The notes: generated by a model not told the origin, from the letters alone. A DNA stretch of 38,429 nucleotides from Oscillospiraceae bacterium (GCA_045616105.1 JAZLGD010000153.1:1-38429); one strand, 5' to 3'; positions 1-38,429 are shown, numbered from the stretch's first letter. Made by a program: numbers and translations.

Positions 1-2
1 GC

Positions 3-743
3 CAGTTTGCCTACGAGGCACATACGGCGTGTGACGGCAACGGATTTGTTCTTGGCGTAGAAGTAACCGCAGGCAATATTCATGACAGCGTAGCCTGGGA
101 CTCAATATATACGAATATAACCGAGAAGTTCCCTGAAATACAATTCGTGACAATGGACGCAGGATACAAGACTCCCTGGATAGCAAAAAGGACACTAGAC
201 GACGGCAGAATTCCAATACTTCCTTACACCAGAAACCATTATAAAGCAGGGCAATACCATCTCAGAGACTATGAATACGACCCTTTAGCAGATGCTTTTA
301 TCTGTCCTCATGCAGGAGTTCTGCGGCATACGACCACCGACAAGGCTGGGAAGAGATTTTACAGAAGCAATCCTAAACATTGTAAAGGCTGTCCGTTCAG
401 GTCCTGCTGCGGGGCAAATGAAAAAGGACAGAAAATACTAACCACTCATATATGGCAGGAGTATCTAGATCTCGTCGAACAGTTAAGGAAAACTGAACGA
501 GGAAAAGAGATATATGCCATGCGCAAGGAAACGATCGAACGTGTCTTTGCGGATGCAAAAGAAAAACATGCGATGCGTTACACGCATCATCGAGGCTTGG
601 CCCATGTAACAAATTGGGTGAAGCTTAAATATGCTGCCATGAATCTGAAAAAGCTGGCAAATTGGAGCTGGAATAGTTCCGACATTTTGCATCTTTTTGA
701 GATTTTGCGCCTAAATATGCAAAGACCCCCTTCTTTTGCTTAA
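3..743 (+). CDS. IS1182-family DDE transposase, C-terminal part; the 5' end lies outside the window
   Basis: The frame is open from base 3 (QFAYEAHTACDGNGFVLGVEVTAGNIHDSVAWD...FVTMDAGYK) into the tracked ORF 147..743. The tail RKETIERVFADAKEKHAMRYTHHRGLAHVTNWVKLKYAAMNLKKLA is typical of IS1182/IS5-like transposases. Confidence 0.8.
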   Translation, partial: QFAYEAHTACDGNGFVLGVEVTAGNIHDSVAWDSIYTNITEKFPEIQFVTMDAGYKTPWIAKRTLDDGRIPILPYTRNHYKAGQYHLRDYEYDPLADAFICPHAGVLRHTTTDKAGKRFYRSNPKHCKGCPFRSCCGANEKGQKILTTHIWQEYLDLVEQLRKTERGKEIYAMRKETIERVFADAKEKHAMRYTHHRGLAHVTNWVKLKYAAMNLKKLANWSWNSSDILHLFEILRLNMQRPPSFA

Positions 744-770
744 CAAAAAACGGAGTTCTTTGACAATCTG

Positions 771-800
771 AAACGCCCCTCCGCTTGGAGGGGCGTTTTT
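771..800. terminator. Bidirectional rho-independent terminator between the converging transposase and fumC
   Basis: Perfect 12-bp stem aaacgcccctcc/ggaggggcgttt with loop gctt and a T-run on the plus strand. Confidence 0.7.
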
Positions 801-807
801 CATATTC

Positions 808-2184
808 TTATATCATCTGCTCGGGGTGGAATACCTCGTCAAATTTCTCCTCTGTCAGGAAGCCCAGCTCAACACAGGCCTGCTTAAGGGTAAGATTATC
901 GGCAAAGGCTTTCTTTGCTGTCTTGGCCGCGTTTTCATAACCGATATGAGGGGAAAGCGCAGTTACAAGCATGAGAGAATCGTTAAGATTCTGCTGCATT
1001 TTTTCCTTGTTGGGGCGGATGCCGCTTACACAGTTTTTGTTGAAGGATTCCATCACATCGGCAAGCAGTCTGCCCGACTGGATGAAGTTATAGATGCAAA
1101 CGGGCATAAACACATTAAGCTCAAAATTGCCCTGAGATGCAGCCATTCCGACTGCAACGTCGTTGCCCATGACCTGAACGGCAACCATGGTTACCGCCTC
1201 GCACTGGGTTGGGTTTACCTTACCGGGCATGATGGATGAGCCCGGTTCGTTCTCGGGGATGAATATCTCGCCCAGACCGTTACGCGGTCCGCAGGACAGC
1301 CAGCGGACATCGTTTGCAATCTTCATAAGGTCGGAAGCCAGAGCTTTCATCGCGCCGTGAGCAAAAACGAACTCGTCCTTGCTGGTAAGTGCGTGGAATT
1401 TATTCGGTGCGGTTGCAAAGGTTTTTCCCGTAAGCTCGGAAATCTTCTGTGCGGAAAGTGCGTCAAAGTCCTTGGGTGCGTTGAGTCCCGTACCGACAGC
1501 AGTACCGCCGAGAGCAAGCTCGCAGAGGGGCTTAACAGCGGTCTTTATAAGCTCGCGGTCGCGCTCAAGGCTTGCGCGCCAGCCTGAAATTTCCTGAGCA
1601 AAGCTGATGGGTGTTGCGTCCTGCAGGTGAGTTCTGCCGCACTTGATAACGCCCTCGTTCTCAGTCTCAAGACGGATGAAGGTTTCAATCAGTCCGTCGA
1701 GTGCGGGAAGAAGTCTATCGGAAATGAGCTCAACCGCAGCAATGTGCATTGCGGTGGGGAAAGTGTCATTACTGGACTGGGACATATTAACATCGTCATT
1801 GGGATGCAGAAGTGCCTTGCCCGCTTTCTCGTTTGCGCAGTGGGCAATTACCTCGTTGACATTCATATTCGACTGGGTGCCGCTGCCCGTCTGCCATACG
1901 ACCAGAGGGAAATGCTCGGCAAGATTTCCTGCGATTATATCATCGCAGGCCGCTGCGATTGCAGCACATTTTTCATCGGTCATCTTTTCGGGACGCAGTA
2001 TGTTATTTGCAAGGGCTGCGGCCTTTTTGAGTATGCCGAATGCGGAAATAATCTCCTCGGGCATGGTCTCGTGACCCACACCGATACGGAAATTATTGCG
2101 GCTGCGCTCGGTCTGGGCGCCCCAGTATTTATCCGCCTGTACTCTTACCTCACCCATGGAATCATGTTCTATGCGTTCTGCCAT
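808..2184 (-). CDS. fumC: Class II fumarate hydratase
   Basis: 458 aa. The N-terminus is RIEHDSMGEVRVQADKYWGAQTERSRNNF. The signature GSSIMPGKVNPTQCEAVTM is the fumarase variant rather than the aspartase variant of the lyase-1 family. The RBS ggagga lies upstream. Confidence 0.9.
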   Translation of the reverse strand: MAERIEHDSMGEVRVQADKYWGAQTERSRNNFRIGVGHETMPEEIISAFGILKKAAALANNILRPEKMTDEKCAAIAAACDDIIAGNLAEHFPLVVWQTGSGTQSNMNVNEVIAHCANEKAGKALLHPNDDVNMSQSSNDTFPTAMHIAAVELISDRLLPALDGLIETFIRLETENEGVIKCGRTHLQDATPISFAQEISGWRASLERDRELIKTAVKPLCELALGGTAVGTGLNAPKDFDALSAQKISELTGKTFATAPNKFHALTSKDEFVFAHGAMKALASDLMKIANDVRWLSCGPRNGLGEIFIPENEPGSSIMPGKVNPTQCEAVTMVAVQVMGNDVAVGMAASQGNFELNVFMPVCIYNFIQSGRLLADVMESFNKNCVSGIRPNKEKMQQNLNDSLMLVTALSPHIGYENAAKTAKKAFADNLTLKQACVELGFLTEEKFDEVFHPEQMI

Positions 2185-2199
2185 ATTCTTATCCTCCGC

Positions 2200-2607
2200 T
2201 TAATTTTCTTTAATAGCTTTAATCAGCATAAAAACCCCGAAAACCGCGACAGCTATGCCAACGCCTCCGACTATGTACGGAACTTTTTCGCTGCCCTCAG
2301 CCTCTATAACCTCGGGATTGTTCACATCGTATTTTGCTTCGACCGTGTCGCCTATCTCCATGGAAGAGTCATAAGCGCCATACTCAACGCTTTTATATTT
2401 GACACCATCCACCTCATAGTCGACAAAAACGGTATATTCATACTGCTCATTTATATGGTCGTATTCCTCGTTTATCCGGACTATCGTTGCTTCAACATCC
2501 CTATATTCGGCATCATCTTTTCTGACAATTCCGATAACACTCAGTCCTGTTAAAATCAAGGCCATTAAGATTGTGGAAACCGCCATAAGAATCTTTCGTT
2601 TTCTCAT
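2200..2607 (-). CDS. DUF3592-like small membrane protein (N- and C-terminal TM helices flanking a beta-rich domain); likely co-transcribed with fumC across a 15-nt gap
   Basis: 135 aa. There is an N-terminal TM (ILMAVSTILMALILTGLSVIGIV), a central segment DYEVDGVKYKSVEYGAYDSSMEIGDTVEAKYDVNNP, and a C-terminal TM. Confidence 0.6.
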   Translation of the reverse strand: MRKRKILMAVSTILMALILTGLSVIGIVRKDDAEYRDVEATIVRINEEYDHINEQYEYTVFVDYEVDGVKYKSVEYGAYDSSMEIGDTVEAKYDVNNPEVIEAEGSEKVPYIVGGVGIAVAVFGVFMLIKAIKEN

Positions 2608-2763
2608 CGTTAATCTCCATAAAATTTTTATGCGTATATTATATTACGCTCCGAAGCTTTTCACAAGATATAAAAAACATACAACATGAATTTCACAGAC
2701 GCAATAGATTCAGGAGAAAGTCTTCACCGCGCTAAATCGTTTGTAATTTGTCAATTGAAAGCT

Positions 2764-2792
2764 TTGACAATACATATAGTTTAAAGTATAAT
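2764..2792 (+). promoter_or_regulatory. Sigma-A-type promoter of the ceramidase-like gene, preceded by the 7-bp inverted repeat TTGTCAA-N9-TTGACAA
   Basis: TTGACA, a 17-nt spacer, then TATAAT. The ORF-track ATG at 2791 lies inside the -10 box. Confidence 0.6.
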
Positions 2793-2829
2793 GAAAACAT
2801 ATTTGCACACGCAAGATATTGGGGGAATA

Positions 2830-5592
2830 ATGATGAAAACAACCAGCAAATCCGCGCTATGCCTCCTTCTTGCCGTTATCCTTGTATTTTCCTGCGCAGG
2901 AACTGCATTTGCAGATAACGGTTCATCCGTGAAGGTTGGCGTAGCCAAGGCCGATATTACAGGCCCTATCACAGACATAAGCACAGGCTACAACTCCTTA
3001 GGCGACCTCATGCAGGGTCTGCTTACGCGACTGTATGCCCGAGCCTTTGTTGTTGACGCAGGCACTCCGATGGTCTATGTATCAGCAGAGCTTGTACATA
3101 TGACCGAGAGCATAAAGCCCGGCGTTCTCACTAAGCTCAAAAACGACGGCTATAACTGCTTCAGCGAAGAAAACGTCATGCTCACCGCAACCCACTGCCA
3201 TTCGTCAACATCCAACACCTCATGGTTTGCTCTTTATGACCTTATAAACGGTGTTCCCGGCTATGACGACGAAAGCTACCGCATGATAGTAAAGGGCATC
3301 GCCGAGGCTATCGAAAAGGCATACGACTCCCGCGTAAAGGGTACGGTTTCCATGGTTTATGCAAACACCGGCATATCCGCATCCAACCGTTCCGCTGACG
3401 CATTTCTCACTAACCTGAATGTCGGCGACTACGGCTACACCGTAAACGCAGACGGCACATTCTCATACGAAACCGGACTTGCCGCCGCGAAGAACGCCTA
3501 CAACCACGAAATGGCAGGCATCATCCTCACCGACAGCAAGGGCAATGATCTGGGCTTCCTCAACTTCTTCGGAAGCCACGGCACATCCAACGGTATTGAC
3601 AACACCTACGTTGCATCTGACCACAAGGGCTATGCCGCACTCAAGGTCGAGGAAGAAATGGGTGACGGCTTCGTTGCCGCCTTTGCTCAGGCCGACAGCG
3701 GCGACACAAGCCCCAACGCAGTTAACTCTTCCGACTACCACTCCGCATTTCTGCGTCCCTGCGACGAAAACGCCGATCTTGACGTTATAGAAAACCAGAT
3801 CGTCTACGGACAGCAGGAAGCAAATGCGGCAATGAGCCTTATTAAAAACGCAAATCGAGTTGTATTGAACGGCGATTTTGATTTTAACTACACCGCAGTT
3901 GACTTCTCCAAAATTGATGTTGATTTAAGCTATGTAGGTAAGTACTACATGCCTTATGACGACCTTTCCGCAGGTAAGGTTTCCACCAGCGAGCCCTGCA
4001 TAGGCGCAGGCATCATCGCAGGCGACGAGGAGGGCGCTCCCGTTGATAATGCTCTTGAGGGCGCAACCAAGCACAACTTTGTATGGAACTCCGAAACTCA
4101 GAGCTACGACAGAATCGCCTGTGACTTCTCCATGATCGACCTCTACGGTCTTGAGAAGCTCTTCAAGCCCCTGTGGCCCTATGCAATGAAGCTGCTCCAG
4201 TCCGACGGTTATGACGAAGCGCAGATGGAAAAGGTTGTATGCCTTGCAGTCGGCAAGCTCATGCAGCCCGCCCAGCCGCTCCAGATCATGCGCATGGGCT
4301 CACTTGCAATCGTCGGCGTTCCCTTTGAACTCACCTACGAGCAGGCCAACAGAACAAGAGCCGTTCTCGAAAAGACTCTCGCCGCAGACGGCGTAAAAAA
4401 GGTTGTCATTGCAACTCACGCAAACTCTTACAGCCAGTACGTAACCACCCGTGAAGAGTATGCCGCTCAGCATTACGAAGGCGCGACCTGCCTCTTCGGC
4501 CCCTGGTCCGGTGCCGCACTTACTCAGGAGCTGGATAAGCTCGCAAAGGGAATTGTCTCCGGCACCAAGGCGGATAAGAGTGCTGCAATGATGCAGGCCA
4601 CTCCCTTCACTCTGCTCTATACTCCCACAGCGATGGCCTCACCCATTGCTGACATTGGCCCCTACGGCAAGCTCACCTCCGACGTTTCCAAGAACGCATA
4701 TACCTACGGCGAATGGGTCAACGCATCCTTCAGCGGCGTTAACCCGAGACACGTTACAATACTCAGTCTCGGCAACAACAAACTGACCGACGGCTACTCA
4801 TACATGGAGGTTCAGAAAAAGGTCGGCAGCGACTGGAAAACCGTTCTCACCGACACTGACCCCTACACCACCTTCAAGTGCACAAAGGGGCTCACCGATA
4901 CAAGCTATAACGTAACAGTAGGCTGGCTCCTGAAGGGCAGCAACTTCACCTCCGGCACTTACCGTCTTGTTTATAACGGCATTGCAAAAACAAACGATGT
5001 TACAAAGTCCTACAAGGCTTTCTCCGTTCCCAGCTCCGAGTTTAACGTATCGGTTGACAATCCCTTCGTCGATGTGAAAAGGGGCTCTGTTTACTATGAT
5101 GCAATCATGTGGGCATACAATCACGAGCCCCAGATAACAACAGGCTTCGATGCAACACACTTCTGCCCCGATTACTGCTGCACCCGCGGTCAGGCAGTTA
5201 CATTTATCTGGCGTGCCGCAGGCTGTCCCGAGCCCAAGGGCTCCTGCCCGTTTACTGATGTGGCAGGCTCCAGTCCCTTCCGCAAGGCAATTGCATGGGC
5301 AGCCGAAAACGGAATAACCACAGGCTATGACGAAACCCACTTCAAACCCACCGCACCTGTAAGCCGCGCACAGCTTGTAACCTTCCTCTGGCGTTATGAG
5401 GGCAAGCCCTCCACAAGCGGAAGCATCAATGGCTTCAAGGACGCATCCCAGATTGCCGAGCCTTTCCAGACCGCCGTTGCATGGGCAGTCGAAAAGGGCA
5501 TCACCTTAGGCTATAAGGACGGCACATTCCGTCCCAACAATGTTTGCCAGCGCTGGGCAACCATGATGTTCCTTTACCGCGACTTCACATAA
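2830..5592 (+). CDS. Secreted neutral/alkaline ceramidase-family protein with three C-terminal SLH-like repeats
   Basis: The start was moved to MMKTTSKSALCLLLAVILVFSCAGTAFA (signal peptide; RBS gggggaa). The N-terminal block KVGVAKADITGPITD...LYARAFVV...TATHCHSS resembles the ceramidase fold. The C-terminus carries 3x F.DV..... W(A)...GITTGY....F.P....R.Q.VTFLWR repeats. Confidence 0.75.
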   Translation: MMKTTSKSALCLLLAVILVFSCAGTAFADNGSSVKVGVAKADITGPITDISTGYNSLGDLMQGLLTRLYARAFVVDAGTPMVYVSAELVHMTESIKPGVLTKLKNDGYNCFSEENVMLTATHCHSSTSNTSWFALYDLINGVPGYDDESYRMIVKGIAEAIEKAYDSRVKGTVSMVYANTGISASNRSADAFLTNLNVGDYGYTVNADGTFSYETGLAAAKNAYNHEMAGIILTDSKGNDLGFLNFFGSHGTSNGIDNTYVASDHKGYAALKVEEEMGDGFVAAFAQADSGDTSPNAVNSSDYHSAFLRPCDENADLDVIENQIVYGQQEANAAMSLIKNANRVVLNGDFDFNYTAVDFSKIDVDLSYVGKYYMPYDDLSAGKVSTSEPCIGAGIIAGDEEGAPVDNALEGATKHNFVWNSETQSYDRIACDFSMIDLYGLEKLFKPLWPYAMKLLQSDGYDEAQMEKVVCLAVGKLMQPAQPLQIMRMGSLAIVGVPFELTYEQANRTRAVLEKTLAADGVKKVVIATHANSYSQYVTTREEYAAQHYEGATCLFGPWSGAALTQELDKLAKGIVSGTKADKSAAMMQATPFTLLYTPTAMASPIADIGPYGKLTSDVSKNAYTYGEWVNASFSGVNPRHVTILSLGNNKLTDGYSYMEVQKKVGSDWKTVLTDTDPYTTFKCTKGLTDTSYNVTVGWLLKGSNFTSGTYRLVYNGIAKTNDVTKSYKAFSVPSSEFNVSVDNPFVDVKRGSVYYDAIMWAYNHEPQITTGFDATHFCPDYCCTRGQAVTFIWRAAGCPEPKGSCPFTDVAGSSPFRKAIAWAAENGITTGYDETHFKPTAPVSRAQLVTFLWRYEGKPSTSGSINGFKDASQIAEPFQTAVAWAVEKGITLGYKDGTFRPNNVCQRWATMMFLYRDFT

Positions 5593-5602
5593 AAAGCAAA
5601 AC

Positions 5603-5638
5603 AAAAAGCAGATGTGCATTAAGCACATCTGCTTTTTT
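5603..5638. terminator. Bidirectional terminator (A-run, 10-bp stem, T-run)
   Basis: aaaaa gcagatgtgc attaa gcacatctgc tttttt, between converging genes. Confidence 0.8.
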
Positions 5639-5648
5639 CATATCTGTT

Positions 5649-6035
5649 TTATATATCCAGGGTTTCGCAAAGAGTGAGCACCGCGTTCTGAACGCAGTCA
5701 TCGCAGGAGCAGAGCATAACACCCGTGTCGCGTCCCTTTAGTTCCTTGCATATTGACGCACCGCTCTTTTCTGTGAACAGTGTGTGCATTTCCTTTGCCG
5801 CGGCTGTAGTGCCTCTTCCCTGCATGATAAGTCCGGCACTGATTACTGCGCCGACAAGTGCTCCGCAGGTTCCTTCCATGCCGCCCATGCCGACAGCGAA
5901 GCCGGAGGCCAGCTTGTTCAGCGAATCGATATCCATATCGAGGACATCTGCAAACGCATTGATGACCGACTGACAGCAGTTATATCCGCCGTGCTTGTAT
6001 ATTAGCGCCTCGTGTGCGCGCTCTTCTTTTGTCAT
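5649..6035 (-). CDS. C_GCAxxG_C_C family redox-protein-like
   Basis: Motifs GGYNCCQSV, GTCGALVGAV and CSCDDCVQNA. The start was moved to the second Met (MTKEER), which has aggag 6 nt upstream. Confidence 0.75.
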   Translation of the reverse strand: MTKEERAHEALIYKHGGYNCCQSVINAFADVLDMDIDSLNKLASGFAVGMGGMEGTCGALVGAVISAGLIMQGRGTTAAAKEMHTLFTEKSGASICKELKGRDTGVMLCSCDDCVQNAVLTLCETLDI

Positions 6036-6111
6036 GGTTTTCTCCTTTTTCATGTTTTTGTCATTGTAGCATGAATTTTGTGAGGCATCAATACAATTTG
6101 AGGATAAATCC

Positions 6112-6696
6112 TCATTCGTATGTTTTTATAATCTGCTCAGCCGCCTCTCGCTTTGATATACGTCGGTCCTGAGCATTTTTCTCGATATAGTGCTGTGCCT
6201 GCTCCTCGGCCATTCCGAGGCATTCAATAAGGAGCCATTTCGCGTGGTTGACAATGCGGATTTCTTCAATCTTTTCCTTAACGGAAAGCTGTTTTTGCTC
6301 CATCATGCGCATTCTCTCGCGCATGGAACACATAGTTCGCAGAGTCTGTGTTACCATGTGGACATTCGTCGGCACGGCGATTGCCGCTGCGCCATACTCC
6401 ATTACCTTCTCGTAAACTTCATAGAAGTGCTCATTCTTTACGAAAAGCAGAGCGGAGGCCGCGCTGTTTGAGCATATGTCGATTGCAAGCTTCGATCCGA
6501 ACTCGTCGGGCAGCGGGGTATTTATTATTGCTATGTCAAACTCTCGTTCCGCTATTGCGCGGCGCGCTTCTCCTGAATTTCTCACCTTTTGAACAGGCCA
6601 ATACTCGGATGACGGCAGCAGCGGAATTGTTGCATTATAGAATTTTTCAGATGATGACACCACGAGAACGCTGTATGTGCGTTCACGAAAAACCAT
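6112..6696 (-). CDS. ANTAR-domain RNA-binding antiterminator with an atypical (pseudo-)receiver domain
   Basis: 194 aa. The C-terminus EEIRIVNHAKWLLIECLGMAEEQAQHYIEKNAQDRRISKREAAEQII fits ANTAR. In the N-terminal REC-like fold the acidic pocket reads VLVVSSSE and the expected phospho-Asp position reads IAIINTPLPDEFG. Confidence 0.8.
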   Translation of the reverse strand: MVFRERTYSVLVVSSSEKFYNATIPLLPSSEYWPVQKVRNSGEARRAIAEREFDIAIINTPLPDEFGSKLAIDICSNSAASALLFVKNEHFYEVYEKVMEYGAAAIAVPTNVHMVTQTLRTMCSMRERMRMMEQKQLSVKEKIEEIRIVNHAKWLLIECLGMAEEQAQHYIEKNAQDRRISKREAAEQIIKTYE

Positions 6697-6730
6697 GCCG
6701 TCTCCCTCCCTTCAGCCTTTTCTTTCGGCT

Positions 6731-7939
6731 TTAGCCGCAATAAGCCTTTATTATGCTCTCCGGCAGGCAGCCTGAGATAAAGTCACTTCCCATTGCAGCG
6801 ACCTTAGCTTCCGCAAGGCTTTCGGGTAAATGCTCGTACTTGTCGAGTACCTCCTTGGGTGCGGTATAGAGATTAACGTCAGCAGGCTCAGGAAGAACCA
6901 TATTTTCTTCAATGCCCTTAAGACCCGCATAAATAGCAAGGGCAAATGCCAGATAAGGATTTGCCATGGCATCGGCTGAGCGGAGCTCGGCACGGCGGTA
7001 TTCTCCAATCGCCGCGGGGAATCGGATGAGCTGTGAGCGGTTCTCACATGACCAGCTGATATAGCCGGGCGCTTTGTTGCCTCCGAGTCGTTTATAGGAT
7101 TCGTTGCAGGGGTTTAAAAACGCCGTCATGGCAGCCGTATTTGCGAGCATACCTGCCATTACCTGAGGCAGGTAGTCAGCTCCGTCCCTGTGCTTTACCG
7201 AAATGTTAATGTGCATACCGTTTCCGGGCTTTCCCTCAATGGGCTTCGGGGAAAAGTCTGCCCACAGTCCGTTGCGTTCGGCAACGGTTTCGACAATTGC
7301 GCGGAAGGTTACGGCATTGTCTGCCGCGGTAAGTGCATCAGCATGACGGAAGTCGATCTCGTTCTGTCCGGGGCCCTCTTCATGGTGGGAGCTTTCGGGG
7401 CAGATTCCCATTTTTTCAAGCGTCAGGCAGATTTCGCGGCGAATATTTTCGCCCTTGTCAACAGGCGCAATATCCATATATCCGGCTTTGTCATATGTAA
7501 CATCCGTGGGCTCGCCGTTTTCATCGCGCTTGAATAAGTAGAATTCCATTTCGGAACCGAATCTGAAGCTCAGACCTTTTTCCGCAGCAAGCTTTACGGC
7601 CTTTTTGAGAATACCTCTTGTATCCGCTTCAAAAAGGCTGCCGTCGGGACGGTATATATCGCAGAACATTCGGACAACCTTGCCGTTTTCGGGCCTCCAC
7701 GGCAAGCCGGTCAGGGTTGCGGGATCGGGGCGCAGCAGAAGGTCAGACTTCAGATCACCGCCGAAGCCGGTTATAGCCGAGGCATCAAACGCTATACCGT
7801 AATCAAAGGCGCGCTCAAGTTCATCGGGCATGATGGCAACATTCTTCTGAACTCCGAAGACATCGCAAAACGCAAGGCGAATGAATTTGACATCATCCTC
7901 CCTGATATACTGTATTACTTCCTGCGCTGAATACTTCAT
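6731..7939 (-). CDS. glnA: Glutamine synthetase, type I family (short form, about 402 aa)
   Basis: VKFIRLAFCDVFGVQKNV..., FGSEMEFYLF, HHEEGPGQNEIDF, NGMHINIS, and SWSCENRSQLIRFP. The second ATG was preferred because ggaga lies 10 nt upstream of it. The first ATG at 7948 abuts the SD. Confidence 0.9.
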   Translation of the reverse strand: MKYSAQEVIQYIREDDVKFIRLAFCDVFGVQKNVAIMPDELERAFDYGIAFDASAITGFGGDLKSDLLLRPDPATLTGLPWRPENGKVVRMFCDIYRPDGSLFEADTRGILKKAVKLAAEKGLSFRFGSEMEFYLFKRDENGEPTDVTYDKAGYMDIAPVDKGENIRREICLTLEKMGICPESSHHEEGPGQNEIDFRHADALTAADNAVTFRAIVETVAERNGLWADFSPKPIEGKPGNGMHINISVKHRDGADYLPQVMAGMLANTAAMTAFLNPCNESYKRLGGNKAPGYISWSCENRSQLIRFPAAIGEYRRAELRSADAMANPYLAFALAIYAGLKGIEENMVLPEPADVNLYTAPKEVLDKYEHLPESLAEAKVAAMGSDFISGCLPESIIKAYCG

Positions 7940-7961
7940 GTTCCGCATTCTCCTTTATATG

Positions 7962-8681
7962 CTAATTTGCAACATACATCTGCTTGTAAGGATTTTTGCT
8001 GTCCGGCGTCACAACTGTGAATACGGAGTTCAGGATTTCCTCCGCATCTCCTCCGAAAAGCTCGCTAAACTTTTCGATATATGCTTTGATTTCCTCTATC
8101 TCGCCGGCATCGGCTATATGGCGGCTTACCTGCTTCGGAAAAACTATATCCTTGCAGTCCGAACGCAGAAACACCTTGCCGCCGTGCATTCCCGTGCACG
8201 GGAAATTGCTTACTATTTTTTCGCTTTTCCCGTGAACATCAAGGACGATTATAATACCGCCCGCCTGATATTCTCCCAAAAAGCTTCCGGCACTGCCGCC
8301 GATTACCATAACAGGCTTCTTGTCCTTATACTCTTTCATATGTACACCGGCTCTGTAGCCTGCATCGCCGTTAACGTATATTTCGCCGCCTCGCATTGCG
8401 TAGCCCGCTGCATCACCGATACTTCCGTGCACGATGATAGTACCTGCATTCATCGTATCGCCTACTGCATCCTGCGCATTGCCGTCGACCTCTATGCAGG
8501 CCCCGTTCAAATATGCGCCGAGTGCATTTCCGGGAATGCCGCCTATGCTTATGTTACCTTCGCTTCTGCCGGCAGCAATAAATCTATGTCCGAGGCAGTT
8601 TTCAACTCTGTGGTCGCCGCTGCATTCATTGAGCTTCATATTAAGCTGAATGTAGCTTAGATCCTTTGCATCGATAATCAT
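7962..8681 (-). CDS. Glutamate synthase domain-3 protein (GXGXG beta-helix subunit)
   Basis: 239 aa. It carries repeated G-rich turns: GNALGAYLNGACIEVDGNAQDAVGDTMNAGTIIVHGSIGDAAGYAMRGGEIYVNGDAGYRAG. Confidence 0.85.
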   Translation of the reverse strand: MIIDAKDLSYIQLNMKLNECSGDHRVENCLGHRFIAAGRSEGNISIGGIPGNALGAYLNGACIEVDGNAQDAVGDTMNAGTIIVHGSIGDAAGYAMRGGEIYVNGDAGYRAGVHMKEYKDKKPVMVIGGSAGSFLGEYQAGGIIIVLDVHGKSEKIVSNFPCTGMHGGKVFLRSDCKDIVFPKQVSRHIADAGEIEEIKAYIEKFSELFGGDAEEILNSVFTVVTPDSKNPYKQMYVAN

Positions 8682-8735
8682 TTATATCACATCTCCGTTT
8701 CTCTTTCCACAAAAAATCGAAAGAATTTGCGTTTT

Positions 8736-10238
8736 TCATTCTCCTGCGTGGGATATTCCAAGGATTTCGAGTTCTTTTTCGTTCAGCCCTATGCCGCGGA
8801 GCATAAGTCTGTTTCCGCGAAGGGCTTCAATGGAGTTTATACCCATGCCGCCCATCAGCTCCTTTATCTCGTGGCGCCATGCGTTCATCAGGTTTACCAG
8901 TCTTCTGCTTCCCTCATCGGGGTCAAGTCTGCCGACCAGCTTCGGGTCCTGCGTTGCGATGCCCCAGCTGCACTTACCGCTCTGGCAGCTTCGACACAGA
9001 TGGCAGCCCATGGCAAGCAGTGCAGCCGTTGCGATATAGCAGGCGTCGGCGCCGAGCGCAATCGCTTTCACGACATCGGCAGAGCTTCTGATGCTTCCGC
9101 CTGCAACCAGCGATACGCTGTCGCGGATTCCCTCCTCGCGGAGTCTCTGGTCAACTGCCGCAAGGGCAAGCTCGACCGGTATGCCGACATTATCCCTTAT
9201 TCTCGTCGGTGCTGCGCCTGTGCCTCCTCTGAAGCCGTCGATTGCTATTATATCAGCACCGCTTCTTGCAATGCCGCCGGCGATTGCTGCAATGTTATGT
9301 ACAGCTGCTACCTTTACTATAACGGGCTTTTTATAATTCGTTACTTCCTTCAGCGACATAACAAGCTGACGCAGGTCCTCAATGGAATAAATATCGTGGT
9401 GCGGTGCAGGAGAAATGGCATCCGAGCCTGCGGGTACCATTCTCGTGCGCGAAACATCGTCGCTTATTTTTGTACCGGGGAGATGGCCGCCTATACCGGG
9501 CTTTGCGCCCTGTCCCATTTTAATTTCGATTGCAGCACCGGCATCGAGGTATTCTCCGTGAACACCGAAACGACCGGATGCAACCTGAACGATTGTATTT
9601 TCGCCGTAGCAGTAGAAGTCCTCGTGCAGTCCGCCCTCGCCGGTGTTGTAGTAGATTCCCAGCTCCCGTGCTGCGCGGGCCATGCTCTCATGGGCGTTAT
9701 AGCTTATTGAGCCGTAGCTCATTGCAGAAAACATTACCGGCATTGAAAGCTCCAGCTGAGGCGGCATTTTGCAAATCAGCCTGCCGTTTTCGTCTCGCTG
9801 CATTTTATCCGGCTTTTTACCCAGAAAGACTTTTGTTTCCATGGGCTCTCGGAGCGGATCAATAGGCGGGTTTGTTACCTGAGATGCGTTTATAAGAATG
9901 CGGTCCCAGTAAACGGGCATAGGCTTCGGGTTTCCCATTGAAGAGAGCAAAACACCGCCGCTTCCGGCCTGCTTATAGATTTCTTTTACCGTATCCTCAC
10001 CCCAGTTTGCATTATCGCGCATATGGCTTCCGCTTTTTACGATTTTCAAAGCGTGTACGGGGCAAAAACACACGCAGCGCTGGCAGTTAACGCATTTTGT
10101 ATCGTCAGCGATAACGGTGCCGGTTTTTTCGTCATATGAATGAACTCCGTGACTGCATTCGTTTATACACAGCTTGCACTGGATGCAGCTTGGTTTACGC
10201 TGAACTTCAAATTCAGGATATGAAAAATCAATTCCCAT
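8736..10238 (-). CDS. Glutamate synthase domain-2 protein (FMN/Fe-S TIM barrel) with an N-terminal 2x[4Fe-4S] ferredoxin module
   Basis: 500 aa. CIQCKLCINEC and CVNCQRCVCFCP are followed by MSYGSIS...GEGG...KMGQGAKPGIGGHLPG...PHHDIYSIEDL...GGTGAAP. The start overlaps the upstream stop (TGATG). Confidence 0.9.
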   Translation of the reverse strand: MGIDFSYPEFEVQRKPSCIQCKLCINECSHGVHSYDEKTGTVIADDTKCVNCQRCVCFCPVHALKIVKSGSHMRDNANWGEDTVKEIYKQAGSGGVLLSSMGNPKPMPVYWDRILINASQVTNPPIDPLREPMETKVFLGKKPDKMQRDENGRLICKMPPQLELSMPVMFSAMSYGSISYNAHESMARAARELGIYYNTGEGGLHEDFYCYGENTIVQVASGRFGVHGEYLDAGAAIEIKMGQGAKPGIGGHLPGTKISDDVSRTRMVPAGSDAISPAPHHDIYSIEDLRQLVMSLKEVTNYKKPVIVKVAAVHNIAAIAGGIARSGADIIAIDGFRGGTGAAPTRIRDNVGIPVELALAAVDQRLREEGIRDSVSLVAGGSIRSSADVVKAIALGADACYIATAALLAMGCHLCRSCQSGKCSWGIATQDPKLVGRLDPDEGSRRLVNLMNAWRHEIKELMGGMGINSIEALRGNRLMLRGIGLNEKELEILGISHAGE

Positions 10239-11341
10239 CAGTAAGTTCCCTCCTTCACTCGGACAATAACGGGACTGCCTCCGGCAGGCGCATAAATATT
10301 GCCTGCATCAGGATTCATTGCCCTTATTGCCGCCTCCTCGCTTGCGATATATACCATATCGTCTTTTTCTCCTACCACCATTGAACGGAGCTTCAATCTG
10401 TCGTTCAGGGCCATAAGTCCCCCTTCAAAGCCGAGAACTATTGAGAACGGACCCGTTATAAGAAGGCCCGGATAAGCCATTCGCAGGAATTTTAAACGCT
10501 CCGCCGTTTCAGGCTCACAGCGCTCGATTGTGCTCCAGAACGGAGCGGCAATTACAGAGGCAGTTTCTTCAAGCGTAAGCCCCTGACGGCGCATCAGATA
10601 GTCTATTGCGTAGGTAATAACCTCGGTATCTGTCTGAAGCGAGCATTTATATCCGAACATTTCAATATAGCGTCGGTTAGCATCATAGGACGATATCTCT
10701 CCGTTATGAACAATCGTCCAGTCAAGAAGCGAAAACGGATGGGCGCCTCCCCACCAGCCGGGAGTATTGGTAGGATATCTTCCGTGGGCCGTCCATGAAT
10801 ATGCTTCGTACTCATCCAGCCTGTAAAAGCGGCCTACATCCTCAGGATATCCGACGGCCTTAAACACGCCCATGTTCTTTCCGCTTGAGAACACATAAGC
10901 TCCGTTTATGGCGCTGTTTATATGCGTAACCGCACGCGCAACATATTCCCGTTCATCAAGCTGCATATGGTGCAGAACAGATCTGAGCGGAGTTACGAAA
11001 TAACGCCATATAATAGGTACATCGGTTATTTCTGGAACAATCTGTATGGGCATTTCCTCCGCCTGAACGAGCTCGAATTTTTCTTTAATATATGCTTCGC
11101 ATTCTCTGCGGCTTGTTTTATCATCGAAGAATATGTGCAGAGCAAACTCATCTTTGTGCTCGGGATATATTCCGTATGCCGCAAAGCCGCCGCCGAGACC
11201 GTTTGATCTTTCGTGCATGGGTATCATACTTTTAATAATATCCTCGCCGTTTGTCAGTCTTCCCTCTTTCGAGATCATGGCGGATATAGCGCAGCCGGAC
11301 GGTATTCTTACTTCTCCTTCTTTGTACTTCAAAACTCTCAT
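10238..11341 (-). CDS. Glutamate synthase domain-1 protein (class II glutamine amidotransferase subunit)
   Basis: 367 aa. [19 protein letters not shown], and [18 protein letters not shown]...VHNGEISSY. The ATG abuts the SD (aggagATG), so the in-frame TTG at 11332 is an alternative start. Confidence 0.85.
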
Positions 11342-11346
11342 CTCCT

Positions 11347-11404
11347 AAAATGCAAAGATGGCGTCCGCCTAAAGGGCCGCAAAATGCCCTTGGCGAACGC
11401 CATC
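11347..11404 (-). promoter_or_regulatory. Leader hairpin plus U-tract (attenuator/terminator-like) in the 5' UTR of the glutamate synthase-glnA-ANTAR operon
   Basis: In the minus sense the RNA reads GAUGGCGUUCGCCAAGGGCAUUUUGCGGCCCUUUAGGCGGACGCCAUC followed by UUUGCAUUUU and then the SD. Confidence 0.55.
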
Positions 11405-11416
11405 GTTCTTGCAGGA

Positions 11417-11445
11417 ATGATAACTCATTTCTTGCAGCTTGTCAA
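11417..11445 (-). promoter_or_regulatory. Sigma-A-type promoter of the minus-strand nitrogen operon
   Basis: In the minus sense it reads TTGACA, a 17-nt spacer, then TATCAT. Confidence 0.6.
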
Positions 11446-11485
11446 TCAATTTAGCGTGTTAAATTATTATTTTGCAATTTGGCTA

Positions 11486-11514
11486 TTGACAAGGTGCAAA
11501 TATTGGTGTATATT
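11486..11514 (+). promoter_or_regulatory. Sigma-A-type promoter of the glnN-amt operon
   Basis: TTGACA, a 17-nt spacer, then TATATT. Confidence 0.6.
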
Positions 11515-11524
11515 GTGCAGCATG

Positions 11525-11585
11525 AAAAGGGCGCTGATGCCTGAGATTTTCTCTCGGTCATCAGCGCCCTTTTTTATTATTTTTT
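11525..11585 (+). terminator. Promoter-proximal intrinsic terminator/attenuator in the glnN leader
   Basis: The long stem aaaagggcgctgatg-cc(t)gaga...tctcgg-(t)catcagcgccctttt is followed by TTTTTTATTATTTTTT, about 20 nt before the glnN SD. Confidence 0.6.
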
Positions 11586-11605
11586 CCGAAAGGGTGGCAG
11601 ATAAA

Positions 11606-13702
11606 ATGAAAGCAGTTCCCGAATATTTCGGCAGTTTGGTTTTTGACGACAGACAGATGAAGGCAAGACTCTCCAATGAGGTATACGACTCATTGAAGAA
11701 AACAATAGACGAAGGAAAGCGTCTCGATCCCTCGGTTGCGAATGCAGTCGCACTGGCAATGAAGGATTGGGCGGTCAGTCTGGGGGCTACTCATTTTACC
11801 CACTGGTTCCAGCCTCTTACCGGCATAACGGCTGAGAAGCACGACAGCTTTATCGCTCCCGCTCCCGACGGCGGAATCATCATGGAATTCTCCGGCAAGG
11901 AGCTTATTAAGGGCGAGCCCGACGCATCCAGCTTCCCCTCCGGCGGTCTGCGCGCCACCTTTGAGGCAAGAGGCTACACCGCATGGGACCCCACTTCCTA
12001 TGCTTTTATAAAGGGCAATACACTTTGCATCCCCACGGCTTTCGCTTCCTACGGCGGCGAGGCACTTGATAAGAAGACTCCCCTTCTGCGTTCTATGGAG
12101 GCTCTTAACCGTCAGGCAATGAGAATCCTGAAGCTGTTCGGCACAGACGGCGTAAAATGCGTACGCACTTCCGTCGGTCCCGAGCAGGAATACTTCCTTG
12201 TTGACAAGGATATGTATCTCCAGCGTCCCGACCTTATTTACACCGGCCGCACTCTTTTCGGCGCAAAGCCTCCCAAGGGTCAGGAAATGAGCGACCACTA
12301 CTTCGGTGTTATACGTCCCCGCGTTGAGGCTTACATGAAAGAGTTGAATGAGGAGCTTTGGAAGCTCGGCATACTCGCAAAGACCGAGCATAACGAGGTT
12401 GCACCTGCTCAGCATGAGCTTGCACCTATTTATACAACTACTAATATTGCAACCGACCACAACCAGCTCACAATGGAAATCATGCAGAAGCTGGCCGAAA
12501 AGCACGGTCTTGTATGCCTCCTGCACGAGAAGCCCTTCGCCGGCGTAAACGGCAGCGGCAAGCACAACAACTGGTCCATTGCAACCGACACAGGCATTAA
12601 CCTGTTGTCCCCCGGCGATACGCCCCACGAAAACGCACAGTTCCTCATATTCCTGTGTGCCGTAATTCAGGCAGTTGATCAGTATCAGGCACTTCTCCGC
12701 TGCGCCGTTGCAACCGCAGGCAACGACCATCGACTTGGTGCAAACGAGGCTCCTCCCGCGGTTGTATCTATCTTCCTCGGAGACGAGCTGACCGCAATTC
12801 TTGATTCCATTGAAAACGACACCCCGTACAGCGCGGCCGAAAAAGCAACTATGAAGCTCGGCGTTCATGTTCTGCCCCGCTTCCAGAAGGACACCACAGA
12901 CCGTAACCGTACTTCTCCCTTTGCTTTCACCGGCAACAAGTTCGAGTTCCGTATGCTCGGCTCCTCAAACTCCATATCCTGCGCAAACATAATGCTGAAC
13001 GCAGCAGTTGCCGATGTTCTTGAGAAGTTTGCCGATGAGCTTGAAGCATCCACCGAAGACTTTGACACCGCACTGCACGCACTCATCAAAAAGAGCATCA
13101 GCCAGCATAAGCGCATTATATTCAACGGAAACGGCTATGACGACGCATGGATCAAGGAAGCAACCGAGGTTCGCGGTCTGAAGAATCTGCGCACCACCGC
13201 AGATGCAATGCCCGCTCTGCTGATTGACGAAAACAAGGATATGCTCCTTCGTCATCGCGTTTTCTCCGAATCTGAGCTCTATTCACGTTACGATATTATG
13301 CTCGACAACTACTGCAAGACTGTTGCGATCGAGGCAAACACCATGTCCGACATGGCAAAGAGGGATATTCTCCCCGCCATTGAGGCATACACCACTGAGC
13401 TTGCTGAAACCGTTTCCGCCAAGCAGAAGGTTCTTCCCGAGCTTGCATGCTCATACGAAAAGAGCCGCATCCGCAGGCTTTCACAGCTTGCAGATCAGCT
13501 TGACGAGGCCGTCAACGCTCTCGAGGATTCCCTTGTTCGCCTCGGCCTTGAATCCGACATAACCGCAAAGGCAAACATGATTCGCGATGAAATTCTCCCG
13601 AACATGAGCCTTGTCCGTTCTCCTGCCGACGAGGCAGAAACACTTACCTCCTCGAAGTATTGGCCCTTCCCGACCTATGGCAAGCTTCTCTTTGGTGTGT
13701 AA
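11606..13702 (+). CDS. glnN: Glutamine synthetase type III
   Basis: 698 aa from [18 protein letters not shown] (RBS aaagggtgg). The block [32 protein letters not shown] and the later [10 protein letters not shown] are typical of GSIII. The ORF-track start at 11213 runs through the promoter and a neighbouring gene. Confidence 0.9.
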
Positions 13703-13753
13703 GCGAATCTGAAAAGACTGTATTTACTTGATAGATAATGGAGTTGATTGACA

Positions 13754-15484
13754 ATGACTGTAGAGTTTTGGTTTTTGATAGGTGCTGCTTTGGTATTCTG
13801 GATGCAGGCAGGTTTCGCAATGGTCGAAACAGGTTTTACCCGCGCGAAGAACGCCGGCAATATTATAATGAAAAACCTTATGGACTTCTGCATAGGCACA
13901 GTAGTGTTCTCACTTCTCGGCTATACACTGATGATGGGCGAGGATGCGCTGGGCGGACTTATCGGTCTGCCGAATCTGGATATGTGGACTTCCTTCAAGG
14001 ACTTCATAGCAAGTCCTGCTGACGGAAGCTTCACCAGCGCATCCACCTTTGTTTTCAACCTTATGTTCTGCGCAACCACGGCAACCATAGTTTCCGGTGC
14101 TATGGCAGAACGCACCAAGTTTTCCGCATACTGCATTTATTCTGCAGTTATTTCCCTTTTTGTTTATCCCATTGAAGCCCACTGGATCTGGGGCGGCGGC
14201 TGGCTGGCTCAGCTCGGCTTCCACGATTATGCAGGCTCCTGCGCTATCCATATGGTCGGCGGTATCGCCGCTCTTGTCGGCGCAATACGCCTCGGTCCCC
14301 GTATCGGAAAATACGTCCGCGATGAGTCCAGCAAGGTCATAAAGGTAAATGCAATTCCCGGCCACTCCATCACTTTGGGCGCTCTCGGCGTATTCATACT
14401 GTGGCTCGGTTGGTACGGCTTCAACGGTGCAGCTGCAACAAGTGCATCAGAGCTGTCATCCATCTTCATGACAACCACCATAGCTCCCGCTGTTGCAACA
14501 TTCACCACCATGATTTACACATGGATCAAAAACGGCAAACCTGATGTTTCAATGTGCTTAAACGCATCCCTTGCAGGTCTTGTTGCAATAACCGCAGGCT
14601 GCGATGCTCTTGATGCTCTCGGTGCCAGCGTTGTCGGTATAGTCGCCGGCATACTCGTTGTCGTTGTTGTTGAATTTCTTGACCTCAAGCTGCATATTGA
14701 TGACCCCGTCGGCGCCGTAGGCGTTCATTGCGCAAACGGTATTTGGGGCACTTTGGCCGTAGGTCTGCTTGCAAACCCCGACGCTCCCGCAGGTCTCTCC
14801 GGTCTTTTCTACACGGGTTCCGCTTCTCTTCTCGGTCTTCAGACAATCGGCTTTGCTGCTGTTGCAGTATATTCCCTCGTGGTCATGTTCTTTGTATTCA
14901 TGCTGATTGATAAGCTCCACGGCCTGCGCACAACTGCCGAAGATGAGATTGCCGGTCTTGACTCCACAGAGCACGGTCTGCCCAGCTCTTACCCGGACTT
15001 TGCTCCGTCAGTCAAAAAGTATTCCTCCTATGCTCCCGAGGTCGGCATTTCCGCCGTCACCGGCGAAGTTCCCGCTGCAGAGGCAATTCCCGTCAAGGCT
15101 GTTCCTTCCTTCTCTGACGGAACGCAGCCTAAGTTCACGAAGGTTGAAATCATATGCAAGGAATCCAAGTTCGATACTCTTAAAAATGAGCTTTCAAAGC
15201 TTGGCATTACCGGCATGACTGTTGCCCATGTTTTGGGCTGCGGCGTACAGGGCGGACGCACCGAGTACTACCGCGGTGTTCCCCTCGAGACAAACCTTCT
15301 GCCCAAGGTGCAGATTGATATCGTCATCAGCAAGGTTCCCGTAAGAAGCGTTATAGATACGGCAAAGCGCGTGCTTTACACCGGTCACTACGGCGACGGC
15401 AAGATATTTGTTTACGATGTTGAAAACGTTGTTAAGATACGCACCGGTGAAGAGGGCTATGACGCACTTCAGGACGAAGAATAA
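13754..15484 (+). CDS. Ammonium transporter (Amt) fused to a C-terminal PII (GlnB/GlnK-like) domain
   Basis: The Amt core runs from FWMQAGFAMVETGF to HMVGGIAALVGA to WYGFNGAA to GVHCANGIWG. A linker of about 55 aa follows. The PII domain (15131..15481) reads KVEIICKESKFDTLKNELSKLGITGMTVAHVLGCGVQGGRTEYYRG...GDGKIFVYDVENVVKIRTGEEG. The ATG at 13754 has ggag 10 nt upstream. Confidence 0.85.
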   Translation: MTVEFWFLIGAALVFWMQAGFAMVETGFTRAKNAGNIIMKNLMDFCIGTVVFSLLGYTLMMGEDALGGLIGLPNLDMWTSFKDFIASPADGSFTSASTFVFNLMFCATTATIVSGAMAERTKFSAYCIYSAVISLFVYPIEAHWIWGGGWLAQLGFHDYAGSCAIHMVGGIAALVGAIRLGPRIGKYVRDESSKVIKVNAIPGHSITLGALGVFILWLGWYGFNGAAATSASELSSIFMTTTIAPAVATFTTMIYTWIKNGKPDVSMCLNASLAGLVAITAGCDALDALGASVVGIVAGILVVVVVEFLDLKLHIDDPVGAVGVHCANGIWGTLAVGLLANPDAPAGLSGLFYTGSASLLGLQTIGFAAVAVYSLVVMFFVFMLIDKLHGLRTTAEDEIAGLDSTEHGLPSSYPDFAPSVKKYSSYAPEVGISAVTGEVPAAEAIPVKAVPSFSDGTQPKFTKVEIICKESKFDTLKNELSKLGITGMTVAHVLGCGVQGGRTEYYRGVPLETNLLPKVQIDIVISKVPVRSVIDTAKRVLYTGHYGDGKIFVYDVENVVKIRTGEEGYDALQDEE

Positions 15485-15611
15485 TACAATTTTACAGGAT
15501 AAAACGCTCGAGTTTTGCTCGGGCTTTTATCCATATTTAGTTGAAAATATGAGGCGGCATATGATACTATAAATTCACATCAAAAATTTGGAAAAATAGA
15601 GGTAAAACCAT

Positions 15612-18191
15612 ATGGATGAGAAAAAAATCAGCACCGGCATCGACGGTCTTGACACAACGATCGATTATCTTCGGCCGGGAGACACCGCCATCTGGCAGAT
15701 TGAGCATATCCGCGACTATATGTTTGTTGCGACAAAGCTCGCCAGCAGAATTGCCCGTCAGGGAATAAGACTTGTTTACATTCGCTTCGGAGATCACGAA
15801 GAAATCGTAGACATTGATGCGCTTCAGCAGTGCGGAGCAAATGTTAAACAGTACACTCTTGACCCCCGAGTAGGCTTTGAAACCTTTGCCGTGCAGGTCC
15901 ACCGCATCATAAGTGCAGAGGGTAAGAATGTATTTTTCATATTCGACTGCCTTTCAGACCTGCAGAAATACTGGTTCTCCGATCTTATGATCTCAAACTT
16001 CTTCCTTCTGATAAACCCGTACCTTCAGGAGCAGAACGCTATCGCATATCAGCCGATAAACTATGAAAACCACACCTACGAGACCATCTCCCGCATACGC
16101 AGAGCCGCTCCGCTGCTTCTTAACATCCGCACCCTCAACGGCAGCACCTACATTCATCCCATAAAGGTTGAAGGCAGAAGCACTGCCAATATGTACTTCC
16201 CTCTTAAGATTACTGGAGATAATTGCGAGAACATTACTTCAAGTGCCGCAAACTACTCCATCTTTGAAAAGTTCACCCAGACCGGCGAGCGCCGCGACTG
16301 CTGGGACAGTATGTTTGATTCCGTTGACGAGGATGGAAGCGAGCCCACTGACGAGGAGGGTATTCGCCTTAAAGACAATATCATGCGCTGCCTTCTTGGT
16401 AATGAGCCCACGCGTCTTGAGCTGTGCCGCAAATACTTCAGCATGAAAGACCTTATGCGCATCAAGAAACGCGAGATAGGCACCGGTTGTATAGGCGGTA
16501 AAGCTGTCGGTATGCTGCTTGCAAGAAACATTATTCGTGATGAAGCTCCCGAGCTTTATGAAACTCATTTTGAGCCTCACGATTCCTATTACATCGGCGC
16601 TGACGTATTCTACACATACTTTGTCCAGAACGGCGCATGGTCACAGCGTACAAAAATGGTAGAGGACAAGGACTACTTTGAATGTGCTCCGAACATTCAG
16701 GAAAAGCTTCGCAACGGCATATTCATGCCGAGTATTACCGAACAGTTCCTGTCAATGCTCGAATACTTCGGTCAGTCTCCTATTATTGTCCGCTCCAGCT
16801 CCCTGCTTGAGGACGGCTTCGGCAATGCTTTTGCAGGTAAATACGAAAGCGTATTCTGCCCCAATCAGGGTACACTTGAGGAACGCTACAAGGTATTCGA
16901 GGAAGCAGTGCGCACCGTATATGCAAGCACTCTGAGCTATGACGCCATCAAATATCGTTCCGACCGAAATCTGCTCGACCGTGATGAGCAGATGGCTCTT
17001 CTTGTAATGCGTGTCTGCGGTGACTGCCACGGTTCGTATTACTATCCGCATATTGCAGGCGTCGGTCACTCAAAGAACCTGTATATAAACAGCACTAATG
17101 CTGTCCTGAACAACAAGGGCATGCTGCGTCTTGTATTTGGTATGGGCACAAGAGCCGTTGACCGCGAGGCCGATGACTATGCAAGACTTCTCAACATGGA
17201 TAAGCCCACCGCTCCTCCCATGGTCGCATACGGTGACGAATATAAATACTCCCAGCATAAAATGGATGTAATCGATCTTTCCGAAAACACCTTCACCACT
17301 ATCAATGCCGACACCATTGATAAAAAGGATCTTAAGACCGATGCAGGCCTGTTCATGGAGCCGGATATGCCCACCGCCGCACGCTATCGTGAGCTGGGCT
17401 TGTACAACACTCCCGTTCCCGAGATTCTCAATTTCCAGAAACTTCTCCGCAGAACGGATTTTGCCGATACCATGACAAAAATCATGCAGCTTCTCAGTGA
17501 TAAATACGATTATCCCGTAGACATTGAATTTGCCTGCAACTTCACTCCCGAGAGCGATTACAGAGTAAACCTCCTGCAGTGCAGACCGCTCCAGACAAGG
17601 GGCATTGGCAAGGCCGGTGTTATGCCCAAGGTTAAGGACTATATATTCCATATCAAAGGCAATTTCATGGGTGGAAACGTTTGCCTGCCCATAAGATACT
17701 GCCTGTTTGTCAAGGTTGAGCCGTATCTGTCGCTGAATCAGCAGATGAAATACCTTGTAGCCAGAAAGATTGGTCAGCTCAACGACATCCTCAAAAACGA
17801 AAGCTCCGTACTTATGGGTCCGGGCCGTTGGGGTACCACTACTCCCAGCCTCGGAGTTCCTGTAAACTTCATGGAGGTTTCAAAGTTTGACTGTATGTGC
17901 GAGCTTGCATATAACTCACACGGTCTGCGTCCTGAGCTGAGCTACGGCAGCCACTTCTTCCAGGATCTTGTTGAAGCAGGCAGCTTCTACTCTGCAGTTT
18001 ATCAGGGCGAAGACGGCTGCATCTTCAACGAGGATATTCTGGACAGCTTCCCCAACATGTACTCACAGCTTATGAATGCTGAGCCCGATGATCCCATGAG
18101 CGATGTAATCCATGTCTGTGATTTCGGAGAAAACAAGGCAATTCTGTACTCTGAAATCGAAAGTCAGGACTGTTTCTTTGCGCTTATGTAA
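15612..18191 (+). CDS. Fusion protein: KaiC/RecA-like N-domain without a Walker A motif, plus a PPDK_N-type (PEP/pyruvate-binding, ATP-grasp) domain
   Basis: 859 aa. The N-terminus ISTGIDGLDTTIDYLRPGDTAIWQIEHIRDY resembles KaiC/RAD55 but has no GxxGxGK[ST]. The centre carries CIGGKAVGMLLARNII and IVRSSSLLEDGFGNAFAGKYESVF. I saw no swivel phospho-His motif. Confidence 0.65.
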   Translation: MDEKKISTGIDGLDTTIDYLRPGDTAIWQIEHIRDYMFVATKLASRIARQGIRLVYIRFGDHEEIVDIDALQQCGANVKQYTLDPRVGFETFAVQVHRIISAEGKNVFFIFDCLSDLQKYWFSDLMISNFFLLINPYLQEQNAIAYQPINYENHTYETISRIRRAAPLLLNIRTLNGSTYIHPIKVEGRSTANMYFPLKITGDNCENITSSAANYSIFEKFTQTGERRDCWDSMFDSVDEDGSEPTDEEGIRLKDNIMRCLLGNEPTRLELCRKYFSMKDLMRIKKREIGTGCIGGKAVGMLLARNIIRDEAPELYETHFEPHDSYYIGADVFYTYFVQNGAWSQRTKMVEDKDYFECAPNIQEKLRNGIFMPSITEQFLSMLEYFGQSPIIVRSSSLLEDGFGNAFAGKYESVFCPNQGTLEERYKVFEEAVRTVYASTLSYDAIKYRSDRNLLDRDEQMALLVMRVCGDCHGSYYYPHIAGVGHSKNLYINSTNAVLNNKGMLRLVFGMGTRAVDREADDYARLLNMDKPTAPPMVAYGDEYKYSQHKMDVIDLSENTFTTINADTIDKKDLKTDAGLFMEPDMPTAARYRELGLYNTPVPEILNFQKLLRRTDFADTMTKIMQLLSDKYDYPVDIEFACNFTPESDYRVNLLQCRPLQTRGIGKAGVMPKVKDYIFHIKGNFMGGNVCLPIRYCLFVKVEPYLSLNQQMKYLVARKIGQLNDILKNESSVLMGPGRWGTTTPSLGVPVNFMEVSKFDCMCELAYNSHGLRPELSYGSHFFQDLVEAGSFYSAVYQGEDGCIFNEDILDSFPNMYSQLMNAEPDDPMSDVIHVCDFGENKAILYSEIESQDCFFALM

Positions 18192-18251
18192 CATCACGGC
18201 TGTTAATTCTGTATTTTTCATCTTAAGCAGGCTGCAATGTCAGGATTTTTA

Positions 18252-18280
18252 TTGACAAATTCATCCCAAAAGCGTATATT
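18252..18280 (+). promoter_or_regulatory. Sigma-A-type promoter of carAB
   Basis: TTGACA, a 17-nt spacer, then TATATT. Confidence 0.55.
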
Positions 18281-18318
18281 TATTCGTTGGAAATGTGATT
18301 TATGAATAAATATTTATT
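18274..18318 (+). promoter_or_regulatory. Two ARG-box-like sequences (candidate ArgR/AhrC operator) overlapping and downstream of the car promoter
   Basis: GTATATTTATTCGTTG and TATGAATAAATATTTATT, compared with the remembered consensus TGAATAAAAATTCA. Confidence 0.35.
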
Positions 18319-18380
18319 TAGATTGAAGTTGTTATGCGTAATATAAAGCACCTGCAAAACAACGCAATTCGGAGGTTGCA

Positions 18381-19451
18381 ATGAAAAAAGCATATCTGGT
18401 ATTAAGTAACGGCGCGGTCTTTGAAGGCAAGCGCATAGGAGCTGAAAAAAGCAGCATAGGAGAGCTTGTATTCACAACGGGCATGGTCGGCTATCTCGAA
18501 ACGCTGACCGACCCCAGCTATGCAGGTCAGATCGTTGTGCAAACCTTCCCCATGATTGGCAACTACGGTCTGATACCCGAGGACTTTGAGGGTGTCTCCG
18601 CAGTAAAGGGCTATGTCGTGAGAGAGCTTTGCGATGCTCCGTCAAACTTCCGCAGCGAGGGAGACCTTAACTCTTTCCTCCTTCAGCAGGGAATCTGCGG
18701 AATATGTGATGTTGATACCAGAGAAATCACCCGAATAATCCGCAGCGAGGGCGTTATGAACGCCATGATCTGCGATGAAGTTCCCGAAGATACCGACATC
18801 ATCAAATCTTACAAGGTCTGCAATACGGTGGCCGATGTCACACGCAGGGAGCCTGAGCTTTTCCCGAGTAAGGGCGAAAAGAAATTTTCCGTCGCTCTTG
18901 TTGACTACGGCGCAAAAAGCAATATCATCCGCTCACTTAATGAGCGCGGATGTGATGTTATGGTCGTGCCTGCAAACACGAGTGCCGAGGACATACTCGC
19001 AATGGCGCCTGACGGTGTTATGCTGTCAAACGGCCCCGGCGATCCTGCGGATAATGTATTCTGCATAGAGCAGATAAAAAAGCTCTTAGGCAAAGTCCCC
19101 ATATTCGGTATCTGTCTCGGACATCAGCTCACCGCTCTTGCCGCAGGCGGCAAAACCGTAAAGCTCAAATATGGGCACAGAGGCGCAAATCAGCCCGTTC
19201 GCGATCTGGTCTGCGGAAGAACATACATAACGAGCCAGAATCACGGCTACGCTGTCCTCGCTGAGAGTCTTGAGGGCAAAGGTGTTCAGATCTTCGCAAA
19301 CGCCAACGACGGAAGCTGCGAGGGTATGGAATATCCGGAGCTTAACTGCTTTACCGTTCAGTTCCATCCCGAGGCATGCTCAGGCCCTAAGGACACATCG
19401 TTTTTGTTTGACCGTTTTACAGCTTTAATGGGAGAGATGAAAAATGCCTAA
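18381..19451 (+). CDS. carA: Carbamoyl-phosphate synthase small (glutaminase) subunit
   Basis: 356 aa. FTTGMVGYLETLTDPSYAGQIV, the catalytic GICLGHQL, and HGYAV. The RBS is ggagg. Confidence 0.95.
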   Translation: MKKAYLVLSNGAVFEGKRIGAEKSSIGELVFTTGMVGYLETLTDPSYAGQIVVQTFPMIGNYGLIPEDFEGVSAVKGYVVRELCDAPSNFRSEGDLNSFLLQQGICGICDVDTREITRIIRSEGVMNAMICDEVPEDTDIIKSYKVCNTVADVTRREPELFPSKGEKKFSVALVDYGAKSNIIRSLNERGCDVMVVPANTSAEDILAMAPDGVMLSNGPGDPADNVFCIEQIKKLLGKVPIFGICLGHQLTALAAGGKTVKLKYGHRGANQPVRDLVCGRTYITSQNHGYAVLAESLEGKGVQIFANANDGSCEGMEYPELNCFTVQFHPEACSGPKDTSFLFDRFTALMGEMKNA

Positions 19452-22400
19452 AAATTCAGATATAAAAAAGGTTCTGGTTATTGGCTCAGGACCCATAGTT
19501 ATAGGTCAGGCCGCCGAGTTCGACTATGCCGGCGCTCAGGCCTGCCGCGTATTGAAGGACGAGGGAATAAATGTCGTTCTCGTAAATCCGAACCCTGCCA
19601 CAATAATGACCGACAGCCAGTTTGCCGACGAGATTTATCTCGAGGCGCTTGACGTTGAGACGCTTACAAGGATAATCGAAAAGGAACGCCCCGACGGTAT
19701 TCTGGCTGGCTTAGGCGGTCAGACCGGCCTTACCCTTGCCTCGGAGCTTGCCGAGCGCGGAGTTCCCGAGAAATACGGTGTGCGTCTTTTGGGCACCGAT
19801 GCCGCAGCCATAAATAAGGCTGAGGACAGAGAGCTTTTCCGCGACGAGATGGAAAGAATCGGCCAGCCCGTTGTTGCATCCGATATTGCAAATAATGTTG
19901 AGGATGCGCTGGCGGCTGCGGAAAAGATCGGCTATCCCGTTATTATCCGCCCGGCATTTACTCTGGGCGGCTCCGGCGGTGGAATTGCTTACACTGTCGA
20001 AGAGATGAAGGAGATTGCCCGAAACGGAATCGAGCTTTCCCCTATCAACCAGATCCTTGTTGAAAAGTGCATTTCTGGCTGGAAGGAAATTGAGTTCGAA
20101 ACCATGCGTGACGCCGTCGGCAATGTTATAGCAGTATGCTCCATGGAAAACTTTGACCCCGTTGGCATACACACCGGTGACTCCATCGTAGTCGCTCCCG
20201 CTCTGACACTGGCGGACAAGGAATACCAGATGCTGCGCAGCGCGGCACTGGACATCATCTCGTCCATCGGAATTGTCGGCGGATGCAACTGCCAGTTTGC
20301 GCTTAATCCCGATAACTTTGAATATGCTGTTATTGAGGTAAACCCCAGGGTTTCCCGCTCCTCCGCACTTGCATCCAAGGCTACCGGATACCCCATAGCC
20401 AAGATAACAACTAAGCTCGCTCTGGGTTATACTCTGGACGAGATTAAAAACGACATCACAGGTAAAACCTGTGCCTGCTTCGAGCCCGCTCTGGACTATG
20501 TTGTTGTCAAGTTCCCCAAGTGGCCCTTTGACAAGTTCGTAGGCTCAAGCCGCATCCTCGGAACACAGATGAAGGCAACGGGCGAGGTCATGGCAATCGC
20601 GCCCAGCTTTGAAATGGCGCTGATGAAGGCTGTCAGGGGCGCGGAGATATCTCTCGACACGCTGAATTGCGAGCCTCTTTCCGACAAGAGCATTGAAGAG
20701 CGTCTGCATGAACAGAATGATCACCGCATTTTCACGGTTTTCGAGGCTTTGAAATCCGGTGTCAGCGTTCAGCATATACACGATATAACCAAGATTGACA
20801 AGTGGTTTATCTCAAAGCTTGAAAATCTTGCTCGGTTTGAGAAAAAGCTCTCTGAAGGATACAACGACGAACTCTATCTTCAGGCCAAGAAATACGGCTA
20901 TACCGATGCCGCAATAAAACGCATTTCCGGATGCGAAAGCATAGGCAGCATAGATTTTTCCTACAAGATGGTCGATACCTGCGCCGCAGAATTTGAAGCG
21001 CAGACACCCTATTTCTATTCCTGCTGCGACAAGGCTTGCGAATCCCGCAGCTTCAAGCGCTCGGGAAAGCCCGTGGTCATGGTTATCGGCTCTGGTCCTA
21101 TTCGCATCGGTCAGGGAATAGAATTCGATTACAGCTCCGTTCACTGCGTTATGACACTGCGCAAGCTGGGATATGACGTTGTAATCGTAAACAACAACCC
21201 CGAAACGGTTTCCACAGACTATGACACTGCTGACCGTCTGTACTTTGAGCCTCTTTACTCTGAAGATGTTATGAACATCATCAAGATTGAAAAGCCCATC
21301 GGCGTTGTTGTCGCTTTCGGCGGTCAGACCGCAATAAGACTTGTTGAATATCTCGATTCCAACGGCATCCCCATTCTCGGCACCTCTGCCGAGGGCATAG
21401 ACCTTGCCGAGGACCGCGAGAAGTTCGATGCCTTCCTTGAGTCCATAGGCATGAAACGCCCCAAGGCCGTAACCGTAAACTCCACCGAGGAAGCACTAAT
21501 CGCCGCTAAAATTCTGGGCTACCCCGTGCTTCTGCGCCCGTCATATGTCATAGGCGGTCAGGGCATCAGTGTCGCCCGAAGCGCGGACGAGATAAAAGAA
21601 TACATGAAGCGTATCCAGTCCGACAAGATCTCAAATTCCGTACTGGTTGATAAATATATGCCCGGAACGGAGCTGGAGGTTGACTGCATTTCCGACGGTA
21701 CAACTGTTCTCATCCCCGGAATAATGGAGCACGTCGAGCGCGCTGGAATTCACTCCGGCGACTCAATTGCGGTCTATCCTCCCTATAACCTTTCCGATGC
21801 CATGACGAAAAAGGTATGCGATATATCAATAAAGATGGCAAAGGGTCTTGGCACAAAGGGCATTGTCAACATTCAGTATCTCGTATACGACAACGAGCTG
21901 TATGTAATAGAGGTCAATCCCCGGGCAAGCCGCACCGTTCCCTATATCAGCAAGGTTACGGGCATTCCCATGGTAGAGCTTGCAAGCCGCGCAATGCTCG
22001 GCGAACAGCTTACCGACATGGGTTATTCCGAGGGTCTTGCGCCCACGGGAAAGTACTATGCGGTCAAGGTTCCCGTGTTCAGCTTCGAGAAGCTCTCGGA
22101 TGCAAACTCGATCATGGGCCCTGAAATGAAGTCCACAGGCGAGGTTCTCGGCATAGGCAGGACAAAGACCGAAGCCCTTTATAAGGGTCTTGCCTCCAGC
22201 GGAATTGACGTTCATGCCGATAATCGCAAACAAAACCGCGGCATACTAATCTCTGTTGAGGACTATGATTATTCCGATGCTATTCAGATGGCGGAAAAGT
22301 TTACGGATTTGGGCATGGCTCTGTATGCTACGCCTGACACCGCAAAAGCCATCAGGGGACGCGGAATGGATGTCACTACCGTGCGCAATGTCTGGGAAAA

Positions 22401-22626
22401 CAATGATATTTACGATTTGCTGGATAACGGCAAGGTCGATTACATCGTTTATACGGGCGCTGTTATGGACAGCTCCGTGGGCGATTACCGACTTTTACAC
22501 CGCAAGGCAATGAATCTGCGTATTCCCTGCATGACTTCAATTGACACCGCAATGGCCCTGGCCGATGTGGTAAGCGCACATTATTCTCTCAAAAACATTT
22601 GTCTGATTGATATCAATCAGCATTGA
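19444..22626 (+). CDS. carB: Carbamoyl-phosphate synthase large subunit
   Basis: 1060 aa with duplicated ATP-grasp halves (VLVIGSGPIVIGQAAEFDYAG and VMVIGSGPIRIGQGIEFDYS) and a C-terminal MGS-like domain. It overlaps carA by 8 nt. Confidence 0.95.
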   Translation: MPKNSDIKKVLVIGSGPIVIGQAAEFDYAGAQACRVLKDEGINVVLVNPNPATIMTDSQFADEIYLEALDVETLTRIIEKERPDGILAGLGGQTGLTLASELAERGVPEKYGVRLLGTDAAAINKAEDRELFRDEMERIGQPVVASDIANNVEDALAAAEKIGYPVIIRPAFTLGGSGGGIAYTVEEMKEIARNGIELSPINQILVEKCISGWKEIEFETMRDAVGNVIAVCSMENFDPVGIHTGDSIVVAPALTLADKEYQMLRSAALDIISSIGIVGGCNCQFALNPDNFEYAVIEVNPRVSRSSALASKATGYPIAKITTKLALGYTLDEIKNDITGKTCACFEPALDYVVVKFPKWPFDKFVGSSRILGTQMKATGEVMAIAPSFEMALMKAVRGAEISLDTLNCEPLSDKSIEERLHEQNDHRIFTVFEALKSGVSVQHIHDITKIDKWFISKLENLARFEKKLSEGYNDELYLQAKKYGYTDAAIKRISGCESIGSIDFSYKMVDTCAAEFEAQTPYFYSCCDKACESRSFKRSGKPVVMVIGSGPIRIGQGIEFDYSSVHCVMTLRKLGYDVVIVNNNPETVSTDYDTADRLYFEPLYSEDVMNIIKIEKPIGVVVAFGGQTAIRLVEYLDSNGIPILGTSAEGIDLAEDREKFDAFLESIGMKRPKAVTVNSTEEALIAAKILGYPVLLRPSYVIGGQGISVARSADEIKEYMKRIQSDKISNSVLVDKYMPGTELEVDCISDGTTVLIPGIMEHVERAGIHSGDSIAVYPPYNLSDAMTKKVCDISIKMAKGLGTKGIVNIQYLVYDNELYVIEVNPRASRTVPYISKVTGIPMVELASRAMLGEQLTDMGYSEGLAPTGKYYAVKVPVFSFEKLSDANSIMGPEMKSTGEVLGIGRTKTEALYKGLASSGIDVHADNRKQNRGILISVEDYDYSDAIQMAEKFTDLGMALYATPDTAKAIRGRGMDVTTVRNVWENNDIYDLLDNGKVDYIVYTGAVMDSSVGDYRLLHRKAMNLRIPCMTSIDTAMALADVVSAHYSLKNICLIDINQH

Positions 22627-22717
22627 TCGTCGACGGAGAATACCCGTATTAGTCAGTTTTTGTCAAAATCATACTATTTAACGCTATAAAGCGATAAATT
22701 TTTATGTATCTTATCGA

Positions 22718-22746
22718 TTGACATATAAGCAATCAGCAAGTAGAAT
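22718..22746 (+). promoter_or_regulatory. Sigma-A-type promoter of the lysine operon leader
   Basis: TTGACA, a 17-nt spacer, then TAGAAT. Confidence 0.55.
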
Positions 22747-22770
22747 TAACTAAACTGAATATTGCAATTT

Positions 22771-22932
22771 AGGATAGAGGTCGCAATTTTCAATATTACC
22801 TGCGGTGTCAAGACTCCGGCGAAGTCGTTGCCGTCAGGGAAAGGGGAAGTTGCCGAAAGAGAAACAGCCAATTTTTCTTGGGCAATCGAATAATATTCGG
22901 TTGACTGTCGCATAAGCGGAGAGCTATAGAAT
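22771..22932 (+). ncRNA. Lysine riboswitch (L-box)
   Basis: Conserved L-box blocks appear in order: AGGATAGAGGTCGCAA, GGGAAAGGGGAAGTTGCCGAAAG, GACTGTCGCA, GGAGAGCTAT. It lies upstream of dapA and is followed by a terminator. Confidence 0.85.
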
Positions 22933-22971
22933 TGTTTTATAATCCGAAAACGGATAAAAAAGCTTTTACAA

Positions 22972-23006
22972 GTAGCTGACCTCTTAAAAAGTCAGCTGCT
23001 TTTTTA
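22972..23006 (+). terminator. Expression-platform terminator of the L-box
   Basis: gtagctgac / gtcagctgc stem followed by TTTTTT, 50 nt before the dapA start. Confidence 0.75.
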
Positions 23007-23055
23007 TTATCTGAGCTTGCAATACAGTTAATACATCTGTAAGGAGACACAAATT

Positions 23056-23943
23056 ATGATCAGCACACCTATTTTCCGCGGAGTAGCCACAGCACTCATC
23101 ACCCCGACAACACCCGAAGGCGTAGACTATGAGGCATTCGGCCGTGTTATTGACTGGCAGATTGAGGAAGGCATCAACGCACTCGTTATTGCAGGCACAA
23201 CCGGCGAAGGAACAACTCTTTCCGACGCAGAGCATCGCGAGGTTCTCAAGTTCGCAGTTGACCGCATCGCAGGCCGCGTTCCCATGATTGCAGGCACAGG
23301 CTCAAACGATACAGCCTATGCTATTGATCTTTCCAGATACGCCTGCTCAATCGGCGTTGACGGACTTCTTGTTGTTACTCCTTATTACAACAAGGCAACC
23401 CAGAAGGGCCTCATCGAAATGTACACCGCAATCGCGGATGCAGTTACAAAGCCCATCATTCTTTATAATGTTCCTTCCCGCACCGGCGTTGCTATTGAGC
23501 CGTCCACCTATGCCGCACTTGCCGACCACCCCATGATTGCAGGTATCAAGGAAGCAAACGGCGATATAACAAAGATTGTTCAGGCATTCTCTCTCGTCGG
23601 AGATAAGCTGAGCATTTATTCCGGTAATGACGACCAGATTACACCTATCCTCTCCATGGGCGGTCAGGGTGTCATCTCCGTTCTTTCCAACATCGCACCT
23701 CGCCAGACTGTTGAACTCTGCGACCGCTTCTTTGCAGGCGATGTTGCAGGCAGCGCAGCTTTGCAGTGCGAGATGTTTGACCTCATAAAGGCTCTGTTCT
23801 CCGAGGTCAACCCCATCCCCGTAAAGGCCGCCATGGCTGAGCTGGGCTTCTGCCAGAACTATCTCAGGCTTCCCCTCACTCCCATGGATGAGGCAAAGAA
23901 GGCAGTACTGTTTGACCTTATGCGTCAGCAGGGAATTCTCTGA
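23056..23943 (+). CDS. dapA: 4-hydroxy-tetrahydrodipicolinate synthase
   Basis: 295 aa. GVATALITPT, GTTGEGTTLS, LVVTPYYNK, and YNVPSRTG. The RBS is aaggag. Confidence 0.95.
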   Translation: MISTPIFRGVATALITPTTPEGVDYEAFGRVIDWQIEEGINALVIAGTTGEGTTLSDAEHREVLKFAVDRIAGRVPMIAGTGSNDTAYAIDLSRYACSIGVDGLLVVTPYYNKATQKGLIEMYTAIADAVTKPIILYNVPSRTGVAIEPSTYAALADHPMIAGIKEANGDITKIVQAFSLVGDKLSIYSGNDDQITPILSMGGQGVISVLSNIAPRQTVELCDRFFAGDVAGSAALQCEMFDLIKALFSEVNPIPVKAAMAELGFCQNYLRLPLTPMDEAKKAVLFDLMRQQGIL

Positions 23944-23960
23944 TACGGGAGAAATCAAGC

Positions 23961-24683
23961 ATGAACATTATCGTTAACGGCTGCACGGGCGCCATGGGCA
24001 AGGTACTGACAGGGCTTATAAATGCAGATGAAAGCCTCAGCCTTGCTGCCGGAGTAAGCCGCAGCTGCCCCGAGTATTCAGCTCTGAGTGAATATCAGGG
24101 ACCTGCCGACTGCGTTATAGACTTTTCAAATCATTCAAATACCAATGAGCTTCTCTCCTACTGCGAGGAGCGCGGACTTCCCGTTGTCATTGCCACAACA
24201 GGCCAGACAGAGGAAGAAAAAGCGGCAATATCCGCAGCGGCGGAAAAAATCCCCGTATTTTATTCGGGAAATATGTCTCTCGGAATTGCGCTTTTGGTTG
24301 AGTTGGCAAAGCAGACGGCCAAGGTTTTCCCCGATGCTGATATCGAGATTATCGAAAGACACCACAACAGAAAAATCGATGCACCTAGCGGAACTGCCCT
24401 TATGCTTGCCGATGCGATTCGCGAGGTAAGACCCGAAGCGACCTACAATCTCGGTCGTCCGGAAAACGGAAAGCGAACAAAGCAGGAGATCGGCATTCAC
24501 GCAGTCCGATACGGCAATGAGGTCGGAACACACGAGGTCATCGTTGCAACCAACAGCCAGGTTATCACCTTAAAGCACGAGGCCGAAAACCGCGCGCTCT
24601 TTGCCGAGGGTGCTCTGTCCGCAGCAGCATTTCTCATTAATCAGGCACCGGGCCTGTACAACATGAAGGATTTGACACGCTAA
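23961..24683 (+). CDS. dapB: 4-hydroxy-tetrahydrodipicolinate reductase
   Basis: 240 aa. VNGCTGAMG, and EIIERHHNRKIDAPSGTAL. Confidence 0.9.
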   Translation: MNIIVNGCTGAMGKVLTGLINADESLSLAAGVSRSCPEYSALSEYQGPADCVIDFSNHSNTNELLSYCEERGLPVVIATTGQTEEEKAAISAAAEKIPVFYSGNMSLGIALLVELAKQTAKVFPDADIEIIERHHNRKIDAPSGTALMLADAIREVRPEATYNLGRPENGKRTKQEIGIHAVRYGNEVGTHEVIVATNSQVITLKHEAENRALFAEGALSAAAFLINQAPGLYNMKDLTR

Positions 24684-24693
24684 GGAGTAAAAT

Positions 24694-25386
24694 ATGGACG
24701 CTCAGGAAATTATACGATACATAGCCGAAGCGGAGAAGAAAACTCCCGTCAAGCTATATATAAACGAGAAAGAACCCATCGACTACGGCTCTGCAACCGT
24801 ATTCGGTGACAGCAGCAAAATAGTGTTCGGCGATTGGAGAGAACTTGCTCCCATTATAGAAGCCAACAGCGATAAAATTGCTGACATAATCATTGAAAAC
24901 AACTGCCGCAACAGTGCTATTCCCATGCTGGACATGAAAGACATTACGGCCCGTATTGAGCCGGGCGCAATTATACGCGAGCAGGTTCAGATCGGCAAAA
25001 ACGCCGTCATCATGATGGGTGCTATCATCAACATCGGCGCTGTTATCGGAGACGGAACCATGATAGACATGGGCGCGGTTCTCGGCGGCAGAGCAACCGT
25101 CGGCAATAATTGTCACATTGGCGCAGGCGCCGTTCTTGCCGGTGTTATCGAGCCTGCATCTGCAAAGCCCGTAATCATTGAAGACGGGGTCCTTGTAGGC
25201 GCAAATGCAGTTGTTATCGAGGGCGTTCATATCGGTAAGAATGCCGTTGTTGCCGCAGGTGCAGTTGTTATTGAAGATGTACCTGACAACATGGTCGTTG
25301 CAGGCTGTCCTGCACGCATCATAAAAGAAAAGGACGAGAAGACAACGCTTAAATCCGCCCTTGAGGAATCTCTCAGAAACCTCTGA
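24694..25386 (+). CDS. dapH: Tetrahydrodipicolinate N-acetyltransferase (hexapeptide-repeat, acetylase branch)
   Basis: 230 aa. The N-terminus is [20 protein letters not shown], and it carries left-handed beta-helix repeats ([33 protein letters not shown]...). Confidence 0.85.
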
Positions 25387-25413
25387 TTACTCATTCAAAC
25401 TATATAAGTAAAG

Positions 25414-25444
25414 TTGCTCCGGCGAAGTTTTTGCGCCGGAGCAA
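25414..25444 (+). other. Perfect 11-bp hairpin between dapH and the deacetylase gene (intra-operon stem-loop with a weak U-tract)
   Basis: ttgctccggcg aagtttttg cgccggagcaa, followed by ttatc. Confidence 0.5.
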
Positions 25445-25475
25445 TTATCAAGAAAGCAGATTTCGGGAAATCGTT

Positions 25476-26657
25476 ATGGACTATATTGCACAGGCCAACA
25501 GAATAAGCGATGAGCTCGCCGTAATAAGGCACAGCTTTCATATGGAGCCGGAAATCGGGCTCAATGAGTTTGCTACTGCGGAGAAGATTGAGCGAGAACT
25601 GAATTCATGCGGTATCGAAACCGAAAGAATTCTCGGGACCGCGGTCATCGGAACTCTGCACGGAGCCTTCCCCGGGCGCACAGCAGCGCTCAGAGCGGAT
25701 ATTGATGCTCTTCCTGTTGAGGAAAACACCGGATGTGATTTTTCTTCGAAGTTCCCCGGTCTTATGCACGCTTGCGGACATGACTGCCACACAACGGCAG
25801 TTATAGGAGCGGCAAAGCTGCTTGCAGCAAACGCCGACAAGCTGCACGGAACGGTGAAATTCCTGTTTCAGCCCGACGAGGAGGGCTGCGGCGGGGCAAA
25901 GCGAATGATTGATTGCGGCTGCCTTGAAAAGCCTCATGTTGATGCCGTGTTCGGCATGCACGTGTCACCTGATTTGCCTCTTGGCACCGTCGGAATAAGA
26001 TACGGCAAGTTCTATGCCGCATCCAACACATTTAAAATCACGGTGCACGGTCTGTCCTCACACGGTGCAGAGCCCGAAAAAGGCATAGATGCTCTTGACG
26101 CTGCAGTGGAAATGCTGACAGAGATACGTGAGTTCCGCCGACAGCTTCAGGAAAAGCACGGCCCGCTTGTCATTACCACCGGTCAGCTTCATTCGGGAAG
26201 TGCGGGCAATATAATCGCCGACACAGCGGAGTTTGAAGGAATAATCCGAACTCTCGGTCAGGCGGCAAGAACAGAGACTGTTGAAAGCTTCAGAAGCCTT
26301 ATAGAGAATATCTCTTCAAAACACGGGACAAAGACGGATATATTAATCCGCGAAAGCTATCCGGGAATCGTAAACGATGATGAAGCGACGGCCTTTGTCG
26401 AAAAGCAGGCGCGTATCCTGTTCGGTGACGATAAGCTTGCACTCATTGAAAAGCCGACTATGACAACGGAGGACTTCGGATATTTCCTCATGGAACGCCC
26501 CGGCACATTCTTCCACTTCGGAGTCGGCGGAAGCTATCCGCTCCACAATCCCTGTTTCCTGCCGGATGACAGCATGCTCGCACCCGTAGCCGCGCTTCAT
26601 GCGCAGATAATAACCGCATTTTTAAATAACGAAGAATGCCCTTTGGAGGACAGATAA
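25476..26657 (+). CDS. M20-family amidohydrolase, likely N-acetyldiaminopimelate deacetylase
   Basis: HMEPEIGLNEF, MHACGHDCHT, and FQPDEEG. Operon context sits between dapH and the aspartokinase. The start was moved to MDYIAQ because the tracked TTG at 25431 lies inside the hairpin. Confidence 0.75.
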   Translation: MDYIAQANRISDELAVIRHSFHMEPEIGLNEFATAEKIERELNSCGIETERILGTAVIGTLHGAFPGRTAALRADIDALPVEENTGCDFSSKFPGLMHACGHDCHTTAVIGAAKLLAANADKLHGTVKFLFQPDEEGCGGAKRMIDCGCLEKPHVDAVFGMHVSPDLPLGTVGIRYGKFYAASNTFKITVHGLSSHGAEPEKGIDALDAAVEMLTEIREFRRQLQEKHGPLVITTGQLHSGSAGNIIADTAEFEGIIRTLGQAARTETVESFRSLIENISSKHGTKTDILIRESYPGIVNDDEATAFVEKQARILFGDDKLALIEKPTMTTEDFGYFLMERPGTFFHFGVGGSYPLHNPCFLPDDSMLAPVAALHAQIITAFLNNEECPLEDR

Positions 26658-26658
26658 T

Positions 26659-27975
26659 ATGCAGACAACAGTTGTAAAATTCGGAGGAAGCTCTCTTGCC
26701 TCCGCACAGCAGTATAAGAAGGTTGCAGATATAATAAAGTCGGACCCCTCGCGCCGCTTTGTTGTTGCTTCTGCACCCGGAAAACGCAGCAGCGATGACG
26801 TCAAGGTAACCGACATGCTGTACAAGTGCTTTGCGCTTGCCGGTGACGGCGAGGATTATGAGCCGCAGCTCGAACTCATTAAGGACAGATTCACCGCCAT
26901 TGCGGACGAGCTGAACATCGAATTTGACATTGACTCGGAAATCAGCATCATAAGAAAGCAGCTTTCCCTTAATCCCTCTTCCGAATACATGGCGAGCCGC
27001 GGAGAATACCTTAACTCAAAGCTCCTGTCATTATATCTGGGCTACGAATTTATTGATGCCGCGGATGTCATCAGATTCAATGAAGACGGAACTTTAGCCG
27101 ATTCCGAAACCTACAGAATACTCGCTGCCGCTGTCAAGGGCGTGAGAAACGCGGTTATCCCCGGCTTCTACGGTGCTCAGGCAGACGGAACAATCCGCAC
27201 CTTTTCCCGCGGCGGCTCGGATGTGACCGGTGCAATCGTTGCCCACGCAGTCGATGCCGATATGTATGAAAACTGGACCGATGTTTCCGGTATGCTGATG
27301 GCGGATCCGAGAATCGTCGAAAACCCTAAGCCCATTGAATTCATATCTTACAGAGAGCTCCGCGAGCTTTCCTATATGGGCGCAACCGTACTTCACGAAG
27401 AGGCGGTCTTCCCTGCAAGAACACTCGGCATCCCCATCAATATCAGAAACACAAACCGTCCTGAGGACCCCGGCACCATGATTACGAAGGCCGTACCGCC
27501 GACCTTTGCAAACAGACCTGTAACGGGAATTGCCGGCAGCACGGGTTTTTCAAGCATATTGATTGAAAAGGCCATGATGAACTCTGAGATAGGCTTTGCC
27601 TGCACTGTTCTTGAGCTATTCAAAAAGCACGGACTTGCATTTGAGCATATGCCCTCCGGTATCGATACAATTTCTTTTGTCCTCAAAACGGCCGAGCTTA
27701 ACGCCTGCCGCGATGAACTGTTTGAGGAGATGGATCAGGCTCTCAGCCCTGATACTCTCACCGTTGACGATGACTTTGCCATGATTGCCATTGTCGGCCA
27801 CGGAATGGTTTATACTCCCGGAGTTGCTGCGCGCGCATTCGCCGCTGTGGGTAATGCGGGGATAAATATTAAAATGATCGATCAGGGCTCGAGCGGATAC
27901 AACATAATCATCGGTGTCGCCGAGAAGGATTACGCTGCAACCGTTAAGGCCATTTACGACGAATTTAACAAATGA
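26659..27975 (+). CDS. lysC: Aspartate kinase with C-terminal ACT domains
   Basis: 438 aa. VVKFGGSSLAS, and the tail IAIVGHGMVYTPGVAARAFAAVGNAGINIKMIDQGSS. It is the last gene of the L-box operon. Confidence 0.85.
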   Translation: MQTTVVKFGGSSLASAQQYKKVADIIKSDPSRRFVVASAPGKRSSDDVKVTDMLYKCFALAGDGEDYEPQLELIKDRFTAIADELNIEFDIDSEISIIRKQLSLNPSSEYMASRGEYLNSKLLSLYLGYEFIDAADVIRFNEDGTLADSETYRILAAAVKGVRNAVIPGFYGAQADGTIRTFSRGGSDVTGAIVAHAVDADMYENWTDVSGMLMADPRIVENPKPIEFISYRELRELSYMGATVLHEEAVFPARTLGIPINIRNTNRPEDPGTMITKAVPPTFANRPVTGIAGSTGFSSILIEKAMMNSEIGFACTVLELFKKHGLAFEHMPSGIDTISFVLKTAELNACRDELFEEMDQALSPDTLTVDDDFAMIAIVGHGMVYTPGVAARAFAAVGNAGINIKMIDQGSSGYNIIIGVAEKDYAATVKAIYDEFNK

Positions 27976-28010
27976 TTTTCGCTTCCGTATACATCCGATT
28001 ACTAAAACAG

Positions 28011-28044
28011 CCTAAGGGGTGCCGCATATGCGGCACCCCTTAGG
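28011..28044. terminator. GC-rich 16-bp palindromic hairpin between converging operons
   Basis: cctaaggggtgccgca ta tgcggcaccccttagg. Confidence 0.65.
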
Positions 28045-28102
28045 CATTATATCGTCGGCTAAAAAAATGCAAGCACGGTTTTGTCCGTGCTTGCATGTTC
28101 GT

Positions 28103-28834
28103 TTATTTTCTCGGTGTGTATCCTGCGAGGCAGTACGGAAGCTCCATTCGGTTTGCTTCGAGAAGCTCCTTATTTCTCAGAATCTCATCCGCTCTGCCGT
28201 CGGCAACTATTTCGCCGCTTGAGATGAGTATAACTCTGTCGCAAGTATCCAGAATCATGTCAAGGTCATGGGAGGCGATGAGCTTTGTCATCGTCAGCTT
28301 GTTTATGGCGTTTATGACCGTGCGTCGGTTCATTGGATCGAGCGCTGTTGATGGCTCATCCATAAGCACAGCCTCGGGCTCCATGGCAAGGACCGTTGCA
28401 ATGGCGGCCATGCGTTTTTCGCCGCCGGATATTTTATGATTATAACGGTGCTTGAGCTCCGTAAGCCCCAGCTCCGTAAGCACCTTATCCACCTTTTCCT
28501 CTGCCTCTTCCTTGGAAAGACCGTAGTTTCGCGGTGCAAACATCATGTCCTCATAGACCGTGGGCATAAACATCTGATTATCCGAATTCTGAAGCACAAA
28601 GCCCAGCTTGCGGCGTATCTCGGGAAGATTCTCCTTTTTGACGGGAATACCGTCTACCCGCACTTCCCCGTTGCACGGAATAAGTCCGAGCAGGATTTTC
28701 ATTATTGTGGATTTACCCGCGCCGTTTGCACCGATAAGTCCCACAGACTCGCCGTCATTTATGGTAAAGGAAAGGTTTTTCAGTACGGAGGTTTTCTTTT
28801 CGTATGAAAAAGATACATTGTCAAATTCTATCAT
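28103..28834 (-). CDS. cbiO: ECF transporter ATPase component (CbiO-type)
   Basis: The start was moved to MIEFDNVSFSY (RBS gaggaa). Walker A is GANGAGKST, the signature is ISGGEKRM, and Walker B is LMDEP. Confidence 0.9.
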   Translation of the reverse strand: MIEFDNVSFSYEKKTSVLKNLSFTINDGESVGLIGANGAGKSTIMKILLGLIPCNGEVRVDGIPVKKENLPEIRRKLGFVLQNSDNQMFMPTVYEDMMFAPRNYGLSKEEAEEKVDKVLTELGLTELKHRYNHKISGGEKRMAAIATVLAMEPEAVLMDEPSTALDPMNRRTVINAINKLTMTKLIASHDLDMILDTCDRVILISSGEIVADGRADEILRNKELLEANRMELPYCLAGYTPRK

Positions 28835-28844
28835 GGTATATTCC

Positions 28845-29669
28845 TCACATGAAAATACTGCCCAGCATCTGCGGCAGATTGTACTCGCGCGCTGCGATAA
28901 AAAACGCAATACAGACGATCATATAAATCACTGCGCCAATGGTACAGGGCTTCGTATCGGCATAGTAGAATTCGCCCTTGAATCCGCGCAGCTGCATGCT
29001 CTGATAAAGCTCGTCTGCCCTGTCCATGCTACGCAGGAGAAGCTGACCCAGAAACGAGCCCCACGCCGATATGTGAATTCCCTTTTGCTTGGGCGCGCGC
29101 AGATGATACGCCTCGCTCATTATACTGACCTCATTGAGCATAACTGCAATATATCGGTAAGTCAGCAGGAGGAGCGTCACGATCATCCCGGGAACATGGA
29201 GCTTTCTCAATGCAGCACATATTGCGTCCATTGAAGTTGTTGCAATGAGCAAGAATGATGCCATAAGCGCAAACACACCTTTAAGCATCAGTGTTATCAT
29301 CGAGATAACGCCTCCGGATATGGCAACAGAGCCGACATTCAGCATGACTGCCTTGTCAAAGAAAGGATTTACAAGGCCGACAGCGCACACAAGGGGCATT
29401 ACAATTCTTAACTTGTAAAAACAGGTTCGCACTGAAACTCCGCTTATCTGGAACACAATAATGGGATACAACACCATTATAATCAGTCCGCTGAGGTTAT
29501 ACTTGTCAAACGATACCACAAAGAAGATGTAAGCCAGCGTGACAATGAGTTTTACCAGCGGATGCAGATCGTGTATGGGAGATGACTTTGCCGAGAGCTC
29601 GTCCATTTCCTGAAATTCAGTCAGCGCATTCGAAATTTTATCCATATAAAAACCTACAAAAATGTGCAT
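28845..29669 (-). CDS. cbiQ: ECF transporter T component (CbiQ-type)
   Basis: A polytopic membrane protein of about 270 aa lying between cbiM and cbiO. The start is ambiguous between 29669 and 29645. Confidence 0.8.
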   Translation of the reverse strand: MHIFVGFYMDKISNALTEFQEMDELSAKSSPIHDLHPLVKLIVTLAYIFFVVSFDKYNLSGLIIMVLYPIIVFQISGVSVRTCFYKLRIVMPLVCAVGLVNPFFDKAVMLNVGSVAISGGVISMITLMLKGVFALMASFLLIATTSMDAICAALRKLHVPGMIVTLLLLTYRYIAVMLNEVSIMSEAYHLRAPKQKGIHISAWGSFLGQLLLRSMDRADELYQSMQLRGFKGEFYYADTKPCTIGAVIYMIVCIAFFIAAREYNLPQMLGSIFM

Positions 29670-29717
29670 TTAGAGGGCATCCGACGGACGCCCTCCAAAA
29701 GTATAACATATAACTAT

Positions 29718-30782
29718 TTATTTTGCATTATTTTTCTTTCTGAAGAAGCCGCCTGCGAGGCAGATAAGTACTGCAACACCGGCAACCATTGCCGAGCCTA
29801 CCAGACCGGATACCGTGGTGCCTGCGGGATTATCGCCGTCATTTGAGAAGGCATAATCAGGCAGGAATGCGGTGCTTTCCTGAATTGCGCCCGCTTTGTC
29901 TGCGGCATCGCTCTTGTAGCCGTAGTCCTCTTCGTCCAGTCCCATGTTTTCGCTGTAGCCTGCTTCAGCGTTGCCGAACATGGACCATTCAAGTCCGTCG
30001 GGGTTGGAGCTTGCAACGAGAGATAAGCCGCCGCCGACAACTGCTGCAACCAGTGCAAGAACAACGATTGTAGTCTTTAAGGACATCTTTGTTGCGGTTA
30101 CCTTGCCCTCTGCATCAACATCACGCAGAAGCTCGGGACGAACTTCGTAGATGAACAGAAGAACCGCTGTGGTTATAAGGACTTCGATAAGACCTACTGC
30201 AAGATGTATGGGCTGCATAATGCCAACGAAGGTACCGAAGGGCAGCTCAGTGATGCCGGAGATGGTTGTTTCGAGAACAACGGAGAATGCGCCAAGCTGC
30301 AGAGTCAGAACGCAGCCGAGAATTGAAGCGAGAGTGATCTTTGCTCTGCCGGCCTTCTTGCCCTCAAGCTTTGAGAACAGATTGCCCTTCATTATCGGCT
30401 TCCAGATAAGGAAGTAGCCGACGAAGCATCCGTAGAATGCCATATTCCACACATTTGCGCCCAGCGCCATCAGGCCGCCGTCAGCAAAGAACAGGCATTG
30501 TATTGTCAGGATTACTATCATGGACAGGAAACCCGCCCATGGGCCTAACAGGCCTGTCAGAAGCATGCCTCCGCACATATGGCCCGATGAACCTGTTCCG
30601 GGAATAGTATAATTAATCATCTGTCCTGCAAATACCAGGGCAGCGGTAACTGCCATTACAGGAAGCTTCTGAGTATTTTCATCCTTGCGGACTTTTGAAA
30701 CTGACACGCCTGCGGTTGCTGCCGATGCGGCATACATAGTCGCGGCAACTGCGGGAGCGAGCAGTGCGTCTGCCATATGCAT
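29718..30782 (-). CDS. cbiM: CbiM/NikM-type ECF substrate component fused to a PDGLE-domain (CbiN/NikN-like) C-terminal extension
   Basis: The N-terminal MH (MHMADALLAP) is the metal-ligating end of CbiM/NikM. SSNPDGLEWS appears in the extension, and there is a terminal TM helix. Confidence 0.8.
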   Translation of the reverse strand: MHMADALLAPAVAATMYAASAATAGVSVSKVRKDENTQKLPVMAVTAALVFAGQMINYTIPGTGSSGHMCGGMLLTGLLGPWAGFLSMIVILTIQCLFFADGGLMALGANVWNMAFYGCFVGYFLIWKPIMKGNLFSKLEGKKAGRAKITLASILGCVLTLQLGAFSVVLETTISGITELPFGTFVGIMQPIHLAVGLIEVLITTAVLLFIYEVRPELLRDVDAEGKVTATKMSLKTTIVVLALVAAVVGGGLSLVASSNPDGLEWSMFGNAEAGYSENMGLDEEDYGYKSDAADKAGAIQESTAFLPDYAFSNDGDNPAGTTVSGLVGSAMVAGVAVLICLAGGFFRKKNNAK

Positions 30783-30812
30783 AACATGTACCTCTTTTTC
30801 TAAGATAATACC

Positions 30813-30841
30813 ATTATAAGCTTGCCGTATTTTCTTAACAA
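30813..30841 (-). promoter_or_regulatory. Sigma-A-type promoter of the ECF Co/Ni operon
   Basis: In the minus sense it reads TTGTTA, a 17-nt spacer, then TATAAT, about 25 nt before the SD aaagagg. Confidence 0.6.
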
Positions 30842-30970
30842 CCTCGGCGGGGGGATGAAATGTTCAACAAAAATCAATCCTCGTTTTTGTGCATTTTAGC
30901 ATTTTCAATCTTAAAATGTCGTTTTTTGCTTCCCTTTCGCGGAACCAAATCAATTCCTGCCCTAAAATTT

Positions 30971-31000
30971 AAAAGTGCTACAATCTCTTGCAGCACTTTT
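30971..31000. terminator. Terminator-like hairpin flanked by A/T runs in the long non-coding stretch
   Basis: aaaagtgct acaatctcttgc agcactttt. Confidence 0.45.
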
Positions 31001-31119
31001 AAAAGGAGTTGTTCGCAGGAGGATAACCTAAAACCTCCCGCAGTTTCATTTTGAAAGACCTAACATATTCGATTCACCTGATGGTGAAAGCATAGCACAT
31101 CAGTTGCCCGCTTCACAAG

Positions 31120-31200
31120 CCCCAGTGGGGGATATTTTTTCAAAAAAATTCGAATTTTTTCGTGTTTTATCCCCTGCAGGGGGATATTTTTTGCAAAAAA
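31120..31200. repeat. Two copies (about 51 bp apart) of a composite palindromic motif CCCC-N3/4-GGGG-GATA-TTTTTT-N1/2-AAAAAA
   Basis: ccccagtgggggatattttttcaaaaaaa at 31120 and cccctgcagggggatattttttgcaaaaaa at 31171. Confidence 0.6.
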
Positions 31201-31235
31201 GTTCTTCAAATCACAATTTCAAGCAAGCAAAAAAG

Positions 31236-31391
31236 CTTGGATTCGTAGGAAGGCCTCTGCTAACAATGACGGTTGTTCCAATGCTTGCGGAAATGCGCGG
31301 CAGCGATGACGCATATGCAACGGGGATTACAGTTGCAACGCTTGCGGCGAGTATAGTCACCATACCGGTAGTGGCAATGCTGACGATGTGA
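31236..31391 (+). pseudogene. C-terminal remnant (about 50 codons) of a membrane transporter, AEC/permease-like
   Basis: The translated tail GRPLLTMTVVPMLAEMRGSDDAYATGITVATLAASIVTIPVVAMLTM resembles the last two helices of AEC-family carriers. No upstream body is present. The terminator is still in place. Confidence 0.4.
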
Positions 31392-31442
31392 GAGCAAATT
31401 GAAAAGCTGCGGTAAGTCATAAGATTCGAAGCTCTGCATTGA

Positions 31443-31474
31443 GAGGGGATTGCGTATCCCCTTTTCCTTCTTTT
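31443..31474 (+). terminator. Rho-independent terminator after the transporter remnant
   Basis: aggggat tgcgt atcccct tttccttctttt. Confidence 0.65.
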
Positions 31475-31505
31475 GCGCGAAATCTATAAACCCTTATATA
31501 ATTAT

Positions 31506-31533
31506 GCACCTCACATCAGGAAATGTGAGGTGC
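31506..31533. terminator. 11-bp perfect hairpin downstream of the lipoprotein gene
   Basis: gcacctcacat caggaa atgtgaggtgc. Confidence 0.5.
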
Positions 31534-31572
31534 AATATATTTTCAGAATTCAGGCTTCTTACTGTGTCAAAA

Positions 31573-32181
31573 TCAATAGCTAAGGTTCTTCATAAAATCT
31601 TCAACGATTCTGTCACACTCGTTTTTATTTGCTGCCGGATAATTAATGCTCACTTCAATTCCCCGGTCTCCAATTCTTACTTCGTGTATGTAATACACAT
31701 TGTCCCCGGAAAGGCCGGACACCGTAAAGGAATTCTCAGCTGATGTATTATACGTAACGCCATCGGTTTGACTATAGTAATCGTAAGAATCTTCAAACCA
31801 GTTCTCTCCTATATTTATTTCAGGAGCATTAAGGCAAGCGACATCTATACTCATATTCAAATCAGAACGAGTGTATGAATAGGACCGCATACCGGGTGCT
31901 TTAGCGTGGCCCTCATAGTCCGACTCAACGAATTTTTCCGGGACATAGAACCGCACCATATCCGCATCTATCCATCCGATTGCAGACTCTGGTTTATCTG
32001 ACTGTTCAGGGGCATCAGTTGAAATGTCCACCGTGGGAGTCGGATTGACTGTATCGGTAACAGCCGGCGACTCTGTGTTGCTTTTTTCTGGTGCTTCTTG
32101 TTCAGCCGCTTTGTTGCACGCGCATAGCAAAAGTAACGCCGCAATCAATGACAGTGCAAACAGCAAAACTCTTCTGTTCAT
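31573..32181 (-). CDS. Putative lipoprotein of unknown function
   Basis: The start was moved to MNRRVLLFALSLIAALLLLCAC (the lipobox-like LCAC; RBS gaggtg). A low-complexity linker is followed by a globular domain. Confidence 0.6.
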   Translation of the reverse strand: MNRRVLLFALSLIAALLLLCACNKAAEQEAPEKSNTESPAVTDTVNPTPTVDISTDAPEQSDKPESAIGWIDADMVRFYVPEKFVESDYEGHAKAPGMRSYSYTRSDLNMSIDVACLNAPEINIGENWFEDSYDYYSQTDGVTYNTSAENSFTVSGLSGDNVYYIHEVRIGDRGIEVSINYPAANKNECDRIVEDFMKNLSY

Positions 32182-32307
32182 CCAGTTCACCTCAACTTTG
32201 TTATTGTGAGATCATTTTACCATAAGCTGTATTGAAACGGAATATCTTTTTGGAATATTTCACTCTCTCACCTGTTTTGAGCTAAGTGTATAAGCTCTCC
32301 ACCAAGA

Positions 32308-32335
32308 CAAAAAACCACACCTTTCGGTGTGGTTT
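32308..32335 (-). terminator. Copy of the tRNA-Ala terminator hairpin (GAAA loop in the minus sense)
   Basis: aaaaaaccacacc tttc ggtgtggtttt. The same hairpin occurs at 34172..34199 and 36026..36053. Confidence 0.7.
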
Positions 32336-32343
32336 TCAGGTTT

Positions 32344-32404
32344 TGGTGGAGACGGAGAGGATCGAACTCTTGACCTCATGAACGCCATTCATGCGCTCTC
32401 CCAA
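32344..32404 (-). pseudogene. tRNA-Ala 3' fragment (D-loop to CCA, 61 nt) lacking the 5' acceptor strand and D-stem
   Basis: It matches 36058..36118 at 60/61 positions (one change in the anticodon loop). It diverges at ...ctctcccaa|gtcgtacgg. Confidence 0.9.
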
Positions 32405-32567
32405 GTCGTACGGTTGCGCACCTCAATCGATGATGTGAGGTTTGGTGCGAGATATAAGATAAGTGGCATATTTTTAAAGGAAAGCATATTCTAGTATGGT
32501 TCATTATTATTTTAGGTAAAATGCTTTAGGGGACCTCCCCCCCAATCTTCCTAACTTGAGGACAGCC

Positions 32568-32596
32568 TTGACACATGCACCCATTGGGTGTATTAT
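32568..32596 (+). promoter_or_regulatory. Promoter of module A with an embedded 13-bp palindromic operator
   Basis: TTGACA, a 17-nt spacer, then TATTAT. The spacer contains CACCCA-T-TGGGTG (32578..32590). Confidence 0.65.
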
Positions 32597-32614
32597 TTGC
32601 TTGAGGTAACAAAT

Positions 32615-33265
32615 ATGGATATTCGTGAATTAAGATCAAAATTAGGATACACTCAGAACGAATTTGCTTTACGGTATAATATCCCTTTTCGAACTGTACA
32701 GAACTGGGAATCTGGCATGCGCACTCCCCCCGATTATGTTATAAAACTACTTGAGGAGCGTATTATGACAGATCTAATTAATCGAAAGACAGTGGCACTT
32801 CCAAAATACGATCCTCAAAAGATAGACCTTCCAAAAAGACGTGATTATATTGGTGCAATTTCCTGGCTTAAGGCAGTACGCAATTGCTTGGGCGAGTCCG
32901 TCGTTTTTGCCTTGGATGAAGCGCTTATGTGTCATGGTAGTTTTGGCGGGCGCAGTGATGAGTACATCGTCTGGGTTTATGGAGATAATTCCGTTGCTAG
33001 ATATAATGGTGTGGTTGTACTTGGAAATCGGATAAGCCCTTACAATGTAAAAGAAAAAAACGGCTTGCGATATACCGATTTTAATCGAACATTATCCGAT
33101 GCCTTTGCTAACGAATCGATTTTGGATATGCAGGGTATTACAGAAGCAGTCAGTAGATATTATTATCGTAGTGGAAACAGTTTTGATGGTATTTCTGTGG
33201 CTCCTGAGTTCCAAGAAAGATTTGAAGAGCTCGCAAATGAAGCCATAGATTATTATAGCAACTAA
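32615..33265 (+). CDS. XRE-type HTH protein with a C-terminal domain of about 150 aa; putative regulator/antitoxin (AbiEi-like role)
   Basis: 216 aa from MDIRELRSKLGYTQNEFALRYNIPFRTVQNWESGMRTPP (RBS gaggt 8 nt upstream). By recollection, the C-terminal part (ALDEALMCHG...IVWVYG...GLRYTDFNRTLSDAF) resembles AbiEi C-domains. Confidence 0.6.
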   Translation: MDIRELRSKLGYTQNEFALRYNIPFRTVQNWESGMRTPPDYVIKLLEERIMTDLINRKTVALPKYDPQKIDLPKRRDYIGAISWLKAVRNCLGESVVFALDEALMCHGSFGGRSDEYIVWVYGDNSVARYNGVVVLGNRISPYNVKEKNGLRYTDFNRTLSDAFANESILDMQGITEAVSRYYYRSGNSFDGISVAPEFQERFEELANEAIDYYSN

Positions 33266-33277
33266 GAAGGTGGTATT

Positions 33278-34012
33278 TTGAATCTATCAGCGGAAGAAAG
33301 AATAATGTACGAAGTAATGATGGCCATATATAACAGTGGCATTCCCATGAACTTCAAGGGATCAATGGTGCTGAAAGCCTGCTTGGCTGAAGCAGGTTAT
33401 TCTGAAGATACACGCCATACCACCGATATTGATGGTAACTGGTATTCAGATGTCCTGCCGTCGGGAGAACAAATGGTTGAATCCTTACAGAAGGCACTAA
33501 CAAGAAATAATATTGACCTGAATGTTAGCATTTATAGAATGTATGGGGAAGGACGCTCCGCAGGGTTTGAACTGTCGGATAATTCTACGGGAGAGATTCT
33601 TTTCTCAATGGACATTGATGTAAATCGCCCCGTTGCATCCACTAAAATATACGAGATCGAAGGAATCAGATTTCTTGGGGTATCTCCTTCGCAAATGATA
33701 TCCGATAAAGTTTCAGTCCTCTCCACTGATAAAGTTTTCCGACGAATAAAAGATGTTGTAGATCTGTATTATATCTCAAAAGTTTTCACTTTTAATAAAA
33801 CAGATATTGTTCAAACACTTAAAGATACTGGTAGATCTCTGGATTCATTTAACGGTTTTCTTCACAGAACCGATGATTTAAGACATTCTTATGATAAATT
33901 CCGTTTTGCAGGAGATATAAACAAACCAAGCTTTGATGATGTGTACCTTACTGTAAAGGAATTTATCCGTGATATTCTCCCGAAAGAGCGGTCTCATGAT
34001 CTGGAAAGATAA
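33278..34012 (+). CDS. DUF1814/AbiEii-like nucleotidyltransferase (putative type IV toxin / abortive-infection effector)
   Basis: 244 aa with a Pol-beta NTase signature: KGSMVLKACL...TRHTTDIDGNW, a second acidic block FSMDIDV, and an AbiEii-like motif DKVSVLSTDKVFRRIKDVVDLYYI. The start is TTG after gaaggtgg, and it sits 12 nt after the upstream stop. Confidence 0.65.
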   Translation: MNLSAEERIMYEVMMAIYNSGIPMNFKGSMVLKACLAEAGYSEDTRHTTDIDGNWYSDVLPSGEQMVESLQKALTRNNIDLNVSIYRMYGEGRSAGFELSDNSTGEILFSMDIDVNRPVASTKIYEIEGIRFLGVSPSQMISDKVSVLSTDKVFRRIKDVVDLYYISKVFTFNKTDIVQTLKDTGRSLDSFNGFLHRTDDLRHSYDKFRFAGDINKPSFDDVYLTVKEFIRDILPKERSHDLER

Positions 34013-34039
34013 GCAGCAAACGCAAAAGAATGCGTCTTC

Positions 34040-34072
34040 AGCCGATAAGTATAACTGTTCATCGGCTTTTTT
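34040..34072 (+). terminator. Terminator of module A
   Basis: agccgat ... atcggct tttttt. Confidence 0.7.
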
Positions 34073-34203
34073 GTGAAAATATGAAAAGCAAGTGTTTTCA
34101 ATCCACTCCATATATTTGTGGCATAATAAAATCATTATTTGAAGCCAGCGGATTATTCTTTTCACCAAAACAAAAACCACACCTTTCGGTGTGGTTTTTG
34201 TTT

Positions 34204-34264
34204 TGGTGGAGACGGAGAGGATCGAACTCTTGACCTCATGAATGCCATTCATGCGCTCTCCCAA
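34204..34264 (-). pseudogene. tRNA-Ala 3' fragment (61 nt), second copy
   Basis: It is identical over 61 nt to 36058..36118. It has the same breakpoint (...ctctcccaa|gtcgtatgg) and is preceded by the terminator copy at 34172..34199. Confidence 0.9.
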
Positions 34265-34427
34265 GTCGTATGGTTGCGCACCTCAATCGATGATGTGAGG
34301 TTTGGTGCGAGATATAAGATAAGTGGCATATTTTATAAAGGAAAGCATATTCTGGTATGGTTCATTATTATTTTAGGTAAAATTTTTTGGGGGACCTCCC
34401 CCCAATCTTCCTAAATTTGGGGCAGTC

Positions 34428-34456
34428 TTGACATATGCACCCATTGGGTGTATTAT
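34428..34456 (+). promoter_or_regulatory. Promoter of module B with the same palindromic operator
   Basis: TTGACA, a 17-nt spacer, then TATTAT. CACCCATTGGGTG lies at 34438..34450. Confidence 0.65.
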
Positions 34457-34474
34457 TTGTTTGAGGTAACAAAT

Positions 34475-35125
34475 ATGGATATTCGTGAATTAAGATCAAA
34501 ATTAGGATACACTCAGAACGAATTTGCTTTACGGTATAATATCCCTTTTCGAACAGTACAGAACTGGGAATCTGGTATGCGTAATCCCCCCGAGTATGTT
34601 ATAAAGCTACTTGAAGAACGTATTATGACAGATCTAATTAACCGAAAGACAGTGGTACTTCCAAAATACGATCCTCAAAAGCTAAGCCTTCCAAAGAGAC
34701 GCGATTATATTGGTGCAATTTCCTGGCTTAAGGCAGTACGCAATTGCTTGGGAGATTCCGTCGTTTTCGCCTTGGATGAAGCTCTTATGTGTCATGGTAG
34801 TTTTGGCGGACGCAGTGATGAGTACATTGTCTGGGTTTATGGAGATAATTCCGTTGCTAGATATAACGGTGTGGTTGTACTGGGAGATTGGATAAGCCCC
34901 TACAATGTAAAAGAAAGAATCGGCTTGCGCTATACCGATTTTAATCGAACATTATCCGATGCCTTTGCTAACGAATCAATTTTGGATATGCAGGGTATTA
35001 CAGAAGCAGTCAGTAGATATTATTATCGAAGTGGAAACAGTTTTGATGGTATTTCTGTGGCTCCTGAGTTCCAAGAAAGATTCGAGAAGCTCGCAAATGA
35101 AGCCATAGATTATTATAGCAACTAA
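34475..35125 (+). CDS. XRE-type HTH regulator/antitoxin-like protein, paralog B
   Basis: 216 aa, with 11 amino-acid differences from copy A by hand count. Confidence 0.6.
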   Translation: MDIRELRSKLGYTQNEFALRYNIPFRTVQNWESGMRNPPEYVIKLLEERIMTDLINRKTVVLPKYDPQKLSLPKRRDYIGAISWLKAVRNCLGDSVVFALDEALMCHGSFGGRSDEYIVWVYGDNSVARYNGVVVLGDWISPYNVKERIGLRYTDFNRTLSDAFANESILDMQGITEAVSRYYYRSGNSFDGISVAPEFQERFEKLANEAIDYYSN

Positions 35126-35137
35126 GAAGGTGGTATT

Positions 35138-35872
35138 TTGAATCTATCAGCAGAAGAAAAAATAATGTACGAAGTAATGATGGCCATATATGACAGTGGC
35201 ATTCCCATGAACTTCAAGGGATCAATGGTGCTGAAAGCCTGCTTGGTTGAAGCAGGTTATTCTGAAGATACACGCCATACCACCGATATTGATGGTAACT
35301 GGTATTCAGATGTCCTGCCGTCGGGAGAGCAAATGGTTGAGTCCCTGCAGAATGCACTAGCAAGAAATAATATCGGTCTGAATGTTAGTATTTATAGAAT
35401 GTACGGGGAGGGTCGCTCCGCAGGGTTTGAACTGTCGGACGACTCCACGGGAGAAATTCTTTTCTCAATGGACATTGATGTAAATCGCCCCGTTGCATCC
35501 ACTAAAATATACGAGATCGAAGGAATTAGATTTCTCGGAGTGTCTCCTTCGCAAATGATAGCCGATAAAGTTTCAGTCCTCTCCACTGATAAAGTTTTCC
35601 GACGAATAAAAGATGTTGTGGATCTGTATTATATCTCAAAAGTTTTTACTTTTAATAAAGCAGATATTGTTCAAACACTTAAAGATACTGGCAGATCTAT
35701 GGATTCTTTTAACGGTTTTCTTCATAGGCCCGATGATTTAAGGCATTCTTATGATAAATTCCGTTTTGCAGGAGATATAAACAAACCAAGCTTTGATGAT
35801 GTGTACCTTACTGTAAAGGAATTTATCCATGACATTCTCCCGAAAGAACGGTCTCGTGACATGGAAAGATAA
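35138..35872 (+). CDS. DUF1814/AbiEii-like nucleotidyltransferase, paralog B
   Basis: 244 aa, with 14 amino-acid differences from copy A by hand count. The NTase motifs are unchanged. Confidence 0.65.
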   Translation: MNLSAEEKIMYEVMMAIYDSGIPMNFKGSMVLKACLVEAGYSEDTRHTTDIDGNWYSDVLPSGEQMVESLQNALARNNIGLNVSIYRMYGEGRSAGFELSDDSTGEILFSMDIDVNRPVASTKIYEIEGIRFLGVSPSQMIADKVSVLSTDKVFRRIKDVVDLYYISKVFTFNKADIVQTLKDTGRSMDSFNGFLHRPDDLRHSYDKFRFAGDINKPSFDDVYLTVKEFIHDILPKERSRDMER

Positions 35873-35899
35873 GCAACAAGCACAAAAGAATACACATTT

Positions 35900-35933
35900 A
35901 GCCGATGAGTAATTATGATCATCGGCTTTTTTT
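35900..35933 (+). terminator. Terminator of module B
   Basis: agccgatga ... tcatcggct ttttttt. Confidence 0.7.
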
Positions 35934-36025
35934 AATTAAAAGCACGTGCTCTCAATCCACTCCAAATATTTGTGGCTTAATAAAATCATTTTTTGAGCGT
36001 AGCGGATTATTAGCTCCACCAAAGC

Positions 36026-36053
36026 AAAAACCACACCTTTCGGTGTGGTTTTT
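36026..36053 (-). terminator. Terminator of the intact tRNA-Ala gene
   Basis: In the minus sense it reads AAAACCACACC GAAA GGTGTGGTTTTTG. Confidence 0.75.
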
Positions 36054-36057
36054 GTTT

Positions 36058-36133
36058 TGGTGGAGACGGAGAGGATCGAACTCTTGACCTCATGAATGCC
36101 ATTCATGCGCTCTCCCAACTGAGCTACGCCCCC
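36058..36133 (-). tRNA. tRNA-Ala (anticodon GGC), CCA encoded
   Basis: In the minus sense it reads GGGGGCGTAGCTCAGTTGGGAGAGCGCATGAATGGCATTCATGAGGTCAAGAGTTCGATCCTCTCCGTCTCCACCA. It is 76 nt, folds as a cloverleaf by hand, has the G3:U70 Ala identity pair, and has anticodon loop AUGGCAU. Confidence 0.9.
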
Positions 36134-36145
36134 AGCTGCAAAGGT

Positions 36146-36174
36146 ATTTTAGCAGACGGGGGGAATATTGTCAA
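36146..36174 (-). promoter_or_regulatory. Sigma-A-type promoter of tRNA-Ala
   Basis: In the minus sense it reads TTGACA, a 17-nt spacer, then TAAAAT, about 12 nt before the tRNA 5' end. Confidence 0.6.
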
Positions 36175-36181
36175 CATATAA

Positions 36182-36823
36182 TTAGTAATCTTCGTCGAAC
36201 ATGTAGCTTATATCTTTCTTATAAACAAACTTGGGCTCGGTACCCTTAACAAGGCGGACTATATTCTTGCGGTACTCAATGAGCACGATTACAAAGCACA
36301 GCAGAACGAGCCTATGCACCCACTCTCCGTCGAGAGAAATGAGGGCAAACATATATGCCGTAAGTGCGCTAGCAATTGCCGCAAGGGACACATAGCGCGT
36401 CACATAATAAACACCGGCTATAACAAGGACAACAGCAAAACCGACGCTGAATTTTACCAGCAGCATTCCAACTGCAAAGGCAACGAGGCTGGGCTCACCC
36501 TTGAACCTGAACATGATGGGAAAATTATTGCCCATCATAACGCAGAACAGCGCAAAGGCTCTGCCGAGGAGCGCCTGATCGCAGATGCTCATCAAGCCTC
36601 CGCCGATAAGAACCGGTATTGCGGTCTTTGCTGCTTCAACGCCCAGAAGCTTAGCCATTCCTTTCTTGCCGAAACGCTTCTCGAATCTCGTGATGCCCAC
36701 ATTATCGCGGCTATATGCAAACAAATCGCAATGGAATATAAAATGAGATGCGATTATCGTTGTGTTGAGACTGCCCATAAAATATGCAATTATCGCGGTT
36801 ACAGACAGGAGAACAGCTATCAT
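36182..36823 (-). CDS. PlsY-family membrane protein with degenerate catalytic motifs (in the der-plsY position)
   Basis: 213 aa and polytopic. It is collinear with PlsY, but GSGNxGATN reads SRDNVGITR and the GH..P...KGGKG.AT block reads GNNFPIMFRFKGEPSLVAF. Its start overlaps the der stop by 4 nt. Confidence 0.6.
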   Translation of the reverse strand: MIAVLLSVTAIIAYFMGSLNTTIIASHFIFHCDLFAYSRDNVGITRFEKRFGKKGMAKLLGVEAAKTAIPVLIGGGLMSICDQALLGRAFALFCVMMGNNFPIMFRFKGEPSLVAFAVGMLLVKFSVGFAVVLVIAGVYYVTRYVSLAAIASALTAYMFALISLDGEWVHRLVLLCFVIVLIEYRKNIVRLVKGTEPKFVYKKDISYMFDEDY

Positions 36824-38145
36824 TCCTTATCTCCCTTCTGGCGGATAACCATACGTATCGGCGTTCCCTCAAGGCCGAAGGTTGCGCGAATCTGATTCTC
36901 AAGATAGCGCTGATATGAGAAGTGGAACAGCTCCTTTGTATTGCAGAACACGACAAAATTGGGCGGCTTTATGCCCGTCTGGGTCATGTAGTATATCTTG
37001 AGTCTGCGACCCTTATCCGTGGGAGGCTGAACACGGGCCTGTGCATCGGCAAGAACACTGTTAAGCATGCCGGTGGTAATACGCATGTTGCTCTGGTCAT
37101 TTACGAAGTTTACGAGCTCAAATATTCTGTCGGTACGCTGGCCGGTCATTGCGGAAATAAAGAGCACGGGAGCATAACTCATAAAGCTCAGGTCGCGCAT
37201 AACATCCTTGCGCATTCTCTCCATTGTACCGGTTTCTTTTTCTATAAGATCCCACTTGTTGACAACGATGATGCTGGCCTTGCCGGCTTCATGGGCAAGA
37301 CCTGCAATCTTGGTGTCCTGCTCGGTTACGCCCTCACGTGCATCGATCATAATAAGGCAGACATCCGCACGCTCAATTGCCATCTGCGCACGCATGACGG
37401 AGAATTTCTCAACACGCTCATCGACCTTGGATTTGCGGCGTATTCCTGCCGTGTCGATAAACACATACTTGCCGTGCTTATTCTCAATAAAGGAATCGAC
37501 GGCATCGCGGGTAGTACCTGCGACATTACTTACAATAACGCGCTTCTCGCCGAGGATATGGTTTACGAGGGATGACTTACCCACATTGGGTTTGCCGATT
37601 ACGGCAACCTTAATGCTGTCATCGTCCTCTTCCTCCGCGTCCTCGTCGGGGAAGTATTTCATACACTCATCAAGCAGGTCTCCCGTGCCGTGGCCGTGGA
37701 CTGCGGAAACCGCAACAGGGTCACCGAGGCCAAGCTCATAAAACTCGTATATGCCGGGGTCAACCATACCGGTGGAGTCCATTTTATTGACGGCCAGCAC
37801 GGTGGGCTTTTTAGAGCGCAGGAGCATATTTGCAACATCCTTGTCCGCTGCGGTAACGCCCGTACGGATATCGGTTACAAGCACGATTACATCAGCCGAG
37901 GAAATTGCAATATTTGCCTGCTCACGCATGAACATGAGTATTTCGTTATCGGTGGTGGGCTCGATGCCGCCTGTATCAACGATATCGAATTTTCTGCCGC
38001 ACCATTCGCATTCGGCATAGAGTCTGTCGCGGGTTACACCGGGGGTGTCCTCGACGATGGAAAGTCTTTTGCCGACGAGCTTATTGAACAGCATTGACTT
38101 GCCGACGTTTGGTCTCCCGACAATGGCAACCAGGGGCTTCGCCAT
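36820..38145 (-). CDS. der: Ribosome-associated GTPase Der (EngA), with tandem GTPase domains plus a KH-like domain
   Basis: 441 aa. It has GRPNVGKS and GKPNVGKS P-loops, DTPG/DTAG, and NKMD/NKWD. Confidence 0.95.
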   Translation of the reverse strand: MAKPLVAIVGRPNVGKSMLFNKLVGKRLSIVEDTPGVTRDRLYAECEWCGRKFDIVDTGGIEPTTDNEILMFMREQANIAISSADVIVLVTDIRTGVTAADKDVANMLLRSKKPTVLAVNKMDSTGMVDPGIYEFYELGLGDPVAVSAVHGHGTGDLLDECMKYFPDEDAEEEDDDSIKVAVIGKPNVGKSSLVNHILGEKRVIVSNVAGTTRDAVDSFIENKHGKYVFIDTAGIRRKSKVDERVEKFSVMRAQMAIERADVCLIMIDAREGVTEQDTKIAGLAHEAGKASIIVVNKWDLIEKETGTMERMRKDVMRDLSFMSYAPVLFISAMTGQRTDRIFELVNFVNDQSNMRITTGMLNSVLADAQARVQPPTDKGRRLKIYYMTQTGIKPPNFVVFCNTKELFHFSYQRYLENQIRATFGLEGTPIRMVIRQKGDKE

Positions 38146-38157
38146 TTTCAGCCCTCC

Positions 38158-38429
38158 TCAAACATTTTGATTATATTTATAATACGCTTCGCGCGAAATC
38201 TCACGCTCGGGAATTTTTAGCTCGGGCAGAGCATCGCCGCTTATCGCGTCCCAAAGCTCGAAGCCGTCCTGCTCTACGGGATATATCGGAACTCCGAGGG
38301 CTTCGCTTGCTTGCTCCAATGTCACGTCGTCGAGAAAATCCATCTCGGCGCGGCGAAGCATATTCTGTGAAATAAAAAGTCTCTCGCCCAGCTCCTTATC
38401 CCTGAGCTGTGCTATGAGGTCACCGCCGG
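38158..38429 (-). CDS. 3' end of a CDS that continues beyond the window (unknown function)
   Basis: The minus-strand frame is open from the window edge (...GGDLIAQLRDKELGERLFISQNMLRRAEMDF...YYKYNQNV stop). It lies 12 nt upstream of der. Confidence 0.5.
   Translation of the reverse strand, partial: GGDLIAQLRDKELGERLFISQNMLRRAEMDFLDDVTLEQASEALGVPIYPVEQDGFELWDAISGDALPELKIPEREISREAYYKYNQNV

Follow-up and report, generated by a model that had tools for sequence, protein, structure and literature searches.

A tandem of recombinase-less toxin-antitoxin cassettes at a tRNA-Ala gene of a gut Oscillospiraceae bacterium, probably moved by large serine recombinases

An uncultured gut Oscillospiraceae bacterium carries, at its tRNA-Ala(GGC) gene, a tandem of two related ~1.8-kb cassettes that lack a recombinase. 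With a probability of roughly 60%, we read the locus as an array of non-autonomous cassettes, similar to CIMEs or psi-SCC elements, that would be moved by mobilizable elements encoding large serine recombinases (LSRs) and using the D-loop of the tRNA gene. The features of the locus are listed in coordinates of the window, the whole stretch of 38,429 nucleotides that was analysed.

32293-32343, minus strand: tRNA-downstream sequence past the displaced 3' part, with a palindromic terminator hairpin pairing with the acceptor end (-33.1 kcal/mol, z = -7.3)
32344-32404, minus strand: tRNA-Ala 3' fragment no. 1, matching tRNA positions 16-76 at 60/61 nt; private change at position 37
32405-32450, plus strand: arm of unit 1, putative P-type half-site, in tRNA orientation GAGGTGCGCAACCGTACGAC-TTGGG/AG, with a weak hairpin after it
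32568-32596, plus strand: cargo promoter of unit 1 (TTGACA-17-TATTAT)
32615-33265, plus strand: antitoxin/regulator gene, copy 1 (HTH_3, 3.9e-8; PADLOC AbiEi, 3e-4)
33278-34012, plus strand: AbiEii/MenT-type nucleotidyltransferase toxin gene, copy 1, 244 aa (PF08843, 24.9 bits at a cut-off of 22.5 bits)
34041-34073, plus strand: intrinsic cargo terminator of unit 1 (GCCGAT...ATCGGC, then a T run)
34153-34203, minus strand: right end of unit 1, element-borne T' block (copy of the tRNA-downstream sequence) with palindromic terminator
34204-34264, minus strand: tRNA-Ala 3' fragment no. 2, 61/61 identical
34265-34310, plus strand: arm of unit 2, putative P-type half-site, one base different from arm 1
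34428-34456, plus strand: cargo promoter of unit 2 with an operator-like inverted repeat
34475-35125, plus strand: antitoxin/regulator gene, copy 2 (11 aa differences from copy 1, dN/dS = 0.135)
35138-35872, plus strand: AbiEii-type toxin gene, copy 2 (14 aa differences from copy 1, dN/dS = 0.12)
35901-35934, plus strand: intrinsic cargo terminator of unit 2
36007-36057, minus strand: right end of unit 2, T' block with the 23-bp palindromic terminator of the functional tRNA
36058-36133, minus strand: intact tRNA-Ala(GGC), D-loop TTGGGAG at 36112-36118
36146-36174, minus strand: tRNA gene promoter (TTGACA-17-TAAAAT, upstream TG)

The intact tRNA gene is the single ARAGORN prediction, and a repeat search recovered its positions 16-76 twice more, at spacings of 1860 and 1854 bp; the sole change, in fragment no. 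1, lies at anticodon-loop position 37. Every copy breaks at one nucleotide, directly after ...CTCTCCCAA, past which the intact gene reads on with CTGAGCTACGCCCCC and the copies with GTCGTA(C/T)GGTTGCGCACC. This anatomy was described in the original prediction and is confirmed here, as is its claim that the interval from the lipoprotein gene to plsY is free of recombinases; neither a relaxase nor a transposase was found there, and the rest of the 38-kb window contains nothing of these three kinds except a DDE transposase fragment (147-743). The tRNA terminator is a hairpin (-38.8 kcal/mol, z = -10.4) with a 23-bp palindrome of which the 3' acceptor end of the tRNA itself forms part. The repeated block, first estimated at ~110 bp, is real but longer: because the right end of the element stays homologous to the chromosome downstream of the tRNA for ~35 nt beyond the terminator, the shared block amounts to ~135 nt. 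Its copies had been described as nearly identical, which holds for the tRNA part (98.4% identity between the units) but not for the part before the terminator, where copies 1 and 2 are only ~54% identical. Pairwise alignment of the units, a check proposed with the prediction, gave 93.3% identity overall, with 94.1-94.8% in the coding sequences, 92% between the arm and the first gene, 73% in the 3' untranslated region and 97.8% over the arm's first 46 nt (dS 0.18-0.21, dN/dS 0.12-0.135). Homogenization of the blocks against the functional tRNA is not needed to explain this pattern, as only the tRNA part and the putative recombinase half-site are conserved and the rest diverges.

Strains of the species are polymorphic for the cassettes, and the search for an empty tRNA-Ala site and alternative alleles yielded both. 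Contig L017 equals the window minus 32405-36118 and encodes an identical Der protein; its empty site includes the chromosomal-type sequence found at 32293-32343. In L002, a unit of the unit-1 type directly adjoins the tRNA, and L001 contains unit 1, a tRNA fragment and then an AAA-ATPase/GNAT cassette. L005 carries the unit-2 type in the leftmost position, preceded by a different host terminator context and followed by a cassette, 9.7 kb or longer, that contains E1, JAB, Band-7 and transglutaminase genes; the E1/JAB genes behind the same break represent a ubiquitin-like defence system. Other cassettes lie behind this break in L020 and L021, all of the same species. The earlier view of the repeats as footprints of site-specific, tRNA-regenerating insertion is supported.

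Cassette identity exceeds flank identity: unit 1 and L001 are 99.94% identical with flanks at 98.7%, and unit 2 and L005 99.83% with the flank at 96.26%. Because the two copies stand at dS ~0.2, while strains with flanks 1.3-3.7% apart carry counterparts that match each copy at 99.8-99.9% identity, the sequences favour separate acquisition of the two cassettes over duplication in situ. Stepwise accretion of two related non-autonomous elements, one of two origins originally suggested, thus fits better than the other, a single insertion followed by unequal crossing-over at the ~110-bp flanking repeats and later divergence with the tRNA part conserved. Such a duplication would explain the perfect head-to-tail order and near-equal periods; direct repeats of 61 to ~135 nt are adequate RecA substrates, and single-copy alleles could arise by deletion between them. 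We nevertheless consider it unlikely, since the divergence between the copies far exceeds that of the flanks among strains while the species still holds an empty site, the unit-2 type is leftmost in L005 in another terminator context, and L152 shows a third type in a host whose tRNA-Ala differs in sequence. A small sample already points to units 1 and 2 each clustering with copies from other genomes and not together.

The junction between units 1 and 2 was found in the window only, all other junction types being seen independently in other contigs. An assembly chimera, in which unit-1 and unit-2 strain alleles were joined across shared repeats, could produce such a unique junction in a population that holds both single-type alleles, and related metagenomic contigs habitually end in these repeats. 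It is nonetheless a very improbable explanation: the arrangement in L001 implies that multi-cassette arrays are real, the 6-7% difference between the units does not fit a collapsed or duplicated repeat, and the T' block specific to unit 1 runs continuously into fragment no. 2 and its arm over ~110 nt.

Separate acquisition is further supported by L152, from a different host, in which the 3' part preceding a third AbiE type is of the 'alt' tRNA-Ala type (60/60), the host terminator is another one, and the break falls at the same nucleotide as in the window. The right end of this cassette retains a window-type T' block, and the tRNA/terminator block thus travels with the cassette. The L152 crossover is located 5' of tRNA position 27, a position indicative of site-specific and not homologous recombination.

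The sequence at the breaks forms an inverted repeat around TTGGG-AG-CCCAA of the tRNA D-loop, and the reciprocal half was found in four other contigs. L014 and L016, both from this species, as well as L022 and L028 have tRNA nucleotides 1-22 fused to CCCAAG(C/A)AATACAGTAACACACCCC, with a complete element-borne tRNA-Ala ~60 nt past the junction; in L022 and L028 this is followed by LSR, ParB and relaxase genes, and additionally by NikA in L022. Junctions between a tRNA 3' part and an arm lie ~115-170 nt from an LSR gene in L036, L038 and L049. All half-sites share one register, G(G/A)GGTG(T/C)G(T/C)(T/A)A-N9-TTGGG/AG. The P half-site of L005 and the P' half-site of L014 match at 21/25 positions as inverted repeats around AG; the two come from the same sample, which does not prove the same strain, and all comparison contigs are short metagenomic assemblies. 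A PWM trained on 10 independent half-sites and scanned over 76,818 window positions ranked arm 1 first (16.0) and arm 2 second (14.4), both exactly at the junctions, although these scores of 14-16 lie below the 20-28 of most training half-sites. We infer from these matches that the recombination would be performed by an LSR, with AG as the probable crossover position, the D-loop TTGGGAG as core and the tRNA gene doubling as attB.

The original prediction had implied the classic tyrosine-integrase mechanism, in which case the cassettes would be island remnants inserted by an enzyme whose gene lies at another genomic location or belonged to a neighbour since lost. Such enzymes serve the majority of tRNA-associated islands and of integrative mobilizable elements (IMEs) in tRNA genes (PMC5704250), and the tRNA 3' end is regenerated by the repeat. 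At the unrelated loci L033 and L095, tRNA fragments spanning positions 31-76, with the break in the anticodon arm, do occur 6 kb away from the intact gene. Here, however, the break is at D-loop position 16, away from both the anticodon loop and the T-loop, the reciprocal junction retains no more than tRNA nucleotides 1-22 before an inverted copy of the arm motif, and the arm matches the half-site family found beside LSR genes. No tyrosine integrase was seen in any of the array contigs examined; LSR genes instead adjoin these junctions at five independent loci. A tyrosine integrase is accordingly a highly improbable agent.

In the LSR-based model that we prefer, the D-loop of tRNA-Ala(GGC) would be the attachment site of IMEs that encode LSRs. 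Each cassette comprises a putative P-type half-site, a toxin-antitoxin operon of AbiE/MenT type that is self-contained in its promoter, putative operator and terminator, and its own tRNA positions 16-76 with the terminator and ~35 nt further. On insertion, the tRNA gene would be completed by the element's own part, and the host's former 3' part would end up at the far end, fused to the half-site as an attR-like P-core-B' junction; tRNA fragment no. 1 is read as this displaced host half (B'). As the cassettes encode no recombinase, it would have to come from a resident or visiting IME. By one route, cis-mobilization, an IME would enter the intact tRNA beside a cassette, excise via the distal attR, take the cassette into a new host and later depart alone. 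By a second, the LSR would act directly on the hybrid site of the cassette. The window lacks a B-P' (attL) site, so that an LSR acting canonically could not excise the cassettes in their present form. AbiE cassettes of this type are not physically linked to any LSR gene, and the 38-kb window contains none. Among the examined contigs, no IME was recovered whole with its P and P' ends, and scanning 5-10 kb did not reveal the far ends of the elements in L022, L027 and L028.

The T' block is nearly the same in AbiE unit 2 and the L021 cassette despite their different cargo, which is not predicted by cis-mobilization. The finding would suit a cassette that is a substrate in its own right: it would circularize, an LSR in trans would insert its hybrid site (P half-site, core and tRNA 3' part) directly into the D-loop, and arrays would grow as an integron captures cassettes, with the tRNA 3' part and T' block as the element's own conserved end. 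The shared architecture of every tRNA-proximal cassette seen in the species, the block that moved with its cassette in L152 and the many relatives that are unit-length 1.8-kb contigs with ends within the repeats point the same way. We still rate this as unlikely, since it needs recombination of an attR-like hybrid site with attB, which canonical serine integrases are reported not to perform (PMC3783163). In addition, a circular junction is indistinguishable from an internal tandem junction, and the cassettes have no oriT or relaxase for transfer.

The proposed array formation with LSR-encoding IMEs has several counterparts. The composite SCCmec islands of Staphylococcus use the large serine recombinases CcrAB or CcrC and regenerate the 3' end of their target, and psi-SCC elements without ccr genes depend on Ccr from another cassette. 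Tandem cassettes between direct repeats, a regenerated 3' end and recombinase-less members are thus shared with our locus, whereas SCCmec targets the protein-coding rlmH (orfX), has 15-18-bp repeats and is much larger. In the tRNA-associated hotspots of Prochlorococcus tycheposons, elements and integrase-less satellite cargos accumulate between partial tRNA repeats as they do here, but with tyrosine recombinases, other tRNA break positions and a marine cyanobacterial host. CIMEs at ICESt1/ICESt3 of Streptococcus thermophilus, for which the accretion concept was described, are small elements, decayed or non-autonomous, that have neither an integrase gene nor transfer genes (PMC5704250). They similarly lie in tandem at a specific site, bounded by core-containing direct repeats, and are thought to move only along with a related autonomous element. 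They differ in their tyrosine integrases, ~27-bp repeats and location at the 3' end of a protein-coding gene or tRNA; our cassettes have a tRNA D-loop site, a repeat of 61 to ~135 nt, a putative LSR and an element-type half-site at one boundary only, the other being the regenerated tRNA. The ssrA islands of Dehalococcoides use a CcrB-like serine recombinase, DsiB, and form tandem arrays separated by gene-3'-end repeats; fifteen lack the integration module and were proposed as CIMEs (PMC3146451). Common features are a serine recombinase module, a structured small-RNA target gene with restored 3' end, tandem arrays and a ParB-domain gene, part of the Dehalococcoides integration module and also present in the LSR IMEs. 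The Dehalococcoides islands, however, target the tmRNA T-loop with a 20-bp repeat (here 61 nt of tRNA-Ala from the D-loop, or a whole replacement tRNA gene), have two recombinases, DsiA and DsiB (here a single LSR with relaxase), and carry reductive dehalogenases rather than a toxin-antitoxin/defence module.

The cargo of each unit consists of an HTH/AbiEi-like antitoxin gene and a gene for a nucleotidyltransferase toxin of AbiEii/MenT fold. AbiE/MenAT type IV toxin-antitoxin systems are two-gene operons in which the regulator/antitoxin precedes a DUF1814 nucleotidyltransferase toxin. This gene order, the catalytic residues (G28 and D50-x-D52) and an inverted repeat in the promoter are shared. 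The repeat of unit 1, ATGCACCCATTGGGTGTAT at 32575-32593, lies between the promoter hexamers, is conserved in L030 and is likely the operator. Antitoxin copy 1 has 216 aa counted from ATG (the mechanical ORF begins at GTG 32588), with an XRE-type HTH_3 N-terminus, in contrast to the winged helix of AbiEi in known AbiE systems; its C-terminal part alone matches AbiEi models, weakly. The toxin had no PDB match at the sequence level, and its best structural matches, TglT/MenT3 and MenT4, align at 12-14% identity. Addiction or abortive infection is the most likely role of the operon, a function in phage defence being presumed. AbiE operons recur as accessory modules of LSR IMEs (L006-L013, L030 and L031), and the terminator hairpin of the unit 1 cargo is also found after AbiEii in L030.

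The sole tRNA gene of the window encodes tRNA-Ala(GGC), and an Rfam search matched this tRNA alone. BLAST and direct reading show two further copies of its positions 16-76, each with the terminator hairpin and some sequence past it. These tRNA fragments bound two tandem cassettes, unit 1 on the left and unit 2 on the right:

36058-36133, minus strand: intact tRNA-Ala(GGC), called by ARAGORN
36007-36064, also 34160-34210 and 32298-32350: terminator palindrome, its outer arms being the tRNA 3' acceptor end TGGTGGAG and the mirrored downstream sequence CTCCACCA
34153-34264: recurrence with the tRNA part 61/61 identical
32293-32404: second recurrence with the tRNA part 60/61 identical, the single change being anticodon-loop position 37
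34264/34265 and 32404/32405: attR-type junctions, each a recombinase half-site (P) plus the tRNA 3' part
34435-34453 and 32575-32593: inverted repeat ATGCACCC-ATT-GGGTGTAT, in the -35/-10 spacer of the cargo promoter

The three copies share ...CTCTCCCAA and split at one and the same base, past which the gene reads CTGAGCTACGCCCCC and the copies read GTCGTA(C/T)GGTTGCGCACC. The periods between repeats are 1860 and 1854 bp. In tRNA identities, break base and periods alike, the original prediction described the repeats accurately. It had also described the bounding blocks as almost identical, which is true of the tRNA part, the hairpin and the element sequence just past the break (the arm), but not of the rest. 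The two units are 93.3% identical overall; by segment, the tRNA part agrees at 60/61, the first 46 nt of the arm at 45/46, the stretch from the arm to the first gene at 92%, the coding sequences at 94.8 and 94.1%, the 3' untranslated region at 73% and the pre-terminator stretch at ~54%. The direct repeats flanking both units measure 61 to ~135 nt (61 nt of tRNA plus ~75 nt downstream). Termination of the tRNA relies on a nearly perfect palindrome of 23 bp, of which the acceptor end of the tRNA itself forms part (-38.8 kcal/mol, z = -10.4).

Of the ORFs lying between one fragment and the next, the HTH/AbiEi-like and AbiEii genes alone match a protein family. Each unit comprises a strong sigma-70-like promoter (TTGACA-17-TATTAT), the two genes with a 12-nt gap, and an intrinsic terminator. 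Gene 1 (216 aa from ATG) has an XRE-type HTH N-terminus (HTH_3, PF01381, 3.9e-8), and its C-terminal part matches the PADLOC AbiEi models weakly (3e-4 and 9e-4). The inverted repeat in the promoter is kept in a 78%-identical homologue (L030) and is probably the operator of the HTH antitoxin. Gene 2 (244 aa) matches the AbiEii nucleotidyltransferase family PF08843 at 24.9 bits, above the gathering score of 22.5, and PADLOC AbiEii at 2e-7; residues G28, D50 and D52 of the catalytic G[SG] ... DxD motif are invariant across 28 homologues. A PDB sequence search with the toxin gave no match, and relatives came from a fold search alone, in which the AlphaFold model (pLDDT 88.6) was closest to the M. 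tuberculosis DUF1814 toxins TglT/MenT3 (1.5e-7) and MenT4 (Foldseek, 1.5e-7 to 1.5e-5). Gene order, nucleotidyltransferase toxin and catalytic motif are like those of AbiE/MenT type IV toxin-antitoxin systems, whereas the N-terminus of the AbiE antitoxin, which also has an antitoxic C-terminal domain, is a winged helix and here is of the XRE-type HTH_3 kind. The cargo is a predicted AbiE/MenT-type toxin-antitoxin, with putative autoregulation, toxicity and abortive infection. Comparison of the window copies gave a dN/dS of 0.12-0.135 and a dS of 0.18-0.21; purifying selection thus maintains the two, and neither is a recent duplicate of the other.

The remaining genes of the window are housekeeping genes (fumarase, GS/GOGAT, AmtB-PII, CarAB, DapABH, aspartokinase and a cobalt ECF transporter). 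No recombinase was found anywhere in the 38-kb window except a DDE transposase fragment at 147-743, an ORF at the left edge beside fumarase (DDE_Tnp_1_6, 1e-24) that is unconnected with the tRNA locus. The host is an uncultured Oscillospiraceae whose species is absent from the GTDB species representatives; the plsY of the nearest representative, an Oscillospiraceae MAG, is only 75% identical. Exact look-ups with the window plsY, lipoprotein and AbiEii copy 2 gave no match, and contigs of the same species were retrieved via exact-protein look-ups.

An empty tRNA-Ala site, which the original prediction had proposed to seek among relatives, is present in the same species: contig L017 reads der-plsY-tRNA-terminator-lipoprotein-CbiM and equals the window minus 32405-36118. 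This empty site likewise carries the tRNA terminator palindrome. In L002, a unit-1-type cassette directly adjoins the intact tRNA. The order in L001 is lipoprotein, fragment, unit 1 (99.94% identical), fragment and then a different cassette, whose arm is related (GTCGTACAGTTGCACACCC...) and whose genes encode a DnaA-like AAA ATPase, a GNAT protein and a membrane protein; in L005 it is lipoprotein, a different native terminator, fragment, unit-2 type, fragment and a third kind of arm. The unit-2 type of L005 is 99.83% identical to window unit 2, while the flank is merely 96.26% identical. The third kind of arm is a perfect 23-bp hairpin followed by at least 9.7 kb with E1(ThiF), JAB, Band-7 and transglutaminase-like proteins. 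This cassette (L005 5781-15527), which also encodes several orphans and whose transglutaminase-like proteins are of the transglutaminase-core type, looks like a ubiquitin-like conjugation defense system; for one of its proteins (275 aa), a homologue search of 5.8 billion sequences returned itself alone. Two further contigs of the species, L020 and L021, hold yet other sequences behind the same right-end block.

Stepwise accretion and unequal-crossover duplication had both been put forward for the tandem. The empty site, the single types and the unit identities above that of the flank speak for the former, and the two window copies are best explained as separate acquisitions. Duplication in situ is decidedly unlikely, given the dS of 0.18-0.21 and unit copies that are 99.94 and 99.83% identical across strains, above the 96.26% of the L005 flank. 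Most contigs of this AbiE family (L003, L004, L153-L159 and others) are 1-2 kb long and end inside tRNA-fragment repeats, so short-read assemblies shatter the arrays systematically. As a caution for methods, such repeats leave arrays under-assembled, and public assemblies probably understate the number of copies. Unit-length contigs (L003, L004, L153-L155) were considered as circles and rejected, as they start and end inside repeats without k-mer overlap. The junction of a cassette circle would be the same as the junction inside the tandem. That the window array is itself an assembly chimera is very improbable.

Contig L152 has yet another AbiE type, the third, in a different genomic context; its identity is 95% with unit 1 and 94% with unit 2. 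The fragment on the left of this cassette matches another tRNA-Ala(GGC), the 'alt' type, at 60/60 positions. The host terminator also differs, and the break base is the same. The right end of the cassette retains the window-type T' block (the tRNA-downstream sequence with the palindromic terminator) up to an interrupting candidate IS. Judged from these sequences, the tRNA 3' part and terminator of a cassette belong to the unit that moves, and insertion is site-specific, with the L152 crossover placed 5' of position 27, the first base separating the two tRNA types. Insertion by a RecA Campbell event via the 61-nt homology was rejected as the main route because the distal fragment of L152 is purely host-type right up to the break. 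The interrupting sequence, a candidate IS with a transposase-like ORF of at least 194 aa (L152 2570-3221), splits the terminator hairpin at the right end of the third AbiE cassette type.

In L014 and L016 of the same species, and in L022 and L028 of other Oscillospiraceae with the same der-plsY synteny, the tRNA is cut the opposite way. Its first 22 nt (...GCTCAG(T/C)TGGGAG) are fused to a conserved element end, CCCAAG(C/A)AATACAGTAACACACCCC in L014, L016 and L022 and CCCGAATCATTCCTTTACACACCCC in L028. These elements carry a complete replacement tRNA-Ala(GGC) (L014 12095-12170; L016 9651-9726; L022 3974-4049; L028 11675-11750) ~60 nt past the 25-nt P' half-site, and the host gene keeps its first 22 nt only, next to plsY. 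The replacement seen in the window's own species is the 'alt' allele, 84% identical to the native tRNA. Behind the element-borne tRNA, L022 and L028 encode a large serine recombinase (LSR), a small ORF, ParB and a relaxase, with NikA in addition in L022, a gene set that by sequence is that of an integrative mobilizable element (IME). The LSR combines Resolvase, Recombinase and Zn_ribbon_recom domains and is adjacent to the site in autonomous members. The core shared in the IMEs with a whole tRNA spans 6-7 nt, and the core TTGGGAG is common to the window repeats and the LSR IME junctions.

Read toward the break, cassette arms and element ends fall into one register, G(G/A)GGTG(T/C)G(T/C)(T/A)A-N9-TTGGG, then AG. 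The P half-site of the large L005 cassette (GGGGTGTGTTATCATATTAC-TTGGG) and the P' half-site of L014 (reverse complement, GGGGTGTGTTACTGTATTGC-TTGGG) match at 21/25 as an inverted repeat around AG, in an attP reconstructed from separate contigs of one sample. The TTGGG-AG-CCCAA inverted repeat has the architecture expected of a serine-recombinase attP, and the pattern of LSR attachment sites, ~40-50 bp of imperfect inverted half-sites about a central dinucleotide, is present here. LSRs cut with a 2-bp stagger at the central dinucleotide, here putatively AG. At LSR sites, identity between element and target is limited to the crossover dinucleotide, whereas the window cassettes have repeats of 61 to ~135 nt. 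A weight matrix built solely from ten half-sites of other loci ranked the window arms first and second of 76,818 positions (16.0 and 14.4; next best 11.9), and both positions fall exactly on the junctions.

A metagenome scan with the pattern CATTCAWGCGCTCTCCCAAGT returned mostly intact tRNAs because the pattern was too loose: 105 of the 120 loci were intact tRNA-Ala genes with a CACTTGGGAG D-loop, and 15 were true junctions. Three of the latter (L036, L038, L049) have an LSR gene ~115-170 nt from the junction of tRNA 3' part and arm, encoding an enzyme ~50% identical to the LSRs of L022 and L028. A junction scan with TCCCAAGTCGTANNGTTGCNCACC gave 0 matches among GTDB species representatives, and the window junction had no match in viral contigs. 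Locus L070 was rejected as an element, with ordinary metabolic genes behind the arm and no clear element boundary. Relatives of the AbiE operon (72-78% identical) recur as an accessory module on IMEs of three LSR clades (L006-L013, L030, L031); those of L006-L013 are not in tRNA, and their right ends diverge past CCCTTAGAACACGTGCCCGA. No contig links an LSR gene with an AbiE cassette of this type or joins L005 to L014, and the contig ends of L005 and L014/L016 do not overlap. The far ends of the LSR IMEs L022, L027 and L028 showed no tRNA 3' fragment or P motif within 5-10 kb, and no complete IME was therefore reconstructed.

We favor, with a probability of about 60%, the general reading that these are non-autonomous cassettes moved by LSR IMEs. 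The intact tRNA would serve as attB, each junction of fragment and arm would be an attR (P-core-B', where B and B' are the host tRNA halves), and the cassettes would travel as passengers. An IME would insert into the intact tRNA beside a cassette, excise via its own attL and the distal attR, transfer (IMEs carry relaxase and oriT), insert in a new host and later leave alone by excision. The product would read new host tRNA 5' part, old 3' part, T', cargo, and P arm joined to the new host 3' part, an order that matches the observed architecture, that of L152 included. Such cis-mobilization is the route requiring canonical LSR reactions only. A motif scan of the window gives two P sites only and no P' half-site or attL, the tRNA-proximal boundary being B-B' (intact tRNA or fragment plus T'), and the cassettes are therefore unable to excise as they stand.

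A point against cis-mobilization is the T' block, which is almost identical between cassettes of different cargo (AbiE unit 2 and L021) and fits better with a block that is the cassette's own conserved end and with insertion via a hybrid site. The same near-identity favors a variant in which the cassettes inserted directly via the hybrid site; we consider it rather unlikely, as pairing of a hybrid site with attB is reported to be absent for canonical serine integrases (PMC3783163). It is also unlikely, and a more speculative proposal, that Clostridia IME LSRs run an integron-like cassette economy at the tRNA D-loop, in which small recombinase-less cassettes would circularize and insert into the intact tRNA via the hybrid (attR-like) site to give strain-specific defense arrays (AbiE, E1/JAB ubiquitin-like, AAA ATPases). 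One end of each cassette would then be a P half-site and the other its own copy of tRNA positions 16-76 with the terminator. Integron arrays have intI, attI and promoterless cassettes bounded by attC, whereas the cassettes here have no integrase gene, their own promoter and terminator, and tRNA-fragment boundaries. Transfer RNA 3' ends are the domain of tyrosine integrases (PMC5704250). A tyrosine-integrase island is nevertheless scarcely credible at this locus, where the repeat starts at D-loop position 16 and not, as for such islands, at the 3' end or in the T-loop or anticodon loop. Neither the window nor the scanned cassette ORFs of L001 and L005 gave a tyrosine integrase.

The closest known systems are CIMEs (cis-mobilizable elements), the Dehalococcoides ssrA islands and the psi-SCC cassettes of SCCmec, with AbiE/MenAT the nearest for the cargo. 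Like CIMEs, the window units are without their own integration/excision and transfer genes, and the recombination core within their direct repeats is also that of a related autonomous element. CIMEs retain both hybrid sites (attL and attR), whereas the units have the attR type only, and the locus is therefore not filed as a strict CIME, though it is CIME-like in its working. The CIME/accretion scheme has been described for tyrosine-recombinase elements (PMC5704250). It has likewise been put forward for the ssrA islands of Dehalococcoides, which are of the serine-recombinase kind and of which 15 are without an integration module (PMC3146451). Serine-recombinase IMEs are described as having very short flanking repeats and disrupting dispensable genes (PMC5704250). 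The serine-recombinase elements of this study appear to cut an essential tRNA in its D-loop and to compensate with 61 nt of tRNA or a whole replacement gene. Targeted literature searches gave no description of D-loop-cutting serine-recombinase elements of this type, which is not proof of absence.

If LSR IMEs do move the cassettes, tRNA genes would be hotspots beyond tyrosine integrases, and a widespread family of Clostridia mobilizable elements would cut the tRNA D-loop and repair it with 61 nt or a whole gene. For LSR mining in genome engineering, the D-loop would be of interest as a landing site that occurs in nature, is highly conserved and has a defined family of half-sites, and the mechanism would account for the spread of tiny defense/addiction modules without mobility genes among gut Oscillospiraceae strains and species. 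Such cassettes can be searched for by tRNA positions 16-76 followed by GT-N7-GTTAC-N-CACCCC.

Several minor features accompany the junctions. In several cassettes, the outer part of the P half-site (…CACACCCC) is paired with a downstream inverted copy in a hairpin (L005 5781-5832; L070, oriented, 973-1025; window 32414-32450). L005 has a perfect hairpin of 23 bp, and the AbiE arms have a weak one; the pairing is kept in the window arms and in that of L001 despite their different sequences. The hairpin could be an insulating terminator or a site for an accessory protein. Past the same break, L066 (1078-1146), L100 (1489-1560), L071 and L074 have arms of a second family, GTTAG(C/G)C(C/T)T(T/C)C(G/A)CGATA.... 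ARAGORN calls fragment plus arm in L066 and L100 a 69-72-nt tRNA-Ala with a shortened D-arm, and an LSR C-terminus sits just beside the arm in L066; the family may represent element-borne tRNA of an unusual kind, or the site of another recombinase. The IMEs L027 and L022 are 92-96% identical in shared regions, and L027 (5718-7188) has an extra pair of HTH_3 and DUF6036 (nucleotidyltransferase-like) genes just upstream of NikA. AbiE pairs sit at the same NikA-side position in other IMEs, and toxin-antitoxin-like modules seem to be exchanged there. In L160 (IMG/VR, 2133-2182), a tRNA-Ala 3' fragment lies behind a 70%-identical LSR. Its break is at position 27, in the anticodon stem instead of the D-loop, and could reflect a second integration system that acts on the element-borne tRNA. 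Finally, a ~100-nt conserved stretch 3' of the tRNA terminator (L005 3693-3858; L020, reverse complement, 250-400; L152 590-700) holds a degenerate tRNA-Ala piece in opposite orientation (...CATGAGGTCAAGTGTTC...), and in L020, 25 nt left over from the 3' end of the 'alt' tRNA lie beside IME-derived sequence. Both the degenerate piece and the L020 remnant resemble traces of earlier insertions that have since decayed at this locus.
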